Shown here piece by piece: positions 1 to 64,000 of a stretch of DNA of 64,000 nucleotides. The stretch comes from Candidatus Aminicenantes bacterium (GTDB lineage Bacteria; Acidobacteriota; Aminicenantia; Aminicenantales; JAFGAV01). The notes under the pieces are model-generated. The model was not told the origin of the DNA and ran no database searches. It saw only the letters and a list, made by a program, of their open reading frames with translations. How positions within the stretch are numbered: the stretch's first letter is position 1; each line of letters begins with the position of its first letter. Where the stretch lies: positions 1,838,626 to 1,902,625 of the forward strand of contig OY969762.1 of assembly GCA_963702835.1 (NCBI GenBank), written 5' to 3'. A program made the translations under genes and the position numbers.

Positions 1-273
1 AAAGTTCCTAACATCACCGCTGTAAAACTGAATGGCCGGATGACTTGCCAGGTGTGGCGCCCTCCTCCTAAAAGCTTCTGGGTTTCTCGTCAAGACGAGG
101 GCCGAAGCGTCCAATCCCAATTTGTCATTCGCCCAGGCAAAACTCTCCAGAAGCCAGCAGCCAAAGAAGCCGGTTCCGCCGGTTATGAAAATGCGCTGCC
201 CTCGCAGCTCCTCCCAAAGGCCTTCAGTGTGAGCGAGAATGTGATCTAAATCACTTGCCAGAAGGTTAGCCAT
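1..273 (-). CDS. NAD-dependent epimerase/dehydratase family protein, N-terminal part only (gene runs off window start). Candidate CDP-3,6-dideoxyhexose synthase or epimerase of the paratose/abequose/tyvelose type.
   Basis: Manual minus-strand translation from ATG at 271-273 gives [68 protein letters not shown]..., which has a Rossmann GxxGxxG motif. There is no stop inside the window, so it is absent from the ORF track. It starts 22 nt downstream of the rfbF stop. Confidence 0.55.
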
Positions 274-295
274 AGGTCCTACAAAGTAGCCAGCT

Positions 296-1078
296 TCACC
301 AAGTCTTCCATGGCGGCTTCCCGCTTTCCCATAGCGATTCTAAGTATTTTAAATCTCTTAGAGTATCCATACACTGCCAAAATCCCTCGTGTTGATAGGC
401 GAATAATTGGCCATCAACGGCAAGACGTTCCATGGGCGCATGTTCCCACATAACGTCCGCCTTGATATAATTGAGTGCTTCAGGTTCGACAACGAAAAAG
501 CCGCCGTTAATCCAGCCTTCGTGCAAAGTGGATTTTTCCTTGAAATGACGGATGCGATTGCCCTCGAATTCCAGCGCGCCAAAACGAGCTGGCGGTCGAA
601 CGGCGGTAAGAGTGACCAAGCCTCTTTGTGAGCGATGAAAAGACAAGAGCTTGTCCAAGGCGACATCGCCCAGGCCATCGCCGTAAGTCAACATAAAAGT
701 TCTTTTGCCGATCAGATGTTCCAATTTTTTCAGCCGCCCGCCAGTCAAAGTGTCCGCGCCAGTATCTACAAGATGTACGCGCCAGCGTTCCATGCTATTG
801 TGCTTGAGTGTCTGAACCTGCCCATCTTCTAGCGACACGGTGAAATCCCGGCTGAGCGTGTGAAATTCAAGAAAGTAGCGCTTGATTTGTTCACCTTTGT
901 ATCCCAGCGCCAGAATAAACTCTTTGAAACCGTAGTGGCAATAGTGCTTCATGATATGCCAGAGAATGGGCTGTCCGCCGATTTCGACCATGGGCTTAGG
1001 CTTGAACTCGGTTTCCTCACGCAGTCGCGTCCCTATGCCCCCGCATAAAATCACGACAGGAATGTTCTGTTCAGTCAT
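296..1078 (-). CDS. rfbF: glucose-1-phosphate cytidylyltransferase (CDP-glucose pyrophosphorylase)
   Basis: The 260-aa product has the N-terminal nucleotidyltransferase motif [38 protein letters not shown], typical of RfbF/DdhA. Its length matches. Confidence 0.9.
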
Positions 1079-1211
1079 TCTTCACCTTCTGCTCATGGTC
1101 ATCGTTGGTCGCGTGAAAATACTGCTCATGCCACTGAATAGTGGCCTGAAGCGCGGTTTCCAGCGTAAATGACGGCGGCCAATTCAACATCTCTTTCGCC
1201 TTACAACTTGG

Positions 1212-1949
1212 CTATTCCCATGCGTCAATTTTGATTGCCCCTGCGCCTATGCCCATGCTGCGCAGATCTTGCGAGATGACTTGCAGCATGGAAGGTGGCC
1301 CGGAGATGTAATAAGTGGCTTCCCTAGGGCGCCGGATTTTGGGCCACATGGCAGCCACCGACAAACGTCCGATGCTATCAAGTCCGTCAGATTCCTTCAT
1401 CGCCGGGCGAGTCTTAGTGTCTTGCTCGACAAAATAGGACAAATGCAGCGAAGGCACGGTTTGGACGCGCTGCTGAACCAGTTCACGATAGATCAACAAA
1501 CCCTTGGTTCGAGCGCCATACGCCAGGTAAACTGCGTGTCGAGAGTCAGGCGTCAGTCCTTCCAGAAAAGCAGTGAAAGCCGTAATCCCTGTACCTCCGG
1601 CGAATAGGACGACATCTCCGGTATTGTTCACCACAAATTCGCCGTAGGGCATCTTGACCCAAACCTGGCCGCCTTCGGCAAGTTCTTTTTCCATTCGCGC
1701 CGTAAATCGGCCGCGCACCGAATAGGAAATGCGCAGTCGATCCCTTTGCAAAGGCGAGTTAGCGATTGAAAACACGCGCGACTCAGGCCAGAAACCACTA
1801 GGGTCATAATCGTCGAGCGCCAGATGCAAGAATTGCCCGGGGCGAAACCTTGGAGCTAGCCGCTCTGGCCGCAAGGTCACAGTATACACGTGATCGCCGT
1901 GGTTGATAATTTGCTCGACTCTACACGGCAGTTTCTGTGCTACAGCCAT
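1212..1949 (-). CDS. FNR-like FAD/NAD(P)-binding oxidoreductase; candidate CDP-6-deoxy-delta-3,4-glucoseen reductase (DdhD/AscD-like) that lacks the N-terminal [2Fe-2S] ferredoxin domain
   Basis: It has the FNR-family motifs RPGQFLHL, RxYS (RISYSVRG) and GGTGITAF. The ORF track extends to 2021 with a TTG start. The ATG at 1947-1949 (MAVAQKLP...) is preferred. No CxxxxCxxC ferredoxin motif is present. It lies between rfbH and rfbF. Confidence 0.6.
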   Translation of the reverse strand: MAVAQKLPCRVEQIINHGDHVYTVTLRPERLAPRFRPGQFLHLALDDYDPSGFWPESRVFSIANSPLQRDRLRISYSVRGRFTARMEKELAEGGQVWVKMPYGEFVVNNTGDVVLFAGGTGITAFTAFLEGLTPDSRHAVYLAYGARTKGLLIYRELVQQRVQTVPSLHLSYFVEQDTKTRPAMKESDGLDSIGRLSVAAMWPKIRRPREATYYISGPPSMLQVISQDLRSMGIGAGAIKIDAWE

Positions 1950-2032
1950 GCGTTCATCACAAACGGAATTTGTCTTCCATCTATCACGTACGTTGCCCGT
2001 GCATGAACCTGGCAAAGACAAGGATCGGCATT

Positions 2033-3304
2033 TTATGCTCTTTTAAAGAACTCTTCGAACACTTCTAAGATATAATCAATCTGCGCTTTCCCGATTCCCG
2101 GAAAGAGGCCGATGAAAAAGGTATTGTTCATGATCAGATCCGTATTCTTCAAGTCGCCAAATTGTCGTTTCTTGATGCCCAGGAAAGCCGGCTGCCTGAT
2201 CAAGTTGCCGCAGAAAAGGTTCCTCGTTTCTATGCCGTTTTGCTCCAGGAAAGATGTCAATTTATTCCGAGAGAATCCTGCGTCCTCTTTGACCGTAAGC
2301 AAAAAACCGAACCAGGACGGGTCACTGTGAGGGGTTGCTTCGGGCAGGATTATTTTATTCTGATAAGGAATCAGGCCACTGTAAAGGCGGTCAAAATTCT
2401 CCTTTCTTCTCCGGACAAACCATTCGAGCTTATCCAGCTGGGCTACCCCAATTGAAGCCTGCATATCGGTCATTTTCAGATTATAACCGATATGGGAGTA
2501 GACATATTTATGGTCGTATCCCGGAGGGAGTGTGCCAAATTGCTGGGAGAATCGTTTCCCGCAAGTGTTGCTTTCTCCCGGATTGCAGTAGCAGTCTCTT
2601 CCCCAATCGCGAAATGACCTGGCGATCCTGGCCAATTCCTCATCATTGGTGACGACACAACCCCCTTCACCTGTCGTGATGTGATGAGCAGGATAGAAGG
2701 AAACGGTAGAGAGATGTCCGAAAGTCCCGGTCAGCCTCTCACGGTATTTGCTTCCCAGCGAATCACAATTATCTTCGATGAGCCAGAGATCATGCTTTTT
2801 TACTAGCTCTAAAACGGCATCGACGTCGAACGGATTTCCTAAAGTGTGAGCCAGGAAAATCGCCCTTGTTTTTGGGCCTATGGCCTCTTTCAATTGCCCA
2901 GGAATGGCATCATAAGTCCCTAGGTTGATATCAACGAAAACAGGGATCAAATTATTTTGGACTATTGGAGCAACAGTTGATGGGAAACCCGCCGCTACTG
3001 TAACGATTTCATCGCCCGGCTTGAGCCGCCGATCTCCGAGCTTGGGAGAGGTCAGTGTACTTAGAGCCACGAGGTTCGCCGATGAGCCGGAATTGACCAG
3101 AATGGCATCTGAAACATCGAAGTATTGAGCGAATTTCGACTCGAACTCTTCTGCGTATCTTCCCGATGTCAGCCAAAAGTCAAGGGAGGAATCAACCAGG
3201 TTTATGATCTCTTTTTCATCGAAGACGCGGCCCGCATAGCGGACCGGCGTCTTTCCTGGAATAAATGATTTTCCCTGATACTTTTGCTTATAAAGCTTTT
3301 CCAC
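2033..3304 (-). CDS. rfbH: CDP-4-keto-6-deoxy-D-glucose-3-dehydrase (E1; PLP/PMP-dependent, DegT/DnrJ/EryC1 fold)
   Basis: The 423-aa product has a DegT-family aminotransferase fold and a Cys cluster (DCYCNPGESNTCGKRF) consistent with the E1 iron-sulfur site. It has a GTG start and overlaps rfbG by 17 nt. Confidence 0.8.
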   Translation of the reverse strand: MEKLYKQKYQGKSFIPGKTPVRYAGRVFDEKEIINLVDSSLDFWLTSGRYAEEFESKFAQYFDVSDAILVNSGSSANLVALSTLTSPKLGDRRLKPGDEIVTVAAGFPSTVAPIVQNNLIPVFVDINLGTYDAIPGQLKEAIGPKTRAIFLAHTLGNPFDVDAVLELVKKHDLWLIEDNCDSLGSKYRERLTGTFGHLSTVSFYPAHHITTGEGGCVVTNDEELARIARSFRDWGRDCYCNPGESNTCGKRFSQQFGTLPPGYDHKYVYSHIGYNLKMTDMQASIGVAQLDKLEWFVRRRKENFDRLYSGLIPYQNKIILPEATPHSDPSWFGFLLTVKEDAGFSRNKLTSFLEQNGIETRNLFCGNLIRQPAFLGIKKRQFGDLKNTDLIMNNTFFIGLFPGIGKAQIDYILEVFEEFFKRA

Positions 3305-4445
3305 TAAAGCAAATATCTCTTGCCGGTATCTTCTTTTCTTCTTCTGTCATCGGATTTACATCTTTTTCATGTATTCTTGGTATCTGATTATTACAGAGCT
3401 CCAGTATATTCTCGTTGGAATGAGCGGCCTTATACCATATGATCGTGTTGAATACGGCCTCCTCGATCTCCAGACAGGGTTTCCAGCCAAGCTCGAAATG
3501 GGCCTTATGGGTATCTAAAGATAAAAGGCCGGCTTCGTGCGGCTTGCTTTTTTCCCTTGTATGCAGCCATTTTCCCTCACCCCAGTGACGGATAGCCAGT
3601 TCGACCAGTTTCTGGACAGAAATAACAGATGATGTCTCAGGACCGAAATTCCATGCCCCGCTGTACTTTTGAGGCGCAGTTGCCATATAAGCTCCCAGGA
3701 GTAGATAACCTCCGAGAGGCTCTAGCACGTATTGCCAGGGTCTTATCGCCTGAGGGTTTCGGATTTCGATGGTTTTTTTCTTTTCCAGAGCGCGTATGCA
3801 ATCTGGGATTATTCTGTCCTTTGCCCAGTCTCCGCCGCCGATGACATTTCCGGCTCTAACCGAGGAAAGCGATTTGCCGTGAGACCGGCAATTCTCAGGA
3901 TTAAAGAAGGAATTCCGCCAGGCCGCTGTTATGATCTCAGAGCAAGCTTTCCTCGAGCTATAGGGATCGTATCCTCCTAGCGGGTCCGTCTCCCGATATC
4001 CCCATATCCATTCTTTGTTCTCATAGCATTTGTCGCTCGTCACATTGATGATGACCCTGACCGACTTGGAGGCTCTGCAACTCTCAAGGACGTTGACCGT
4101 ACCACCGATATTGACGTCGTAGGTCTCTTTGGGATTTTTATAGCCTTCCCTGACCAGAGGCTGCGCAGCCAAATGGAAGACAAATTCGGGCGAATATTCC
4201 TTAAAGACTTTTTGGAGTTTGCGGTAATCGCGGATTTCTCCCCTTATGTCGATCATCGAGCGTGAGAGATGAGATAGAACGAAATTGTCCTTATGAGTAT
4301 AGGGATCAAGCGCATAGCCTATGACTTCGGCTCCCAGCTCTTTTAACCAGAGAGACAGCCAGGACCCTTTGAAGCCCGTGTGCCCAGTAATCAGAACACG
4401 CTTGTTTTTATAGCACTTTCTCAGGATAGTTGCGGCTTTGCTCAT
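3288..4445 (-). CDS. rfbG: CDP-glucose 4,6-dehydratase
   Basis: The motif KRVLITGHTGFKGSWLSLWLKELGAEV is typical of RfbG/DdhB (SDR family). The ORF track extends to ATG 4490. The internal ATG at 4445 (MSKAATILRKCYKNKRV...) gives an N-terminal length like known RfbG. Either start is possible. Confidence 0.8.
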   Translation of the reverse strand: MSKAATILRKCYKNKRVLITGHTGFKGSWLSLWLKELGAEVIGYALDPYTHKDNFVLSHLSRSMIDIRGEIRDYRKLQKVFKEYSPEFVFHLAAQPLVREGYKNPKETYDVNIGGTVNVLESCRASKSVRVIINVTSDKCYENKEWIWGYRETDPLGGYDPYSSRKACSEIITAAWRNSFFNPENCRSHGKSLSSVRAGNVIGGGDWAKDRIIPDCIRALEKKKTIEIRNPQAIRPWQYVLEPLGGYLLLGAYMATAPQKYSGAWNFGPETSSVISVQKLVELAIRHWGEGKWLHTREKSKPHEAGLLSLDTHKAHFELGWKPCLEIEEAVFNTIIWYKAAHSNENILELCNNQIPRIHEKDVNPMTEEEKKIPARDICFSGKAL

Positions 4446-4471
4446 TTTATTGCCGGATTCTCCAACGAGAG

Positions 4472-4990
4472 TCATTGAAAGGCGTTCCATTCCAATTTTT
4501 TATCCCGGACGGCCTTGATTCCCCGCCCTGGGCATTTGAGGCCGAGAGCCTCTATGTCGGAATCCATCATGGTCCAGACAAGTTCCTTGAAAGATATCTT
4601 GGGAGTCCAATTCAAGGCATCCCTTGCCTTCCGGAAATCCGCCCTCAGTTCCTCCGCTTCGGTCGGAGGAAAATAGTTAGAATCAATTTCAACATGCTGT
4701 CGCCAATCCAATTGGACATAGCCGAATGCTTCTTCCAAAAAATCCCGGACGGAATTCATATTTCCAGAGCCGGCGACATGGTCACCCGCGCGTTCCTGCT
4801 GAAGCATCAACCACATGGCTTCGATATATTCAGGAGCATAGCCCCAGTCTCTTTTGGCATCCAAATTTCCGAGATAAATCTTCTTTTTCTTTCCGGCCAT
4901 TACCCCGGCGATACCGATGGTGATTTTCCGGGTAACAAAGGATTCTCCCCTTCGGGGTGATTCATGGTTGAAGATGAGCGCTTTTTTCAT
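4472..4990 (-). pseudogene. gmd: GDP-mannose 4,6-dehydratase 3' fragment (C-terminal ~170 aa only; the Rossmann N-terminal half is absent)
   Basis: ALIFNHESPRRGESFVTRKIT...YLGNLDAKRDWGYAPEYIEAMWLMLQQE matches the GMD C-terminal half. The first ATG is at 4988-4990. Upstream there is only a 36-nt AT-rich spacer before the wzz stop, so the N-terminal ~180 aa are missing. Confidence 0.7.
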
Positions 4991-5026
4991 CAAATTGATA
5001 AGGCAATATCAATAATTCTTATTTTT

Positions 5027-6140
5027 CTACTTTTTTGTTACTTCTGATTTTTTATTATTGCCGGCTTTTTGTTTTTCTATATATTCGATGAAAAAGGCGA
5101 GCATCGTGAACATAAACAAACCCAGCCCTCCTGCTATGGCTACGTTGATTTTCTTCCTCGGCGAAACCGGATAAAGCGAGACCATCGGTTCTTTCACCAT
5201 CTGGGTGTAGTCGATGCGCTGCTTCTTTTCGTTCAGCAGTTCGATGTCGCTCCGGAAGCCGATGATCTCCTGGTTGATCTTTTCGATCTGCGTCTTCAGT
5301 ATCTTTAATCTCCTGCTCCTTTTCACGCATGGAAAGCCGGAGGTTTTCCTGGGTTATTTTTTCTGCGCTCAGGTTCTCTTCCAGGGTATTGTAGTAACGG
5401 AAGTTCTGCTGGACCTCGTTGGAGTAAAGGAGAAGGCCCAGGGCTTCCACATTGCCCTGCTTCTCGGCCAGAATCGTTTTCTGTTGCTTTTCGATCTCGT
5501 CGATCCGCGTCTTGACGCCCTTCATCTCCTCGACAAGGCTGCGCGAGCGCTCTTCCGAGATCTTCAATTTGTTGCCGGCGGCGATGATTTCCTGCTGGGT
5601 TTTATCGATCTCGATGTTCTTGGACTGGATATCAAGGGTCTTTGTTTTGATGTCATTTTCTTTAGCCGCGACCTGAGTTGTGATGCTTTTGATCTCGACG
5701 TCGATCTTCCGGTCGAGTTCGCCCTTGAGGTGCTGAAAGAGCGAGTTGAGAATCGCCTGCGCTTTCTCCGTTTCTCCGGTCCGGATGCTCACCCGCACGA
5801 GTTTGGTGTCGCGCAGATTTTCCGCCTTTAACTTAGGGAATTTCCTCGGGTCAAGATTCAGTTCGGCGCTGATCAGGCGATTGTAGGATTCCTGATTGAT
5901 CTGGCCCGCGATTTGTTTGGGATCCATGACCACGACTTCGCTGAAAGCTCCCTGCTCTGTCTGGACGAAGAACTTGCTCGGCTGGATGATGGCATCCACT
6001 TCCCATTTGGGCGGGATAAGGAAGCTGACGATGCCGGCGATCAGAGCCAGGAGGATGGTGGGAATCACGATGAGCCACCGGCGCTTCCAGAGGACGTTGA
6101 GGTAGTCGCTTAGCTTAACTTCGGGTTCATATTCGACCAT
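5027..6140 (-). CDS. wzz: polysaccharide chain-length determinant (Wzz/PCP family); apparent frameshift near 5300-5345
   Basis: The N-terminal TM and LNVLWKRRWLIVIP motif and the coiled-coil body are in frame 5326-6146. The natural C-terminus (coiled coil, second TM, PVSPRKKINVAIAGGLGLF) is in a different frame at 5027-5326. The 363-aa ORF tail after the junction is non-native. The preferred start is ATG 6140, preceded by GAGGTG. Confidence 0.75.
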
Positions 6141-6229
6141 ATACACCTCATCGAATCGGGGTTGGCATTTGAAATAATTTTACCGAAAATCCGACCCGCG
6201 GGTCAAGGGCCATCGCGCAGGCGGCCGGC

Positions 6230-6715
6230 TCACTGCTTGTCCAGCCGGACGCACGTTAGCCGATAATCTTTGTAATCCTCGATCGAAGCCCGGCCGACCT
6301 TGAGCCAGCTCCCCTCGGGGAGATAGGTCGCGCGGGCGAAAGGCGTCGATTTCTCGGCTATCTCCTTCAGCTCGCCTTCCAGAAAGAAGTGGACCGTAAA
6401 GCTGTGATAGGTCCGAGGCCGCGCGGCGATCGTCTCGCGGACGATGGCCGTGGCCAACTCCTCGAGCTTGGGACCAGCAGGCTTCTCGGCGACGGCCACC
6501 CAATAGAACTTGTGACGGGGCGATTCCCCGAGCGCCTCGGTTTTGATGACCCGGAAGCGAACGCCCACATCCGCGGCGATCTTCTCCGAATCGATCTCCC
6601 CCGCGACCGACGCCGCGATTTGCTTCTCCGTCCCCGTCTCCTTGCGGCAGGCAAGAAGCGATAAGATGATGACGAATGCAAGAACCGGAACCCAATGTAA
6701 TTCACCTCTCTTCAT
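6230..6715 (-). CDS. lipoprotein, function unknown
   Basis: It has a signal peptide with an LLAC lipobox, and a strong SD (AGGGGGGG) before the ATG. No recognisable domain was found. Confidence 0.6.
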   Translation of the reverse strand: MKRGELHWVPVLAFVIILSLLACRKETGTEKQIAASVAGEIDSEKIAADVGVRFRVIKTEALGESPRHKFYWVAVAEKPAGPKLEELATAIVRETIAARPRTYHSFTVHFFLEGELKEIAEKSTPFARATYLPEGSWLKVGRASIEDYKDYRLTCVRLDKQ

Positions 6716-6782
6716 GTTCCCCCCCCTGAGATCAAAGATTCGATCTTACCTCATGTCACCCCTAAAAGGAATATTATGAGGC

Positions 6783-6794
6783 AGGCTACCGCCC
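6783..6794 (-). promoter_or_regulatory. ops-like element (GGCGGTAGCCTG on the minus strand) in the leader of the polysaccharide operon; putative recruitment site for the adjacent NusG paralog
   Basis: Plus strand 6783-6794 is caggctaccgcc, whose reverse complement is GGCGGTAGCCTG. This matches the ops consensus GGCGGTAGnnTG exactly. It lies about 68 nt upstream of the lipoprotein start and downstream of the NusG-paralog gene. Confidence 0.5.
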
Positions 6795-7395
6795 TTCCAG
6801 CCCTTGGCTGTGGAGTAACTGCTTCCTCTCATGCCTTTTGGCCCGTCTGTTCTACCTTAACGCTCAGGGATGTACGCGAACGGATCGATCCGTAGCGAAA
6901 AAAATCATGAACACTACGGTTGTATTCGACGCTGCTCCCTCCACCCGAGTTCTCTCTACTTTCTCGAAAGAGAACCCACGGGCTTCTCCACTTGCATAGA
7001 TACTCTAGCCTATTTTGTGCAATTATATGCGATGGCGCGAGGCGAAGTCAAGAGCTTGAACTCGAGCCTCCGTCGATCTGGATGGCCCGGATGGGGCGGG
7101 TTTTTCGGTCCAGGCCTGCACGCCTGGCCGGGTCAACGAGAAGGGAAAGGGAAACCTTGGTCTAACCGTCTTCCGCGCCCTCGTCGAGGAGGACATCCCG
7201 TTCAACACGGGCCTGATGAGGCCCCTCCGGAGATTCTCGCCTTACGGTCTTCGAGGCGGACGCCGACAAACCCTGGATTCCAAGGTCAATGTCAAGCTGC
7301 AGCCCGGAGACATTATCAGGATCGAGATGCCGGGCGGCGGCTACGGCCGCCCGAAGCGCTGATCCCCGTTTTGACGGGCGGCGAAACAGGACCGC

Positions 7396-7872
7396 TCAGA
7401 TTTTCTTGAGCTTCTTTTTTTCGATGAGTAGCATTCCCTGGTAGGAGACATAGTTCAAGAAGATCATCACCCGTTCCTTGTCTCCGGCCTCTTTTTTGAA
7501 AACTCCCTTGAATCCTTTAAGGGGGCCTTCCACGACCTCGATTTCGTCCCCGATCCAGGGTTCCTCACCGTACTTCTCGAGGACAATCAGGCCGTTCAAT
7601 TCTCGGTTCCTGATCGCCTGGATGGTCTCCTCGGGCATGGGGATGGGACCTTCTGTGTTTCCGACGATCCGCTTCACCCCCCGCGTGTATTTCACCGTCT
7701 GGTATTGCGACGGATAGTCGAACCGAAGAAAAGTGTAGCCTGGGAAGAAGGGCCTAATCACGCGCTCCGTCATATGTTTCGGGCAATAAATGACGAATCC
7801 CCCCTCTTGGAAGAGTTTTTCCACCTGGTTCTCTTTTCTCGACTTCGTGTTGATGACGTACCAGTTCACCAT
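7396..7872 (-). CDS. NusG-paralog transcription antiterminator (RfaH/UpxY/LoaP family)
   Basis: The 158-aa product begins WYV..TKSRKE and has an NGN domain with FFPGYTFLRFD (compare RfaH LFPNYLFVEFD). The C-terminal KOW is GDEIEVVEGPLKGFKGVF. It heads the polysaccharide locus. Confidence 0.8.
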   Translation of the reverse strand: MVNWYVINTKSRKENQVEKLFQEGGFVIYCPKHMTERVIRPFFPGYTFLRFDYPSQYQTVKYTRGVKRIVGNTEGPIPMPEETIQAIRNRELNGLIVLEKYGEEPWIGDEIEVVEGPLKGFKGVFKKEAGDKERVMIFLNYVSYQGMLLIEKKKLKKI

Positions 7873-8386
7873 GGCTCTTTTCTTCCCGGCCTTCCGCCGA
7901 TCCCCAGGCGGTAGTAGACCTCCGGGCGCCTGTCTTCAAGAAAGTGCTTACGGGCATGGCAGTCCCGCTTCTTGCGGAAATCGCACTCCGCGCAAAGGAT
8001 TTGGTCCAGGCCCGCCGGCACTCTCGCGATCATTCTTCCGTCCGGAGCGACGATAAACATAAGAATTTGCTTTTCGGCAAGGATGGCCGATCGCGTGTCT
8101 TCGTAGCGATTTTGCCGCCCCCTGCTTATGAGAGATGATAAATCATGGCGAAAAGGGGTGTCAAGCCTCCGAACGAGGCCTTCCCATTCAACCTTGACTT
8201 TCCTCTTAAACTAATAAATCATATATCTTAGAAGATATGGGAAATTCATTAGGGTATCAACATTCATCCATCGAGAACCGATAAGTCTAGTCCTTATCTA
8301 GCTGCCGGATAAGAAGGCCTGAATAGAAACCCTGCGCGGCGGGTAGGCCTCCGGCAGAGAGGGGTTGGTCATGAAAAGCGCGATTC

Positions 8387-10504
8387 ATGGCTGGGGGCGG
8401 GGGGGATTTGACCATGGAAAGCGGCCCTAGAAGAGAAAGGCGCCCATCGGTTTTTCTCATCCTGATTTTAACAGCTCTGGCTGCGGGCATCATCATAGCC
8501 GGGTATTCTTATTACAGGAATTACGCCAAGAATTACCAAATCGCAGTTGAGCATCAGTTATCGGCCATTGCGGAGCTGAAGGTGGGCGAGCTCGCTCAGT
8601 GGAGAAAAGAGCGTTTGGGGGATGCCGCCGTCTTCTACGGAAATGCCGCCTTTTCCGCTCTGGTCCGGCGCTATTTCGAAAAGCCCACCGACACGGAAGC
8701 GTCAGGACAGCTTCGTTCGTGGCTGCGGCAAGGCCAGGAGCCACTACGGTATGATCGGATCTTCCTGCTCGATGCTCAAGGTGTCGCGCGGATGGCTATC
8801 CCCGACACGCCCGAGCCGGTCGCGGCCCACCTATTAAAAGATGCTCCAGAAATTATTCGGTCGGGTCGGATGAGTTTCTTGGATTTCCACAGGGATGCTC
8901 CGGATCAGCCTGTCCACCTAGCGATCCTGGTTCCCATTATCGGCGGAGGAACGGACCGCCGGGGGGTGGGAATCCTCGTCCTGAGGATCGATCCCCGGAC
9001 CTATCTCTATCCCCTTATCAGCCGCTGGCCGACGCCCAGCCGGACGGCCGAGACCCTGCTCGTCCGCCGGGAAGGAAATGATGCTCTGTATTTGAATGAA
9101 CTCAAGTTTAAAAAAAACACCGCCCTCAAGCTTCGTATTCCGCTTGACAAAAAAGAAGTGCCCGCGGTGAAAGCGGTTCTGGGACAGGAAGGGATCGTAG
9201 AAGGCAAAGACTACCGGGGAGTGCCGGTGCTGGCCGACCTTCGCGCCATCCCAGATTCTCCCTGGTTTCTGGTAGCCCGCCTGGATAGGGCCGAAATCCA
9301 TGCGTCGCTGAGAGAAAGACTCTGGCTGACAATCATTTTCGTGGGAGCCCTGCTCCTCGGCGCGAGCACGGCTGTCGGCTTCATCTGGAGGCGGCAACGC
9401 CTCCGGCTTTACCAGGAGAGATATAATGGGGCGGAATCAGTGCGTGCCTTATCCTCTCGCCAGGAGGACATCCTGGCCGCCGTCCCAGACATCATCATGG
9501 AAGTGGACAACAACAAAGTGTACACCTGGGCCAACCAGGCGGGCTTGGAGTTCTTCGGCGAGGAGGTGATCGGCCGAGAAGCCTCTTTCTACTTTGAAGG
9601 CGAACAAGAGACCTATGACCTGGTCCAGCCTCTTTTCAACGGGAATAAAGACATGATTTATGTGGAAAGCTGTCAGCGCCGCAAGGATGGACAAAAGCGG
9701 CTGCTCGCCTGGTGGTACCGCGTGCTCAAGGATGAGCGGGGAAACGTCAGGGGGGTACTCTCTTCGGCGCGCGACATCACCGAGCGCCAGCTGGCCGAGG
9801 AAGACCTCAAGCGCGCCCTGGCCGACCTGGAACGCTCAAACAAGGAATTGGAGCAGTTCGCCTACGTTGCCTCCCACGACCTCCAGGAGCCCCTGCGCAT
9901 GGTGGCAAGCTACACGCAGCTTTTAGCCGAGCGTTACGAAGGCCAGCTCGACGATAAGGCCAAAAAGTACATTGATTACGCGGTGGACGGTGCGGTCCGC
10001 ATGCAGAGGCTCATCAACGACCTCTTGACCTACTCGCGCATCGGAACAAGGGGCAACCCGCTAGAGCCCACGGACGCACATTCAGCCCTGGGCGAGGCCA
10101 TCAAGAACCTCGCCGCCACGATAGAGGAGAACCGGGCGATCATCACCAATGACGAGCTGCCGACGGTGCGCGCCGACGCGTCCCAGCTTTTGCAGGTCTT
10201 CCAGAACCTCATCGCCAACGCCATCAAGTTCCGTAGAAAAGACATCCCGCGCGTCCATGTGTCCGCCCAAGACCATGGCCACGAGTGGGTCTTCTCCGTC
10301 CGGGACAACGGCATCGGCATCGATCCGCAGTACGCGGACAGGGTCTTCCTGATTTTCCAGCGCCTGCACACAAGGCAGGAGTACCCCGGCACCGGCATCG
10401 GCCTGGCTGTATGCAAGAGGATATTGGAGCGCCACGGCGGCAGGATATGGTTTGAATCCGAGCCGGGAAAAGGCTCGACGTTCTTCTTTGCGATTCCGAA
10501 GTAG
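8387..10504 (+). CDS. sensor histidine kinase: N-terminal TM, extracytoplasmic sensor region, second TM, PAS, HisKA, HATPase_c
   Basis: The H-box is FAYVASHDLQEPLRM. The ATPase G-boxes are DNGIGID and GTGIGLAVCKRILERHGGRIWFESEPGKGSTF. The ATG at 8414 is an alternative start. Confidence 0.85.
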   Translation: MAGGGGDLTMESGPRRERRPSVFLILILTALAAGIIIAGYSYYRNYAKNYQIAVEHQLSAIAELKVGELAQWRKERLGDAAVFYGNAAFSALVRRYFEKPTDTEASGQLRSWLRQGQEPLRYDRIFLLDAQGVARMAIPDTPEPVAAHLLKDAPEIIRSGRMSFLDFHRDAPDQPVHLAILVPIIGGGTDRRGVGILVLRIDPRTYLYPLISRWPTPSRTAETLLVRREGNDALYLNELKFKKNTALKLRIPLDKKEVPAVKAVLGQEGIVEGKDYRGVPVLADLRAIPDSPWFLVARLDRAEIHASLRERLWLTIIFVGALLLGASTAVGFIWRRQRLRLYQERYNGAESVRALSSRQEDILAAVPDIIMEVDNNKVYTWANQAGLEFFGEEVIGREASFYFEGEQETYDLVQPLFNGNKDMIYVESCQRRKDGQKRLLAWWYRVLKDERGNVRGVLSSARDITERQLAEEDLKRALADLERSNKELEQFAYVASHDLQEPLRMVASYTQLLAERYEGQLDDKAKKYIDYAVDGAVRMQRLINDLLTYSRIGTRGNPLEPTDAHSALGEAIKNLAATIEENRAIITNDELPTVRADASQLLQVFQNLIANAIKFRRKDIPRVHVSAQDHGHEWVFSVRDNGIGIDPQYADRVFLIFQRLHTRQEYPGTGIGLAVCKRILERHGGRIWFESEPGKGSTFFFAIPK

Positions 10505-10522
10505 GAAAAGGAGGTGGCATCC

Positions 10523-10981
10523 ATGGACGTCTCAAAACTTGTTAAACCAATTGAAATTCTCCTGGTTGAGGACAACCCCGGGGACGTGGACTTGACCAGG
10601 GAGGCCATGAAGAACAACAAGATGCATGTCACGATGCACGTCGTCGGCGACGGCGTCGAGGCAATGGTTTTCCTCCGGCGCACGGGGAAATACGCCAACG
10701 CCCCGCGTCCGGACCTCGTGCTTCTGGATCTCAACCTGCCCAAGAAGGATGGGAAGGAAGTCCTGGCCGAGATAAAGGCGGACCAAGACCTGAAGCGTAT
10801 TCCGGTCGTGATCCTGACCAATTCCGAGGACGAAGAGGACATACTCAAGAGCTACAACCTCCATGTGAATTGCCACATCACCAAGCCGATCGACCTGAGC
10901 CAGTTCGTCAAGGTTGTGAAATCCATTGAGGATTTTTGGCTCACCATAGTCAAGCTCCCGCCGAACGGATCAAAAAAATGA
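10523..10981 (+). CDS. single-domain response regulator (CheY-like receiver)
   Basis: The receiver motifs are [20 protein letters not shown] and ITKP. The preferred start is ATG 10523 after an AAAGGAGGTGG SD. The ORF track starts at GTG 10514. Confidence 0.85.
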
Positions 10982-13860
10982 CCGAGAGACTGCGGGTCCT
11001 CTTCGTTGAGGACAACTCGGCCGACATCGACTTGATCGGGGAGATGCTGCCCGAGACAGGGCCGGTAAGTTTCCGGTTGGAGTCCGTGTCGCGGCTTTCC
11101 GAGGCTTTCAGCCGGCTGGAAAGCGGAGACATCGATCTCGTCCTGCTTGACCTCGGCCTGCCCGACAGCCATGGGCTTCAAACCTTCCGCAAGCTGCGGG
11201 AAGCGGCGCCCGACATCCCGATGGTCGTGTTGACAGGAAATACAGATCAGGAAACGGCCATTGCCGCGATGAGGGAGGGCGCCCAGGATTATTTTATCAA
11301 GGGTGAGGTCAGTGGAAGTCGGCTAGCGCGTGCGGCGAGGTACGCCGTGGAGCGCCAGCGGGCCGAGGAGGCGTTACGGAAATCCGAACGGCAATGGCGA
11401 AATACGTTCGATGCCATCAATGACTCTGTTTGTCTGCTTGATTCTGAAGGCCGGATTGTTAAACATAATCACGCCACGGAGGCTTTCTTGGGAAGGCCCG
11501 GCAGCGAGATAGACGGCCGCTATTGCTACGATGTTATCCATGGCGCTTCTAAGCCCATTGTAAACTGTCCCGTCGTTCGTATCAAGAGTACTAAACATAG
11601 AGAAAGTTTGGTTCTCGAACTCAAGGGGCGCTTTCTTAAGGTCACGGTTGATCCCGTTCTAGATGACAATCGGAAGCTTGTCGGGGCTGTCCATATTATT
11701 GAAGACATCACCGACAGCAAGCAAGCCGAGGAGGCGCTGCGCAAGAGCAAGGGGCACCTGACAAGCATTCTGCACTCAACCGCCGACGGAATTTTAGCCG
11801 TCGACAAAAAGGGCAAAGTCCTCTTTGCCAATTCGCGTTTCAGTGAATTATGGCGTATCCCCCGGGAACTGCTGGAACGAGGAGACGACAAGGCCCTGCT
11901 GGCCTATGTCTTCGATCAGCTGGCCGACCCCGTGGCTTTTATGACCAAAGTTCAAGAGCTTTATGATTCCGGAAAGGAAGAAACAAGCATTATATCGTTC
12001 AAGGATGCCCGGGTTTTCGAGCGATTTTCCAGTCCCATGGTCGAGAAGGGGGAAATAATCGGCAGAATTTGGTCATTCCGCGACATCACCGAGCGAAAAA
12101 AAACACTTCGGGCTTTACAAGAAAGCGAAGAAAGATTCCGTATCAGCGCCACCAGCAGCAGTGATTTGATATGGGACTGGGATGTAGGGCAGGGCAAACT
12201 GGATTGGTTCGGCAACATCGACGAAATACTTGGCTATGCCGCCGGCGAATTCCCCAGGACAATTGAAGCCTGGGAAAAAGCGATCCATCCTGAAGATCAC
12301 GATAGAGTCATGGCTACGCTAGAGAAACACTTGAAAAGTCAGACTCCTTATTTTGAAGAATACCGCATGATGCGGAAAGACGGGAGTTTTTGCTACTGGA
12401 CAGACTGCGGCACTGCCATGCGGGATGAAAAGGGAAATGTCTATAGAATGATCGGGTCCTGTAGCGACATCACCGAGCGCAAGCGGGCGGAGGAAGCGCT
12501 GCGACGAACGGAAGAGAACTTCCGCCGCTCTCTGGATGAGTCCCCGCTGGGCGTCCGCATCGTCACCGCCGAGGGGGAGACCCTCTATGCCAACCGGGCT
12601 ATGCTGGATATTTACGGCTTCGATAGCATCGAGGAACTGGAGGCAACGCCCGTAAAGACGCGCTATACTCCGGAGAGCTATGCCCAGTTCCTGAAAAGAA
12701 AGGAACAAAGAGATCGAGGCGAGCTTGACATCTCTGAATATGATATCAGCATCATCAGGAAAAACGGCGAAGTCCGCCATCTCCGGGTCTTCCGCAAGGA
12801 AGTGCTATGGGACGGCGAAAAACATTATCAGGCCATCTACCTGGACATCACCGACCGCCAGCGGGCGGAGGAGGCGCTGGGGGAGAGCGAAAGGAAACTA
12901 AAGACCCTTTTCGAGATATTACCGGTGGGCATCTCTATTCTCGACACAGAACGAAAGATCGTCTATGGGAATCCTGCCCTGGCAACGATTTTGGACATTC
13001 CCGGGGAAGGTCTATTCAGGGGAAATTACGCCAGGCGAACATACCTCAGGCCGGATGGGACGCCCATGCCGGCCGAAGAGTTTGCCAGCACACGGGCGAT
13101 CAGAGAGCAAAGAGCGGTTCACGACGTTGAGACCGGCGTCGTGAAGGAGGATGACACTGTTATCTGGACTAATGTGAGCGCAGTCCCCGTTGCATTTCCA
13201 GATTGGAAGGTGGTCATCGTCACTTCTGACATTACCGAGCGCCGGGAGGCTCAGGAAAAACTGAAGGAAACGCTGGGTAAGCTGCAATTGTCCCTCGGGG
13301 GGATCATCCAGGTCATATCCCGGATAGTGGAAATGAGAGATTCTTACACGGCCGGGCATCAGAGGCGAGTGACAGCTCTGAGCAAGGCCATCGCCCTGGA
13401 GATGGGGCTGGCCGAGGACCGAGTGGAAGGGTTGGTTATGGCCGGGGAAATTCACGACCTGGGCAAGATATTTGTGCCCACTGAAATCTTGAGCAAACCC
13501 ACCCCCCTGACGGAATTTGAATTCCAGTTGATCCGGAATCATCCCCGGGCGGGCTATGACATCTTTAAGAAAATTGATTTTCCCTGGCCTATCGCCGAGA
13601 TCATCCTCCAGCACCACGAACGAATAGACGGGTCCGGATATCCCCAGGGGCTGAGGGGAGCGGTTATTCTCCTGGAAGCCCGGATCCTGGCCGTGGCGGA
13701 TATCGTAGAGGCCGTCGCTTCTGACCGGCCTTACCGGGCCGCTTTGGGGATCGAGGCAGGCCTAGAGGAAATCGAGCAGAAAAAAGGGATTCTTTATGAC
13801 CCCGAGGTGGTGAAAGCTTGTTTGACTCTATTCCGGGAAAAAGGGTTTACTTTTCAATAG
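10978..13860 (+). CDS. response-regulator receiver / multi-PAS / HD-GYP c-di-GMP phosphodiesterase
   Basis: The N-terminal REC has [12 protein letters not shown] and [11 protein letters not shown]. There are about five PAS/PAC repeats, each preceded by DITERK/DITDRQ-type linkers. The C-terminal HD-GYP has EIHDLGKI and [11 protein letters not shown]. The start ATG overlaps the upstream stop (ATGA). Confidence 0.85.
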
Positions 13861-13910
13861 CCGGCCTCTCTGGCGAGGGCTGAGACTAAAGCGGCCCGTA
13901 CCCGTAGGCC

Positions 13911-14795
13911 CTAGAACCTCAAGGTCAAGCCCAGGTTCAGGGCGAACCCGCTGAAATCCACGACGGCTTTCCTAACGTTGAGAAAGGCCGGGCCGGAGGG
14001 TTGTTCATCCAGGACGTCGACGACAGAGAAGACGGCCCCCTCGGCCAGCTTATAATCGATGAGATAAAGAGTGCCTTCTTGGAGGATCGCCCCTCCCTCG
14101 CTCGAGGTACGCTCCAGGCTTCCGGAAAAATTCGAGATGCGGGCAAAGCGGGCCTGGCCTTCCAGGAAGACCGCTGCCCATCGGTTCAGCCTGAGCTCGA
14201 AGCCGACCCCGCCTTGATAGCCCAGCCCGGCGGACTTCAGCTTATAGCGATCCTTCTCCCAGTAGCCGTTCCAATCCCTTGCATATTCCGCTTCAACCCT
14301 GACCAGGTAATATGCGGCGCCGGCCTGGAGCCGGATTTCCAGGCGGTCAGTGAGGGGAAGAAGACAATGAAGGCCGGCCCGCAGCGGCACGGCCCAGGCC
14401 CGGACTTTGATCTCATGGCTCGAGGGAACAACATCGTTTGATGGAAAATGGCTTTGAGAACTGACCGAGGCGCTGATAGAACCGGCTCCCAATCCCAGGG
14501 ACAGCCAGGGGCCGAGAGGAATCAGGAGGTCGGCCCCGGCCTCGATTCCCCAACGGGCGCCGTCGAAGTCGCCCCCCGGTGGGAGGCCATTAAGCTCCGC
14601 CGTATGGTTCCACAGGTCGAGCCAGCCGGCCAGGCCCCGATTGAGATCGCTCGGCTGAAGGGTGCTCAAGCCGCCATAAAAACGCAAGCTCAACGATTCC
14701 CTTGAATCAGGCTGGGATTGACCCTCCACTGATAGAAACGAGGATAAAGCCAAAAGAAAGAAAGCAATTAATATAGGTTTTATTATCCTTCTCAT
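13911..14795 (-). CDS. outer-membrane β-barrel protein, unknown function (paralog of 14959-15804)
   Basis: It has a signal peptide and alternating amphipathic strands. The C-terminal signature is ...ALNLGLTLRF, with a terminal Phe. It shares FYGGL and VDFSGF motifs with the neighbouring gene. Confidence 0.6.
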   Translation of the reverse strand: MRRIIKPILIAFFLLALSSFLSVEGQSQPDSRESLSLRFYGGLSTLQPSDLNRGLAGWLDLWNHTAELNGLPPGGDFDGARWGIEAGADLLIPLGPWLSLGLGAGSISASVSSQSHFPSNDVVPSSHEIKVRAWAVPLRAGLHCLLPLTDRLEIRLQAGAAYYLVRVEAEYARDWNGYWEKDRYKLKSAGLGYQGGVGFELRLNRWAAVFLEGQARFARISNFSGSLERTSSEGGAILQEGTLYLIDYKLAEGAVFSVVDVLDEQPSGPAFLNVRKAVVDFSGFALNLGLTLRF

Positions 14796-14877
14796 TCAGT
14801 TTGCTTTTTAAGCTATACTCAGAACTATTTTTTTGTCAATTGCATAAGGGTGAAGAAGCAGCCACTTCAAAGAAAAC

Positions 14878-14933
14878 TCAAAAAAAAGGGCATCTCTTTG
14901 CCCCTTGCTCAGGGGAAAGAGATGCCCCCTCTC
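14878..14933 (-). terminator. rho-independent terminator downstream of the β-barrel gene at 14959-15804
   Basis: On the minus strand there is a ~16-bp stem (GGCATCTCTTTCCCCT / AGGGGCAAAGAGATGCC) followed by T8. Confidence 0.55.
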
Positions 14934-14958
14934 GGCGAATCAGCTCTGCTTCAAACGA

Positions 14959-15804
14959 TCAGAAGTGGATGACGAGACCGGCGAAAAAGGTGAAACCGCT
15001 GAAATCGACACTGGCCAGGCGACCTCCGGCAGGCATTGTGTCTTCGACAATGACATAGGTTCTGCTGCTGGCATCATAAGCATAAAGCTTGCCATTAACC
15101 GTGAAATTCAATGCCGGAATCGTCGGGAATATCCAATCCACGGACCCCTCGAAATTGCTGAAGCTGGCATACCGACCCTTCAGCTCGGCGACAATCCCGA
15201 TCATGGGAGAGAGTCCAAATTCCAGCCCGAGTCCGCCGTGAAAGCCCAGGCCGCCGCCCGTGGTTTTGGTCTCGTTTGTTATCGGCGCGAGGAACCAGAA
15301 ATCATGCTTTATGTCGGCCGTGGCCAGGTAGTATCCCAGGCCGAGGTCAAAGAAAAACTTCAGGCTGCCGCCCGAGGGGAGGAAGTAATAAAACGAGAGG
15401 GTAATGGGGATGGCGCTGACCTTTGGCTCCCAAGCAAAGAAAATGCCGGTTGGAAGAGCCGGGGTGGTTTTCAGGGTTGTGGAGCTAGAGGCCTGGATAT
15501 ACCCGACACCCAAACCCACGCCCATACTGGGTGAAAATTGGAATATAAATTCTCCCCCAAAGTTCATACCCAAATTGGCGGCCGCGAATTTGTTGCTGAC
15601 AGAGTAACCCGACCCCTCCACGAAATCAGTCCAATCCGATCCGTATCCCTCCGCGGCTTTGCTGAGTTCTCCGCCACTCAGGTAGTTCAACCCGCCGTAG
15701 AACTTGAAGGCAAAACGGCTCGTGTCATACTGGGCACTGGCCGCGGTCGGCAGAACAAAGAACAAGAGAAGAACGATTGCACACGCACTTAAGAGTTTTT
15801 TCAT
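14959..15804 (-). CDS. outer-membrane β-barrel protein, unknown function (paralog of 13911-14795)
   Basis: It has a signal peptide ending ...TAASAQ and a C-terminal ...FFAGLVIHF. It shares FYGGLNYL and VDFSGF motifs with its neighbour. Confidence 0.6.
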   Translation of the reverse strand: MKKLLSACAIVLLLFFVLPTAASAQYDTSRFAFKFYGGLNYLSGGELSKAAEGYGSDWTDFVEGSGYSVSNKFAAANLGMNFGGEFIFQFSPSMGVGLGVGYIQASSSTTLKTTPALPTGIFFAWEPKVSAIPITLSFYYFLPSGGSLKFFFDLGLGYYLATADIKHDFWFLAPITNETKTTGGGLGFHGGLGLEFGLSPMIGIVAELKGRYASFSNFEGSVDWIFPTIPALNFTVNGKLYAYDASSRTYVIVEDTMPAGGRLASVDFSGFTFFAGLVIHF

Positions 15805-15883
15805 GGGACCTCCTATTCAATGAACCCGATGATAATATAAAGTTGCTTCTTTGTCAACTTTCTTTTGTTGATCTAGAAAAGAG

Positions 15884-15956
<73 letters not shown>

Positions 15957-16081
15957 CTTCGGGGCCTTGGACAAGAGCAGATAGACATTAAAGGAATCCC
16001 CTTGGCCTGTCAAGAAATTGGGCCCGCTCCGCTTCCCAAGAACGCCCCAATCGATTACAATAGCACGTCCCCTATCCGAAC

Positions 16082-19000
16082 ATGAGCGGCTCGACCATAA
16101 AGAAACTCGAAATCCAGGGCTTCAAGTCCTTTCCCGAACGGACCAAAGTCCTTTTTCACTCCGGCATCACGGCCATCGTCGGCCCCAACGGCACGGGCAA
16201 GAGCAACATCGTGGATGCCTTGCTGTGGGTCCTGGGCGGCCAGCGGCCCCGCTCGCTGCGGGGGGAAAAGATCGACAACATCATCTTCAACGGCAATATC
16301 AAAAAGGCCCCCCTGGGCATGGCCGATGTGACCATCAGCCTGAATGATCCCCAAGAAGAACTGGTGGTCAGCCATCGCGCCTTCCGCTCGGGCGAAAGCG
16401 AATACCGGCTGAACGGCAAGCTTGTCCGGCTTAAGGACATCCAGGACGAGCTGTGGAAGAGGTCCATCGGCGAAAAGGAATATTTCGTCATCGAGCAGGG
16501 CACCATCGGACAGTTCGTCACCTCCAAGCCGGCTGAGAAACGGCTCCTCCTGGAGGAAGCGGCCGGCACGGCCTTCTATAAGGACAAAAAACGCCAGGCC
16601 GAGAACAAGCTGGAAACCTCTGAGCAGAACCTGGTCCGTTTGGAGGATATCATCGAGGAGATCGGCCGGGCCAAGAATTCGCTCCAGCGCCAGGCCCAGG
16701 CGGCCAACCGCTACCGCAAGATCCGGGAACGCGTTAGGGAGCTGACCGCGCTCCACTACCGCCGCAAGCTCTTCCAGCTCGAGCACAGCCAGGCCGAGGC
16801 CTCCGGCCAGTTCCACGATTTCACCGTCCGGGAAAAGGAAGCGCTGGCCCGGCTGGCTGCTGAAGAAAAGGAGCTGGCCCGGACCCGCCGTGAGTTTTGG
16901 GATTTGGAGAAGGCCCTCAAGCTTGACCAAGAGGCGCTCTTCGGCCTGCGGGCCCAGGTCACCCGCCTGGAGAGCGAGGCCGGCTCCGAGCAGAAGAGGC
17001 TAGGCTTTTTCGAGGAGAGACGGAGCCGCGCCCGCCGGGACATCGAAGAAAGGCAGCAGGAGCTGGAGCAGCAGAATAAAGAAGAAACAGAGTCCGCTGG
17101 ACAGGCTGAAGCCCTGGGCCGCGAACTGGCCCGGAATAAAGAGGAAGGAGAGGCGGCCGAGCTCAAGATGAAGGATCTCCAGACGCGGCTGGAGGGCGGG
17201 ACCCGCGAGCTTGAAGAAATGCGCCGCCGGCATCTGGAGGTCATGTCCGCACTGACCGGTCATAAAAACGACCAGGCCAAGCTGGAAAAAGAAAAAGAGC
17301 TCATTCTCCGCCAAGAGACGAAGCTCAGCGAAAGACTGACCTCGGCCCGGGTCCGGTTTGAGGAGCTGGAGGCCCGGGTCCGGCAGGGCCAGGTGGAAAA
17401 GGATAGCCTTAGCGAGCGGATCCAATCGGCCGAACAGGAGACCGCGGGCGCCGGCTCCCAGCGGGAGGCCTGCCGGCGGGAGGCAGAAGCCCTACAGGCT
17501 GAAGCGGAGAGGCTCAAAGCGCAAAAGAACGAAGCCTCCTTCCATCTCCAGGCGCTCAAAAAGCTCCTCGAAACCCGGCCGAGCCCGGAGTCCGGACTTC
17601 TGCCGGACGGCTCCCCCGGCCGGCTGGCCGACTTGATCGAGACGGATTCGGAGACGGCCGGCCTGCTCGACATCTTGTGGAAGGAGGAGGCCGGAGCCCC
17701 CGTTTTATCGGCCGAGGACCTGCTGAAGGACCTGGAGGCCAGAGGGCTCCGGGGAAGATTCCTGCTCCTCCCCTCTTCATCTGACCAAGAAAAACGCCAT
17801 CCCTCCTCAGACGAGCCCGAAGTGCTGGGCCGACTCAAGCTGCGGCTCAAGGTCCGGCCGGACGTCTCGGGCCGGCTGACCCGCCTCCCTGACGCGGCCC
17901 TCGTCCGCGATCTGAAGACAGCCGTCTCCCTGTGGCTCCGTCACCCGGAAGGCGCCTATCTGACTCTCGGCGGCGACCTCCTCACTCCTTCCGGGCTTCT
18001 GCGCGCCGGATCCAAAGAAGAAGGAGCCTTTACCCTCCACCGAGAGGCGCGGGGACTCCAGGAAAATTTGGAACGCCTGGAGCAAGAGCTGTCACCCGTC
18101 CTGGCCCGTTTGAAAGAAAAACAGAAGGAGCAGCTCCGGCTCGAGGATAGGCTGGCCGCCTGCCGGTCGGAGCTGGAAGAGCTCGGCCGGAGGATCCAGG
18201 AGGCCGAGCGCCGGAAAATGCTCGACCAGGCTGAGAAGGAAAAGGCCGGAGACGACCTGGCCCTTTTAGAAAAAGAAATGGCCATCCTGCTCAGCGACAG
18301 GCAGAGCCTTGAGCCGCGGGTCATGGACATCGGCCGGCGGGTGACCGCTTTGGACGAGGGGGACGGCTCTCTCAAAATCAAGATAGAAAGCGGAGAGAAC
18401 GGCCTCCGGCTCTCCCGCCAGCAGAGCGGCCAGGCCGAGAAGCTTTTTTTTGAAATACAGGGAAGCCGCCGGGTCCTCCAAGAAAAGCTCCGCAGCCTTG
18501 AGCGCCAATCCCAGAGCCTCGGCCTGAGGCGGGAAGCGACCCGGACCAGGATCCTGGCCGCCGAGGAGGAGATCCGCTCCTCGAACGATGAGGAAACCCG
18601 CAGCCGGGAAAACACCCGGCGCCTGGAAGCCGAAGCAGCCGAGCGAGAATCCGAGCGCCTGGAAAAAGAAAACAGGGTCGGCCAGGAGGAAATAAAGCTG
18701 GCTGAGCTCCGCAAGCAGCAGGAACAGCTCGAAGAGCGGGCCAGCGGCCTGCGCCGGGCGGTGGAAGCGCTCCAGGAGGATCGGGTCAAGAAAGAAGTCG
18801 GCAAAGCCGAGGTCGAACGCGACCTGATCAACCTGGAGGAGACCTGCTGGCAGGAACTCAAGAAAACCCTGGCCGAGATCAAGGTTGAAATCCCGGCCGA
18901 GAGGCTGGGCGGCTCGGAGGTCGAGGAGGAGCTGGAACAGGGCAAGGAGGACCTCCTTAAATACAAGGCCGTCAACCTCATGGCCGAGGACGAGTACCAG

Positions 19001-19587
19001 GCCCAGAAGGAGCGCTTCGACTTCCTGGTCAAGCAGCGCGACGACCTGCGGGCTTCAATCTCCGACACCAAGGAGGCCATCCACAAGATCGACGTGGAGA
19101 GCGAAACCATGTTCCTGACCGCGCTGGCCGAGGTCAATCGGAACTTCCAGCAGGTCTTCAACCTCCTCTTCAACGGGGGCACGGCCGAAGTCAAGCTGAC
19201 CGAGCCGGAGTCGCCCATGGATAGCGGGGTGGACATCGCCGCCCAGCCTCCCGGCAAGAAGTTGCAGAGCCTGACCTTGCTCAGCGGGGGGAGAAAAGCC
19301 TGACCAGCCTGGCCTTTCTGTTCGCCCTCTTCCGCTACAGGCCCACTCCCTTCTGCCTGCTGGACGAGGTGGACGCCGCCCTGGATGAGGTCAACCTGGC
19401 CCGCTTCCTGGAATTGATGAAAAAACTCAAAACCGAGACCCAATTCATCATCGTCACCCACAACTACAAAACCATGGAAGTGGCCGATTACATCTATGGC
19501 ACGACCATGTCCGAACCCAACATCACCAGTCTCTATTCGGTGAAGCTGGAAAAGAAAGAAGAGGCCCTTCAGGCCAAGGACTCCTAG
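16082..19587 (+). CDS. smc: chromosome segregation protein SMC; apparent -1/+1 frameshift in a G6 run at 19286-19291
   Basis: The Walker A is GPNGTGKSN, followed by the long coiled coil and hinge. The ORF stops at 19303 just after the LSGG signature. The downstream frame (ORF 19369-19587, open back to ~19296) encodes ...EKSLTSLAFLFALFRYRPTPFCLLDEVDAALDEVN (Walker B/D-loop) and the C-terminus. A seventh G would restore LSGGEKSLTSLA. Confidence 0.85.
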
Positions 19588-19590
19588 CCT

Positions 19591-21081
19591 ATGCGGGTCC
19601 AGCTCTTCATACCGCCGGGAGGCTACGCCGCCGAGCGCTGGACCAAGGGCTCATCCATGCCGCCCCTGGGCATCCTCTATCTGGCCGCGGCCCTGGAGCG
19701 GGAAGGGGTGGAGGTTCGGGTCGTCCCGGCCGAGGTCCTCAAGTTGAGCTGGCCGGACCTGGAGCGGGAAGCCCGCGACTTCGCCGCCGACATCATCGGC
19801 GTCACTTCTTTCACCGAGAACCGCTTCCAGAGCTTCGAGCTCATCCGGCGGGTAAAGAGGGCCAGGCCGGAGGCCCTGACCGTAATGGGCGGGCCCCATG
19901 CCTCGATGGCCGCCGAGGACACCCTGGCCCACCTCGGCGAGCTCGACCTGGTCGTCCGGGGCGAGGGCGAGCTGACCATAGTCGAGCTCTGCCGGGCCCT
20001 TCCAACGGGCCGCGGCCCGGAGGTCCTGGCCCGGGTGGACGGCCTGGTCTTCCGCGGGAAGGACGGCCGGGTGACGGCGGCCAGGCCCCGGCAGCCCATC
20101 CTCGACCTGGACCAGCTCCCCAGCCCCGCCTTTCATCTAATCCCTTTTGAGCGCTACCATTTCACTTTCGAGGTTCCCGGCCAAGGCCGACTGCCGGCGG
20201 TCAACGTCATGACCTCGCGCGGCTGTCCTTTCAACTGCAGCTTCTGCGCCACGCCCATCAACTGGGGCCGCCGGGTCCGCCTGCGCAGCCCGGAGAACGT
20301 GGTGGACGAGATCGAGAACCTCGTCCGCCGCTACGGCGTCCGCATTATTTTTTTCTATGACGACACCTTCAACGCCGACGTGCGGCGGGTGGAGGCCATC
20401 TGCGACCTCCTCCTTAGGCGCAAGCTGGATATCTTCTGGAAGTGCGACGTGCGGATAGACCTCATGACCAAGCCGCTCCTGGCCAAGATGAAGCAGGCCG
20501 GCCTGTTCCATCTGTCTTTCGGCCTGGAGGCCGGGTCGGAGCGCGTTCGAAACGAAGTGGTCAACAAGAAGATCGACATCCGCGATTTCCACAACCTGGT
20601 CGGCTGGTGCAATGAGATGGAAGTGGTGCCCAACGTCTTCTTCATCTTCAGCCATCCCACCGAGACCTGGCCGGAGGCCCAGGAAACCATCCGCCTCATC
20701 GAGGAGTACCGCGGCCGGATCGAAGGCTCGATCGCCATCCTCCATATCTATCCCGGAACGCCCCTGGAGCGCACGGCCAAGGAGAGGGGGGTGCTGCCCG
20801 TCGATTTTTCCTGGACACAGAAGGATTTTTCCCGGATAATCACTTTACCCATGGCCCAAGGTGAGGTGCCCTTGTTCGTGGACCGGCTGAGCTGGGGGCA
20901 GATCTCCGAGCTTGTCTTCCGCTGGTCCTTCTCCTCCGGCCGCGTCGCCGTCCTGCGCAAAATCCCCCAGGCCCTGAAGCACATCCATTCCTGGGGCGAT
21001 GTCCGCCGCTACCTGGTCATGGGCTGGGTTTATCTCCGGCTGAAAGTGGCCAAAATCTTCCGGCCCCGGGACCGGACCTGA
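19591..21081 (+). CDS. B12-binding-domain radical SAM protein (class B rSAM)
   Basis: The N-terminal cobalamin-binding fold is ADIIGVTSFTENRF...MGGPHAS. The radical-SAM cluster motif is TSRGCPFNCSFC. Confidence 0.75.
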   Translation: MRVQLFIPPGGYAAERWTKGSSMPPLGILYLAAALEREGVEVRVVPAEVLKLSWPDLEREARDFAADIIGVTSFTENRFQSFELIRRVKRARPEALTVMGGPHASMAAEDTLAHLGELDLVVRGEGELTIVELCRALPTGRGPEVLARVDGLVFRGKDGRVTAARPRQPILDLDQLPSPAFHLIPFERYHFTFEVPGQGRLPAVNVMTSRGCPFNCSFCATPINWGRRVRLRSPENVVDEIENLVRRYGVRIIFFYDDTFNADVRRVEAICDLLLRRKLDIFWKCDVRIDLMTKPLLAKMKQAGLFHLSFGLEAGSERVRNEVVNKKIDIRDFHNLVGWCNEMEVVPNVFFIFSHPTETWPEAQETIRLIEEYRGRIEGSIAILHIYPGTPLERTAKERGVLPVDFSWTQKDFSRIITLPMAQGEVPLFVDRLSWGQISELVFRWSFSSGRVAVLRKIPQALKHIHSWGDVRRYLVMGWVYLRLKVAKIFRPRDRT

Positions 21082-21094
21082 AGGAGGGGGGTTC

Positions 21095-22804
21095 ATGTCA
21101 TTATACTTGTACATCATCCTGGGCTATCTGCTGGTGCTGACCGCCTTCAATTTCCTCCGGGCTGGGCGCATCAAGAGCCAAGAGGATTTCATGGTAGCCG
21201 GCCGCAAGCTCAACCTAACGGTCATGGTCTTCACCCTCATCTGCACCTGGATCGGATCGGGGACGTTCATCGCCGGCGCCGAGTATGCGGCCAAGGCCGG
21301 CTGGTCGTCGCTGTGGCTGCCGGCCGGGGCCTGGTTCGGCATCGCCGTCATCTATTTTCTGGCGGCCAAGATCCGCACTTTCGGCCAGTACACCGTAGGC
21401 GACATTTTGGAGGTCCGCTACGGCAAATTCGCCCGCCTCTTCGGCGCCATCGCCATTATCGTCGCCTTCACCACCATCGTCTCCTACCAGTTCCGGGCCG
21501 GCGGCTATATCCTGAATGTCGCCACTAACGGCGCCGTCTCGGTCGAGGCCGGCCAGACCATCGCCGCCCTGTTCGTCATCCTCTTCACGGCCCTGGGCGG
21601 GATGGTGGCCGTGGCCCACACCGACCTTCCCAACGGGCTCATCATCCTCCTGGCTTGCTGTGTGGCCTTGCCCTTTACGGCCCTGGCGGCCGGCGGGTTC
21701 AAGGCCGCGCCCGCCGCGCTCCCCGCCCAGCATTTCGCCTTTTTCGCGGCCGACTTCGGCCAGTATCCCGCCCTCAAAGCCATCGGCTACTTCCTGGCCA
21801 CCATGCTCCTGCTGATGGGCGTCCAATCCATGTACCAGAAGTTCTATTCGGCCAAGTCGCCCCGCGAGGCAAAGCGGGCCGTGGCCATCTGGATCGTGGG
21901 GACCATCCTGGTGGAGACTCTGGTGGTGGCCATCGCCATCTACTCAGCCGCCGCCCATTGGAAGGACCTGAAGGCCTTCGAGATCGTAGGACAGGTTAAA
22001 AGCGAGGTGGCGGCCAAAAAACAGCCCCTCGCTCCGGAACAAGCCCTGCCCCGCTCTTTGGAGCTGCTCCGGGAAATGGAGGCCGCCGGAAACTTCAAGC
22101 CCGGACAGGCCGGCCAAGTGGCCGGCGCTCTCCAGGCCGCCCTGGCCGGAGCGGACACTCCCGAAAAAATAGCCGCCGTCCGGGCGGGGGTCGACCCGGC
22201 CTCGGTGGTCCTGCAGGCGGCCAAGGATATAGGCTCCAAGGGCGGGATCAGCCTCATCGTCGGGCTGCTCCTCCTCGGAGCGGCCTGCGCCGTGGTCATT
22301 TCCACGGGCATGAACTACCTCCTCTCCCCTTCGACCAATATTATGCGCGATATCTATCAGCGCTTCCTCAAGCCAAACGCCGACCAGCGCAAAATGGTCG
22401 CCCTGCAGAAGGTTTTTGTGGTCATCCTGGGCCTGTGCGCTTTCCTGATGATCTTTGTTCCCACCGTCCTCCATGCGCGCATCTCGGTCCTGCGCTATGC
22501 CTTTTTCGCCTACACCATGTACGGGGTGTCCATTACTCCGGCCCTGCTGGCCGCCCTGACCTGGAAGAGGGCCACCAAGCTGGGCGGAGTGGCGTCCATC
22601 GTCTCAGGCGCCGTAACGGCCATTCTTTTCGAGCTGGTCATCCCCAACGCCTTTCCCAATGTGCTCAAGGGGGGAGACCCCTGGGGCATCCCCAGCATCT
22701 ACCCGGCCCTGGCCGTTTCCTTGCTCTTCTTAATCATTGGCAGTCTGGCCTCGCCCAAGCCCGGGCCGGAACAGTTGATCAAACTCTTCCCGGGAAAAAA
22801 ATGA
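21095..22804 (+). CDS. sodium:solute symporter family (SSF) transporter with a ~100-aa soluble insert
   Basis: It has about 13 TM segments. The N-terminus FMVAGRKLN...GSGTFIAGAEYAAKAGW is typical of SSF/PutP-like carriers. The central hydrophilic insert is around residues 290-390. Confidence 0.7.
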   Translation: MSLYLYIILGYLLVLTAFNFLRAGRIKSQEDFMVAGRKLNLTVMVFTLICTWIGSGTFIAGAEYAAKAGWSSLWLPAGAWFGIAVIYFLAAKIRTFGQYTVGDILEVRYGKFARLFGAIAIIVAFTTIVSYQFRAGGYILNVATNGAVSVEAGQTIAALFVILFTALGGMVAVAHTDLPNGLIILLACCVALPFTALAAGGFKAAPAALPAQHFAFFAADFGQYPALKAIGYFLATMLLLMGVQSMYQKFYSAKSPREAKRAVAIWIVGTILVETLVVAIAIYSAAAHWKDLKAFEIVGQVKSEVAAKKQPLAPEQALPRSLELLREMEAAGNFKPGQAGQVAGALQAALAGADTPEKIAAVRAGVDPASVVLQAAKDIGSKGGISLIVGLLLLGAACAVVISTGMNYLLSPSTNIMRDIYQRFLKPNADQRKMVALQKVFVVILGLCAFLMIFVPTVLHARISVLRYAFFAYTMYGVSITPALLAALTWKRATKLGGVASIVSGAVTAILFELVIPNAFPNVLKGGDPWGIPSIYPALAVSLLFLIIGSLASPKPGPEQLIKLFPGKK

Positions 22805-22865
22805 CCCGGCGGCCTCCTCCGGGCCGGCCCCGGCCGCCGAGCACCGTTACGGGTAGGAGGACAGC

Positions 22866-23903
22866 ATGACCATCCGCACCGGCCTCGTCCGGGACCGGCG
22901 ATTCCTGGATCACACCATGGGGCCCGGCCATGTGGAGAGCCCTCTTCGACTGGAAGCCATCAGCGCCATGCTGGCTGAGGAAAAACCGGACAATCTCACC
23001 GAGATAGCGCCGCGGCCGGCCACTGAGCAGGAATTGGAGCTCATTCACACCGCCGCCTATGTGCGCTCCATACGGGAAACCGCTGGAAAGCCGCTGGTCG
23101 TTCTCGACCCTGACACCTCAACCTCGGCCTTGAGCTGGGAGACGGCCCGCCTGGCCGCGGGCGGGACGATCGAAGCCGCCGAGGCTATCCGGCGGGGAGA
23201 GGTCCGCAACGCTTTTGCCCTAGTCCGGCCGCCGGGGCATCATGCCGAGGCCGGACGGGCCATGGGCTTTTGCATTTTCAACAATGTAGCCGTGGCCGCC
23301 GCGCACTTGGTACGAAACGCCGGCCTGAAAAGGGTCCTCATCGCTGACTGGGACCTCCACCAGGGCAACGGCACCCAGCAAGCGTTCTATGAGCGCCGGG
23401 ACGTCCTCTACTTCTCTACCCACCAGTACCCCTATTATCCCGGCACGGGCTTCTGGGATGAAACCGGAAAGGGAGAGGGCCAGGGCTTCACGGTCAACAT
23501 CCCCCTGTCGCCGGGCAAGAACGACTATGATTACCTGTTCATCTACCGGAACATCCTCGGCCCCATCGCCGCCGAGTTCCGGCCGGAGTTCATCCTGGTC
23601 TCGGCGGGCTTCGACATTTATGGCGGAGATCCGCTGGGCGGCATGGAGGTGAGTCCGGAAGGCTTCGCCGCCCTGGCCGCCGAACTTCTCTCCCAGGCCG
23701 CGCATCTTTGCGGCGGCCGGATCCTTTTCGCCCTGGAAGGGGGGTACAGTTTGGCCGGGCTCAGGGAAGGGGTCAAACAAGTATTGCTGCAAATGAACGG
23801 AACCGGCAAAGCTCCTTCCCTGCCGGCTGAAGCATCCGTCTCAACGCTAAAAGAATTGGCTCCCGCGCTCGACCACCTAAGAAAATATTGGCCAATCCCG
23901 TAG
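22866..23903 (+). CDS. histone deacetylase-family (arginase/deacetylase fold) hydrolase; AcuC/acetylpolyamine amidohydrolase-like
   Basis: RPPGHHAE...DWDLHQGNGTQ...YPGTG are the HDAC-superfamily zinc/active-site motifs. Confidence 0.75.
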   Translation: MTIRTGLVRDRRFLDHTMGPGHVESPLRLEAISAMLAEEKPDNLTEIAPRPATEQELELIHTAAYVRSIRETAGKPLVVLDPDTSTSALSWETARLAAGGTIEAAEAIRRGEVRNAFALVRPPGHHAEAGRAMGFCIFNNVAVAAAHLVRNAGLKRVLIADWDLHQGNGTQQAFYERRDVLYFSTHQYPYYPGTGFWDETGKGEGQGFTVNIPLSPGKNDYDYLFIYRNILGPIAAEFRPEFILVSAGFDIYGGDPLGGMEVSPEGFAALAAELLSQAAHLCGGRILFALEGGYSLAGLREGVKQVLLQMNGTGKAPSLPAEASVSTLKELAPALDHLRKYWPIP

Positions 23904-23950
23904 AAGGATTGTGTCATAATATAAAGGGCAGGCGTCCCCTAATGAGGACA

Positions 23951-23976
23951 AAAAAGCTTGGCCCGGCCGCTTTTTT
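23951..23976 (+). terminator. possible bidirectional intrinsic terminator (A-tract / GC stem / T6)
   Basis: The sequence is aaaaagcttggcccggccgcttttttc, downstream of the HDAC-like gene. The stem is short and imperfect. Confidence 0.35.
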
Positions 23977-24032
23977 CAGGGAAGAGAAATGGCATAGATT
24001 TTGCTAATTTTATGTGAGGAAGGAGAAAGGCC

Positions 24033-25844
24033 ATGAAGAAAGCATTAATAATGGCGTCGATCCTGCTCCTCTCGGCCGCTTTTGTTTGGGCCGAGGAGGA
24101 GCCAGTCTATAACAACAAATCCGTTGCCAGGCTTAATTATGTCAACGGGAACACCTACCTCCAACGGGCAGCCGACCTGGCCTATGAAGAAGGACAAGTC
24201 AATGCGCCCGTGACCGAAGGAGACCGGCTGGGCACAACCGAAGGCCGGGCCGAAGTGGCTTTGGGCCAAGGCAACTACCTCCGCCTCAACATGGATACAA
24301 AAGTAGACTTCCTCAACTTCCCCAAGAAGAATGCGGACCAAACCCGGCTGAAGGTCTGGACGGGCAGCGTCTATCTCTCCCTCTACTCCCTGATTAAAGA
24401 AAAATGCTACGAAGTCCACACCTCCGATGCCTCGATCTATGTCCTGGAGAAAGGCCTGTTCCGGGTGGACGTCCTGGAGAACGAAAAGACCGAGGTCCAG
24501 GTCTTTGAGGGAGCGGTCGAAGTGGCCGGCGAAGGCGGTTCGAACATTCTCAGCAGCGGCCAGAGGATTGAAGTGGCCGGCGGCAGGTTCCTCTCCCGGC
24601 CCGACCGGCTCGTGGCGGCGGCCGAGGATAATTTCGATACCTGGAACACGGAGCGGGAGACTCTGCTCCGCAAGCAGTTGGCCCAGCATTACCTGCCGGA
24701 AGAGTTGTGGGAATACGAGCCTGAACTCGACCAGTACGGCGATTGGCGGACCATGCCTGCCTACGGCAATGTCTGGATCCCCCGCGGCCTCGGCCCGGAC
24801 TGGCGTCCCTATTCCTTCGGACACTGGGCCTGGATTCCATTCTGCGGCTGGACCTGGGTCGGCTATGACCCCTGGGGCTGGGCCCCCTTCCATTACGGCC
24901 GCTGGCAGTGGGACGCGTTTTACGGCTGGTACTGGATCCCCACGACCATCTGGGGCCCGGCCTGGGTGAGCTGGTGGTGGGGCTGGGACTACTACGGATG
25001 GGCGCCCTTAGGCTGGTACGGCTATCCGGGGGTCATCATCAACAACCGTTATTATGACCGCTATAACGGCGATTATCCCTACAATTCCCGGGCCCTCACC
25101 GTCGTCCATAAGAATCAGCTCAAGGCTCCCGACGTGTCCAAGGTGATTGTCAGCTCCGATAAGTTGCGGGTCGCGGACAAGATTACCATGACCACCGATA
25201 CCCGACTGTCGCCCAGGCCCGAAGGTTTCAAGGCGGTGTCCATAGAGAAATTGGACAACGGCCGGGTCTTCCTGCGCAATACCGGTTCGGCCGGCTCGGA
25301 AGAGCGCGTCATCCGAGGCCGCACCTCGAGCACGGGCTCGAGCACAAGCGGCCAGGAAACCGGGAAGGGTACGGTCATCCGCAAACGCGATTCCGCCGAG
25401 GGGCAGGATTCGGACAGCTCGACGCGACGGGTTACGGAAAGGCCCTCCCGGGACAGCGGCTCATCGAATACCGGCCAGGGACAGGGCACTTCCCAGAGCA
25501 ATCCGGTTGAGCGCAAGATACGCAAGAAAGGCGAGGGCGATGAGTCTTCGGCCTCCGGGTCGTTCAGGCCGAACAGCTTCTCCGGCTACCCCTCCTCATC
25601 GGAAGGAAGCTCTTCGGGATACACCAGCCGGTCCTCATCCTTCTATCACAACATATTCCGTTCCGGATCCTCAACTCGTTCGACGACCTTCAGCAGCCCT
25701 TGGAGAGGATCGAGCTCTCGCTCTTTTTCGGGGACTTCTTCCTCCTCCCGCTCTTCCTCCTCCTCAAGAAGCAGCCGCTCGTCCTCCAGCTCTAGCTCCG
25801 GACATTCCCATTCGTCCTCGGGAAGCGTCAGGAGAAAAAATTAA
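24033..25844 (+). CDS. secreted protein: N-terminal FecR-like β domain (tentative), central Trp/Tyr/Gly-rich repeat region, C-terminal Ser/Arg-rich low-complexity tail
   Basis: It has a signal peptide (MKKALIMASILLLSAAFVWA). Residues ~225-335 are WAWIPFCGWTWVGYDPWGWAPFHYGRWQWDAFYGWYWIPTTIWGPAWVSWWWGWDYYGWAPLGWYGYPGV. The tail is ...SSSRSSSSSRSSRSSSSSSSGHSHSS. Confidence 0.55.
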   Translation: MKKALIMASILLLSAAFVWAEEEPVYNNKSVARLNYVNGNTYLQRAADLAYEEGQVNAPVTEGDRLGTTEGRAEVALGQGNYLRLNMDTKVDFLNFPKKNADQTRLKVWTGSVYLSLYSLIKEKCYEVHTSDASIYVLEKGLFRVDVLENEKTEVQVFEGAVEVAGEGGSNILSSGQRIEVAGGRFLSRPDRLVAAAEDNFDTWNTERETLLRKQLAQHYLPEELWEYEPELDQYGDWRTMPAYGNVWIPRGLGPDWRPYSFGHWAWIPFCGWTWVGYDPWGWAPFHYGRWQWDAFYGWYWIPTTIWGPAWVSWWWGWDYYGWAPLGWYGYPGVIINNRYYDRYNGDYPYNSRALTVVHKNQLKAPDVSKVIVSSDKLRVADKITMTTDTRLSPRPEGFKAVSIEKLDNGRVFLRNTGSAGSEERVIRGRTSSTGSSTSGQETGKGTVIRKRDSAEGQDSDSSTRRVTERPSRDSGSSNTGQGQGTSQSNPVERKIRKKGEGDESSASGSFRPNSFSGYPSSSEGSSSGYTSRSSSFYHNIFRSGSSTRSTTFSSPWRGSSSRSFSGTSSSSRSSSSSRSSRSSSSSSSGHSHSSSGSVRRKN

Positions 25845-25907
25845 GCTTAGAAACGGTGAAGCTTAGGGACAGCCCCCCGGGGACTGTCCCTTTTTTATTT
25901 TATTGAT

Positions 25908-28337
25908 TTAGGGCTGGTGGTCCCGCTCTTCGGAAGCCTTTTCCACCCCGTAATAATCCAAGATCATCATGTGGTCTTCGATCGTGCAAAAGCGCGTGGG
26001 CCCGGTGCCGGCCAGGAAGGCCTCCCGCAGCGGCCAGAGGCAGGCGGGCGTGGCCAGGAAGCCCGTCTTGCGGTCCACTTCGATGAAGTCAATGCTTGGG
26101 GGAACTCGGAATTCTTCATGAGGCGGTAGCTTCTTCTCCTGAACAGCCTTGGCCTTCTCCGCCTCGATGAGCTGTTTGAAGAAACCAATCCAGATGGGCA
26201 GGGCCGCTACGGCGCCCGAATGCCGGGGCGCAATCTCCTGTTGGGTGTCCCGCCCTACCCAGACGCCGGCGCACAGCGAGGGGGAGAATCCGATGAACCA
26301 GGCGTCACTGAAATTGTCAGTGGTCCCTGTCTTGCCGGCTAGGGGTTTGTCCCTGGTCAGGGGCGCGGCCGCCCAGCCTGTCCCCCCTCCCTGGACGACA
26401 CCCTGCAGGAGGTAGGTCATGAGGTAGGCGGTCTGGGCCGAGATGACATCCTCGGTCTCGACCTTGGCCTCTTCCAGGATGTTTCCTTCTTTATCCTCGA
26501 CTCGGGCAATGAAATACGGTTTGACCCGAACCCCTTGGTTGGGGAAGGCGGAGTAAGCCGAAACAAGTTCCAAGGGAGTCACCTCAAAGGTGCCCAGGGC
26601 CAGAGACAGATAGGGATAGATGGGCGAGCTCAGGCCGAACTTACGGCAGTATTCCACGCCCGTTTGGGGCGAAATGGAATCCAGGATCTTGGCCGTGACG
26701 ATGTTCCGCGACTCAGCCAGGCCGATGCGCAGGGTGACTGCCCCTTTGTACAGCCCGTCGTAGTTGGGCGGGGACCAGGGCTTGCCCGACCACTTGTCCA
26801 GGAAATCGGTCGGCTCATCGATGATCCGGCTGGCGGCGGTGAAACCGTTCTCCAGGGCGGCGGTGTAGAGGACGGGCTTGATGGCCGAGCCCGCCTGCCG
26901 CAGGGCTTGAGTGGCGCGGTTGAACTCGGATTTGCGGAAGGAGTGGCCGCCGATCATGGCTTTGACCTGACCGGTCTGAGGGACGATGGCCAGGAAAGCT
27001 GCTTCGACCTGAGGTTCCTGGTCGAGCGAGACTTCCAATTCCTTCTTGGCCTCGTCCACTTTCCGGAGAACCACCTGGATAACGTCCCCGGGCTTGATGA
27101 GCCGGTCGAGAGTGCGCGCTTTTGTCCAGGCGATGTCCTTGTTGGTCAGCAGGCCTTTGTATTCTTTGATCCTGACCGTCGCCTCGGCCTTGGCTGCGGT
27201 CAGGACCACGGCCTCCTCCACGGTGTCGGCCTCGACCTGGGAAGAGGTCCAGGCCTCCAGCCAGACCTTCTCCGGGTCCATCTTCTCCGCCAGCAGGTTT
27301 CTTTTATCCATCCGCCAGCCCAGGCGCTTGTCGATCGTCCGCAGCTGAGTGTCCACGGCCTTCTCGGCATAGGTCTGCAGCTCCGGGTTGAAGGTGGTGC
27401 TGATCTTCAGCCCCTGGCGGTAGAGCGCTTCATAGCCGTACTGTTTCTCGATATAGCGGCGGACCTCTTCGAAGAAATAGGCGCCGAAATCCGAAAAGGC
27501 CCGGCTGAGGGGGAGGACGGTCAGAGGTTTCTTCATGGCCACCTGGGCCGCTTCCCGGGTGATGTACTTCTCCTCCATCATCCGCTTCAGGACATGATTG
27601 CGCCGCTGGAGGGTGAGGTCCGGTGCATTATAGGGCGAGTAGATGGAAGGCCCGCGCAAAATCCCGGCCAGCATGGCCGCTTCTTCCAGGGTCAGGTCGG
27701 TGACGCTTTTGCCGAAGAACAGGTTGGAGGCCGTCTCCACGCCGTAAACGCCGTGGCCGAAATAGAACTGGTTGCAGTACATCTCCAGGATCTTCTGCTT
27801 GGAGTAGCGGCCTTCGATGCGCATGGACAGGACGGCTTCCTTGAGCTTGCGGCGCAGGGTCAGCTCGCGCCGCAGGAAAAGCGAGGTGGCCAGTTGCTGG
27901 GTGATGGTGCTCCCGCCCTCGGGCCTTCCCCGGCGCCGGCCGATCCTGAGGTTCTCCTTGACCGCTCGGAGGACGCCGATGAGGTCCACGCCCCGATGGC
28001 TGAAAAAACGGGGGTCTTCCGTGGCGATGATGGCCTTCTTCAGCAGGTCGGGGATCTTGGCATAGGACACCTCCAGCCGCCGCTCGACGGCAAACTCTTT
28101 GACCAGCCGGCCGTCGTCGCCGTAGACGGAGGTGATGATATAGGGCTCGAAATGCTCCAGCTCATCCACCGAGGGCAGGTTGCGGGTGACGGTGTAGTAC
28201 CCCCCCAAGCATAAGCCCAGGAAAGCCGCGATCAGAAAAAAGCAGGTCTGGCCCATAACCCGAAAAATTTTCTCCCTCTTCTCCGGGCTGGGCCGGCGGA
28301 TGCGTATCTTCAGAACTATCTTTTTCCAATCGGCCAT
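25908..28337 (-). CDS. mrcA: class A penicillin-binding protein (PBP1A; bifunctional transglycosylase/transpeptidase)
   Basis: The GT51 motifs are RIEGRYSKQKILEMYCNQFYFGHGVYG. The transpeptidase motifs are SxxK (GSAIKP), SxN (ESRN) and KTG (AGKTGTT). The ORF track extends to GTG 28397. ATG 28337 is the alternative used here. Confidence 0.85.
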   Translation of the reverse strand: MADWKKIVLKIRIRRPSPEKREKIFRVMGQTCFFLIAAFLGLCLGGYYTVTRNLPSVDELEHFEPYIITSVYGDDGRLVKEFAVERRLEVSYAKIPDLLKKAIIATEDPRFFSHRGVDLIGVLRAVKENLRIGRRRGRPEGGSTITQQLATSLFLRRELTLRRKLKEAVLSMRIEGRYSKQKILEMYCNQFYFGHGVYGVETASNLFFGKSVTDLTLEEAAMLAGILRGPSIYSPYNAPDLTLQRRNHVLKRMMEEKYITREAAQVAMKKPLTVLPLSRAFSDFGAYFFEEVRRYIEKQYGYEALYRQGLKISTTFNPELQTYAEKAVDTQLRTIDKRLGWRMDKRNLLAEKMDPEKVWLEAWTSSQVEADTVEEAVVLTAAKAEATVRIKEYKGLLTNKDIAWTKARTLDRLIKPGDVIQVVLRKVDEAKKELEVSLDQEPQVEAAFLAIVPQTGQVKAMIGGHSFRKSEFNRATQALRQAGSAIKPVLYTAALENGFTAASRIIDEPTDFLDKWSGKPWSPPNYDGLYKGAVTLRIGLAESRNIVTAKILDSISPQTGVEYCRKFGLSSPIYPYLSLALGTFEVTPLELVSAYSAFPNQGVRVKPYFIARVEDKEGNILEEAKVETEDVISAQTAYLMTYLLQGVVQGGGTGWAAAPLTRDKPLAGKTGTTDNFSDAWFIGFSPSLCAGVWVGRDTQQEIAPRHSGAVAALPIWIGFFKQLIEAEKAKAVQEKKLPPHEEFRVPPSIDFIEVDRKTGFLATPACLWPLREAFLAGTGPTRFCTIEDHMMILDYYGVEKASEERDHQP

Positions 28338-28651
28338 GGGGGCAGGATACACCAGACGGCGGCGGAAAGACAAACTCACAGGTGGCCCGTTGGGCACCAG
28401 GCCGCATGCTGTCGCATCATGCCCGAGCGGTCATGGCCTAGGCTCAATGAACCTCCTCCGCCTTGCCCGGAGGATGGCCTTGATTTATAATATAAAAATG
28501 AGTAGGAAGATTTGGCGCAGGAATTTCTCCGAGTTCCCTGAAGCCCGGCGTTTCGACCGGACCTATTATCTAGCCATGAGTCCCCAAGAAAGGCTTGAAA
28601 CAGTCCAAATCCTTCGGGAACGCGCGCATAAAACCGATAGAGGCCTGGGCC

Positions 28652-28954
28652 ATGAAGGCCGAAAAAGACTTCGAAGAATTATTCGCATTATTCAACAAGC
28701 ATAGAGTCCGATATTGCATCGTGGGCTCTTATGCCGTGGCCTTCCATGCCAGGCCGCGCTACACAAAGGATATCGATATCCTGATCGAAGCCAGCCAAAA
28801 AAACAGCCGCAGCGTCGTGCGCGCCCTGAACGAATTCGGGTTTAAAAGCCTTAGGCTGTCCGATAAGGATTTGCTGCCCGACCTCAGAAGCTCCAGGAGC
28901 AGGAGTACCGGACCTCGGGAGCCAAGGCTTTCCCGGCCATACTTCCCAGGCTGA
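28652..28954 (+). CDS. nucleotidyltransferase-fold stub (MNT/AbiEii-like motif), possibly truncated
   Basis: The motif CIVGSYAVAFHARPRYTKDIDILIE follows the G[SG]x9-13Dx[DE] pattern of minimal nucleotidyltransferases. It overlaps another small ORF (28498-28704) in a different frame and the minus-strand remnant below. The region is lower in GC. Confidence 0.35.
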   Translation: MKAEKDFEELFALFNKHRVRYCIVGSYAVAFHARPRYTKDIDILIEASQKNSRSVVRALNEFGFKSLRLSDKDLLPDLRSSRSRSTGPREPRLSRPYFPG

Positions 28955-29192
28955 GGATGAAGACGCCCGGGCCTATCGGCTTGCCTATGCCCAGGCTTGC
29001 TGTCTTGTAGAGCCCTGAATTGGTGTAATCTCTGATAATCCTGATTGGCCCTATGGGAGTTTGGTTGAGCTGAGCATCCAGTCCTAGAGCAGTGAAGTCT
29101 GAAAGGATGTTCTTGGCGTAAATTCCTCTGAAGCCTAAAATGCCGACATCTTTTAGCGTCTGTTGTTGGTTCCTGTTAATATGTATTGCAAT
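28887..29192 (-). pseudogene. start-less coding-like remnant (about 100 codons open, no ATG/GTG/TTG start)
   Basis: Manual minus-strand translation gives ...TLKDVGILGFRGIYAKNILSDFTALGLDAQLNQTPIGPIRIIRDYTNSGLYKTASLGIGKPIGPGVFILSLGSMAGKAL.... It is bounded by a TAA upstream and a TGA at 28884-28886. The stretch is AT-rich and the family is not recognised. Confidence 0.3.
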
Positions 29193-29220
29193 TTAGATAA
29201 ACCTAAACTATTATACATAT

Positions 29221-30009
29221 ATGCTCAAGAGCGTTCTGAACCCTCTGGAGTACCGGGAAGTGTTCCATCTCGAATTCCTCCGCCGGCTCGGAGGGAAGCT
29301 CGACCCCAAGGCCTTTGCCCTCAAAGGCGGAGTCAACCTGCGCCTCTTTTTCGGCAGCGCCCGCTACTCCGAAGACCTCGACCTGGACGTCGCCGGCTGG
29401 CCCGTCGATCGGCTCAGATGGACCGTCATGTCCATCCTGAAGTCTCCCTCCTTGGCCGACACCCTCGCTTCCTATGGCGTCCGGGACATCCGCCCTCCCG
29501 ACCCCGCCCGCGCCAAGCAAACCGAGACGACCCAGCGGTTCAAGGTCCATTTACTCACCGCGGCTGGTGAAGAGCTTTTCACCAAAGTCGAGTTCTCCCG
29601 CCGGGGACTGGGCCGGGGCACCGAGGTCGAACTTATGCCCGAAGCCTTTCTTCGCCGCTACGGCCTGTCGCCGCTCTGGGTCCCGCACTACGGTCTGGCC
29701 TTCGCGCTCCGTCAGAAAGTCGAGGCCTTGGCCTCGAGGGCAGCCGTTCAAGCCCGCGATATTTTCGACCTTCACCTCCTCCTCTCCCAGCCCGGCGCCC
29801 CAGAGGCCGCGCCGACCCTGCCCGGCCGGTCCCTCCTGCGCCAAGCCCGGGAGCGGGTCTTCGAGGTGGGGTTCGAAGTCTTCCGTGACACGGTTCTTTC
29901 CTACTTATCGCTGGACGACCGAAAAGCCTTTGACCGCCCCGAGGCCTGGGACGGACTCCGGCTGCAAGTGGCGGAGTTCCTGGAGAACCCTGGAGGGCGT
30001 CATGGCTAG
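29221..30009 (+). CDS. AbiEii/AbiGii-family nucleotidyltransferase (type IV toxin-antitoxin toxin; DUF1814)
   Basis: FALKGGVNLRLFFGSARYSEDLDLDV is the hallmark AbiEii motif. It has an ATG start at 29221. Confidence 0.75.
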   Translation: MLKSVLNPLEYREVFHLEFLRRLGGKLDPKAFALKGGVNLRLFFGSARYSEDLDLDVAGWPVDRLRWTVMSILKSPSLADTLASYGVRDIRPPDPARAKQTETTQRFKVHLLTAAGEELFTKVEFSRRGLGRGTEVELMPEAFLRRYGLSPLWVPHYGLAFALRQKVEALASRAAVQARDIFDLHLLLSQPGAPEAAPTLPGRSLLRQARERVFEVGFEVFRDTVLSYLSLDDRKAFDRPEAWDGLRLQVAEFLENPGGRHG

Positions 30010-30637
30010 GGAACCGCTCTTCAAATACGTCCGGAAGCTCCCGCGTCCCGTGTTCACGACGCGCGCGCTGGCCGCCCTGTCCGGCAAGTCGCTTTCGGCC
30101 ACGACTCAAGGGCTCGCCTATCTGGCCCGCCAGGGGCTCCTGCTCAAGGTGCGCCGCGGGCTCTGGGCCGACGTCTGCGACCAGCGCCTATCCGCCCTGG
30201 CCTTGGTGCCCTGCCTCGTGCCGGGTCACCGGGTCTATGTCTCCTTCATCAGCGCCCTTCATCTTCACGGTATCGTCGAGCAAATTCCCCGAGTGGTGAC
30301 TCTGGCCTCGACGGCTCATTCAAGAACGATCCGGACCGGACTGGGGGATTTCACCCTACACCGGCTCGCGCCGGCGTTTTTTGCGGGCTTCGATTGGTAC
30401 CGCGGAGAGAGATTGTTCCTCATCGCCTCACCGGAAAAAGCCCTGGTGGACAGTCTCTATCTTTCAGCCCACAGAAAAAAGCAATACCGCCATTTCCCTG
30501 AACTCCGCTTCCCGAGGTCATTCAGTTTCCGGAAGGCGGCCGATTGGGCGCGGCGGATCCCGTCGGCGAGGGTCAGAGGGCGAGTGCTCGACGACCTGGA
30601 GCGCTTGAGAAAAAACCATAATGAGGCCGCAGATTGA
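30002..30637 (+). CDS. AbiEi-like antitoxin / wHTH transcriptional regulator
   Basis: The N-terminal FTTRALAALSGKSLSATTQGLAYLARQGLLLKVRRGLWA matches the AbiEi wHTH pattern. Its ATG overlaps the upstream stop by 8 nt. The order (toxin then antitoxin) is the reverse of canonical abiE. Confidence 0.6.
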   Translation: MAREPLFKYVRKLPRPVFTTRALAALSGKSLSATTQGLAYLARQGLLLKVRRGLWADVCDQRLSALALVPCLVPGHRVYVSFISALHLHGIVEQIPRVVTLASTAHSRTIRTGLGDFTLHRLAPAFFAGFDWYRGERLFLIASPEKALVDSLYLSAHRKKQYRHFPELRFPRSFSFRKAADWARRIPSARVRGRVLDDLERLRKNHNEAAD

Positions 30638-30711
30638 AACCTTTGTCGCCCAAGTCCCCTCTTGGGAAAAACGCGCTCATCGCTTAGAATTCTACGAATC
30701 TTCCAATTGGT

Positions 30712-31329
30712 TTATTTTTGGCGCCGCAGGCGGATGAGCCGCATGACCCGCCGCTGAATCAGTTCAGCTATTTCTTTCTTATCCCTCGAGCCGTCCAAGT
30801 GGATGAACCTCCGGCCGCGGAAGCTCCGGAAGATCCGCCGCACGCGGGCCAGATAGTTTTCCCGCTCAAAGAGGGGTTCTTTTTTGGGCCGGCCTTCGAT
30901 CCGGCCGAGCCCTCGGGCCGGGTCGACATCCAGGACAAAAACGAGGTCCGGCCGGGGAGCGAACTTCTCGTTCAAACGCCGGATGCGCTCCCGGGAAAGC
31001 CCTCTGGCGCCCTGATAGGCGATGGTCGAGAAATAATAGCGGTCCAGAATCACCGCCTTTTTCCGTCGAAGTGAAGGGAGAATGTTCCGGGCTACGTCCT
31101 CCTCCCTGTCCTTGAGGAACAAAGTCAACTCCTCCTCCGGGGTCAAAGAATCTGGCCGCCGGGCTTTCTTCCGGATTTCCCGCCCCCAGCGGCCCCGGCT
31201 CGGCTCCCGGAAGGAGAGGGCCTCCAGGCCGGCCCGGCGGAGCGCCGCCGCCAGGAGGCGGGCTTGGGTGGTTTTGCCGGACCCGTCAATGCCCTCCAGC
31301 ACAATGAGCAGGCCCCTTTTCAGCTTCAT
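30712..31329 (-). CDS. tmk: thymidylate kinase
   Basis: The P-loop is LLIVLEGIDGSGKTTQARLL, with the DRY motif and a lid region. The product is 205 aa. Confidence 0.9.
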   Translation of the reverse strand: MKLKRGLLIVLEGIDGSGKTTQARLLAAALRRAGLEALSFREPSRGRWGREIRKKARRPDSLTPEEELTLFLKDREEDVARNILPSLRRKKAVILDRYYFSTIAYQGARGLSRERIRRLNEKFAPRPDLVFVLDVDPARGLGRIEGRPKKEPLFERENYLARVRRIFRSFRGRRFIHLDGSRDKKEIAELIQRRVMRLIRLRRQK

Positions 31330-31503
31330 CTCTGGCTCATTCCTCTAGGCCGATATTATCCTGGCCATCAATATTATTGCAACGTTTTTCGATTCTTTAT
31401 CGTTCGATTTTGGTTAGGGAATTGCTTTCGTCTATGCCGCACGCATTGAATTGAAAACAAAGGTATGCTACCTTAATTTGTCGATACCGACGGAGGAAAA
31501 TCA

Positions 31504-33005
<1,502 letters not shown>

Positions 33006-33006
<1 letters not shown>

Positions 33007-33893
33007 TGCCTTTCGTCAAGATTCATTCCCTGGGGAATGACTTTCTGTTCATAGATCAGGCGGATTGGGGCGTCCTGCCGGACATCAACAACTTCGTCTG
33101 GCGCATCTGCGATCGCCACACCGGCGTGGGCGCCGACGGCCTGCTGCTGGTCTCCGTCACCGACACGGAAAAGGGCTTGGCCCGTTTCCGCATTTTCAAC
33201 GCCGACGGGACAGAGCCGGAGATCTCCGGCAACGGGCTGCGCTGCGCGGCGGCCTGTCTTTGGTACCAGAAAAAGATCGCCGTTCCCCGAATCGTATTTC
33301 AGACCACGGCCGGCGACCGGGAGTGTCACCTTCTTCAGGCCCAGGAGAACCACTACGAGATCCGTATCGAGATGGGCACGCCCCGCCTGGCCTCCCGGGA
33401 CATTCCTTTCGACGACGGTTCAGTTCACGAGTCGATTATCGATTATCCGCTGTCCATCAACCAGAAGATCTATCCGGTGACCGTGGTCTCGGTGGGCAAC
33501 CCCCACTGCGCCGTGTTCGTGGAACGCTTTCCGGCGCGCATCGAGTGGCACCAGATCGGCCGGGAGATCGAGTCCCACCCCTTCTTTCCCAACCGGACGA
33601 ACATCGAGTTCATCCGGGTGATCAACCCCGAGGAAATCGAGGTCCTCTTCTGGGAGCGGGGTGTGGGCGAGACGTTGTCCTCGGGGAGCGGCTCCTGCGC
33701 CGCGGCGGTGGCCTCCATACTGAAAAATAAAACCGGCCGCCGGGTGACCGTCCGGACAAGCATGGGCGCCCTCATCGTGGATTGGGAGAAAGACAAGCTC
33801 TTTCAGTCCGGGCCGGCCGAGGTCGTCTTCGAAGGGGGGCTGATCTCCAAGATGTCCGGCCTGACCACGCCCGACCTCAGAAAGAAAAGATAA
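33006..33893 (+). CDS. dapF: diaminopimelate epimerase
   Basis: The N-terminal motif is FVKIHSLGNDFLFID, with the second catalytic Cys context GNPHCAVF. ATG 33006 overlaps the degP stop. Confidence 0.9.
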
Positions 33894-33949
33894 GCCTCAG
33901 CCTCGATGCCTAGCGCGGGCCCGGACCTCTGATATCCGGATTTCGGACT

Positions 33950-35139
33950 TCAAAAAGCGAAGGACAGCCCCAGGCCGATCACCCGGACCTGGAGGTTGTA
34001 CTTTTCCGTAAGAGGAATGCCCATGACCAGGACATTCTTCTGTCGCTCCTCGCCGATGCCGTAAACATAGGCGAAATCAATCGTCATCCGCCCCGTCCGG
34101 TAGCCGATACCGCCCAGCAGGGTGAGCTTGTCCACATCGATGTTGGTCGGGTTGAGGTTCTCCGCCGGAGAAGCGAAGCGGTCCCGCCCCACCCCGGCCC
34201 GTAAGGACAGGCCCGAGGGGAAAGCGTATTCCGCGCCCGCCCGCAGGACAAGGATGTCCCGGAAGCTCATATCCTCGTCCAGGCGCAAGTCGCCGTTGAG
34301 GGGGATGTCGTGGATGGCTTTCTCCACCTTGTCCAGGACCGACCACATGGTGTACTGGGCGCTGGCCGACACGAGCAGCCTCTCGCTCAGCCGGTAACAG
34401 ATGCCGGCTTCTATGTCCCAGGGCAAGTTGAAGGCTGTGTCGGACCCCAGGTTGACCCGATAAACATCGAAGGTTAGCGTCGTCTTGCCGACCAGTTTCA
34501 TCCTGGCCGGGCCGCGGATGCTGAGCCCGAAGCTCAGACGCTCGATAGGCCGGTAGAAGAGCCCCAGGCCGGCCGACAGGGCCGACCCCTCTTCATCGGA
34601 TTTGAGCGGACCGATTCCGGGCATTTCCGTATCCAGAGTGAAGACGGCCCGGTAGAAGTTGATGTTGAGGCCCACCGATAAAGTCGGGCCAAGGTTGTAG
34701 GCGATGGTCGGCGTCAGGGAGATGATGCCCATGGTCGTCTTCAGCGGGTAGCCCAGGTCTCTCGCCTTCCAGTCCACGCCGCCCCCGGCGTAGGGCGCAT
34801 ACATGCCGAAGCCCAGGGTGATCCGGTCGCTCCAGCGGTAGGTCATAAAAAACTGCGGCAGGGAGGTGTTGAACCGACTGCGGATGGTGTTGCCGCTGGC
34901 GGTGGTGAACTCATGGGTCGGCCAGATGTAAAACCCGTCCAGGGCCAGGTTGAAGCGGTTCTCCTGATGGACGAGGCCGGCCGGGTTGTAGAAGATGGCG
35001 CTCGGGTCGTTGGCCACGGCGCAGAAGGCGCCGCCCAGGGCAATGGCCCGGCAGCCGATGAGAGTGTTATTCCAGCCCCCGGCCTGCAGCCCGGCCGAAA
35101 GCGCGCTCAAAACCGAAACGATGAGAATTGTCTTTTTCA
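33950..35139 (-). CDS. FadL/OmpP1/TodX-family outer-membrane hydrophobic-compound transporter
   Basis: The signal peptide is followed by the NPAGL motif (DPSAIFYNPAGL). The C-terminal β-strand ends ...GLGLSFAF. The internal ATG at 35139 after GGGAGGGGAGGG is used. The ORF track's 570-aa extension is upstream readthrough. Confidence 0.75.
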
Positions 35140-35370
35140 TCCCTCCCCTCCCAAAAAACTTGATACTGGCCCCTATTTTAAATATCCGCCGACGTTTGTC
35201 AAACTCAGTTGCCTGGGCGTCAGGCTGTGGCCTCTGGCTGCGGCGAAAACCACTGCGCATCCGCGGGGTCGACCAGCAGCGCCGTATCGATGAATATGGA
35301 AGCGATTTGGGCCAGGTTTTCGATGACCGGCTCAAAAATGTCCATGCCCTGATGGGTGACCAGGGACTTG

Positions 35371-36372
35371 TCACCTTAAAAAATGCTGCCAGCCGCGGGC
35401 GGGCAGAAGGCGTTTCCTGCGGCCGGGACCGACGAGGATGATTTCCCGGCCGCGGACAACTCGCCCGATGGGAGTCAGTGAAAAAGACCGGCTCAGCTGC
35501 TTGAGGCCCGGCCACGATCGGCCAGGCGCGGCGAACAACAATTGAAAGTCCTCGCCGCCGTGCAGGGCCAGGTTCAATGGAGAGGGAAAAATTTTTTTTA
35601 ACTCTGGAGACAGCGGGATGTTCTCCGCCCAAATCTCGGCGCCGACCCTGCTCTCGCGGCAAAGGTTGTGGACATCCGTGGAAAGCCCATCGCTGATATC
35701 GATCATGGCTGAGGCCAAGCGCCGCTCGGCCAACTTCAAGCCAAGCTCTACTTGAGGATGGGGGTCAAGGAAGGCTTGCCGCAAACGAAAATCCAAGCCA
35801 TGCTCGAGCCGGCGCTTGAGCCGCAATCCCGGCCTACCCGCTTTTTTAAGAAGCCGGAGCCCTCCGGCCGCGTCGCCCAGCGGCCCGGAAACGAACAGGG
35901 TATCGCCGGGCCGGGCGCCCCGGCGCGTCACGACCCGGCGCGCTTGGCCGGCCACGACGACCGAGATCATGATCTTGTCCGCCGCGGAAAGGTCGCCGCC
36001 GACAAGGAGCACATCCTCATCCCGGCAGGCCGAACGGAAACCGCGGAAAAATTCTTCGACCCAACTTGTATCCAGGTTGCGCGGCAGGGCCAGGCCTAGC
36101 AGGGCCCAGCGGGGCCGGCCGCCCATGGCGGCGATGTCGCTCAGGTTGACGTTGAGGCTTTTCCGGCCCAGAAGGTAAGGCGGATGAAAAGACCGCCGGA
36201 AATCCACATTTTCCACCAGGAGGTCGGTGGTGAGCAGGAGCTTCCCCACCCGGCCGGGCCGCAGGACGGCCGCATCATCGCCGATGCCGAGCTCAAGGCC
36301 TCTCCCCTTCCCGCCGAAATCCCGGCGGATGGCCGCCACCAGCTCGGCCTCGGTGAGGCCAGCCAGCTTCAT
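35371..36372 (-). CDS. thiL: thiamine-monophosphate kinase
   Basis: The AIR-synthase-related fold has GIGDDAAV and a TTDLLVENVDF motif. ATG 36372 is used. The ORF-track 464-aa extension crosses a GC-rich intergenic region. Confidence 0.85.
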   Translation of the reverse strand: MKLAGLTEAELVAAIRRDFGGKGRGLELGIGDDAAVLRPGRVGKLLLTTDLLVENVDFRRSFHPPYLLGRKSLNVNLSDIAAMGGRPRWALLGLALPRNLDTSWVEEFFRGFRSACRDEDVLLVGGDLSAADKIMISVVVAGQARRVVTRRGARPGDTLFVSGPLGDAAGGLRLLKKAGRPGLRLKRRLEHGLDFRLRQAFLDPHPQVELGLKLAERRLASAMIDISDGLSTDVHNLCRESRVGAEIWAENIPLSPELKKIFPSPLNLALHGGEDFQLLFAAPGRSWPGLKQLSRSFSLTPIGRVVRGREIILVGPGRRKRLLPARGWQHFLR

Positions 36373-36667
36373 GGAAACATCTCCATTCGTCTTTTGCGTG
36401 GGGAGGGGTGGCGCGGCGGAGGGGCATCCCCACCTCCTTGGAGGGGGAAGCGCTTCGCCTTCCCCCTTCCAACGCTCGCTTTGCTCGCTGCCTCCCCTTC
36501 TCGGACTTCGTCCTGCGACCAAGGGGGCATACCCCCTTGGAACCCCCAGTCCGGCTGAGCCGGACGAACGCGCGCAGCCTGGCGAGCACGGATGGGGAAG
36601 AGCCGTGACAGGACCCCTCCTCTTCTTGAATGGAAGATCATGGGGTCGGAGATGCTTCCCGGCTTCA

Positions 36668-39100
<2,433 letters not shown>

Positions 39101-39137
39101 CTTTTCTTCTCTCTTTTTAGCTCTCTTCAGCTCTCTC

Positions 39138-39557
39138 TCATCGGCCTTCCCTCCGGCCGGCCTTGATCAGGATAATAACCAGGACGCCGTTGTCCAGGAC
39201 GGCTTTGGCCTTGTCCGGCAGAACGGCGCCGGGCAGGGCCACCACCCGGCGGAACGGCCCGCTCTCCCTTTCCAGGCGGAGATAGCGGGCGGGTTCGGTA
39301 TGGTTCTCCTGTTTCTTTTGCCCGCGCAGCTCGATGCGGTTGTGGTGGACCAGGAGAGTGATGTCGCGGGGTTCGACCCCGGGCAGTTCGGCCCTGACCA
39401 CGATCCGCTCCTCCTGCTCATAGACGTCCAGCGCGGGTATCCACTGCTTCTCCAGAGAAAGGCGGCTCCGCTCGTTGAACAGGACCCGGCCTTGGACGCT
39501 GGCGATCTCCCCCTGGGCGGAGACCAATCGGCAGACGGGGATATTCTTGCGGACCAT
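39138..39557 (-). CDS. Hsp20/α-crystallin small heat-shock protein
   Basis: The α-crystallin domain has ALDVYEQEERIVVRAELPGV, LPGAV.. and KAVLDNGVLVI. ATG 39557 is used. Confidence 0.85.
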   Translation of the reverse strand: MVRKNIPVCRLVSAQGEIASVQGRVLFNERSRLSLEKQWIPALDVYEQEERIVVRAELPGVEPRDITLLVHHNRIELRGQKKQENHTEPARYLRLERESGPFRRVVALPGAVLPDKAKAVLDNGVLVIILIKAGRREGR

Positions 39558-39567
39558 CAGCGGCGGA

Positions 39568-40023
39568 TCACTTCTCTTTGAGAAGGGTTTCCAGCTCGCG
39601 CTTGAACTCGGACACGTCGCGGAACTCGCGGTAAACCGAGGCGAAACGGACGTAGGCCACCTTATCCAGCTCCTTGAGCCGCTCCATGACGTACTGGCCG
39701 ATCTCCGAGGAGCGAATCTCCTTATCGGCCCGCTCATGCAGCTTGGACTCGATCTCCTCCACGATCTCCTCGACTTTCTTGATCGGGATGGGTCTTTTCT
39801 CGCAGGCCTTGAGCAGCCCCCGCAGGAGCTTCTGGCTGTCGAAGGGCTGGCGGCTGCCGTCCTTTTTAACGACCATATAAGGAATCTCTTCGATCTTCTC
39901 GTAGGTGGTGAAACGGCGCCGGCAGGCCAAGCACTCCCGGCGGCGGCGGATGGACAGGCCCTTCTTGCTCTCCCGGGAATCGATGACCTTGCTCTCCTGG
40001 TCGTCGCAGTAAGGACACTTCAT
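39568..40023 (-). CDS. nrdR: transcriptional repressor NrdR
   Basis: The N-terminal zinc ribbon is MKCPYC...[12 protein letters not shown], followed by an ATP-cone. ATG 40023 is used. Confidence 0.9.
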
Positions 40024-41089
40024 TCCTGGAATTCCTCGCCCATCTTTTTCAGTTGAAGGAGGGAAAGCCCTTCTTTCCAGATTATAACAAAACCGACCAG
40101 GCAAGTCATCACGACCTGGATGGCATGAACGATCAGGGTCATGCTGGCGGCTTTGGTGGCCAAGGCCCGCATCACTTCCCGGCCGGCGCCGGCCGGGATC
40201 TTGCGGCTGAAATAGAGACGCATCAGCGCCTCCTTGCTGAAGTAATCGAACCCCCCCACCATGCCCGGGGTGGGGATGGAGGCGCCGACCATGGTCAGGA
40301 AGACATAGGGGATGACCTTGTAGTAAGCCTGGGGCTCGTGGTAGGCCAGGAAGAACAGCCAGTAATAGCCGACAATGGCCAGCCAGACGACGAGCGACAG
40401 GCCGAAGAAGCGGAGCAGGTCCTTGACCGAACGGAAGAAGCGCAGCCCCTGGATGAACTCCTCGGTGAGCCGGCGGATCTTTCCCCCCATTTTTTGGGCA
40501 GGGGCCGGAGAAAGACGGCGATGATCTTGAGGGTCCGCTCCCGGAAGAAATGCAGGCTGAGGACCACCAGGAAAACAACTATGTCGAACCCCAACCCGGC
40601 CGTGCCCCAGATGAAGAGCCAGCGGGCGTTGGACGGGCTGAGGGGAAAGGAGGAGCTGTACAGGGGCCGGGCCAGGAGAAAGACGGCCAGCAGGAAGACC
40701 ATGGCGATGATATCGAACAGGCGCTCCACGACTATGGTGCCCAGGGCGAAGCCCGCGTTGATGTTTTCCTTCTTGGCCAGGAAGAGCGGCTTGACGATCT
40801 CGCCCAGGCGGCCGGGCAGGATGAGGGTCACCGTGAACCCCACGGCCTGGCCGGCCACCAGGTTGTAGAGCTTGACGTCCTTCTTCTCAGGCAGGATGAG
40901 ATACTTCCAGCGCCAGGCCCGGGTGATGAGGTGGACGGGAGCGAGCAGGATGAGGAGGACGAAAAAGACGAGGTTGACGTCGGCCAGGTTCGAGAAAAAC
41001 TTGCTCCATTCGACGCTGCGGAAGAAAAAGAAGAGCAGGACTCCGGTCAGGACCAGAATGATTCCGTAGCGAATGATCCTTTTTCTCAT
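40020..41089 (-). CDS. flippase-like/UPF0104 (lysylphosphatidylglycerol-synthase TM-region family) membrane protein; apparent frameshift at the C6/T6 run 40483-40495
   Basis: The N-terminal 264-aa ORF (multi-TM) and the C-terminal 156-aa ORF (…[18 protein letters not shown]…) are the two halves of one family member. A seventh A or G in the homopolymers would restore ...LPKK(M/W)[11 protein letters not shown]. Confidence 0.7.
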
Positions 41090-41317
41090 TTTTTGCGGCC
41101 CATCTTATCATCATCATCCAGGCCTGTCAACGAAATCGGGCTGCCGCATCATGCCGATTTGATGTGATATCAATAAGTTTCATGATCCTTCCTATAACGA
41201 CGTTTTCAAACAAGCAACCTCGGGGCAGAAGGAGCAGGACATTAATCCGCGCCCCTAGCTTTATGAGGATGGATGGTTGAAATAAGAGGCCAAATCGACT
41301 ATTATGGCCTTCCTTGC

Positions 41318-41391
41318 TGGGAAGTCGTCCAATGGCAGGACACATGACTCTGGATCATGGAATCAAGGTTCGAATCCTTGCTTCCCAGCCA
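41318..41391 (+). tRNA. tRNA-Gln (anticodon CTG), CCA encoded
   Basis: The manual fold is: U1-A72 acceptor TGGGAAG/CTTCCCA, D-stem GTCC/GGAC, anticodon stem CATGA/TCATG with loop CTCTGGA (anticodon CUG), T-stem CAAGG/CCTTG with loop TTCGAAT, discriminator G, then CCA. Confidence 0.85.
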
Positions 41392-41658
41392 GCTTATTTT
41401 TCTGTGTTTTCAGCCTTTTAATCCTTTTTTGTCTTTCAATCCTGATACCGCAGTTTCAGTGCTTTTCAATTAATTTTGTCACACATTTGGCCCACCCGGC
41501 CCCATCAGTCCCTTGCCTGCCAGACACCTCATGAATATTATCAGTCCTGGCTTAAGGAGCAAAAGCCTAAGGCATTACTCATGTAGTGGACGAGTTCAGG
41601 TCATTGACTTTTCGAATTAGAGCGTGCTACTTTATCATCAGAAATCCAAGGAGGGACC

Positions 41659-42135
41659 ATGAAAAAACTCTCATTCCAGAGAAAGTCTCTTTCATTCGGT
41701 GCGGTGATCGTGCTGTCCGTCTTGGGACTCCTCGGCCTCACGACATTGTCGTCGAGCCGTCCGCCGGCGGCTTTTTCGGGACAGACGTTCGATCCGCAGA
41801 ATCCGCCCGCTAACACAGTTGTCTTTTTTGAGGACACCAATTACCAGGGCCGTTGGTTCGCCTCTCCATACGACCGCGACTATTCCGACCTGCGCGGTAT
41901 CTACCTTGGAGAAAATCAGAGCAGCGGGAATTGGAACGACCGCGTCTCCTCGCTCAAGATCGGGAAGGACGCCTGCGTGACGCTGTGGAAGGACATCAAC
42001 TTCAAGGGAGATAAAAGCGCCCTCCAGGGGAACCAGACATCGACCAACTGCATCAGCTCGCTGGTCCCCAGCGGTTGGAACGACAAGCTCAGCTCGTTCA
42101 AGGTCCGCATGAGGAACAACTGCGCGCAGAAGTGA
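41659..42135 (+). CDS. secreted βγ-crystallin (Greek-key) domain protein
   Basis: It has a signal peptide and two Greek-key signatures (VVFFEDTNYQGRWF...S and VTLWKDINFKGDKSAL...S). A strong SD (AAGGAGGG) precedes it. Confidence 0.7.
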   Translation: MKKLSFQRKSLSFGAVIVLSVLGLLGLTTLSSSRPPAAFSGQTFDPQNPPANTVVFFEDTNYQGRWFASPYDRDYSDLRGIYLGENQSSGNWNDRVSSLKIGKDACVTLWKDINFKGDKSALQGNQTSTNCISSLVPSGWNDKLSSFKVRMRNNCAQK

Positions 42136-42258
42136 TCCACTGAACGAGCTCCGCCCCGGCGCTTCCGGGGATCGTCATGAAAACTCAACCTGAAGGGCAA
42201 GATGCTCTATCTTTTTTGCTCTCAATGAATTAGTGATGCCCAAATCTCATGGCTGACC

Positions 42259-42305
42259 TGACTCTGGATTATGGAATCAAGGTTCGAATCCTTGCTTCCC
42301 AGCCA
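42259..42305 (+). repeat. 47-nt direct repeat of the tRNA-Gln 3' half (anticodon loop to CCA), 46/47 identical to 41345-41391
   Basis: The sequence tgactctggatTatggaatcaaggttcgaatccttgcttcccagcca compares to ...ggatCatgg... in the intact tRNA. It forms an attL/attR-like pair bracketing ~870 bp. Confidence 0.85.
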
Positions 42306-42450
42306 CCCTGATTTTCCTTCAGTCATTGTCATTTTATCCCTCCTTGACGATTGGTTAGTATCCTAAGCAAAAATTCCTTTATCTCGCTTTCCCGAACATT
42401 AAATATCGCGCCTGCTCATCTAGGCTTATCCAAAAAATTTCAAAACAGAT

Positions 42451-43053
42451 ATGTTTTTCTCGACTAAATACTACGCCCGGGCGCTTCAGGCGCGTATTTT
42501 ATGCCCGGCACCGGCGACCATGACCCTCATCAGCATTTTAGTCAAGCCTTCCCGCTGGCCCGAAACGAAAATGGTCGGGAAGATTCTTTTTCTACTAGGG
42601 GTTGGGTTGCTCACCTTCAGCAGCACATGCCTTTTGGGCTTCAGGGATTTCTGCATAGAGCATTCCACCGCCATCCTGTCCATCTTGGTGACCTCTTTTG
42701 TGCTCATTTTGGCCGGCGAATCGATTATAAACTTGGCTGGAAATATTGAGCCCAAGCCCGGCCGGAGCAGATCTTTTCTTCGCTGGCTGGCCGAGCCGCT
42801 AAACCCTATGAACACCCTGAAAATCTTAAAGCGGGACTTTGAACACAGGTGCTTTTTCTGCGGTATCGACTTTGTTCTCCCCCAAGTGTCCGAGAGCCAG
42901 GAGGAATCGCAGGAAAGAGATTTTGATAGATTGATGTTCGGCATCTGCCTTGGATGCGGAAAGGCCGTCTGCCCGAGGTGCGCTTATATGAAAGGATTGG
43001 AGATGAAGGTCAAATCCCTTCACTGCCCGGGCTGCGGCAGCTTCGTCCTCTAA
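42451..43053 (+). CDS. membrane protein with C-terminal 4-Cys zinc-ribbon-like motifs, unknown function
   Basis: There are two predicted TM helices, then CFFCG...CLGCGKAVCPRC...CPGCG. The alternative start at 42571 is MVGKIL... The GC content is lower. Confidence 0.5.
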   Translation: MFFSTKYYARALQARILCPAPATMTLISILVKPSRWPETKMVGKILFLLGVGLLTFSSTCLLGFRDFCIEHSTAILSILVTSFVLILAGESIINLAGNIEPKPGRSRSFLRWLAEPLNPMNTLKILKRDFEHRCFFCGIDFVLPQVSESQEESQERDFDRLMFGICLGCGKAVCPRCAYMKGLEMKVKSLHCPGCGSFVL

Positions 43054-43156
43054 GCCGAGCCTCAGGGGGCTCGCCCCGTCACTCCCGAATCCCCATTATC
43101 CAGGTCGTGGCCGGGTTGACGTTCGGCGTAAAATTAATATATCGTTTATTTTAACC

Positions 43157-44113
43157 ATGAAGACGGAGAGCTTGAAGAACTCTGCCCCTCGAACCAGGGA
43201 AGGCCAGATCTGGGCCATGGCCGGCGGAAAAGGCGGCACGGGCAAAACCTTCCTCGTCAGCAGCATGGGCACCTACCTGGCCAAGAAGCAGAATTCGGTC
43301 ACCCTGGTGGATTTCGACCTGGGCGGGGCCAACCTCCACTCTTTCCTCAACCTGGACCAGCCGCGGCAGACCCTGACCCGCTTCTTCGACAAGTCAGGCG
43401 CACTCCTCGACGACCTGGCCCTGCCCACCGGCATCGACAACATGTCCCTCATCAGCGGCGACCTGGAATCCATCTCCTCGGACAGCATCACCTTCAGCCA
43501 GAAGCTCAAGCTTTTCCGCCAGATGATGAAGCTCCACACCCAGTACATCCTCATCGACCTGGGCGCCGGCTGCCACAACAACACCCTGGACACCTTCCTC
43601 CTCGCCGACAAGATGATCACCCTGGTCACCCCCGAGATCACGGCCGTGGAGAACATGTACCGCTTCATCAAAAGCGCCCTCTACCGCAAGCTGAAGATGA
43701 CGCTCAAGGCCTACGGCTTCAAGGACACGGCCCGGCTCATCTGGCAGAAGCGGGAGTCTTACGGCATTACCAACATCAAGGAATTCATCGACCACCTCCG
43801 CCGCCAGTTGACCGACCTGGCCCCCATCCTGGACCATGAGCTGGACGGGTTCAAGGTCTATATCGTGGTGAACATGACCCGCGACAGCCAGGACATTCTC
43901 CTGGGCGCCTCGCTCAAGAGCCTGCTCCAGAAGTTTCTGGGCATCCAGGCCCTCTACGCCGGCTACATCGAGCACGACGACGCCGTGTGGCGCTCCATCC
44001 GGGAAAGGCGGCCGTTCATGATCAACTACCTGGCCAGCCGCTCTTCCAAGGAAGTCGAAATCCTGGTGGACAACCTCATCCAGGATAAAGAGGTCCAGTT
44101 GCTGTGGAGTTAA
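43157..44113 (+). CDS. MinD/ParA-family P-loop ATPase (deviant Walker A KGGTGKT)
   Basis: IWAMAGGKGGTGKTFLVSSMGTYLA is the deviant Walker A, followed by ILIDLGAG (Walker B-like). The 318-aa product has a ~60-aa C-terminal extension relative to MinD. Confidence 0.75.
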   Translation: MKTESLKNSAPRTREGQIWAMAGGKGGTGKTFLVSSMGTYLAKKQNSVTLVDFDLGGANLHSFLNLDQPRQTLTRFFDKSGALLDDLALPTGIDNMSLISGDLESISSDSITFSQKLKLFRQMMKLHTQYILIDLGAGCHNNTLDTFLLADKMITLVTPEITAVENMYRFIKSALYRKLKMTLKAYGFKDTARLIWQKRESYGITNIKEFIDHLRRQLTDLAPILDHELDGFKVYIVVNMTRDSQDILLGASLKSLLQKFLGIQALYAGYIEHDDAVWRSIRERRPFMINYLASRSSKEVEILVDNLIQDKEVQLLWS

Positions 44114-44114
44114 G

Positions 44115-44711
44115 ATGAGCGACCCGAACAAGGAACGCGATTTCAAAGTCCTGGAGCTCGGCCCGAAGGCCACCCTGGCCGAAGTGAAGAACGCCTACCT
44201 CAGGCTGAAGAAACTGTATTCGGCCGACTCGGCCCTCCTCTCCCCCATCTCCCAGGAAATTCCCGAGGACAAGCGGCTCCGGATCCTGCTGGAGGTCGAG
44301 GAGGCCTACAAGAGTCTTCTCGAATACTTCCGGGAGGAAGCCTCCTTGAGAGCCGAAGGAGGAGGGCCGGCGCCGGCCGCCGGTACCCGGCCGTCGGCCG
44401 TCTCCGGAACCTCCCCAGAAAAGAGCGCGGCCGCCGGCGAGGAACTGACCTTCTCCGGCCCGGTGCTGAAGAGGATCCGGGAGAGCCTGGGCATCCCCCT
44501 CCATCTGATCTTCCACACCACAAAAATTCGGGTCGAGCAGCTGGAGGCCATCGAGGAAGAGAACTTCGCCAAGCTCCCCGACGAGGCCTATATCAAGGCC
44601 CACCTCAAGGAATATGCCGGCCACCTGTCCCTTAATCCAAAAAGGGTCATCAACGACTACCTGAAACGGTACGCGGAGTGGAAAAAAATTCACCGGCCGG
44701 AGCAACATTAG
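44115..44711 (+). CDS. J-domain-like (no HPD) plus RodZ-type HTH (HTH_25) protein
   Basis: The N-terminal ATLAEVKNAYLRLKKLYSADS is J-like but lacks HPD. The C-terminal LKRIRESLGIPLHLIFHTTKIRVEQLEAIEEENFAKLPDEAYIKAHLKEYAGHLSL matches the RodZ N-terminal HTH pattern. It starts 2 nt after the MinD-like gene's stop. Confidence 0.55.
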   Translation: MSDPNKERDFKVLELGPKATLAEVKNAYLRLKKLYSADSALLSPISQEIPEDKRLRILLEVEEAYKSLLEYFREEASLRAEGGGPAPAAGTRPSAVSGTSPEKSAAAGEELTFSGPVLKRIRESLGIPLHLIFHTTKIRVEQLEAIEEENFAKLPDEAYIKAHLKEYAGHLSLNPKRVINDYLKRYAEWKKIHRPEQH

Positions 44712-44809
44712 AAAAAATACTGAGGAACCCTGCCGAGAGGCTTGCCCGCAAAGTGAACCGCCCAGGAACTGAAACCAATATAAAACGTATCTGGATAGTG
44801 GAGGTCAAG

Positions 44810-45517
44810 ATGAGTCTATCCACTTTGCTAAAATTTTTGATACTTTTTCCGGCTGTCGGCCTTATCCTCGCCTGTGAGCCGGCCGGAGAGACGCGCACGG
44901 ACACTCGTCAGGTCGCCCTGGCCGGAGCTGAAACGGCCGAGGTGAGCATCCGCATGGGCGCCGGCGAGCTGCGGGTGGAGGGCGGCACCGGGGACCTCAT
45001 GGACGCGACTTTCCGCACCAACCGGCCGAGCCTCGAGCCGGAAGTCGACTACAACGTGGTCAACAAACGGGGCATCCTCACCGTCCGCCACAAGCGCTAC
45101 ACCCGCCTCGGCTTCGGCCGGACGGTCAACGACTGGGACATCCGCCTGAACCAGGAAACGCCCATCAACCTTCGGGTAAACCTCGGCGCGGGTGAAAGCC
45201 GGCTGGACTGCCGGGGGATCAAGCTCGACCGGGTGAGGGTCAAGATGGGCGTAGGCCGGATGACGCTCGACCTGTCGGGGCCCCGGGCCACAAGCCTCGA
45301 CGTCAATGTCGAAGGGGGGGTGGGCAGCGCAACGATTTACCTGCCCAAGGAAGTCGGCGTCCGGGCCAGAGTGCACAAAGGGCTGGGCTCGGTCGAGGCG
45401 GAAGGCTTGACTCGATCGGACGGCGTCTATACCAACCAGGCCTACGGCCGGAGCGCGGTGACCCTGGAGATCAGGGTCGAAGCCGGCATCGGCAGCATCC
45501 AACTCGAGCTGCGCTAG
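44810..45517 (+). CDS. DUF4097/'toast-rack' β-helical putative adhesin lipoprotein
   Basis: It has a lipobox (LILAC) and repeated rungs GAGELRVEGG / GAGESRLD / GVGRMTLD / GVGSATIYL. ATG 44810 follows GGAGGT. Confidence 0.6.
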   Translation: MSLSTLLKFLILFPAVGLILACEPAGETRTDTRQVALAGAETAEVSIRMGAGELRVEGGTGDLMDATFRTNRPSLEPEVDYNVVNKRGILTVRHKRYTRLGFGRTVNDWDIRLNQETPINLRVNLGAGESRLDCRGIKLDRVRVKMGVGRMTLDLSGPRATSLDVNVEGGVGSATIYLPKEVGVRARVHKGLGSVEAEGLTRSDGVYTNQAYGRSAVTLEIRVEAGIGSIQLELR

Positions 45518-45535
45518 GCCACTCAAGACTGGTTG

Positions 45536-46171
45536 TCAGCTTTTCAAGCGTTTGGATTCCTTTTCGATCGACCGGAAGCCGAGAGGCTCATCAGGCTCTT
45601 TAGCGGTCTTAATCTTTTTAAGAATAAGCGGCTTACCGGTTTTGAAAAACTGGAGAGGGCCGGGATTCTCGATGAAGCGGAGGATCTTCTCCGGGGCGTC
45701 GGTAATGAAAATGTCGTCGCCGTGCGGATCCTGCTTGACCTCCCCCTCTAGCTTTCCCTCCTCGACGGCCTTGGCGAAGACGTCCTCGTTGGGAAACCAC
45801 AGCAGAAGCTCGTCCTGGTCCGTGAATTTATATTGAAGCAGATAATAGCGGTCCATCCACTTCCCGTCCTCCTGGAAACGCACCGATAGAAAGTTGTTCT
45901 TCTTTCCCCTGGTGATGATCATCTCGCCCTGGACCATTTGAAACTGGTCGTCTTTCCAATCCAACCCGGCCAGACGGGCGACGCCGCTCGCGGCAAATCG
46001 GATGAAGACGACCTCTTCTTCGCTGAGCCAGGCGCCCTCGAACTTATCCCGGTCGATGGGTTCCGGCGCCGAGGAGAGGGGCTGCCTGGTCGTGACAAAA
46101 GAGCAGCCGGAAAGCAACAGTAAGAGGGGAATAAAAAAGAGCAAGAGACAGGTTTTCTTTATAATACTCAT
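45536..46171 (-). CDS. lipoprotein, unknown function
   Basis: It has a signal peptide with an LLSGC lipobox. No recognised domain was found. Confidence 0.55.
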   Translation of the reverse strand: MSIIKKTCLLLFFIPLLLLLSGCSFVTTRQPLSSAPEPIDRDKFEGAWLSEEEVVFIRFAASGVARLAGLDWKDDQFQMVQGEMIITRGKKNNFLSVRFQEDGKWMDRYYLLQYKFTDQDELLLWFPNEDVFAKAVEEGKLEGEVKQDPHGDDIFITDAPEKILRFIENPGPLQFFKTGKPLILKKIKTAKEPDEPLGFRSIEKESKRLKS

Positions 46172-46414
46172 AGGTTCACTCCAGTCCCTTCACCTCGCTG
46201 AAGATGGAGCGGAACTTAACGGCCGGGTCCCTGGGGACCGCTTCCACTTCGATGATCTCCAAACGGATATCCTACCTTAAAAGCTTCATTATTTCCTCCG
46301 GAAGCCGGCCCGAAAAAACGGCTGTTGGCCGAAGATACAGGGTCAAAATCCATCCTGGGTCATGACCGTTTTAAGAAAAACGGAATAAATTCAGCCTCCC
46401 CCTAAGCCTGCCTC

Positions 46415-46442
46415 TTGACATTGCCGTTTGTCCGCTTATAAT
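46415..46442 (+). promoter_or_regulatory. σ70-type promoter (TTGACA-16 nt-TATAAT) that would give a leaderless or near-leaderless tetR transcript
   Basis: ttgaca is at 46415-46420 and tataat at 46437-46442. The TetR ATG at 46449 is only ~7 nt downstream of the -10 element. Confidence 0.55.
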
Positions 46443-46448
46443 AAAACT

Positions 46449-47135
46449 ATGAAAACTAAAAAAGTTTTATTAGTTTCCAGCCCGGCCGTCCCAGTCCAGG
46501 ACGCTCTCCGGCTCCGCCTCCTCGATTCCGCCCGGGAGCTATTCCTGAAAAACGGCTTCAGCCGGGTGACCACCGACGACGTCTCGGCCGCCCTGGGTAT
46601 CAGCAAAGCGACTCTTTACAAGATATTTCCGAGCAAAAAGGATCTTCTGTCCGCCATCATGAAGCGGATGATGCAGACCATCCTGGCCCGCGTTGAAGAA
46701 ATCATCCAGGACGAAAAGCGGGATTTTATCGAAAAGCTCGTCACCCTCATGACCTACCTGGGAAATCAGCTCTCCCGCTTGGGCCCGGTTTTCGCCCGGG
46801 ACATCCAGAGGAGCGCCCCCGGGGTCTGGCAGCAGGTCGATGAATTCCGGAGGGACAAGATCATAGAGAATTTCGAGGCCCTCATCAGCGCCGGCATCAA
46901 AAAAGGAGTCTTCCAGGAAGGCCTCAACCAGAATCTTCTGGCCCTCATGTTCGTGGCCCTCATGCAGGAATTCATCAACCCGGAAACGCTCTACCGCCAT
47001 TCGTACCGGGCTTCGGACATCTTCGAGACGATCATCGGCGTCTTTTTCGAGGGGATCTTGACCGATAAAGCCAGAAATACATTCCACAAAAAAAAGCTGT
47101 TTTCCGCCGTGCCCAAAAAGGAGGCATCCTCATGA
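46449..47135 (+). CDS. TetR/AcrR-family transcriptional regulator
   Basis: The HTH is LFLKNGFSRVTTDDVSAALGISKATLYKIF. The ORF track starts at TTG 46428. ATG 46449 is preferred. Confidence 0.8.
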   Translation: MKTKKVLLVSSPAVPVQDALRLRLLDSARELFLKNGFSRVTTDDVSAALGISKATLYKIFPSKKDLLSAIMKRMMQTILARVEEIIQDEKRDFIEKLVTLMTYLGNQLSRLGPVFARDIQRSAPGVWQQVDEFRRDKIIENFEALISAGIKKGVFQEGLNQNLLALMFVALMQEFINPETLYRHSYRASDIFETIIGVFFEGILTDKARNTFHKKKLFSAVPKKEASS

Positions 47136-48139
47136 GACATCTCGGAAATAATAGAATCCCCACGGCCTTCTGGCCGGTTGTCGTTTTATTGGGCGGCCTG
47201 ATCCTCTGCGGGGCTTGCGCCGGGAATAAAAATAAATCCGAGATCCAGGCTTCGGGAACGATCGAAGCTACGGAGGTGAACGTCTCGGCCAGGGTGAGCG
47301 GACAAGTCCGGGAGATCCGCGTCGAGGAGGGGAGCCGGGTGAAAACCGGCGACGTTCTCGTCCTTATCGACCATGATTCCCTCGACATCCAACTGCGTCA
47401 AGCCGAGGCCGGAGTGGCCCTGGCCGAAGCCCAGCTCCACTTGCTCCGTGCGGGAGCCAGGGCCGAGGACCTGGGGCAGGCCAGGGATGGCTTGCACCAG
47501 GCGGAATCGAATTTCAAGCTGGCTGAGGCGGATGCCAAGCGGATGCGGGAGCTGGCGGCCAAGGGCAGCGTGACTCCCAAACAGAGGGACGATGCCGAGG
47601 CCCGCTTGACCGTGGCCGCCGCCCAAAAGAACACGGCCGGCGAAGCCCTAAAAAAGCTCCAGCAGTTCGCCAGGCCGGAGGAGCTCAAGGCGGCCCAGGC
47701 CCGTCTGGACCAGGCCGTGGCCCAGGCGGACCTGCTGAAAAAGGCGATCGCCGACTGCACCATAGCGGCGCCTGTCGGCGGCGTGGTCACCCGCAAACCG
47801 GTCGAAGCGGGTGAGCTGGTCCAGGCCGGGGCCACGGTCTTGACCATCTCCGACCTCGACCGGGTGAACCTCATGATCTACGTCACCGAAAAAGAGCTGG
47901 GCCAGGTGAAGCTGGGCCAGACCGCCGCAGTGACCATTGACTCGGCGCCGGGACGGATATTCTCGGGCAAGGTCACCTATATCTCTTCCGAGGCCGAGTT
48001 CACGCCCAAGAACATCCAGACCAAAGAGGACCGGGCCAAGCTCGTCTTCCGCGTCAAGGTCGAAATCGACAATCCGGAGGGCGTCCTCAAGCCCGGCCTT
48101 CCGGCCGACGCCATCATCCCCGTTCCGCGGACCGGGTAA
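47132..48139 (+). CDS. HlyD-family membrane fusion/periplasmic adaptor protein
   Basis: It has an N-terminal TM, a lipoyl-like GDVLVLID motif, a long coiled coil and a β-barrel domain. It starts after the AAGGAGG SD. Confidence 0.8.
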   Translation: MRHLGNNRIPTAFWPVVVLLGGLILCGACAGNKNKSEIQASGTIEATEVNVSARVSGQVREIRVEEGSRVKTGDVLVLIDHDSLDIQLRQAEAGVALAEAQLHLLRAGARAEDLGQARDGLHQAESNFKLAEADAKRMRELAAKGSVTPKQRDDAEARLTVAAAQKNTAGEALKKLQQFARPEELKAAQARLDQAVAQADLLKKAIADCTIAAPVGGVVTRKPVEAGELVQAGATVLTISDLDRVNLMIYVTEKELGQVKLGQTAAVTIDSAPGRIFSGKVTYISSEAEFTPKNIQTKEDRAKLVFRVKVEIDNPEGVLKPGLPADAIIPVPRTG

Positions 48140-48155
48140 GACCGGCCAGGGCACC

Positions 48156-49091
48156 ATGGCTGAGCTCGCCGTCCAGACCTCAGGCCTGTCCAAGAGCTTC
48201 GGGGAAATTCAGGCCGTCACGGGGCTCGACCTGGCCGTGCCCCAGGGCGAGATGTTCAGCCTGGTCGGGCCCGACGGCGCGGGCAAGACGACGGCCATCC
48301 GGATGCTGTGCGGCCTCCTCCTGCCCAGCGCGGGGAGCGGCCGGGTCCTGGGCTACGACCTGGCCGGGGAGAGCGACAAGATCAAGCGCTCCATCGGCTA
48401 TCTTCCCCAGAGGTTCAGCCTCTATGGGGATTTGACTATTGACGAGAATATCGAGTTTTTCGCCGAGATTCACAGGGTCAGAGGCTTCGGCGCGCGGCGC
48501 GATGAACTCCTCGACTTCACCCGGCTCAGGCCTTTCCGCAAGCGGCTGGCCGACAGGCTTTCAGGCGGAATGCGTCAGAAGCTGGCCCTGGTCTGTACCC
48601 TCATCCACACTCCGCGGCTGCTGTTCCTCGATGAGCCGACCACCGGCGTCGACCCCGTCTCCCGGCGGGACTTCTGGAAGATCCTCTCCGACCTGCTCAA
48701 GACGGGGATCACCATCGTGATGACCACCCCTTACCTGGACGAGGCCGAACGCTGTTCGCGGGTGGGGCTGATGAATGAAGGGCGGCTGATGACCGCCGCC
48801 CCGCCCGCGAAGGTCAAGGCTCTGATGAAGGGGACAGTCGTTGAGATTGTCTGCAACGACGCACTCGGCGCCCGGGCCGTTCTCCGCGGCCTGCCCGCGG
48901 CCAGGGAGGTTCACCTCTTCGGGGACAGGCTGCATATCGTCGTTGACGACATGGAAAAGGACCTTCCCGCCGTGGAGGCCCACCTCGGCCGGGCCGGCAT
49001 CGCCGTCCTCGACCGCCGGGTCGTCCCGCCCTCCCTGGAGAATGTATTCATTTCCGTGACCAGACCCGCAGCCAAGGAGGTATCGTCATGA
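48156..49091 (+). CDS. ABC transporter ATP-binding protein
   Basis: The Walker A is GPDGAGKTT, the signature LSGGMRQK and the Walker B LLFLDEPTTGVD. ATG 48156 is used. The ORF-track extension is upstream readthrough. Confidence 0.85.
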   Translation: MAELAVQTSGLSKSFGEIQAVTGLDLAVPQGEMFSLVGPDGAGKTTAIRMLCGLLLPSAGSGRVLGYDLAGESDKIKRSIGYLPQRFSLYGDLTIDENIEFFAEIHRVRGFGARRDELLDFTRLRPFRKRLADRLSGGMRQKLALVCTLIHTPRLLFLDEPTTGVDPVSRRDFWKILSDLLKTGITIVMTTPYLDEAERCSRVGLMNEGRLMTAAPPAKVKALMKGTVVEIVCNDALGARAVLRGLPAAREVHLFGDRLHIVVDDMEKDLPAVEAHLGRAGIAVLDRRVVPPSLENVFISVTRPAAKEVSS

Positions 49092-50452
49092 AACGGAATC
49101 CCCCGGCCTTCAACCTTTTCGTCATTGGGGCGCTGGCCCTGGCCACGGCCGCCGGGGCGGCGGAAAAAAGTACCTTGACCCTGGAGCAGTGCCTCGAACT
49201 GGGCCTGGCCAACAGCAAGGGGCTCCACGCTTCGCAGATGGCCGTGGAAGCCTCGGCCGAAAAGCTTAAAGAAGTGACCGCCTCGCGGCTTCCTTCGCTC
49301 AAGTTCAGCGCCAACTACACCCGCCTCAGCGAGGTGCCCCCCTTCGCCGTGAGCCTGCCCTTGGCCGCCGCTCCTTCCGGTTCAAACACCTTTGTCATCT
49401 CGCCCTCTTATTTCAACAACTATACGCTCAAGCTCTCCTTCCAGCAGCCGCTTTTCACCGGGTTCAGGCTCCAGGCCGGCGAAAGCATGGCCAGGCTCAA
49501 CGCCGGCGCTTCGGAACAGGACTTGTCCCGGGACAGGAGCGAGACCGTTTTTGCCATTCAGAACGCGTACTGGTCTTTGGTCAAGGCCAGGGAATCCCGG
49601 AAAGTCGTCGATGAGAACGTCGAACAGGTCAAGGCCCATCTGGCCGACGTCCGCAGCTTCTTCGACCAGGGCCTTCTGACCCGGAATGATGTCCTGAAGG
49701 TCGAAGTCCAACTTTCGAGCGTCCGCCTGGCTCAACTCGACGCCAGAAACGCCGAGGAGATGGCGGCCGTCTGGCTGAACAACCTCATCGGAGCCCCCCT
49801 CGACCAGGATATCGAGCCTGCCGCCTCGAACGAAATTCTGGCGGCCTCCGCCCTGGCCGTGCCCGAAGAATGGTCAAGCCTGGAAAAGCTCCTGGCCAAG
49901 GCTCAGCAAAGCCGGCCCGAATTGCGGGCCATGAGCCTGCGGGTCCAGGCGGGCGAGGAGGGGGTCAAGGTCGCCCGAGCCGGCTGGTACCCCCAGGTCC
50001 TGCTGACGGGCAATTATTACAGCCTGAGGCCCAACCCGCGGATTCTCCCGGCCCAGGACAAGTTCATGAACACCTGGGATGTCGGCCTCACCGTGTCCTT
50101 CGATATCTGGAACTGGAACACCGCCGGCCATCAGACGAGTCAGGCCAAAGCCCAACTGGCCCAGGCCGCCGACGCCTTGGGCCAGATGAAGGACGCCGTG
50201 GCCGTGGAGGTTCGGCAGAGCTGGCTGGCCTTTCAGGAGTCGAAGGAAAAAATCAGCCTGGCCAAGCTGGGCGTTGAGCAGGCTGCCGAAAACGTCAGGG
50301 TCACGCGCGACCGGTTCAAGGAAGGCGTGGCCATCAACACCGAGGTGCTCGAGGCCGAGACGGCCCTGCTCCAGGCCGGCCTGAGCTACACCCAAGCGCT
50401 GGTGGACAGCGAGCTGGCCCGGGCCAGGCTGAGCAAGGCCGTGGGCTTATGA
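49088..50452 (+). CDS. TolC-family outer-membrane efflux protein
   Basis: It has a signal peptide and two repeats of the OEP coiled-coil/β pattern. The ATGA overlaps with both neighbours. Confidence 0.8.
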   Translation: MKRNPPAFNLFVIGALALATAAGAAEKSTLTLEQCLELGLANSKGLHASQMAVEASAEKLKEVTASRLPSLKFSANYTRLSEVPPFAVSLPLAAAPSGSNTFVISPSYFNNYTLKLSFQQPLFTGFRLQAGESMARLNAGASEQDLSRDRSETVFAIQNAYWSLVKARESRKVVDENVEQVKAHLADVRSFFDQGLLTRNDVLKVEVQLSSVRLAQLDARNAEEMAAVWLNNLIGAPLDQDIEPAASNEILAASALAVPEEWSSLEKLLAKAQQSRPELRAMSLRVQAGEEGVKVARAGWYPQVLLTGNYYSLRPNPRILPAQDKFMNTWDVGLTVSFDIWNWNTAGHQTSQAKAQLAQAADALGQMKDAVAVEVRQSWLAFQESKEKISLAKLGVEQAAENVRVTRDRFKEGVAINTEVLEAETALLQAGLSYTQALVDSELARARLSKAVGL

Positions 50453-51468
50453 ACGGTCCGGATTATTCCATCGAGGTCAAGGAGCTGACCAAGGCTTTCG
50501 GCCGGTTCTTGGCCGTTGACAAGGTGAGCTTCCGGATCCGGCGGGGAGCCATTTTCGGCTTCCTGGGCGCCAACGGCGCCGGCAAGTCCACCACCATACG
50601 CATGCTCTGCGGCCTGCTGAGCCCGACCTCCGGCACGGCCACGGTGGGCGGGTTTGATGTCAAAGGCGAGCCGGAAAAAGTCAAGAAGCACATCGGCTAT
50701 ATGTCGCAGAGGTTCTCTCTCTACGAGGACCTCACCGTCGAGGAGAACATCGCCTTCTTCGGCGGCATCTACGGGCTCTCCCGAAAACGCCTGGCCGGCC
50801 GGATGTCCTGGGTTCTGGAGATGGCCGGCCTCAGCGGCCGCCAGCGGAGCCTGACCCGCGAACTGGCCCAGGGCTGGAAGCAACGGCTGGCCCTCGGCTG
50901 TGCCGTCCTCCACGAGCCAGGAATCGTTTTCCTCGATGAGCCGACCGGCGGCGTGGACCCTGTCTCGCGCCGCAATTTCTGGGAGCTCATCAACCAACTC
51001 TCGGAGAAGGGCGTCACCGTCTTCGTCACGACCCACTACCTGGACGAGGCTGAATACTGCCATGACATCCGCTTCATCCACGCCGGACGGATAGTGGCCG
51101 CCGGCAGCCCCCAGGAGCTTAAGACAAATACCATCCGCCACCCCATCCTGGAGGTCGACTGCGACAGGGCTGTGGAAGCCCTGGCCGCCCTGCAGAAGGA
51201 AGCCTGGGTGCTGGAAACCTCGATCTTCGGCGCCTATCTCCATGTCAGCGTCAATTCCGAGGCTGAAGGGAAGAAGCTCATTGGCCCCTTCCTGGCCGCC
51301 CAGGGCATCACCGTCAAGCGCATCGACCGGATCATGCCCTCCCTGGAGGATGTCTTCATCCAGCGGATCGAGGAGGAATCGCGGACCCAGGGCCGGCCGG
51401 CCGCGGCACCGGAGAAAAAGGCCCCCGCCCCGGAACCGGCCGGAAGGGAAGGCAACCTCCCATGCTGA
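50449..51468 (+). CDS. ABC transporter ATP-binding protein (second ATPase)
   Basis: The Walker A is GANGAGKST, the signature is in ...QRLALGCAV, and the Walker B is IVFLDEPTGGVD. Confidence 0.85.
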   Translation: MNGPDYSIEVKELTKAFGRFLAVDKVSFRIRRGAIFGFLGANGAGKSTTIRMLCGLLSPTSGTATVGGFDVKGEPEKVKKHIGYMSQRFSLYEDLTVEENIAFFGGIYGLSRKRLAGRMSWVLEMAGLSGRQRSLTRELAQGWKQRLALGCAVLHEPGIVFLDEPTGGVDPVSRRNFWELINQLSEKGVTVFVTTHYLDEAEYCHDIRFIHAGRIVAAGSPQELKTNTIRHPILEVDCDRAVEALAALQKEAWVLETSIFGAYLHVSVNSEAEGKKLIGPFLAAQGITVKRIDRIMPSLEDVFIQRIEEESRTQGRPAAAPEKKAPAPEPAGREGNLPC

Positions 51469-52634
51469 GAAGCATTTGGGCGGTCATCAAGAAGGAGCTG
51501 CGGCAGCTCCGGCGCGATCTCCGGTCTTTGGCCTTCCTGGTGGGCATCCCGGCTTTCATGCTCTTCATGTTCGGCTATGCCTTGAACTTCGACGTCAAGC
51601 ACATCCCCCTGGCGGTCTGCGATAATGACCTGAGCCCGGCCAGCCGTGAGCTCATCGACAACTTCAGCCATACCGAAACCTTTGACCTGAAATACCGGCT
51701 TTCCGAAACCCATGACCTCGACCGCCTGATCAACGAGGAAAAAGTCCGGGCGGCCCTGGTCATCCCGAAGGGCTTTGCCGCCGACCTGCTGGCCGGCCGG
51801 CTGGCCCGGGTCCAGATCATCCTCGACGGAGCGGACGCCACGACCGCCTCCACGGCCGCGGGCACCATCAACGGTATCGTCCAGAACTACTCCAGCCGGG
51901 CGACGGCCGAAGTCCTGGCCCGAAGCGGGCGGGGCGCCCCAAGCCCGCCCCTCCAAGCCGAGACGCGCGTCTGGTACAACCCCGAGCTGAGGAGCTCCGC
52001 CTTCCTCGTGCCGGGGCTTATGGCTTTCATCCTCATGGTCATCGTGGTGATATCGACGGCTTTTTCGGTGGTCCGGGAGAAGGAGCGGGGAACGATGGAG
52101 CAGCTGCTCGTCTCCCCCATCCGGCCCGTCGAGCTCATCATCGGCAAAACCGTGCCCTACATCATCATCTCCCTCATCTCCTCGCATCTGGTCCTGCTGC
52201 TGGGGTATCTGCTTTTCGGAGTGGCCATCAAGGGCAACTACTTTTTACTGCTTCTGGCCATGACCCTCTTCCTCATCGGGGGGCTCGGCCAGGGCCTTTT
52301 CATTTCGACCATCACCGGAACCCAGCAAGTGGCTTTCCAGTTGGCCGTCCTGTCCACCTACCTGCCCACCTTCATCCTGTCCGGGTTCATTTTCCCCATC
52401 AAGAACATGCCCCTTGTCATCCAGGCCATAACCTACGCTGTCCCGGCCCGGTATTTCCTGGCCGCCCTGCGGGGCGTCATCCTCAAGGGCGCCGGGCTGG
52501 CCGCCATCTGGGAACAGCTCCTGGGCTTGGCCGGTTTTGTGCTGGTCACTCTCACCCTCAGCACGCTGAGGATGAACAGGGCCGGGTTCAAAGAGCGGAG
52601 ACGGAAGAGCCGGAGGGCGGGGAGCGCGGCCTGA
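51462..52634 (+). CDS. ABC-2 type transporter permease
   Basis: It has six TM segments and an ABC-2/YadH-like topology. It is paralogous to the next gene. Confidence 0.8.
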   Translation: MLRSIWAVIKKELRQLRRDLRSLAFLVGIPAFMLFMFGYALNFDVKHIPLAVCDNDLSPASRELIDNFSHTETFDLKYRLSETHDLDRLINEEKVRAALVIPKGFAADLLAGRLARVQIILDGADATTASTAAGTINGIVQNYSSRATAEVLARSGRGAPSPPLQAETRVWYNPELRSSAFLVPGLMAFILMVIVVISTAFSVVREKERGTMEQLLVSPIRPVELIIGKTVPYIIISLISSHLVLLLGYLLFGVAIKGNYFLLLLAMTLFLIGGLGQGLFISTITGTQQVAFQLAVLSTYLPTFILSGFIFPIKNMPLVIQAITYAVPARYFLAALRGVILKGAGLAAIWEQLLGLAGFVLVTLTLSTLRMNRAGFKERRRKSRRAGSAA

Positions 52635-53761
52635 TGAAGAAGATTTTCCACATCATCCGCAAGGAGTTCATCCAGGTGCGCCGGGACCCCAAGCTCTTCC
52701 CCATCCTCCTCTTAGCGCCCATCCTGCAGCTCCTTCTTCTGGGCTACGCCGTGAACCTCGACACCAAGGACATCCCCGGCGTCGTCTGTGACCTGGACGG
52801 GACGCCGGCCAGCCGGGAGTTCATTTCCCGATTCTTCCACTCCGGCTACTTCAGCCTCAAGGAGCGGGTGGCCGCGGCGGAGGATGTCGGGCGATTCCTG
52901 GACAACGGCCGGGCCTCGATAGCCTTTGTCGTGCCGCGCGGTTTTGGAAATCATCTAGCGGCGGGCCGGACGGCCAGCGTCCAGGTTCTGCTGGACGGGA
53001 CGGAAAGCCAGTCGGCCACGGTCGGAGCGGGCTATGTTTCCCTGATCACCTCCCGCTATGCCCAGGAGAAATCCGGCCGAATCCTGGAAGGGCTCAGGGC
53101 CGCCGGGATAAAGCCCGTCCAGGTTGACCCTGAGATCCGGGTCTGGTACAACCCCGAGCTCAAAAGCCGCAACTTCATGGTCCCCGGCGTGCTGGGGCTC
53201 ATCCTGCTGGTCATGACCATGATGCTGACGTCCATGGCCGTGGTTCGGGAGAAAGAGATGGGAACCATGGAGCAGCTCAGCGTGACCCCCATCCGGCCGC
53301 TGGAGCTCATCGCCGGAAAGCTCCTCCCCTTCCTGATCATCGGGATCGTGGACGTCCTGCTGGTCACCGGTGTGTCGGTCTGGCTGTTCAAGGTTCCCAT
53401 CCGGGGGAGCGTCTGGCTCCTTTTCGGGCTGAGTCTTATCTTTATGATGTCCACCCTCGGGCTGGGGCTTTTCACCTCGACCATCTCCCACAACCAGCAG
53501 CAAGCCATGCTGATGACCGTCTTGTTCATGATGCCCATGATTTTTTTCTCGGGGTTTGTATTTCCCATTGACAACATGCCCAAGGTCATCCAGTGGTTTA
53601 CCTATCTCATGCCGCTGCGCTACTACTGCGTCATCATCCGCGGCATCTATCTCAAGGGCGTGGGCCTGGCCGAGCTGTGGGGACAAGCGCTGGCCCTGCT
53701 GGTGTTCGGCCTGACCATTCTGGCCCTGAGCGTGCTGCGCTTCAGCAAGAAAGTCGGCTAG
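52634..53761 (+). CDS. ABC-2 type transporter permease
   Basis: It is a paralog of 51462-52634, sharing WYNPEL and REKE.GTMEQL motifs. It overlaps the upstream stop (TGATG). Confidence 0.8.
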   Translation: MKKIFHIIRKEFIQVRRDPKLFPILLLAPILQLLLLGYAVNLDTKDIPGVVCDLDGTPASREFISRFFHSGYFSLKERVAAAEDVGRFLDNGRASIAFVVPRGFGNHLAAGRTASVQVLLDGTESQSATVGAGYVSLITSRYAQEKSGRILEGLRAAGIKPVQVDPEIRVWYNPELKSRNFMVPGVLGLILLVMTMMLTSMAVVREKEMGTMEQLSVTPIRPLELIAGKLLPFLIIGIVDVLLVTGVSVWLFKVPIRGSVWLLFGLSLIFMMSTLGLGLFTSTISHNQQQAMLMTVLFMMPMIFFSGFVFPIDNMPKVIQWFTYLMPLRYYCVIIRGIYLKGVGLAELWGQALALLVFGLTILALSVLRFSKKVG

Positions 53762-54048
53762 CCCGCCGAAATCGGCTTTTTTTCTTCCTCAATCCGAAAA
53801 ATAACCTTGGCCAGCGGGTCGGGGCACTGAAATTCCCGGGTGATATTTAGAATGTCGTTATCCGGGTCGGTGGGAATGCCGGCCGCGATGATGGGTTGAA
53901 GGATGCTGCCCAGGGCAAACAGGCAGACTCCGGTTCCCGGAGGGATTTCCAGTCGCGCATTGCGCACATAAAAATAATCCCCCTCTGTGGACCGGCTGCA
54001 GGGCCCTTCAACTTTGACGATGGTGACCTTGAAGTTTTTTAGTTTCAT
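53758..54048 (-). CDS. small TIGR04076-like protein of unknown function
   Basis: The 96-aa product has the Cys pattern GPCSRS...PPGTGVCLFALGSILQPIIAAG...QCPDP. This resembles the TIGR04076 family layout (C..C.PG.C...CPDP). Confidence 0.45.
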   Translation of the reverse strand: MKLKNFKVTIVKVEGPCSRSTEGDYFYVRNARLEIPPGTGVCLFALGSILQPIIAAGIPTDPDNDILNITREFQCPDPLAKVIFRIEEEKKPISAG

Positions 54049-54278
54049 CGTTGTTTTTGACCTCCTGAGCCGAAACGCCTGAACGCTGCTATTTTTTCAG
54101 ATTTCGGAGTCGGCCGGCAAGAGCCAATTTTCCCTGCCAATTGCTTCGCCATGCTTTCCGGCAATTTTATAGTACAATTGGGCGGAATGGCTCCCGTGCG
54201 AATGGTCAATCGGATAAAATAAGCTTATCGGATGCGGACCTCGAATATGCTTCCACAAGGTTGCCGAGGGGATTTTTC

Positions 54279-55754
54279 ATGAGGCGTAAACTGCTTGCCT
54301 TTCTTGTTTTGTCAGCGGTTTTGACCCCCTTCTTGGGAGCAGGCCTGGAGGAAGCCTGGCAGATCTATTTCGCCCAGGCCGATCAAGCCCTCCTGTCCTC
54401 CAAATACCAGGAAGCCATTGGATATTACCTTAAGGGGATTTTCTTCGCTCCGCCCAGCGAGATCCCCAAAACTTGGGACGATCTGGGCTATGCCTATCTG
54501 CAGATGCGCTCTCTGAAAGATGCGGTCGAATATTGTCAGAGGGCCCTGGCCTGGCATCCGGACAACTATGACCTCCACCTCTATCTTGCTCTGGCCTATT
54601 TGCTTTCCGATGACCTGAAACGGACCGACCAAGAATTGAAATGCATCGAACAGAAAATCTATTTCACGGAGGGTTGGGTTGAAAAAGCCCTGGGCTTCAA
54701 GCCCAAAAACAAACAGGGGGAGGAGGTTTCCAGGGAACAACTGGAACGGCTCAAGAAAGAAAAAGGGATAGGTCTCTTCCCGGACACCTCTTCCTCCGTG
54801 ACCGTGAACTTGGATGCCTTCGATGAGAGGAATGAGGGAGTCTTCTATTTTATACGGGGGCTGGTCGACGCACAAACGGGGGATCGGAAGCAGGCCCAGG
54901 AGATGTTCCGGGCCGCCGTCGAGGCCGGCTATGATCCGGAGGCCGTCCGCCTCGGACAAACACATCCTCCACGAGAGATTCCCCTCAGAATTTTTCACAG
55001 GATCTGGGAACATAACAACAGATTGGCTTTGACCTTACACGAGAAATTCGTGAAACAGGTCGAGGGCGGCCACATCGAGAAGGCGATCCAGACGCTCCAG
55101 GAAGCCTTGGAAGTCTACGAGCAATCCTTTGAACTCAATTACAATTTGGCCATACTCTCCTACGATGTCCACAACCTGGACCAGGCTGAAATCTCCTGCG
55201 CCCGCGCCTTATGGTTTAAGGAGAGCGATCCCGCCGCCCATGAGTTGATGGGGAATATCTATTTCAACCATAAGGCCTATGATCGGGCTCTCCTGGAATT
55301 CAGACGGGTGATTGAAATCGACGAGCGCAACGCCGCCGGCCATTTCAACCTGGGCTCGGCCTATTACCAGCTCGGCGATTCGGTCCTGGCCGAGACTCAC
55401 TGGAAAAAGGCGGTGGCCTGCGACCCGGCCGGCATGAACGAGGACAAGGCTCAACCGGGCGCTGAATTGCACTATTCGTCCCTTGTCAAAAAGACTCCCA
55501 TCGCCCATAAAGCCCATCTCGCTCTGGGGAATTTATATTCCGAACGGGGCCGCCCGGAAATGGCCATAACGGAATTCGAGGCCTCCGCCCGGCTCAAACC
55601 CGAAGACCCGGAGCCGTATTGGCATCTCGGGAAGCTTTATCTGGAACAAAAGGAAACGGATAAAGCACTGGCCTGTTTAAAGAAATATCTCTATTTGGGC
55701 GGACAGAATGAACACGAGGCCAACCAACTCTTGGACTCAATAAAAAAGAAATAG
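54279..55754 (+). CDS. TPR-repeat protein with signal peptide
   Basis: Multiple 34-aa TPR motifs (W-LG-Y, A-F-P patterns) are present. The start at ATG 54279 (MRRKLLAFLVLSAV...) is preferred over the ORF-track 54141. Confidence 0.7.
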   Translation: MRRKLLAFLVLSAVLTPFLGAGLEEAWQIYFAQADQALLSSKYQEAIGYYLKGIFFAPPSEIPKTWDDLGYAYLQMRSLKDAVEYCQRALAWHPDNYDLHLYLALAYLLSDDLKRTDQELKCIEQKIYFTEGWVEKALGFKPKNKQGEEVSREQLERLKKEKGIGLFPDTSSSVTVNLDAFDERNEGVFYFIRGLVDAQTGDRKQAQEMFRAAVEAGYDPEAVRLGQTHPPREIPLRIFHRIWEHNNRLALTLHEKFVKQVEGGHIEKAIQTLQEALEVYEQSFELNYNLAILSYDVHNLDQAEISCARALWFKESDPAAHELMGNIYFNHKAYDRALLEFRRVIEIDERNAAGHFNLGSAYYQLGDSVLAETHWKKAVACDPAGMNEDKAQPGAELHYSSLVKKTPIAHKAHLALGNLYSERGRPEMAITEFEASARLKPEDPEPYWHLGKLYLEQKETDKALACLKKYLYLGGQNEHEANQLLDSIKKK

Positions 55755-55946
55755 ACAGTCGGGCGCTCGATCCGGCCAAGCCCGTCATTCGGCGGATCGC
55801 CCTGAAGCTGAAATACATCCCTCTTACTTGACTTCCACGACCGGCAACAGGACGTGCGAGGGAAACTCGGCCGTGTGGTAAATCCTTTGCGCGGCCTTGC
55901 AGAATTTCGTCTCCTTCTCGTTGTGCCCGCCCGTGTTCAAGGAAAT

Positions 55947-56018
55947 AAGGTGACAGTTATCCAAATACCCTAATTATCAAGACGTAATTTCAGTAATTAG
56001 ATGACTGTCACGTTTATT
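55947..56018. repeat. palindromic ~72-nt intergenic repeat, copy 1 of 3 (MITE/REP-like)
   Basis: The sequence is aaggtgacagttatccaaataccctaattatcaagacgtaatttcagtaattagatgactgtcacgtttattc. The inverted arms are ggtgacagttatccaaatacc and ggtaattagatgactgtcacc. Confidence 0.8.
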
Positions 56019-56200
56019 CACATCGTGCCGAGCGGCCATTCCACACGCCGCGAAAAAAGTAAACTCCTATCCCTCAAGAAACCCTAAGAGCGGGGTCGCG
56101 GCGTAGCGCCTATTGACAGGCGTCTGATTCAGGCCTAAGCTTTTTACGAACTCAGCGCAATGTCTTCAGGGATGGGAAACATATCTGGAAGGAGGAAAGG

Positions 56201-56749
56201 ATGACGAGGAAGGTCCTAATCATGACTTTAACGGCCGGCCTTGCCTTAGGGGGGATTATCGTGGCCGCTCAGATCAAGACGACGTCTTCGCCGCCCGATT
56301 CACAGCTTCTAGCGCCGACGGACCCGAATTTGCCGGACCTCATCGTTGAAGAGATCAGGTTCACCATCGAGTCCTCAGGAAGCGGCGGCACGAACGTGCG
56401 GATCTGGTACACGATCGGCAATCAGTCCGATTTCCTCTCGAGATGCTGCCCCACCGAAGAAGGAAAAAAAGCTTGGAAGAATAATCCCGTCGAGAATTGC
56501 CTGTTCCACGTCTCCTTGGAGGAAAGGGACTACCCGAGCGGTAGATACCACTGCATCGCCAGCAGTTCGACGGAGTTGACGCCTCACCAGAATCAGACTT
56601 TCAACCAGTTGGTTGTCGTTCCCTCCGGAAAGCAGAGACAGTACAGGGTCAAGGTCGATCCCGAGAATTGGATCAGAGAGAAAAATGACGCCAATAATGA
56701 AAAAGAGGCCCGCTGGCCTATTCCAGCGCTCCAACCGCCCATTAAATAA
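56201..56749 (+). CDS. secreted protein with CARDB-like β-sandwich features, unknown function
   Basis: It has a signal peptide and PDLIVEEI...VRIWYTIGNQ (CARDB-like). A GGAGGAAAGG SD precedes it. It is flanked by repeat copies 1 and 2. Confidence 0.45.
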   Translation: MTRKVLIMTLTAGLALGGIIVAAQIKTTSSPPDSQLLAPTDPNLPDLIVEEIRFTIESSGSGGTNVRIWYTIGNQSDFLSRCCPTEEGKKAWKNNPVENCLFHVSLEERDYPSGRYHCIASSSTELTPHQNQTFNQLVVVPSGKQRQYRVKVDPENWIREKNDANNEKEARWPIPALQPPIK

Positions 56750-56755
56750 GGAAAC

Positions 56756-56828
56756 AAGGTGACAGTTATCCAAATACCTTAATTATTAAGACGTAAATTC
56801 GGTAATTAGATGACTGTCACCTTTATTC
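56756..56828. repeat. palindromic ~72-nt intergenic repeat, copy 2 of 3
   Basis: The sequence is aaggtgacagttatccaaataccttaattattaagacgtaaattcggtaattagatgactgtcacctttattc. Confidence 0.8.
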
Positions 56829-56914
56829 CAGCGGACGAGTTCACCTGCTTAATCGAGCAGACTTTATCGCTTATTAATATAATATCTAAGAATATTTAAG
56901 GGAGGGTGGCCGAA

Positions 56915-57298
56915 ATGCCAAAGAACGCGGCCTGTATCAAGCTTCTTCTCTGGGTCGGGATTGCCATATTCCTGCTTTGGTTTCTAGCCTTTTCCATCGC
57001 GCCCGAACGCCTGCTCCCCGCTCTGGGTCTCTCCGAAAATCATGGTTTCATCCCACGTTTGTATGGAATCTTCCAGTTGAGTTGGGCCATGTTATTCTTT
57101 TTCGCGTTGAAAGACATCGAAAAGAATATCGCCATCATCAACGGCGCCATAATCACCGGAGCCCTGACGGTTATTTTTCTCGTGGCTTACCACATCGCAA
57201 AAATCAAAACAGGCTGGTTCCTCTTGGCAAGCGCGGCCGTTCTGCTCATCTATACCGCGCTGCTTTATATTTGTAAGCCAAAAGCCACGCGGCCGTAA
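56915..57298 (+). CDS. small integral membrane protein (4 TM), unknown function
   Basis: ATG 56915 follows the AAGGGAGGG SD. The ORF track starts at GTG 56906. Four hydrophobic helices are predicted. Confidence 0.5.
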   Translation: MPKNAACIKLLLWVGIAIFLLWFLAFSIAPERLLPALGLSENHGFIPRLYGIFQLSWAMLFFFALKDIEKNIAIINGAIITGALTVIFLVAYHIAKIKTGWFLLASAAVLLIYTALLYICKPKATRP

Positions 57299-57354
57299 AT
57301 CAGCCGGCGACTCTACAGGGGTTTGCTTTTCGGCCTCGCCTAAAAGGTGAAATA

Positions 57355-57426
57355 AGATGACAGTTATCCAAATACCCTAATTATCGAGACGCAATTTCGG
57401 TAATTAGATGACTGTCACCTTTATTC
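57355..57426. repeat. palindromic ~72-nt intergenic repeat, copy 3 of 3
   Basis: The sequence is aagatgacagttatccaaataccctaattatcgagacgcaatttcggtaattagatgactgtcacctttattc. Confidence 0.8.
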
Positions 57427-57436
57427 CACTCTAGAG

Positions 57437-59439
57437 TTACTTCTTCAAGAATCGATCAAACCAGTCAACCGTCCGCTGGATCCGATCGATCTGGTGGTTC
57501 GGCTCTTGGAAGCCGTGCGGCTCGCGCGGATAGCGGACCATTTCCGTCTCGATGCCGTTCTTCTTCAGAGCCATGTACATCTGCTCGCCCTGCTCGATCG
57601 GAACTCGGCGATCCGCCTCGCCGTGCAAAATAAGCGTCGGGGCCTTGGCTTTCGCCACATTCGTGATGGGTGAGCTGCGACTGGTAGATCTCGACGGCTT
57701 CCCACGGTCTGCCGGTCATGTAGTAAACGGTGAAACGCTGAATATCCGTCGTTCCGAAGAAGCTGATCATGTTCGACATGCCCGCCCCGGGTACGGCCGC
57801 CTTGAATCGATCGCTGTGGGTGTTGATGAAGTTCGACATATATCCGCCATAGCTCCAGCCCTCGACTCCGAGGCGGTCCGGATCGGCGATGCCTTTGGCG
57901 ATCACGTCATCGACTCCAGTCATGATGTCCTGGAAGTCGACCACGCCCCATTTCCCGACATTGGCTTCGATATGTTTTCTTCCGTATCCGTCGCTCCCGC
58001 GGAAATTGGGCGCAAAGACGACATAGCCGCGTCCGGCCATGACCTGCCACATGCCGTTGAACCTTGTTGACTGAACGCCCGCGGGTCCGCCGTGGGGCTC
58101 GACGATCATCGGGTATTTTGTGCCGGGCTGATAATCGACCGGTTTGACGAGCAGGCCTTCAATCTCGCCGCCGTCGGGGTTCTTCCAGCGAATCACTTCG
58201 GTTGTCCCCAGCTTGAAATCATCCACCTGAGGGTTCATCTTGGTCAGCGCCTTCGCGTTCGTCCCGTCTGCGGCGGCTATCCAAACGTCCGCGGGACGCA
58301 GCGGGTCGCTGAGCGTAAAGACGAGGATTTTTCCGTCCTTCGATAGCCGTCCGGCCCCGATCACCCGCTCTCCGGAGATGAGCGGCTTGACGGGTCCGCC
58401 GTCCGCCGGGACCGAGAACAGATGCGTGTTCGTGCCCATGCCGGCCTGAAAATAAATCGTCTTGCCGTCGGGCGACCAGACAGGATTGGACTTCGTTACG
58501 GTCGAAAGCCTCCGTCAGGTTGCGCGGCTGACCGCCCGTGGACGGCATGACCAGAATATCATTCTGTCCGCCTGACTGGGGCTTCGTGCCGGCCAGGTAA
58601 GCAATGAAGCGGCCGTCGGGCGACCAGCGCGGGCTGGCATCCGGTCCCTCATTTTTCGTCAACATCACGGGCGTCCCTCCGGATGCCGGTATGACCATGA
58701 TGTCTCCAAGGACGCCGTCATCGGCTTTGGGACTGGGGCGCGTCACATAGGCGATTTGTTTTCCATCGGGCGACCACTGGGGATCGGTGGCGTCCAATCG
58801 GTCATGGGTCATCTGATTTGCCTGTCGGCCGGCGATGTCAATGACCCAGAGCTGGCTCATCTTGATATCCTTGTCCACGACGATCATGTCCCGCTTCTCT
58901 TTCATGCGTTTCTGCTCTTCGTCGCTGGCGGGCTCGGGCGAGACAAAAGCGATCCTTGCGCTGTCGGGCGACCAGCTATAGCCCCCTCCGCCAAACCCGG
59001 CTGCGGAGACGCCTCCTTTGACGTCCGTCAACTGCTGAGCCTCCCCTCCCGCGGCCGGAATGATCCAGATTTGGGATTTCGCGGCTCCATCGCCGTCCGC
59101 CGCGCGCTTCCCCTCGCGGTTGGAGATGAAGGCGATCCATTTCCCGTCTGGAGACCATTGGGGCGCGCTCTCGTTTTTTAAGCTCCAGGTGAAACGGTGC
59201 GGCTCACCGCCGGCGGCCGCAACCATCCAAAGATGAGAAAAGGACTCATTGGCTTTAAGGTCTGCCTCCGACATGACGAAGACCACCTGTCTGCCGTCAG
59301 GCGAAATCTGAGGGTTCGAGACAGCCTTGAGGGTCACGACATCCTCGGCTGTCATGACCCGCTTCTGGGCGGGTGCCGCCATCGCGAATAAGATACACAG
59401 CACCGCAATCGACAATAGAACTCTTCGCAGTCTCAACAT
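57437..59439 (-). CDS. S9-family serine peptidase (N-terminal β-propeller + prolyl-oligopeptidase α/β-hydrolase domain); two apparent frameshifts (~58490-58510 and ~57650-57675)
   Basis: There are three consecutive minus-strand ORFs. The first is a β-propeller with repeated SPDG motifs. The second is the catalytic domain with GWSYGG. The third is the C-terminus with APTLILHGEADRRVP and PREPHGF. The natural peptide continues in shifted frames at both junctions. The start ATG 59439 follows the AAGGAGG SD. Confidence 0.7.
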
Positions 59440-59603
59440 CAAAGTTTCCTCCTTAAGGGATAGTTAACATGCCAACGCGCACTTCATCTTCAAGCAATAT
59501 TCGAACGCTTGCGAATATATTATAATATTGTTGATTCTCTTGCATTAGCTAGAGAGAAATCTTTATGGAAATAAGGTGGAAATCAGGATCAATCGTATCT
59601 ATT

Positions 59604-60566
59604 TTATTGCCAAGGGCCACCCGCTGGCCACTTAAGATTAAAGGGCTTATCATCGATCAAAGCGGCGGCGAGGGGCGTAAGGAATCGACGGAGAGCTTTT
59701 ACTACCCTCTCGAGGCTCGGAGCGGATGAAGCCCGGCCGATGCGTTCTAAAAAAGCCCTCCATCGCCCCTGATTTTCGGCGCTGTTATAAAACTCCTTCG
59801 ACAAACCGAGAGGCAATGCCGCCGGCAGTTGTGTTCTTCGCGTTTTGAACGTTGCCTCCACGGCTTTAGACAAAGTACTGCCCTCAAAACCAAAATTCTG
59901 CGACATCTCAAAAAGATCAAAATAGTCCTTGAGGCGGCTGTTGATCATGCCGAAAAATACGACAGTCTGATATTTCTCCGCGACAACAGACTCTTTTGAA
60001 TAAATCTTGATTCGTGGTTTAGGCAGGCCCAAAAGAGAGGGAAACGATTGGATCGTTGGGCGCGGGATTATTTTATCGCCGAATCCGATATCAAATTGAA
60101 GCGGTGTCCGGGCTGTCCCCAGATGACCAACGACTCGGACTCTTAGCCCTCCATAAAACTGGCCTTGCCGTGTAGGTTCCGTTCTGATCGTATCAGCGTC
60201 AAATGTCATCCCATCTGTTTTAAAAGTCTGGCGGCACACGGAAGAAAAGATCGCCTCCATATGGCGGGCCTTGGGTTCTCCAAAACTTAGAAAATCCGCG
60301 TCTCGAGTAGGACGGCAAGCGGCCGGATTCCATATTTCGAAGAGAAACGCACCCTTGAGAACGAGATTCTTAGCTAACCGGTTTTGGCCCAAGCGGTAGA
60401 GAAAACGTTCAATCGCATACCTATTCAAAGTCCGTTGAAATTCTTCTTTTCTGTCACGGGAGATATTGAGCAATCTCTGCCGGATCGAAGAGGGAATGTC
60501 CGACAGGCCGGTTGTTTTCAAACCAGAGCTTCCAAATATGGCCGGATAATTTTCTCGACTCGGCAA
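59604..60566 (-). CDS. AbiEii/AbiGii-family nucleotidyltransferase toxin (type IV TA)
   Basis: LKGAFLFEIW...RPTRDADFL is the AbiEii motif. The 320-aa product is immediately downstream of, and overlapping, the abiEi-like gene. Confidence 0.75.
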   Translation of the reverse strand: MPSRENYPAIFGSSGLKTTGLSDIPSSIRQRLLNISRDRKEEFQRTLNRYAIERFLYRLGQNRLAKNLVLKGAFLFEIWNPAACRPTRDADFLSFGEPKARHMEAIFSSVCRQTFKTDGMTFDADTIRTEPTRQGQFYGGLRVRVVGHLGTARTPLQFDIGFGDKIIPRPTIQSFPSLLGLPKPRIKIYSKESVVAEKYQTVVFFGMINSRLKDYFDLFEMSQNFGFEGSTLSKAVEATFKTRRTQLPAALPLGLSKEFYNSAENQGRWRAFLERIGRASSAPSLERVVKALRRFLTPLAAALIDDKPFNLKWPAGGPWQ

Positions 60567-61123
60567 ACCTTAGCAGCACGATATAGGGCATCCGAGTTGA
60601 AACGCCTTTCCCGCCAGCCCTCGCGCAACGCTTCGAGCGCGATATCCAGACCGATTTTATTTCGAAACTTAAAGCAATCAGCCACAGTCTTGGCCGGGCT
60701 CGTTATGGATACGGGGATGGCATGAATATTATGGTGTTCCACTCCATAGAGGAGAGAGGATTTTGAGAACCTGACAATTTTAAGGCTAATACCCGTGTTT
60801 CGCGGCTTTCTGGCTTTACGGTCAATGGCCAGCCATATCTGATGAGGATTCTGAGTTCCGATTTCGTGATATCTCAAGGCCGAGAGCAAGCATATAACGC
60901 CGTGAGGCACGCGGAGGCTAATCTCCATCAACATCTGCTGTTCTGATGTGATTTTTTCCGGCAGGTAGACAATTCCTCTTCCCGTGGAAACGATCTTGTT
61001 TTTTTTCAAAAGACGGAACACGACCATAGGCGGGATTCCAAGCGCATCGATATCCCTCGACCTCATCATCGGCCTTTTTTCAAGGATCTTGAGAAGACGC
61101 TTTTCTTGGGTGATTTTTGTCAT
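60518..61123 (-). CDS. AbiEi-family antitoxin / transcriptional regulator
   Basis: The N-terminal wHTH is ITQEKRLLKILEKRPMMRSRDIDALGIPPMVVFRLLKKNKIVSTGRGIVYL, and the C-terminal domain has PHGVICLLSALRYHE. ATG 61123 is preferred. ATG 61171 is an alternative, but it lies within the inverted repeat. Confidence 0.7.
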   Translation of the reverse strand: MTKITQEKRLLKILEKRPMMRSRDIDALGIPPMVVFRLLKKNKIVSTGRGIVYLPEKITSEQQMLMEISLRVPHGVICLLSALRYHEIGTQNPHQIWLAIDRKARKPRNTGISLKIVRFSKSSLLYGVEHHNIHAIPVSITSPAKTVADCFKFRNKIGLDIALEALREGWRERRFNSDALYRAAKVCRVEKIIRPYLEALV

Positions 61124-61143
61124 ATTAATCTTTGTTAGCAATA

Positions 61144-61169
61144 GTCGGCACTTATTATTTTGTGCCGAC
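61144..61169. promoter_or_regulatory. perfect 8-bp inverted repeat (gtcggcac-N10-gtgccgac) upstream of abiEi; candidate autoregulatory operator
   Basis: It was seen directly in the sequence. AbiEi antitoxins are known to bind inverted repeats in their own promoter. Confidence 0.4.
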
Positions 61170-61478
61170 ATATTCTAACACGACCGTAGAGGGAGTCAAC
61201 TCCCGAAAGAATTGCACAATTAGGCAACTTATCTCAGGCATTTGACATTTAATAGATCGAGCCTTGAAACGGGGTGGCGTTATTTCCTTCTCGGTCATGC
61301 TGACCGACGACTGGTACAAGACGCATCACCGCAGCGACCATCCCGTATCCCCGCGCCTCTGGCTTGAATGGTTGATGGCTCAGGGCTTTGATCCTTGCGA
61401 CATGGTCTGGCGCAAGACGGTATTCGGTGTGATCAGGGCTACAAAGGCTTAGGTTTAGTTCATTCGCGGGGAGAAGAT

Positions 61479-61554
61479 TGGTAGCGCTACGGGGATTCGA
61501 ACCCCGGTCTGATGGCTGAGAACCACCTGTCCTGGGCCTCTAGACGATAGCGCC
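61479..61554 (-). tRNA. tRNA-Glu (anticodon CTC), CCA encoded
   Basis: The manual fold is: acceptor GGCGCTA/TAGCGCT (with G1-U72), D-arm CGTCTAGAGGCCCAGGAC typical of tRNA-Glu, anticodon stem GGTGG/CCATC with loop TTCTCAG (anticodon CUC), T-stem CGGGG/CCCCG with TTCGAAT, discriminator A, then CCA. Confidence 0.8.
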
Positions 61555-61600
61555 GAAGGCCTAGGCAAAATAGCAAATTCCAATTAGCCTGTCAATCGGC

Positions 61601-62533
61601 CTAGATATATTCGATGGTGGCCGGGGGTTTGGGCGTCAGCTCGTAGCAGACGCGGGTTACAGTGGGCAGCTCCTCGGTGATCCGTTTGGCGATTTTGTTG
61701 AGCACGGTCCAGGGGAGCTGGGTCGGCCTGGCCGTCAGGGCGTCGCGGCTGTCCACCGAGCGGACGACGATGATGTCGCCGAACTTCCGCCGGCCCTCCT
61801 CGACTCCCGTGCCGCGGTCGGTGAGCAGCACGGCGAAGGCCTGGAAGGCTTTTAGCCTGGCGGTCTCCGCCTCGACGATGGCCGTCGCCCGCCGGACCAG
61901 GGCTACCCGCTCGGGTGTGACCGGTCCCAGGACTCGGGTGGCCAGGCCCGGCCCGGGGAAAGGCATCCGGCCGAAGATCCGGGCCGGGAGGCCCAGGGTT
62001 TTGGCCACCAGCCGGACGTCGGGCTTGAACAGGTCCTTGAGCGGCTCGATGACCCGGAAGCCGTATCCTTTTTCCGGGTCGATGCCGATTTGTTCCAGGA
62101 TGTTGTGCTGGGTCTTGACCCCGCCCTGGGTTTCCAGGATGTCCGCCTTGATGGTGCCCTGGATGAGGAAGCGCGCCCCGCTGCGCTTGACCTCCCGGCC
62201 GAAAACCTTGTAGAACCGGTCGCGGAAGGCCTTGCGTTTCTTTTCCGGGTCGGTCTCTCTCTTGAGGGCCTTGAAGAACTCCTTCTGGGCCTCCACCACT
62301 TGAACCTCGACGCCCAGCTTGCCGAAGACCTGCTTGACTTCCTCGGCCTCGTTTTCCCGCATCAGGCCGTCGTCGATGAAAATGACCTTGATCTGTCCGG
62401 CCAGGGCCCTGGCCGCCAGCATGGTGCAGGTGGAGCTGTCCACTCCGCCCGATAGCGCTGAAACGGCGATATCCGCCCCGACCGTGGCCTTAAGATCCTT
62501 GATGCCGTTGGCGATGAATTTTTTGACGTTCAT
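61601..62533 (-). CDS. GMP-synthase-type PP-loop ATP pyrophosphatase, stand-alone (GuaA C-terminal-domain homolog / subunit-B-like)
   Basis: The PP-loop is SGGVDSS. The C-terminal dimerisation end ...CYELTPKPPATIEYI resembles the GuaA terminus. There is no glutamine amidotransferase domain. ATG 62533 is used. Confidence 0.65.
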   Translation of the reverse strand: MNVKKFIANGIKDLKATVGADIAVSALSGGVDSSTCTMLAARALAGQIKVIFIDDGLMRENEAEEVKQVFGKLGVEVQVVEAQKEFFKALKRETDPEKKRKAFRDRFYKVFGREVKRSGARFLIQGTIKADILETQGGVKTQHNILEQIGIDPEKGYGFRVIEPLKDLFKPDVRLVAKTLGLPARIFGRMPFPGPGLATRVLGPVTPERVALVRRATAIVEAETARLKAFQAFAVLLTDRGTGVEEGRRKFGDIIVVRSVDSRDALTARPTQLPWTVLNKIAKRITEELPTVTRVCYELTPKPPATIEYI

Positions 62534-62881
62534 GCGGTCCCTCCCTTCCTCCGAATGAGGCCTATCATACATAAGAGCACAGCTCTTGTCACGGCGCATG
62601 GCCGGTGAGCTTGAGAGGAAGCCGGTGAGAAAAAAAATATAGGCGTGCGTCATTATCATCAAGGAGGGCTCACCCAAGACGTACCCCTAAAATCCGGGCG
62701 GGAGCTAAGCCTCTCGCCCCCCTCCCTCTCCGGAGTTCAGGGCTTGAGTAGAAAGGACCTGGCCCAGAAGACGAACAGGCCGCTCAACCCGCCCAGGATC
62801 GGGCCCCACTGGTAAAGATAAAGGAAAGAACCCAAAGGAGGGCATAGCGCAGAATGGTCATGGCTGCGGCGGGGGAACCAC

Positions 62882-64000
62882 TTATTCGAACATCAGGCAG
62901 ACGGCCACGACCCCGACCCCGTTGTGGACGCCGATCACCGGCGCGATGTCCTGGATGAAGGCGGGCGGCCGGCCCAAGAGGCGCGTCAAGCGCTCGGCAT
63001 ACACCTCGGCCCGCGGCCGGTTCAGGGCGTGGACCACGGCGTAGTTCCACAGGCCCCGGCGGCCGGCCTCTCCGGCGGCCATCTTCAGAATCTTCTCCAT
63101 GTTCGCCCGGCGGCCGATCGACTTGCCCCAGGCCACAACCTTGCCGCTCTCGTCCAGGCTGATGATGGGCTTCAGGTTGAGGATTTTTGCCAGGAATCCC
63201 TTAAGCGGGCTCACCCGGCCTCCCCGGACCATGTAGCGGAGCGTCTGCACATCGACCAGGAGGCGCGTCTTGCGGCTCCACTCTTCGGCCAGGAGGGCGA
63301 CCTTTTCGGCGCCCATCCCGCGGGCGGCGGCCTCGGCGGCCCTCTGCACGATCAGGCCCTGGCTGGCGGACAGGGTCTTCGTGTCGATGACCCTGACCTT
63401 GCCGGCCGGGAAGTCGGCGGCGGCCCGGCGCAGGGCGTCGCAGGCGCCGCTCAGCCCGGAGGAAATGGAAAAGACCAGGATGGACTTGTAGTGATCGGCC
63501 AAAAAGGACAATTGGCTTTGGACCAGGGACGGGCTGGGCAGCGAGGTCACCGGATGCTCGGGCCAATCCCGGAGAAGCCTGTAAAACTGTTCGGGCAGGA
63601 TGGTCAGCCTGTCCAGGAACTGCCGCTCGCCGAAGGACAGGCTGAAGGGGAGGATATGAACCCGGTGCTTGTCCAGAACCTCGGCCGGCAGGTCGCAGGC
63701 CGAATCCGTGACGATGGCCAGCCGGTGAGGACGGCCCCGGACGGCCTCCATCTGCCGGCGCATGTCGTCCACCTTGAGGTGCTGGGCCGGCCCCATTCCC
63801 AGCAGCTCGAAAAAGAGGTCGGCCGGCCTGTCGGTGTGGATATGAAAGCGGGCCTTTTCTTCGGAGCCGGCCACGATGGCCGAATCTCCGCAGGCCTCGA
63901 GCGAGCGGCGCAGCCTGTTCAGGTCAAGGCCCGGGCCGGACAGGACGGCCTCGGCGCAATAGCGCCGGCCGAGGCCGCGCTTAAAGGAATGGATCTTGGG
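62882..64000 (-). CDS. fakA: fatty-acid kinase FakA/YloV-like (Dak2 domain + DegV-like C-terminal domain); N-terminus lies beyond the window end
   Basis: The frame stays open from the window end: ...GDSAIVAGSEEKARFHIHTDRPADLFFELLGMGPAQHLKVDDM (end of the Dak2 domain), then LAIVTDSACDLPAEVL... (DegV-like fold). Confidence 0.6.
   Translation of the reverse strand, partial: PKIHSFKRGLGRRYCAEAVLSGPGLDLNRLRRSLEACGDSAIVAGSEEKARFHIHTDRPADLFFELLGMGPAQHLKVDDMRRQMEAVRGRPHRLAIVTDSACDLPAEVLDKHRVHILPFSLSFGERQFLDRLTILPEQFYRLLRDWPEHPVTSLPSPSLVQSQLSFLADHYKSILVFSISSGLSGACDALRRAAADFPAGKVRVIDTKTLSASQGLIVQRAAEAAARGMGAEKVALLAEEWSRKTRLLVDVQTLRYMVRGGRVSPLKGFLAKILNLKPIISLDESGKVVAWGKSIGRRANMEKILKMAAGEAGRRGLWNYAVVHALNRPRAEVYAERLTRLLGRPPAFIQDIAPVIGVHNGVGVVAVCLMFE

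Follow-up and report, generated by a model that had tools for sequence, protein, structure and literature searches.

The 914 nt that follow a tRNA-Gln(CTG) gene in this Aminicenantes genome (positions 41392–42305 of the 64-kb stretch of DNA analyzed here, hereafter the window) very probably represent an integrase-less, decayed, CIME-like derivative of an element family whose tyrosine integrases are specific for this tRNA gene. The Aminicenantes (OP8) are an abundant, uncultured phylum, for which we know of neither mobile elements nor genetic tools; to our knowledge, the family, its occurrence in this host phylum and its mapped att anatomy are new. Comparing the locus with related genomes and metagenomes precisely maps attB, attL, and attR, and it reveals the cognate integrase family together with a conserved attP arm that contains candidate arm-type sites. 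The features of the locus are compiled in Table 1.

Table 1. Coordinates of features at the tRNA-Gln locus, numbered from the first letter of the window.
Feature	Position	Strand	Remarks
Host promoter-like site of tRNA-Gln	41277–41305	+	TTGAAA-17-TATTAT; homology to L002 begins here
tRNA-Gln(CTG), intact (attL)	41318–41391	+	Host 5′ part and, in the proposed integration, regenerated 3′ part
Core copy 1	41345–41391	+	47-nt repeat
P′ arm, family B	41392–41528	+	Beside the tRNA; nhmmer E = 2e-32
Putative arm-type integrase-binding repeat	41477–41493	+	TGTCACACATTTGGCCC; 86 nt past the core, one mismatch
Putative autonomous cargo transcription unit	41582–42176	+	Promoter and terminator inferred
Predicted cargo promoter	41604–41609 and 41628–41633		−35 TTGACT, 18-nt spacer, −10 TACTTT
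βγ-crystallin CDS	41659–42135	+	158 aa; single domain, two Greek keys, putative signal peptide
Predicted cargo terminator	42154–42170		GC hairpin
Truncated distal (P) arm, putative	42177–42258	+	
Displaced tRNA-Gln 3′ fragment (attR core)	42259–42305	+	Identity reaches 42256 with one extra mismatch
Original chromosomal flank of tRNA-Gln (B′)	42306–42450	+	Collinear with L002 from 8621

The tRNA-Gln locus and its empty counterparts

The tRNA-Gln(CTG) gene was called by ARAGORN as well as by Rfam (63 bits), and an Rfam search of positions 41000–42700 returned this tRNA as the sole match. Its 3′-terminal 47 nt, which begin in the 5′ strand of the anticodon stem, 3 nt before the anticodon loop, and continue through this loop and the remainder of the gene up to CCA, recur downstream with 46 of 47 positions identical, the sole mismatch being C41356 versus T42270. 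This recurrence had already been pointed out in a sequence-only reading of the same DNA and is confirmed here, but the distance of 868 nt given at that time has to be corrected: the two copies are separated by 867 nt and lie 914 nt apart from start to start. Shuffling the window 100 times did not produce a match of this kind. When two mismatches are allowed, the repeat grows to 50 nt and starts at 41342 and 42256, respectively. When the flanks of the two copies were aligned locally, on the upstream as well as on the downstream side, the scores did not exceed those of shuffled controls; therefore, only the 3′ part of the tRNA gene is duplicated, and a tandem duplication reaching past this part is ruled out. 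Within the 64-kb window no additional copies of the 47-mer or of a 25-mer were found, and its two other tRNA genes are not accompanied by displaced fragments.

Upstream of tRNA-Gln, the window encodes Lon, Hsp20, NrdR, and an LPG-synthase-like membrane protein, and downstream of it follow a 200-aa Cys-rich membrane ORF, a ParA/MinD-like ATPase, an HTH_25 protein, and a LiaF-like protein. The closest genome record, the Candidatus Aminicenantales MAG L002 (JBAVVA010000270.1), has an ATPase with 98% amino acid identity and matches the window at 97.7% over positions 36667–41134 and at 94.4% over 42256–45507. Here, the site is empty: tRNA-Gln (8547–8620) runs straight into the sequence that is found after 42305 in the window. 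Of these two very close genomes, only one thus contains the 914-nt unit. The site is likewise empty in two relatives at a greater distance, with a homolog of the 200-aa ORF right after tRNA-Gln in L113 and the ATPase after it in L159, and the order Lon-Hsp20-NrdR-LPG synthase-tRNA-Gln is kept in at least about 50 metagenome loci. Because empty sites occur in close and distant relatives and the upstream synteny is conserved, the occupied state must be the derived one. A search for empty sites had been proposed by the sequence-only reading, according to which a duplication carried by all relatives would point to an ancient fixed arrangement; this latter outcome is excluded by the empty sites of L002, with its 94–98% identical flanks, L113, and L159. 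Together with the family of bounded elements described below, they support the original interpretation of the repeat as an attL/attR-type signature of site-specific integration. Apart from L002 and L003, a scan of genome contigs based on the ATPase recovered only myxobacterial loci at 27–33% identity; L003 contains no tRNA gene, and its upstream region is not syntenic with the window.

A family of tyrosine-integrase elements at tRNA-Gln

A scan of JGI metagenome contigs for exact matches to the last 31 nt of the tRNA gene yielded at least 120 loci, the counts from which are biased toward short, well-preserved units because an exact 31-mer was demanded. Short contigs likewise favor the finding of short units. 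In at least 15 loci among the matches listed, one or two direct copies of the 47-mer, with at most 4–7 mismatches, are located 0.33–7 kb downstream of an intact tRNA-Gln gene or of a contig edge. Nearly every element-side junction among these matches is followed by a conserved stretch of ~135 nt, in the following referred to as the arm, which occurs in two related families. Profile searches of the matches listed detected at least 50 family-A and at least 22 family-B arms, all of them in tRNA orientation. Since empty sites lack the arm, it is a part of the element and not of the tRNA locus. It was found after 26 of 72 intact tRNA genes and after 20 of 47 fragments (among the matches listed), and its presence behind fragments indicates tandem arrays.

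In complete elements, the cargo is followed by a gene for a tyrosine integrase with an HTH_17 domain, whose stop codon is situated 25 nt before the fragment. The 6.9-kb unit of locus L122, for instance, ends in a 465-aa protein that combines HTH_17, SAM-like, and Phage_integrase domains (Pfam 4e-35) and terminates at this distance from the terminal fragment. Homologs of this integrase with 45–55% identity abut fragments in L151, L140, L110, L120, L164, L117, and L147, and truncated copies are present in L177, L184, L178, L091, and others. L177 and L184 keep only the first 150–170 integrase codons, and L139 retains ~25 C-terminal codons behind the gene for a 332-aa hydrolase; in these three sister units, decay by deletion is directly seen. 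Among the matches listed, 17 of the 19 complete units at the tRNA-Gln site are devoid of an integrase, most of them containing one intact gene. The cargoes of integrase-less units comprise a β-lactamase-fold hydrolase, a sulfatase, an α/β hydrolase, a SnoaL-like protein, a β-propeller lipoprotein, a HEAT protein, and a hypothetical protein. Cargo orientation is not uniform in the family, and in many small units the P arm is unrecognizable. None of the at least 120 listed loci is a circular contig, and neither an attP junction nor an excised circle was seen among them. Viral contigs with the 35-mer were not found, and in phage and plasmid collections, BLAST searches with the unit turned up nothing beyond generic phage tRNA-Gln matches.

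Measured against the tRNA consensus, 59 fragments (among the matches listed) are ~50% identical in the 7 bases that precede the 47-mer; identity is 66–85% over the initial four bases of the latter and reaches at least 90% with the first anticodon-loop base and beyond. Since the search pattern dictated positions 16–46, only those before 16 are informative in this profile. The stop region of the integrase gene, TCA-xxx-AAT-TAG/TAA, has a fixed offset from the core, and the pattern AAT[TG]A[AG] occurs at −31/−30 in 16 of 57 fragments listed, that of the window included, versus a background of 0.0007 per position. Furthermore, a motif of 17–22 nt flanks the core on both sides in the same orientation. 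In family B this motif, TGTCACAYATTTGGCAC, is located at +86 in the arm and at −83 within the 3′ end of the integrase gene (L140, L151), and the family-A motif, TTGGCACGCCACAGACAAATGG, is found at +108 and −79 in L122. We read these motifs as candidate arm-type integrase-binding sites of a lambda-like attP.

The unit in the window retains a part of this anatomy. Its arm, which is also found in L176, L100, L089, L102, L071, and other loci and not in empty sites, belongs to family B; an alignment of six sequences of this family has a mean column identity of 80%, and tRNA and arm together are 92% identical between the window and L176. The motif at 41477–41493 in this arm is the one that recurs 83 nt ahead of the fragment in the integrase-bearing loci L140 and L151. 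On the distal side, TCAATGAATTAG (42222–42233) translates to SMN*, corresponding to the last integrase codons and the stop codon 25 nt from the core, with FSMN* in L151 and FSTN* in L140 as counterparts; upstream of 42222, the translation has no integrase similarity beyond SMN*. A second arm-type motif was not detected in the window's unit. The expected −83 site is missing, and the predicted crystallin terminator hairpin sits at its position (42160–42176). The recognizable P arm amounts to ~45 nt, a stretch whose pairwise score alone is not significant and whose probable assignment is based on position and recurrence. The deletion junction likely falls at 42170–42176, because the DNA shared with other crystallin loci ends there. 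With the distal arm truncated, even mobilization in cis is uncertain. A profile built from eight family integrases gave no match at E ≤ 10 in any frame of the 64-kb window, and no parent element carrying the crystallin gene was found among the loci examined.

The following course of events would produce this arrangement. The attP of a circular element may have consisted of a P arm and the ~135-nt P′ arm on either side of a tRNA copy that reached from the anticodon loop to CCA. Its crossover with the tRNA gene of the chromosome would have taken place at the anticodon loop or immediately 3′ of it. Recombination would have rebuilt the tRNA, so that attL comprises tRNA and P′ arm, and would have moved the original tRNA 3′ end to the far side, where P arm, fragment, and old flank form attR. 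Subsequently, the sequence from the crystallin terminator (~42176) to the last four integrase codons would have been lost, leaving behind attL, the P′ arm, a self-sufficient crystallin gene, ~45 nt of the P arm, and attR. We infer the crossover position and the origin by deletion, as well as the promoter and the terminator of the unit. Since position 42270 is 3′ of the anticodon loop, its mismatch must be a later mutation if the crossover took place in the loop.

The βγ-crystallin cargo and its other genomic contexts

The interval between the repeats contains a single credible ORF, the product of which is a microbial βγ-crystallin by its Greek-key signatures, its fold, and its N/D-N/D-x-x-S-S motifs. 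It matches Crystall_3 in Pfam (1.2e-9; 38.6 bits, with a cut-off of 27.3 bits) and also Inhibitor_I36, and sequence matches in the PDB are flavollin, spherulin 3a, and clostrillin. In the AlphaFold model, pLDDT values are 80–90 across residues 50–158, and the N-terminal 37 residues are disordered. Compared with spherulin 3a, nitrollin, flavollin, and clostrillin, the model reached a Foldseek probability of 1.0 and a target-normalized TM of 0.7–0.8. The two Greek-key signatures (FEDTNYQG...NWNDRVSS and WKDINFKG...GWNDKLSS in the window) and the two N/D-N/D-x-x-S-S motifs are invariant across 10 homologs; we take both motifs to be putative Ca-binding sites, as in microbial βγ-crystallins generally. 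The hydrophobic N-terminus looks, by inspection, like a signal peptide. Read from the sequence, a perfect Shine-Dalgarno motif (AAGGAGG, 41648–41654) is positioned 4 nt ahead of the ATG. The GC content is 51.2% in the insert versus 58.0% in the window, and the GC3 of the crystallin ORF is 76% versus 89–91% for Lon and the ATPase. What the sequence-only reading had stated on the bracketed DNA is therefore borne out, that is, its lower GC content, the very strong Shine-Dalgarno motif, the two-Greek-key βγ-crystallin as sole cargo, and the lack of an integrase, which the family profile extends to the entire window; the signal peptide it had also named agrees with the N-terminus by inspection only.

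Only nine homologs of the crystallin were retrieved from a collection of 5.8 billion proteins, and the gene occurs in at least four other contexts, with positions 41582–42176 as the only stretch common to the window and such crystallin loci (L058, L063). In L058–L060 (87% amino acid identity) the gene is flanked by the gene of an FHA protein and by tRNA-Arg. In L063 (96% amino acid identity) it precedes a Ser/Thr kinase gene with PD40 repeats, on a contig that ends, on the left side, 19 nt past the position of the arm. Genes for a 285-aa protein and a ROK-like protein flank it in L061 and L062, a PadR gene follows it in L065 and L066, and in L067 it is located 100 nt downstream of tRNA-Sec. 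The crystallin gene of L058 is bracketed by a diverged direct repeat of ~155 nt that comprises the region upstream of tRNA-Arg and the first bases of this tRNA (score 111 versus 30 ± 5 in shuffles). This 5′-fragment arrangement is the mirror image of that in the window, and it also exists as a minority class among Islander tDNA islands (Hudson, Lau & Williams, 2015; PMC4383910). Partial tRNA-Sec repeats were not found in the surroundings of the L067 homolog. A crystallin gene inside an integrase-bearing element was looked for and none was detected, all nine homologs being placed in other contexts. The repeated occurrence of the gene as a lone passenger beside tRNA genes fits an accessory, horizontally moving gene. 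For genome annotation, the crystallin gene of the window is to be treated as recently acquired accessory DNA and not as core genome.

Mobility of the unit and comparison with known systems

Because the distal arm-type site is missing, the evidence leans toward a decayed element. The sequence-only reading had offered a minimal or decayed element, or a cargo mobilized in trans, and these proved to be the right alternatives, with the absent −83 site tipping the balance to decay. That the 0.9-kb unit is instead an active non-autonomous cassette, which an integrase provided in trans by a full-length element elsewhere in the genome or the community excises as a circle and re-integrates, appears doubtful to us but deserves serious consideration: the unit still has two intact cores and a complete P′ arm, it is polymorphic in its presence between genomes with 94–98% identity, and integrase-less units mostly with one intact gene prevail among the matches listed. 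Moreover, L121 and L125 share a 97.5% identical unit with the β-lactamase-fold gene in differing chromosomal backgrounds, and the downstream flanks of L125 and L138 are 99.5% identical, yet contain different units; the upstream flank of L138 is only ~81% identical to that of L121. This mismatch of units and flanks suggests that integrase-less units spread between lineages. However, the window's unit lacks a site that complete elements have at −83, many small units are without a recognizable P arm, neither a circle junction among the listed loci nor a helper integrase in the 64-kb window was found, and short units are over-represented by short contigs. The family thus raises the question whether integrase-less single-gene units with intact arms are moved in trans. 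We regard it as rather unlikely that the tRNA-Gln locus of Aminicenantes is a cassette platform, at which HTH_17-tyrosine integrases capture, stack, swap, and spread units in trans. If true, this would amount to integron-like gene shuffling from lambda-type att sites in a tRNA gene, with units made up of the ~135-nt arm, usually one environment-facing gene, and the tRNA 3′ copy, the crystallin unit among them.

Readings that dispense with site-specific recombination find little favor. Gain or loss of the unit through homologous recombination with a related strain in the flanking tRNA and chromosomal sequence, or a deletion between the 47-nt repeats in L002, is improbable: the flanks are conserved among relatives and the 35 nt of exact repeat could allow a rare RecA-dependent deletion, but how the tRNA 3′ part came to be duplicated, and where the family arm and the integrase-stop motif came from, would be left unexplained, and it further counts against this scenario that the empty state is ancestral, as distant relatives are also empty. 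It is hardly credible that the crystallin gene is ordinary chromosomal DNA, be it next to a tRNA 3′ half that was locally duplicated in tandem or in an assembly that is chimeric at a repeated tRNA sequence. An independent Logan contig, L001, is 100% identical to positions 41367–42300; it stops within both repeats and therefore does not confirm the outer junctions, which leaves room for a chimera. Against this, there is no flank homology past the repeat, the same architecture recurs in at least 15 independent contigs, the family arm and the integrase-stop motif are present, and relatives harbor the crystallin gene in four other genomic contexts.

As a probably decayed member of the tRNA-Gln family, the unit most resembles the CIMEs, elements that lost their integration and transfer genes but kept attL and attR (Guédon et al., 2017; PMC5704250). 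Like these, it has attL and attR at the 3′ end of its target gene, the P arm being kept in part, and is devoid of recombination and transfer genes; its sister loci show tandem accretion with integrase-bearing relatives as well as documented decay. The arrays of the tRNA-Gln family resemble the accretion in streptococcal tandems of ICEs, IMEs, and CIMEs (PMC5704250). The unit differs from CIMEs in that no conjugation or relaxase genes were seen in the parent elements, which are known from sequence alone, and in that the host is an uncultured member of the Aminicenantes and not a Firmicute. Anticodon-centered integration is a known type of tDNA-integrated island, with attP of this kind forming class A among the Islander islands (Hudson, Lau & Williams, 2015; PMC4383910). 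The ends of the window's unit follow this pattern, with a regenerated tRNA, a displaced direct 3′ fragment, and identity starting from the anticodon loop, and both the empty site and the canonical sublocation were found; in addition, the full-length tRNA-Gln relatives have tyrosine integrases and tandem arrays occur. In contrast, Islander requires an integrase in the interval, whereas the 867 nt between the repeats contain none, and at 0.9 kb the unit is far below usual island sizes.

The tycheposons of Prochlorococcus provide a further parallel, as they integrate repeatedly at one tRNA gene with partial tRNA copies in between (Hackl et al., bioRxiv 10.1101/2020.12.28.424599). Shared features are fragmented integrases and extra partial tRNAs as remnants and an accessory, environment-facing cargo. 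The likeness is drawn from the architecture, not from the tycheposon recombinase or the helicase/primase replication module; phylum and target tRNA differ, and the tRNA-Gln family is set apart by its conserved 135-nt arm and by its integrase with a fused HTH_17 domain. Integron cassettes, too, are units of ~1 kb with a single ORF and a recombination site, and in relatives, units of this kind are lined up in same-orientation arrays beside a tyrosine recombinase. However, the recombination site here is no attC hairpin but a copy of the tRNA 3′ part joined to a lambda-like arm that has direct arm-type repeats, the cargo has its own predicted promoter, cargo orientation is not uniform in the family, and the family integrase is distal and of phage type with HTH_17, not IntI. 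Judged by attC, IntI, attI, and Pc, the unit is not an integron cassette, and this identity was rejected.

Beyond the single unit in the window, the tRNA-Gln site emerges as a hotspot for strain-level variation in gene content. The cargoes observed at this hotspot include secreted hydrolases, a sulfatase, lipoproteins, and the βγ-crystallin.

Short-read support and variation at the tRNA-Gln site

The integrase-less unit was recovered independently in a short-read contig of 934 nt (L001, Logan contig of ERR10755944), which is 100% identical to window positions 41367-42300. Both of its ends fall within the two copies of the tRNA-derived repeat, which is where a de Bruijn graph would be expected to break, given 35 nt of exact repeat. 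L001 shows that the unit exists in sample ERR10755944; the outer junctions are not confirmed by this contig.

Upstream of tRNA-Gln, a 1-nt deletion splits an LPG_synthase_TM gene that is intact (356 aa) in L002, the close Ca. Aminicenantales relative with an empty tRNA-Gln site. Apart from this deletion the DNA of the gene is 98.2% identical between window and L002, and the split copy is a pseudogene created by the frameshift unless the missing nucleotide is an error of sequencing. Between this gene and tRNA-Gln, L002 carries a 4-kb glycosyltransferase cluster that is absent from the window and, among the loci listed, from ~50 metagenome relatives. Near-identical genomes therefore differ on both sides of tRNA-Gln. 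Downstream of the unit, the window encodes a Cys-rich membrane protein (ORF200) without a match in Pfam, which is also found in L002 and in the more distant empty-site relative L113. In L159, another such relative, ORF200 is missing and an ATPase directly follows tRNA-Gln. ORF200 may be an older insertion that lacks recognisable att sites.

Features at tRNA-Gln and in related loci
Feature	Position	Strand	Description
LPG_synthase_TM gene, split	window 40020-41089	-	two ORFs, 264 aa and 156 aa
Glycosyltransferase cluster	L002:4470-8505		GT2 glycosyltransferase, 631-aa protein, GT87 glycosyltransferase
Window counterpart of cluster	window 41135-41276		
ORF200	window 42451-43053	+	GC 52%, GC3 67%
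Cargo-less units	L100:581-849; L160:132-457; L078:5389-5684; L115:270-424		
Junction with tRNA-like 5' half	L119:~2260-2345		
Direct-repeat copies	L058:9781-9935 and 10614-10780		
Locus of crystallin homologue	L067:89-761		
Tandem repeats	L066:1-230		81 nt

Possible exchange and tandem arrangement of units in metagenome loci

The chromosomal flanks of the metagenome loci L125 and L138 are 99.5% identical, whereas their integrase-less units at tRNA-Gln differ. The unit of L125 recurs in L121 with 97.5% identity, although the L121 flank is only ~81% identical to that of L138, a pattern which suggests that such units are exchanged between lineages. Some loci contain 'cargo-less' units, in which only 8-30 nt separate the conserved arm adjoining the tRNA 3' end from the next tRNA fragment, and a second arm comes after that fragment. 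The result is a tandem series of attP-like repeats, each about 200-370 nt in length. In L119, a different tRNA-like 5' half (GCGCCTGTAGTCCAGTCGATAGAGCGAAGG...) precedes the 47-mer, so that the att junction seems to hold a tRNA-like chimera.

Crystallin homologues at other loci

An 87%-identical crystallin gene in L058 is situated between the copies of a diverged direct repeat of ~155 nt, which consists of the region upstream of tRNA-Arg(TCG) and the initial ~13-22 nt of this tRNA; the intact tRNA-Arg(TCG) lies downstream of the bracketed gene. This arrangement is a mini-island that lacks an integrase and mirrors the one in the window, its tDNA fragment coming from the 5' end of the tRNA gene. 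A further homologue is located 100 nt 3' of tRNA-Sec in L067, where a search for a displaced tRNA-Sec fragment around the gene found none. In L065 and L066 the homologue is preceded by 81-nt tandem repeats, and a short motif of these repeats is also present in the leader of L067.

Follow-up and report, generated by a model that had tools for sequence, protein, structure and literature searches.

A chromosomal gene pair encoding a ParA/MinD-superfamily ATPase and a J-like/RodZ-type HTH partner in Candidatus Aminicenantes and other bacterial phyla

ATPases of the ParA/MinD superfamily are the main known bacterial means of placing large structures without linear motors, and, to our knowledge, every new type of ParA/MinD adaptor so far has revealed a new cargo. 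The window analyzed here, a 64,000-nucleotide stretch of contig OY969762.1 from Candidatus Aminicenantes bacterium, encodes such an ATPase beside a protein that joins a J-like domain to a RodZ-type helix-turn-helix (HTH) domain. An initial annotation had placed both in a four-gene module, so the locus raises two questions: which of these genes belong together, and on what would the ATPase and its neighbor act? All four ORFs were present by ORF calling of the window, co-directional on the + strand (42451-43053, 43157-44113, 44115-44711 and 44678-45517; Table 1), and the domain calls mostly held, namely, a deviant Walker A ATPase, an HPD-less J-like domain with a RodZ HTH_25, and a two-TM protein with four CxxC motifs.

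Table 1. Features of the locus, in window coordinates
Feature	Position	Strand	Basis and remarks
tRNA-Gln(CTG)	41318..41391	+	ARAGORN and Rfam
Copy of tRNA-Gln 3' part, attachment-site-like repeat	42256..42316	+	61-nt direct repeat; closes 914-bp insert
Neighbor: two-TM protein, C-terminal 4x CxxC zinc-ribbon-like region	42451..43053	+	Outside conserved unit; start uncertain, homology from residue 24
Promoter-like site TTGACG-N18-TATCGT	43116..43145	+	Consensus scan and alignment with relatives; predicted
ParA/MinD-superfamily ATPase, 318 aa	43157..44113	+	Pfam, NCBIfam, PDB sequence search, AF2/Foldseek; first gene of conserved pair
Translational-coupling junction GGAG / TAA / G / ATG	44106..44117	+	Direct reading
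Partner: J-like domain and RodZ-type HTH_25, 198 aa	44115..44711	+	HTH_25, family profile, AF2/Foldseek; second gene of pair
Neighbor: probable lipoprotein, Toast_rack_N and LiaF-like_C	44810..45517	+	Outside conserved unit; Pfam, Shine-Dalgarno, lipobox-like LILAC

The ATPase gene was found directly upstream of the J/HTH gene in all nine testable reference-genome loci and, in an independent scan, upstream of it in each of the 32 metagenome loci with enough upstream DNA; it was beside J-less RodZ-type HTH_25 genes in 0 of 23 metagenomic loci. The two genes were linked in every lineage examined, as the initial annotation had proposed to check, and the pair was seen in Aminicenantales, Nitrospiraceae/Nitrospirae (Nitrospirota), Bdellovibrionales/Bacteriovoracaceae (Bdellovibrionota), Polyangiaceae (Myxococcota) and unassigned metagenome lineages. 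Its synteny is conserved within each phylum, and a third gene common to the pair across phyla was not found among the loci compared. The spacer here is a single nucleotide (TAA-G-ATG) rather than the 2 nt first given, with GGAG inside the 3' end of the ATPase gene; elsewhere, depending on the lineage, the two genes overlap by 4 nt at one extreme and lie ~29 nt apart at the other. Between the zinc-ribbon gene and the ATPase gene, immediately before the latter, is the predicted promoter-like site; the block GGTTGACG...ATATATCGT can be aligned not only to loci L030 and L041 but also to L001, where the zinc-ribbon gene is missing.

Two Polyangiaceae MAGs carry the pair fused as one ORF, in which Walker A is degenerate (GARGGVGTS) and the J-like domain is kept, and L077 has an ATPase-HTH fusion without the J domain. 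Because the ATPase and its partner are always co-encoded, tightly or translationally coupled, and fused in some lineages, it is very probable, as judged from gene organization, that they work in physical association. The degenerate Walker A of the Polyangiaceae fusion suggests that ATP turnover is not universally required, and its J-like domain that this domain is not always dispensable upon covalent linkage. Plasmid homologues of the ATPase were absent at E ≤ 1e-10 among 72,556 plasmids, and the sole matches of the partner in that set were RodZ-type HTH domains on chromids. PADLOC gave no significant match for the pair (best mad8, E 7e-4, 17 bits), and the tRNA was the only Rfam match, with no other RNA. 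The pair is neither a mobile element nor a defense or RNA-based system, and what functions as a unit is a chromosomal cassette of two genes rather than four.

The ATPase contains a deviant Walker A motif GGKGGTGKT (signature K25, P-loop K30), a Walker A' motif DFD and a Walker B motif IDLG, and its scores for the Pfam models CbiA, AAA_31 and ParA are all above cut-off; it thus has the xKGGxxK[ST] pattern, signature lysine and Walker A'/B aspartates of the ParA/MinD (deviant Walker A, SIMIBI) superfamily. The catalytic motifs do not vary among 24 Aminicenantes orthologues, and the catalytic residues are kept across phyla with the exception of the Polyangiaceae fusion. FleN (5j1j) was the best PDB match by sequence (phmmer E 2.7e-13), and the AF2 model (pLDDT 86.7) was matched best in Foldseek by FleN, FlhG and MinD (E 7e-15, TMt up to 0.84, ~20% identity). 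The curated NCBIfam cut-offs of the MinD models TIGR01968, NF008079 and TIGR01969 were missed (56.7 vs 212.9, 35.1 vs 508 and 62.8 vs 201.75 bits, respectively), and orthologues of other phyla likewise scored below them. A conserved C-terminal amphipathic membrane-targeting helix is absent among the orthologues, in which the tail is short, differs between sequences and is often polar. In the cross-phylum alignment and the AF2 model, the N-terminus shows neither conservation nor order, and no motif of the DQAxxLR type, the FlhF-activating N-terminal motif of FlhG/FleN, was visible there on reading. Among more than 40 loci, annotated or clustered neighbors included no min or flagellar genes (minC/minE, flhF, fli) beside the pair. 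As to a grouping with canonical MinD or FlhG, which the initial annotation had named as refuting its proposal, the ATPase is closest in fold to FleN/FlhG/MinD, yet it is no canonical MinD or FlhG.

The extra length of the ATPase, described at first as a C-terminal extension, is an internal, family-specific helical insertion of ~50 aa (~residues 174-230) that is present in all orthologues of the cross-phylum alignment; when aligned with FleN, query residues 174-225 fall in a gap of the FleN sequence. The insertion is basic (net charge +2 to +9), and the ATPase is net basic overall. The insertion comes after the helix equivalent to the partner-binding helix 7 of MinD, which borders the dimer interface where MinC and MinE bind.

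The partner consists of a J-like four-helix domain (~4-81), a disordered linker (83-109) and a RodZ-type five-helix HTH_25 domain (~112-193), and belongs to a family that spans four or more phyla and comprises at least 1,351 clusters at a 50% identity threshold. Pfam HTH_25 (PF13413) was matched at E 1e-17; the window partner alone matched Pfam DnaJ weakly (14.3 bits, cut-off 27.8). Searched against the PDB, the family profile found solved DnaJ J domains at E ~1e-9 and the RodZ HTH structures 3fym, 4gqm and 2wus at E 1e-10 to 1e-13 (~31% identity). RodZ structures were the best PDB matches by both sequence and fold: in Foldseek, the HTH of the AF2 model (pLDDT 80.5) aligned with RodZ at TMt 0.76-0.82 and rmsd 1.6 Å, and the N-terminal domain aligned with the J domains of CbpA and DnaJ at TMt ~0.65, as expected of a J fold. 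The HPD motif is replaced by S-A-D in the window partner and by [S/N]-[K/R]-D across 148 family representatives, so that His and Pro are absent. No transmembrane segment, hydrophobic stretch or DUF4115 match was found in the partner, whose chain continues for only 5 residues beyond the HTH domain. At the two positions equivalent to MreB contacts, Y159 is Y/F in all 148 representatives, and H163, a His in the window partner, is F/Y in 141 of them. The corresponding Y53 and Y57 in helix 4 of Thermotoga maritima RodZ (F60 and Y64 in Escherichia coli) were reported to contribute to MreB binding, as alanine mutants bind MreB less (PMC6946637).

By analogy with other deviant-Walker-A ATPases, the ATPase may form an ATP-dependent sandwich dimer and hence serve as a nucleotide switch, and we propose that its basic helical insertion is a docking surface for the partner. 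Because the His-Pro of HPD is lost family-wide, the J-like domain would be unable to serve as an Hsp70 co-chaperone; it may have been re-used to dock or regulate the ATPase. The J-like domain of the family is acidic on average (mean charge -4.7), complementing the basic insertion, and the ATPase-HTH fusion of L077 does without it; the Polyangiaceae fusion, which retains it, speaks against a general dispensability upon fusion. The AF2 predictions are of monomers, and we infer the docking roles of the J-like domain and the insertion. The RodZ-type HTH would be the effector end, and its likeliest target may be MreB, bound in the manner of RodZ, which is the least certain step. The pair could then act as a soluble RodZ counterpart under ATP control, setting the place or time of MreB-directed wall growth, in a possible parallel to MinD, which recruits the FtsZ-binding MinC. 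Binding of the HTH to DNA, non-specific or site-specific, is nearly as likely as binding to MreB, and the conserved aromatics of the partner could instead be structural or contact the ATPase. Weighing against MreB are the His at the second contact position (H163) of the window partner and the absence of an mreB gene from the window and from every locus examined. We give a probability of about one half to the overall reading, that is, a two-component ATP switch of ATPase and adaptor in which the adaptor targets MreB or DNA. The narrower claim that here, for the first time, a system of the ParA/MinD type is directed at the actin-like cytoskeleton, positioning, sequestering or releasing MreB via the J-docked adaptor, is unlikely.

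DNA binding also underlies a nucleoid-based alternative, in which the HTH recognizes DNA non-specifically or at a centromere-like site in the style of ParA-ParB or McdA-McdB, and the pair functions in chromosome organization, segregation or the positioning of some cargo over the nucleoid. A member of the XRE superfamily, the HTH leans towards DNA because it is mildly basic, with a mean charge of +2.4 vs -1.3 for J-less RodZ HTH domains; a conserved T-K-I-S-K in its helix 3 and the net basic ATPase with its basic insertion also favor this view. In Nitrospirota, the pair comes after scpA-x-scpB, and the stop codon of scpB overlaps the start of the ATPase gene, but this context is confined to that one phylum. 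The disordered linker of the partner resembles McdB-type adaptors, which have disordered regions. However, the HTH is most closely related to RodZ domains, for which a lack of DNA binding was reported (PMC6946637), neither an operator nor a repeat is conserved upstream of the ATPase gene, and plasmid counterparts are absent, as mentioned above. We therefore regard a nucleoid-based system as somewhat unlikely.

A transcription-control pair on the FleN-FleQ model, in which the ATPase would switch the J/HTH protein as a transcription factor in an ATP-dependent manner, is suggested by FleN being the best PDB match in sequence and structure and by the HTH of the partner. This model is improbable, given that the partner is without an AAA+ or sigma-54 activator domain and its HTH is of the RodZ type, that no conserved palindrome was found near the promoter-like site, and that the phyla have no regulon context, flagellar or other, in common.

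A four-gene envelope module, in which the zinc-ribbon, ATPase, J/HTH and toast-rack proteins cooperate, is consistent with the adjacency and common direction of the genes and with an order kept in L008, L030 and L041. These loci are, however, close kin (ATPase at least 79% identical), and the shared order is expected by descent. The zinc-ribbon gene is confined to L008, L030/L031, L040 and L041, and the toast-rack lipoprotein gene to L008, L030 and L041; the loci with flanking genes (L008, L030, L040 and L041) form a shallow clade with ATPases 79-98% identical, and both genes are missing from Aminicenantes relatives with 68%, 66% and 59% ATPase identity and from all other phyla. Spacers of 103 nt and 98 nt lie between the pair and its two flanking genes, and the conserved promoter-like site precedes the ATPase gene. 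The zinc-ribbon protein, with two hydrophobic segments and the motifs CFFC, CLGC, CPRC and CPGC by direct reading, had no Pfam, NCBIfam, PADLOC or PDB match, and its gene deviates in GC content (~0.51 vs 0.60) and lies at a tRNA insertion hot spot. There, the 3' 61 nt of tRNA-Gln are duplicated 914 bp downstream at 90% identity to 41342-41402, a genuine insertion scar, as the initial annotation had suspected. The tRNA-Gln gene lies directly upstream of the ATPase gene in L001/L003, is separated from it by an opposite-strand PAP2 gene in L032, and lies upstream of the zinc-ribbon gene in L008; by these comparisons it is the ancestral upstream neighbor of the ATPase in Aminicenantes and a hot spot for insertion. 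The lipoprotein matched Toast_rack_N (PF17115; 75.3 bits, 4.8e-21) and LiaF-like_C (PF09922; 29.3 bits, 8.5e-07), which agrees with the toast-rack assignment but not with DUF4097, for which there was no Pfam match. Its likely start is ATG 44810, preceded by GGAGG, followed by the lipobox-like LILAC and supported by a 237-aa homologue in L030, so that its gene is clear of the J/HTH gene. Both flanking genes are lineage-specific neighbors acquired beside the tRNA-Gln hot spot. Of the proposed module, then, only the ATPase-J/HTH linkage stands; the term "envelope-associated", which had rested on the two flanking genes, has lost its basis, and four-gene cooperation is highly improbable.

An ordinary FlhG/MinD beside a DnaJ-like gene, or a J domain recruiting the DnaK chaperone system, would fit the JGI automatic annotation (FlhG for the ATPase, CbpA for the partner) and the nearby Hsp20 and Lon genes, but it is largely refuted by the MinD scores (57-63 bits vs cut-offs of 202-508 in round figures), the lack of flhF/fli or minC/minE neighbors in more than 40 loci and of a conserved membrane-targeting tail, the family-wide loss of His-Pro, and the opposite-strand, Aminicenantes-specific position of Lon and Hsp20.

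The ATPase/adaptor pair is large as a family, old and widespread, and apparently unstudied, and it therefore indicates that bacteria have a new type of positioning or switch system; consistent with the initial view that it is not a described system, no curated family or paper for the pair was found within the literature searchable. The adaptor has an unreported architecture, a J domain minus the Hsp70-activating motif combined with an HTH of the MreB-binding type. If the adaptor binds MreB, ATP-driven patterning would be linked to cell-shape control, and Bdellovibrionota, Nitrospirota, Myxococcota and Aminicenantes would gain nucleotide-controlled patterning of cell-wall growth; if it binds DNA, the pair would be a new chromosomal ParB-independent system. 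Either way, a concrete pair of small soluble proteins becomes directly testable, and the automatic labels "FlhG" and "CbpA" on thousands of metagenomic genes are corrected.

Among known systems, FleN/FlhG (PDB 5J1J, 4RZ3) is the best match to the ATPase (TMt 0.83-0.84), sharing the deviant Walker A and SIMIBI/ParA fold, and FleN-FleQ likewise pairs an ATPase with an HTH-bearing protein. At ~20% identity, however, the present ATPase differs by its ~50-aa insertion and its lack of a conserved C-terminal amphipathic helix; the pair has no flagellar genes nearby, and the partner is not FlhF, FliM/FliY or FleQ. With MinD-MinC/MinE, the proposed likeness is an ATP-dimerizing ATPase that would recruit a binder of a cytoskeletal polymer (MinC for FtsZ, the partner for MreB), whereas the ATPase fails the MinD cut-offs and has neither a membrane-targeting sequence nor minC/minE beside it, and the partner bears no relation to either MinC or MinE. 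HPD-less J-like proteins such as Tim16/Pam16 serve as binding or regulatory modules. The partner resembles them in having a J fold with the catalytic HPD lost, and resembles CbpA in joining a J-type domain to a region that binds nucleic acid or polymer, putatively in the partner; unlike these proteins, it has neither a true J protein nor CbpM as its counterpart, its homology is limited to the J fold, and it goes with a P-loop ATPase, not Hsp70. The pairs ParA-ParB, McdA-McdB, ParC-ParP and others of the ParA/MinD type that position cargo also have an ATPase gene followed by a dedicated adaptor gene, an adaptor with a disordered region and sometimes tight coupling, but no cargo genes are linked to the present pair, and the J-like/RodZ-HTH architecture is missing from the adaptors listed in a survey of ParA/MinD systems (PMC10241942). 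RodZ itself (HTH_25, TM helix and periplasmic DUF4115; PDB 2WUS, 3FYM, 4GQM) shares with the partner a bona fide five-helix HTH and, across the partner family, aromatics at the two experimentally defined MreB-contact positions; in the partner, however, the HTH is C-terminal rather than N-terminal, is free of a TM helix and periplasmic domain, and is fused to a J-like domain and encoded with an ATPase.

The ParA/MinD-type ATPase gene and the adjoining partner gene, whose product joins a J-like domain to a RodZ-type HTH_25 domain (J/HTH), make up a two-gene system of the ParA/MinD type that is widespread and uncharacterised and whose adaptor architecture is new, and this is the discovery to keep from the region. 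Linkage of the pair was examined in three independent ways: on contigs encoding homologues, in a scan of one genome per GTDB species, and in a metagenome scan. The species-genome scan, by means of a partner-derived peptide pattern (IEE[ED]NF-type, from an 8-sequence alignment) that biases recovery to members retaining that motif, returned 19 loci. Nine of these encoded the complete J/HTH protein (Aminicenantales, Nitrospiraceae, Nitrospirae, Bdellovibrionales, three Bacteriovoracaceae and two Polyangiaceae), with the ATPase directly upstream in 9/9; the other ten (Lactobacillaceae, Ornithinibacillus, Streptomyces and two proteobacterial MAGs) carried a RodZ-type HTH alone, with no adjoining ATPase. 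In the metagenomes, J/HTH was found at 35 of 59 loci and the ATPase directly upstream at all 32 with sufficient upstream DNA, and at none of 23 HTH_25 loci that lacked the J domain. Depending on lineage, the two genes overlap by as much as 4 nt (ATGA) or stand up to ~29 nt apart; in the window the spacer is 1 nt (TAA-G-ATG) rather than the 2 nt of the initial annotation, and GGAG was read directly within the 3' end of the ATPase gene. Two Polyangiaceae MAGs (loci L010 and L011, 3999-5585) encode the ATPase, J-like and HTH_25 domains as a single 528-aa ORF, in which Walker A has degenerated to GARGGVGTS, with neither lysine left, and the DxD motif is altered; this fusion may be a scaffold form that no longer has catalytic activity. 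When two genes are always adjacent, are coupled and are at times fused, their products are classically taken to act together, as the ATPase and its partner very probably do; the genomic record shows two proteins that are co-inherited, co-expressed and at times fused.

Principal features of the window
Feature	Position	Strand	Evidence
tRNA-Gln(CTG)	41318-41391	+	ARAGORN and Rfam
Zinc-ribbon protein ORF	42451-43053	+	two hydrophobic segments and four CxxC motifs, direct reading
Promoter-like site TTGACG-N18-TATCGT	43116-43145	+	predicted; between zinc-ribbon and ATPase genes
ATPase ORF, 318 aa	43157-44113	+	Pfam CbiA, AAA_31, ParA; deviant Walker A GGKGGTGKT
Partner (J/HTH) ORF, 198 aa	44115-44711	+	Pfam HTH_25, E 1e-17; DnaJ match below threshold
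Lipoprotein ORF	likeliest start ATG 44810	+	Pfam Toast_rack_N and LiaF-like_C, no DUF4097

Surroundings of the pair differed between phyla. In Nitrospirota the order is scpA-x-scpB-ATPase-J/HTH, in Bdellovibrionota mutS2 and a minus-strand membrane protein gene precede ATPase-J/HTH-rluD-yfiH, and in a metagenome-only group with no assigned taxon the pair lies between era and type II secretion pseudopilins. All-against-all clustering of neighbouring ORFs gave no third gene common to different phyla. Because local synteny varies by phylum and no third gene is shared, the conserved unit is two genes. In the Nitrospirota loci L005 (2596-6693) and L012, scpA, a gene whose 282-aa product has no Pfam match on record, and scpB precede the pair in the same orientation, and the ATPase start overlaps the scpB stop by 4 nt, an arrangement hinting that the pair and condensin subunits are expressed together in Nitrospirota only.

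A partner profile built from 21 sequences, when searched against 1.84 billion representatives at 50% identity, matched 1,351 proteins at E <= 1e-30, and both domains were covered in all of the best 150 of these 1,351. Homologues are named "hypothetical", "helix-turn-helix domain-containing" or, automatically, "FlhG" and "CbpA", and neither protein reached the cut-off of any NCBIfam model in any lineage. Going by the names of homologues, the window belongs to Candidatus Aminicenantes. We found no published description of a ParA/MinD-like ATPase with a J-domain or RodZ/HTH_25 partner, and within the literature searched the initial annotation's view of the combination as undescribed stands. A defence system was rejected after PADLOC gave no significant match, as was a plasmid partition cassette, for which plasmid homologues were lacking. 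Bdellovibrio bacteriovorus is known to have orphan ParA1/ParA2 (PMC7186360). In the full Bdellovibrionales locus L013 no bolA-like ORF lies beside the pair, whereas parA1 has one, and the rluD and yfiH-like neighbours at L013 are common to related Bdellovibrionota loci.

In its AF2 model the partner folds, with good confidence, into one helical domain at 1-82 and another at 112-193, and the linker between them (83-109) is disordered. The family profile matched RodZ cytoplasmic domains (3FYM, 4GQM, 2WUS) at E 2e-13 to 1e-10 and J domains at E about 1e-9, and Foldseek placed the partner on RodZ with TMt 0.76-0.82 and rmsd 1.6 Å. Across 148 family representatives, the H-P-D site reads [S/N]-[K/R]-D while J-domain hallmarks are retained in helices II and III; the initial annotation had described the window protein as HPD-less and J-like with a RodZ-type HTH. 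Loss of His-Pro abolishes the stimulation of Hsp70 by J proteins; the J-like domain has therefore probably been re-purposed, and a role of the partner as an Hsp70 co-chaperone is very unlikely. The linker carries the motif (V/I)(S/D)(I/V/L)(D/E)RxPP in 62 of the 148 representatives, and the motif is absent from Aminicenantes proteins; it is a candidate peptide for stimulating the ATPase or binding a third partner. Bdellovibrionota-type proteins have it in the form (V/I)SIDRxPPM, and in the L013 protein (5001-5708) it reads IISIDRTPPM at about residues 88-97 of an otherwise disordered linker.

The AF2 model of the ATPase is of high confidence (pLDDT 86.7, pTM 0.86) and has, relative to FleN, ~50 extra residues past the helix that comes after the Walker B strand. 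This internal insertion, and not the C-terminal extension proposed initially, accounts for the extra length of the protein; it is modelled as a small helical subdomain (H161-185, 189-197, 207-217, 222-230), is alignable in every phylum (consensus ENxYRFIKSAxYRRL...) and has a net charge of +2 to +9. By analogy with the established biochemistry of the ParA/MinD family, the ATPase would be an ATP-dependent dimerising switch. In MinD, the groove that binds the partner is formed by a helix at the dimer interface. The basic insertion, situated beside the equivalent helix, may dock the J-like domain, which is acidic (mean charge -4.7); the high-GC metagenome contig L077 (270-1667), in which an ATPase without a J-like domain is fused straight to HTH_25, fits such a docking role.

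The RodZ-type HTH would form the output end of the pair, and MreB is its most likely target, tentatively put at a probability of roughly 0.3. T. maritima RodZ binds MreB less well when Y53 and Y57, the counterparts of E. coli F60 and Y64, are changed to alanine (PMC6946637). These residues correspond, in the family-profile alignment, to Y159 and H163 of the window protein; Y/F occupies the first position in 148/148 representatives, and F/Y the second in 141/148. DNA as the target is also a doubtful reading, close behind MreB, and a nucleoid/ParB-like system and a FleN-FleQ-like transcription switch were considered. The mean charge of the HTH is +2.4 in the partner family versus -1.3 in J-less RodZ HTH domains, a difference that speaks against a simple RodZ-like role. 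No conserved inverted repeat that might serve as an autoregulatory operator was found near the pair, the Rfam scan of intergenic gaps matched the tRNA alone and no ncRNA or riboswitch, and a search of the window with approximate query sequences returned neither mreB nor a second minD-like gene.

A four-gene envelope module was also considered, as the initial annotation had included the two flanking genes. The four co-directional ORFs are all present, with the deviant Walker A and the two-segment, four-CxxC first protein as described; that first protein matched no family in Pfam, NCBIfam, PADLOC or PDB. The last gene encodes a probable toast-rack lipoprotein with matches to Toast_rack_N and LiaF-like_C and not to DUF4097; its likeliest start, 98 nt past the partner stop, has a GGAGG Shine-Dalgarno in front and a lipobox-like LILAC behind it, and a homologue of 237 aa supports this choice. 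The flanking genes are retained only where the ATPase is 79-98% identical (loci L008, L030/L031, L040 and L041) and are missing at 68%, 66% and 59%. Aminicenantales at 59% identity have Lon-Hsp20-NrdR-LPG_synthase_TM (minus), then tRNA-Gln, ATPase and J/HTH, followed by a cation-efflux gene on the opposite strand. Judging from these loci, tRNA-Gln directly before the ATPase gene is the ancestral Aminicenantes order; in the window's clade they are separated by the zinc-ribbon gene, which has a lower GC of ~0.51 versus 0.60. A 61-nt direct repeat of the tRNA-Gln 3' part (41342-41402 and 42256-42316, 914 bp apart, 90% identity) encloses 41403-42255, whose ORF 41659-42135 encodes a signal-peptide beta/gamma-crystallin/Inhibitor_I36-like protein present in the window alone and lacking in L008 (95% identical). 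No integrase was found within this insert, which resembles the remnant of a former integration into the tRNA. Since inserts lie at a tRNA hot spot, the GC of the zinc-ribbon gene deviates, and the promoter-like site aligns with DNA upstream of the ATPase in L001, a locus without the zinc-ribbon gene, the flanking genes are probably later arrivals and not system components. The four-gene observation is confirmed after corrections and its interpretation partly supported: linkage holds for the ATPase and J/HTH at all testable loci, and for the zinc-ribbon and toast-rack genes in close relatives only.

Other features of this neighbourhood were observed. The Lon-Hsp20-NrdR-LPG_synthase_TM block (window 36668-41089; loci L001-L004 and L032) is encoded on the other strand from the pair and is conserved in Aminicenantes loci at 59-68% ATPase identity. 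Its LPG_synthase_TM homologue (40023-41089, minus) is split into two frames (41089-40478 and 40514-40023), where relatives have a single 343-367-aa gene; the frameshift would mark a pseudogene or else stem from faulty assembly. With tblastn this gene had no match in L008 1-3092, the ~3 kb that precede tRNA-Gln there, and the region upstream of tRNA-Gln may be rearranged between window and L008. A 211-aa probable lipoprotein (45536-46171, minus; signal peptide ending LLSGC; no Pfam or NCBIfam match) is encoded next to the toast-rack gene, as in L008, L040 and L041.

A canonical FlhG/MinD role of the ATPase, considered together with a chaperone role, was largely rejected: NCBIfam MinD models scored 57-63 bits versus cut-offs of 202-508, a hydrophobic-moment scan and alignment revealed short, unconserved C-terminal tails with no MinD/FlhG-type amphipathic membrane-targeting helix, and no flagellar or min genes occurred at any locus examined. 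Grouping with MinD/FlhG, which the initial annotation had named as one of two refutations, holds for the fold alone: the best Foldseek matches of the two-gene system's ATPase are FleN (5J1J), FlhG (4RZ3) and MinD, at TMt <= 0.84 and ~20% identity, with Soj/ParA slightly below and phmmer ranking them in the same way.

Follow-up and report, generated by a model that had tools for sequence, protein, structure and literature searches.

A candidate family of low-copy, polar palindromic repeats at a strain-variable tract beside a tRNA-Glu gene in Aminicenantia

Three near-identical palindromes lie around two small genes in the genome of a Candidatus Aminicenantes bacterium. Their arrangement raises the question of whether they are mobile repeats, recombination sites of a cassette array, or shared transcription terminators. 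The analysis covered a stretch of 64,000 nucleotides, here called the window; other loci are referred to by L numbers. Repeat search and alignment within the window revealed an imperfect palindrome of 80 nt that is present in three direct copies on the forward strand, E1 (55941..56020), E2 (56750..56829) and E3 (57348..57427). A sequence-only reading of this DNA had reported a 72-nt core at 55947, 56756 and 57355, and the alignment bore out these positions as well as the arm sequences given there; the palindrome continues for 6–8 nt past the core on either side and ends in GGAAATAAGG...CCTTTATTCC. The three copies are ~89% identical to each other and 90–93% identical to a reference copy over 81 nt, with arm variants AGTAATT and CACG in E1 and GATGACAG in E3. 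When the window was scanned with the 20-mer arms at ≤3 mismatches, only the E1–E3 cluster was hit and no copy was seen outside it (0.00 sites expected from shuffles). Twelve nucleotides identical to the left foot of E1 (GGAAATAAGGTG; 59567..59578, forward strand) stand among the 48 bases, specific to the window, that separate the AbiE module from the S9 module; they may represent the remnant of a fourth copy and are not significant on their own (E-value 0.66).

Each copy was found to be intergenic, as the earlier reading had proposed. E1, with its B arm on the left and its A arm on the right, adjoins a truncated gene remnant (gene X) at its left foot. E2 begins with the first base after the stop codon of a gene for a CARDB-like protein. 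E3 is situated between the convergent genes for a membrane protein with four transmembrane segments (4-TM) and an S9 peptidase, 48 nt past the former (127/130 aa) and 9 nt from the stop of the latter; it corresponds in position to the only copy of L018/L019. The lower GC content that had been remarked on was also apparent, with local G+C values of 0.44–0.55, and 0.527 for the region from 53.7 to 61.5 kb versus 0.585 elsewhere in the window.

The three copies are not alone. At least 19 further members of the family were detected in one Aminicenantales metagenome-assembled genome (MAG) and in sediment metagenome contigs, all of them intergenic, at unrelated loci and with discrete ends; every full copy lies between open reading frames (ORFs). 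An exact-core scan returned one stretch in one MAG among species-representative genomes and 16 stretches in metagenomes, some of which are perhaps chance matches. Solo 20-mer matches at L004, L009, L013 and L017 may likewise be due to chance and were left out of the analysis. No copy occurred in ~70 kb of other loci from relatives, and none matched viral contigs or plasmids, leaving a phage or plasmid origin unsupported. A known RNA family was rejected as the identity of the element, as Rfam at gathering thresholds recovered only three tRNAs in the window, and its E-value mode only a meaningless miRNA match (E = 0.67). No recurring neighbour protein was found near the copies; an all-against-all ORF comparison showed only close-relative synteny, and Pfam assigned ordinary genes.

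The anatomy of the family and its pair counts were derived from an alignment of 17 copies (A2). The stem base GGTGACAG/CTGTCACC is invariant in all copies, and the feet GAAATAAGG ... CCTTTATTC are common to L005, L018, L032 and the window copies, whose flanks are unrelated. Each copy combines one conserved A arm (GTGACAGTCATCTAATTACC) with one variant B arm, which gives it a polarity, and within an array all copies share a single orientation (3/3 in the window, 5/5 in L011). The arms are equal in length, with 1–3 mismatches and no bulges, and enclose a loop of variable length (9–18 nt). They contain two dyads, TGACNGTCA, which has a one-base centre and is unable to fold, and TAATTA.

At orthologous sites, the element is better conserved than the coding DNA next to it: the element shared by L001 and L016 is 95% identical, compared with 87–91% in the flanks, and that of L010 and L015 is 91% identical, compared with 81%. 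The copy in L032 differs from E1, E2 and E3 by 2–4 bases each, and the copies appear to be related in a star-like manner around a master sequence. A recent in-situ triplication is unlikely, since the window copies are only ~89% alike, whereas E3 and its L018/L019 counterpart are 96% identical. The flanks of different copies showed no homology beyond the feet. Target-site duplications, which the sequence-only reading had suggested looking for, did not materialise: no direct repeat was present at the feet of 17 of the 18 copies, the exception being L008, where a 24-nt repeat surrounds a larger segment of 141 nt. Because neither duplications nor a related autonomous element were seen, the latter sought by its shared termini in viral contigs, plasmids and relatives' loci, a classical MITE was rejected. 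The other half of the initial suggestion, a REP-like repeat, stands on the discrete unit, its unrelated intergenic loci and its REPIN-like anatomy.

All three copies in the window are predicted to fold as long imperfect hairpins, as had been described, with z-scores of −3.6 to −7.3 for DNA and about −6 for RNA (−26 to −45 kcal/mol on both strands). Pairing is retained across the family. In the A2 alignment, 79.6% of cells are paired, compared with 32–46% when slid, and six pairs in the outer stem and near the loop have changed on both sides in a compensatory manner. The 12-nt tails are rich in T on both sides (45% versus 22% in the background). About 11 of 18 full copies lie within 60 nt of the 3' end of a gene or tRNA, several of them between convergent genes. 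Taken together, these features suggest that a bidirectional transcription stop is most likely the day-to-day function of the copies. A simple terminator consensus scan does not call the element, whose stem is long and AT-rich, and the window copies contain a promoter-like GTGACA-16-AATTAT motif.

Could such hairpins be all there is? The copies would then be conserved intrinsic terminators acting in both directions, or stem-loops for RNA stability or regulation, themselves immobile and spread by duplication or co-transfer of neighbouring DNA. The stability on both strands, the T-rich tails and the many positions right after stop codons, between convergent genes or just downstream of tRNA-Glu agree with this explanation, as do purifying selection at orthologous sites, the lack of target-site duplications and the low copy number. 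However, an identical 20-nt core with identical feet recurs across unrelated loci and in organisms whose flanking proteins are 77–87% identical, which is unlike ordinary terminators, and the star-like relation to a master sequence fits poorly. Because flanks of different copies lack homology past the feet, co-duplication of neighbouring DNA fails to explain the spread. In addition, the copies of L011a/b, L008 and L010/L015 sit directly ahead of start codons or between genes that diverge, positions that are awkward for an efficient terminator and that also count against the terminator role in the reading preferred below. We therefore consider hairpins without mobility rather unlikely. The simple local terminators of the initial reading do not suffice on their own given the further copies and the strain variation described below; the terminator role itself is retained.

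The genes between the copies have relatives elsewhere. The first inter-copy segment (56084..56749, forward strand) comprises the CARDB-like gene (56201–56749) with its own promoter region and matches locus L031, which lacks the element, at 92% identity. The gene encodes a protein of 182 amino acids with an N-terminal hydrophobic segment and a Pfam CARDB match (E = 1.2e-6), in line with the secreted CARDB-like protein originally proposed. Kinship with the CARDB-like protein beside the L007 copy was considered and rejected, the two having only a short motif in common. The second segment (56854..57345, forward strand) contains the 4-TM gene (56915–57298; 3–4 hydrophobic segments), its promoter region and a downstream spacer. 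In L023, L025 and L033 this gene occupies its native context, between fn3 and tyrS, without the element. Both genes thus have homologues at element-free loci at 92–93% nucleotide identity, and both units keep the promoter regions of their donor loci. The CARDB and 4-TM genes appear to be copies brought in from other places, and they stand in an island that adjoins a tRNA gene and varies between strains. Homology to L031 stops at 56749, the stop codon of the CARDB-like gene, and E2 is absent there. Beyond E2 the similarity between L031 and the window is weak (p ~0.04–0.11), and this is the only comparison of a filled with an empty site. The junction between the CARDB and 4-TM units seems to lie ~20 nt to the right of E2, off its foot. 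A module of the 4-TM gene, spacer and element occurs in two contexts, the window and L032.

The tRNA gene in question is tRNA-Glu(CTC) (61479..61554, reverse strand). Integrative islands use its 3' part as their attachment site. Downstream of tRNA-Glu or of its 3' fragment, the element is found at a distance of 12–55 nt in L018, L003 and L014. Variation in cassette content between strains, another point that the sequence-only reading had suggested checking, was observed in L018/L019: this near-identical strain, with a 100% identical TPR protein, has one copy and no cassettes, and carries a tRNA-Glu fragment and an integrase in their place.

Several rearrangement junctions coincide with the feet of the element. 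The 3' remnant of gene X (55824..55940, reverse strand), which is convergent, is cut at the left foot of E1, where homology to L021 also ends, and homology of the S9 gene to L014 ends at 57431. The window joins S9 to E3 where L018 joins the tRNA fragment to its element; the junction of gene X and E1 differs from L018; and in L014 the S9 gene abuts a deletion. Further junctions at feet were seen between L003 and L014, at both feet, and at the right foot in L032. A simple homologous recombination between E1 and E3 was rejected as the origin of the L018 arrangement. The truncation of gene X in L018 is 42 nt further in than in the window, so that its left junction lies 42 nt from that of E1, and the left foot and loop of the L018 copy are E3-like.

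We interpret these findings as a REPIN/MITE-like palindromic repeat that is kept as a bidirectional terminator or insulator and whose feet are recombinogenic. In this view, the copies belong to a low-copy family, not described before, whose palindromic repeats measure ~60–80 bp and have a polarity, and which is confined to Aminicenantia-type genomes. To this reading as a whole we assign a probability of about 0.5. The searched literature describes no such repeat family for Acidobacteriota/Aminicenantia. The family would have spread as copies of a master sequence were inserted, mobilised in trans by a putative enzyme recognising the hairpin foot. Retained copies would act as bidirectional stops or insulators between independently promoted genes, which in the window would be the tRNA-Glu side, the CARDB gene, the 4-TM gene and the convergent S9 gene. 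The feet may be recombinogenic through enzyme cleavage or hairpin fragility, and as a consequence the tract beside the tRNA-Glu integration site would gain and lose gene segments. The array E1-CARDB-E2-4TM-E3 would be one state of this tract, and the single-copy arrangement of L018 a deletion derivative ending at the left foot of E3.

An alternative is that the element serves a cassette system not recognised so far as its dedicated recombination site, similar to the attC sites of integrons. A recombinase acting on the folded, polar hairpin would then insert or excise gene-plus-element modules and so build up co-oriented arrays. Two independent arrays (window and L011) have a single polarity, with single small genes between copies that are read from B arm to A arm, and gene content differs between near-identical strains. 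The module shared with L032 and the junctions exactly at the feet would also be expected, the conserved asymmetry of the hairpin would permit a choice of strand, and L018 encodes a tyrosine recombinase ~90 nt from its copy. In their general layout, the copies resemble attC and CALIN arrays (PMC5027507), which likewise consist of imperfect palindromes of similar length with single-strand folding and strand asymmetry, arranged as direct copies at a spacing of ~0.6–0.8 kb, each unit having a single small co-oriented ORF, and with gene content that varies between strains; the window array, too, has co-oriented copies and one ORF per unit.

The defining features of attC sites are an R box (RYYYAAC/GTTRRRY) with an AAC/GTT triplet, extrahelical bases and an unpaired central spacer (PMC5027507). 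The element copies have no conserved AAC/GTT on either strand, since their base is GGTGACAG/CTGTCACC throughout, and they lack both the extrahelical bases and the unpaired spacer. No integron integrase was found in the 53–62 kb region of the window. The L018 enzyme reaches 77.9 bits against the 265-bit cut-off of the integron integrase model TIGR02249, and adjoins an ordinary 51-nt tRNA-Glu att fragment. The tests of core, bulges and integrase all spoke against an identity as integron attC, which was rejected. Also against a dedicated cassette site, other copies have no recurring recombinase nearby, most members of the family stand alone between housekeeping genes and are stable at orthologous sites, and the CARDB/4-TM junction seems to miss the foot of E2. 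Moreover, attC cassettes are mostly promoterless, whereas the genes bounded by the element keep their own promoters and have homologues at element-free loci. A dedicated cassette site is thus improbable. A more speculative version, which we regard as a long shot, would make the element a folded-strand site of non-integron gene capture in Aminicenantia: a putative enzyme would cut the foot, possibly between GTGA and CAG, where two independent short duplications have their end point, and join gene segments into polar arrays beside the tRNA site.

It is very unlikely, finally, that a dimeric protein, such as a regulator or a nucleoid-organising factor, binds the element as double-stranded DNA, for although arm conservation exceeds the need of the stem alone, both arms contain dyad-symmetric motifs, the family is low in copy number and conserved across species, and some copies are promoter-proximal or, in the window, contain the promoter-like motif, the variation of the loop between 9 and 18 nt argues against a fixed protein–DNA geometry, compensatory changes keep pairing where sequence is not conserved, neighbouring genes share no common function, and foot breakpoints and array formation are left unexplained.

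While much work has been done on small palindromic repeats in Proteobacteria, there are essentially no descriptions of them from uncultured phyla such as Aminicenantia, and this family is unusual in its low copy number, strong cross-species sequence conservation and strict polarity per copy. Within one population, several strains have rearrangement junctions at its feet; the family therefore marks a hot spot where genes are gained and lost next to a tRNA integration site, and it may be the cause of that hot spot. If a foot-recognising enzyme exists, this would be a compact natural case of hairpin-directed genome rearrangement; if not, the element would still be a useful marker for strain typing and terminator annotation in metagenome-derived genomes.

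The Correia elements of Neisseria, ERIC and BOX/RUP are short palindromes similar to MITEs that also function as terminators or RNA elements. They resemble the element as ~80–150-bp imperfect palindromes in intergenic DNA, 5' and 3' of genes, that are co-transcribed and may have promoter-like motifs or terminator activity. Correia elements differ in their TA duplications and hundreds of copies, whereas the element has no target-site duplication, a low copy number and a conserved A/B arm asymmetry. The junctions recall palindrome fragility and the adjacent deletions that begin right at a transposable-element end (PMC7999016), since several independent deletions or junctions lie 0–3 nt from a foot with the element intact. 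No transposase is known for the element, however, which at 80 bp with a 9–18-nt loop is also shorter than the palindromes classically cleaved by SbcCD.

The closest likeness is to the REPINs of Pseudomonas fluorescens SBW25, hairpin-forming REP doublets that RAYT transposases (Y1 HUH enzymes from a single-copy gene that the repeats flank) mobilise and that are described as two conserved inverted blocks with a variable spacer and compensatory changes (PMC3116915). Shared with them are the 16–20-nt conserved inverted blocks around a less conserved spacer, the long hairpin, the compensatory changes, the strictly extragenic position, the lack of target-site duplications, occasional local clusters, single-arm remnants, persistence at orthologous sites and the relation to a master sequence (PMC3116915). 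In contrast, REPIN arms are themselves small REP hairpins, while those of the element are not and have no GTAG-type 5' motif, and REPIN units stand in tandem within clusters, while copies of the element are separated by genes. No RAYT or transposase was found in the window ORFs tested or in relatives' loci, and tblastn of an approximate IS200 TnpA query against the window and relatives' loci gave nothing below E = 0.2. REPINs number tens to hundreds of copies and this family apparently units to perhaps tens; a low copy number sits poorly with a REPIN/MITE reading, such families being usually larger. On balance, the element is most likely a REP/REPIN-like repeat rather than a new kind of system.

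An imperfect palindrome occurs three times in the window, in direct orientation; it forms an 81-nt family whose members are 90–93% identical to the reference copy by repeat search and alignment, as the sequence-only reading had proposed. With boundaries placed at the limit of dyad symmetry, the copies lie at 55941–56020 (E1), 56750–56829 (E2) and 57348–57427 (E3) and have the consensus GGAAATAAGG-TGACAGTTATCCAAATACC-loop-GGTAATTAGATGACTGTCA-CCTTTATTCC. DNA and RNA folding predicted a long hairpin for every copy on both strands. Within the 64-kb window, no further match to either arm (up to 3 mismatches) was found outside E1–E3, with 0.00 expected from shuffles. The palindrome array is a real, non-random feature. 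The intervening genes were also as claimed: between E1 and E2, the CARDB gene (56201–56749) encodes a 182-aa protein that matches CARDB and carries a hydrophobic segment at its N terminus, and between E2 and E3, the 4-TM gene (56915–57298) encodes a 127/130-aa protein with 3–4 hydrophobic segments. Composition analysis likewise confirmed the reduced G+C around the copies. At 59567–59578, within a 48-nt stretch specific to the window that separates the AbiE and S9 modules, a 12-nt exact match to the left foot (outer end of the stem), GGAAATAAGGTG, has the same orientation as E1–E3 (E = 0.66); a fourth copy may have decayed here, or the match may be due to chance.

Two collections were scanned with a degenerate 20-mer fitting either arm. 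Species-representative genomes contained one match, in a Candidatus Aminicenantales MAG (L001), and metagenome contigs contained 16 matching stretches. Solo matches in loci L004, L009, L013 and L017 were left out as possible chance matches given the collection size. Profile search and inspection raised the total by at least 15 full-length copies and some truncated ones; the copies in a near-identical strain (L018/L019) and in L032 were found afterwards through protein look-ups. By length and feet, two subfamilies can be distinguished: one of ~80 nt with feet AAATAAGG/CCTTTATT (the window, L018, L032, L005, L003/L014, L001/L016) and one of ~60 nt with feet AAATTGG/CCAATTT (L011, L010/L015, L012, L002, L008). 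Because copies at unrelated loci have common feet and share no sequence in the flanks beyond them, the element is a discrete repeated unit. Viral contigs and plasmids gave no match, and Rfam holds no family for it. These comparisons show a family and not a local oddity.

The alignment shows no variation among copies at the stem base, GGTGACAG/CTGTCACC. The outer and loop-proximal stem show compensatory change, with six pairs altered on both sides, and 79.6% of the cells are paired, compared with 32–46% when the partner column is slid. Loop length ranges from 9 to 18 nt, and T makes up 45% of the 12 nt past the stem on each strand (background, 22%). In each copy, a conserved A arm (GTGACAGTCATCTAATTACC) is paired with a variant B arm (...ATC[C/T]AA[A/T]T[A/T]CC), so the element is polar and its mismatched hairpins differ between strands. 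Polarity is uniform among E1–E3 and among all five copies at L011 (three full, two single-arm), where genes lie on both strands. A sigma-70-like GTGACA-16-AATTAT motif runs from the B arm into the loop of each window copy (55950–55977, 56759–56786 and 57357–57384) and is not conserved in the shorter subfamily.

For about 11 of the 18 full copies, the nearest stop codon or tRNA 3' end is no more than 60 nt away. E3 and the copies at L001/L016, L007 and L005 sit between convergent genes, and in L018, L003 and L014 the element follows tRNA-Glu or its 3' fragment by 12–55 nt. Copies L011a/b, L008 and L010/L015 precede start codons by 12–36 nt or separate divergent genes. ORF comparison across the copy neighbourhoods revealed no recurring protein family; the neighbours are ordinary and unrelated. 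Where one locus is known from two related organisms, the element is conserved above adjacent coding DNA (95% versus 87–91% for the flanks at L001/L016; 91% versus 81% at L010/L015), which implies that retained copies do something sequence-dependent. Given hairpin stability, tails rich in T on either strand, the sites after stop codons and tRNA-Glu, and purifying selection, they would most plausibly stop transcription in both directions or insulate genes with promoters of their own. A purely functional, immobile hairpin would leave the identical cores and feet at unrelated loci unexplained, and we regard it as unlikely.

In L018/L019, the TPR protein that adjoins E1 is 100% identical, and the order is ABC2, a small ORF, TPR and a gene X remnant, followed by one element with 96% identity to E3. 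Sixteen nucleotides further 3' lies a 51-nt tRNA-Glu 3' fragment, and after it a tyrosine integrase. These contigs contain no E1, CARDB gene, E2, 4-TM gene, S9 or AbiE, so gene content between copies, which the sequence-only reading had proposed to compare among strains, does vary. Gene X, intact and convergent after TPR in L021 (93% nucleotide identity) and L022, is reduced to 115 nt in the window, cut at the left foot of E1, and to 73 nt in L018, cut at the left foot of its element. In a relative at 92–95% identity (L014 and L003), the S9 and AbiE modules are in another order, and the element is downstream of the last tRNA fragment. S9 homology stops at 57431, the right foot of E3, and indels at each foot of the element distinguish L003 from L014. 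In L032, the 4-TM gene is followed by the same spacer and an element, with unrelated DNA from the right foot on. At least six independent junctions fall within 0–3 nt of a foot, the element being intact in most.

Short tandem duplications take in the outermost foot bases in three cases: GAAACAACCGTGA twice at about L014 8232–8285, ATAACATGGTGA twice in copy L011c (L011 7972–7999) and GGGAAATA twice at about L032 463–490. They extend into the adjoining flank, and two of the three end within the invariant core at GTGA|CAG; nicking or slippage at the base of the hairpin may have left them. A long flanking duplication was seen only once among the copies: a 24-nt direct repeat, GGCAACCTTGTGAGAGGGATCTCG (L008 1873–1896 and 2038–2061), around a 141-nt segment comprising the element and ~90 nt including a start codon. 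On sequence evidence, the feet appear to be recombinogenic. A putative foot-recognising enzyme would cleave there, producing adjacent deletions that spare the element; the alternative is plain hairpin fragility (reviewed in PMC7999016).

The CARDB and 4-TM genes are copies acquired from elsewhere. Homologues of the 4-TM gene (87–93% nucleotide identity) occur between fn3 and tyrS in L023 (a 4.3-Mb genome), L025 and L033, all without the element at that locus; homology spans window 56854–57309, with the promoter region of the gene itself, and extends weakly as far as the E3 foot. The CARDB gene has a 92% homologue in L031 (window 56084–56749, promoter included), also element-free. Homology stops there on the CARDB stop codon, the exact start of E2, and is marginal past E2, which may be a simple TSD-less insertion. 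Downstream of this gene, L031 has a 163-nt direct repeat (2712–2874 and 3499–3661, 92% identical) unrelated to the palindrome. The L032 copy looks like a master sequence, from which E1, E2 and E3 each differ by 2–4 changes. Since these three are about 89% identical pairwise, compared with 96% between E3 and the L018 copy, the array predates the split of these strains. For the single copy in L018, a deletion running from gene X to the left foot of E3 is the best reading.

The 7.8-kb low-GC tract from the ABC2 3' end to the tRNA-Glu 3' half (53706–61514) behaves like an integrative island. L014 and L003 carry the 53706/61514 join expected of a circular form. In these loci, S9 and AbiE are separate tandem units, each followed by the 3'-terminal 56 nt of ABC2 joined to the 36-nt tRNA-Glu 3' half; the join occurs once or twice per locus (L014 5836–6014 and 7771–8231; L003 4951–5139). 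The window contains no second tRNA-Glu fragment. In L018 (3763–5281) and L019, the tRNA fragment shows compensatory T-stem changes and precedes a 481-aa integrase (HTH_17, SAM-like and Phage_integrase, with a Xer-like catalytic domain) that scores below all NCBIfam cut-offs; here the tRNA hosts a different island. The S9 prolyl-oligopeptidase-family gene (57437–59493, minus strand) is split over three frames, with shifts near 58492–58544 and 57639–57667, and is intact in L014 (675 aa); the window version is either a pseudogene or reflects indel errors in a long-read assembly. Directly downstream of tRNA-Glu, an AbiEi-like/AbiEii pair (nucleotidyltransferase toxin, type IV TA; 59604–61171, minus strand) is replaced in L003 by a methyltransferase-like ORF. 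A 96-aa ORF convergent with ABC2 (53758–54048, minus strand; TIGR04076, E = 3e-13) is carried along with the 3' fragment of ABC2 at the junctions in L014 and L003. Elsewhere, a block of low third-position G+C (296–6146) with NTP transferase, DegT aminotransferase, epimerase/dehydratase and Wzz genes (sugar-nucleotide, polysaccharide) is probably a variable surface-polysaccharide cluster.

Polar arrays and varying gene content would suit an integron-like cassette site, but the element lacks the core motif, extrahelical bases and unpaired central spacer that define attC, the integron recombination site; no integron integrase was found in 53–62 kb of the window, and no recombinase recurs near the copies, making this quite improbable. 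A duplex protein-binding site fits poorly with compensatory changes and with arms whose spacing varies, and has very little chance of being correct.

The element is best classed among palindromic repeats of the REP/REPIN- and MITE-like type, for which the searchable literature describes no example in the host phylum. Unlike REPINs, its copy number is apparently low, its arms are not small hairpins themselves, and no RAYT was identified in the window or the compared loci. It shares with published REPINs (PMC3116915) two inverted invariant blocks, a variable spacer, compensatory changes, an extragenic location and single-arm remnants. The fit is good, and the element is a new representative of a known kind of repeat.
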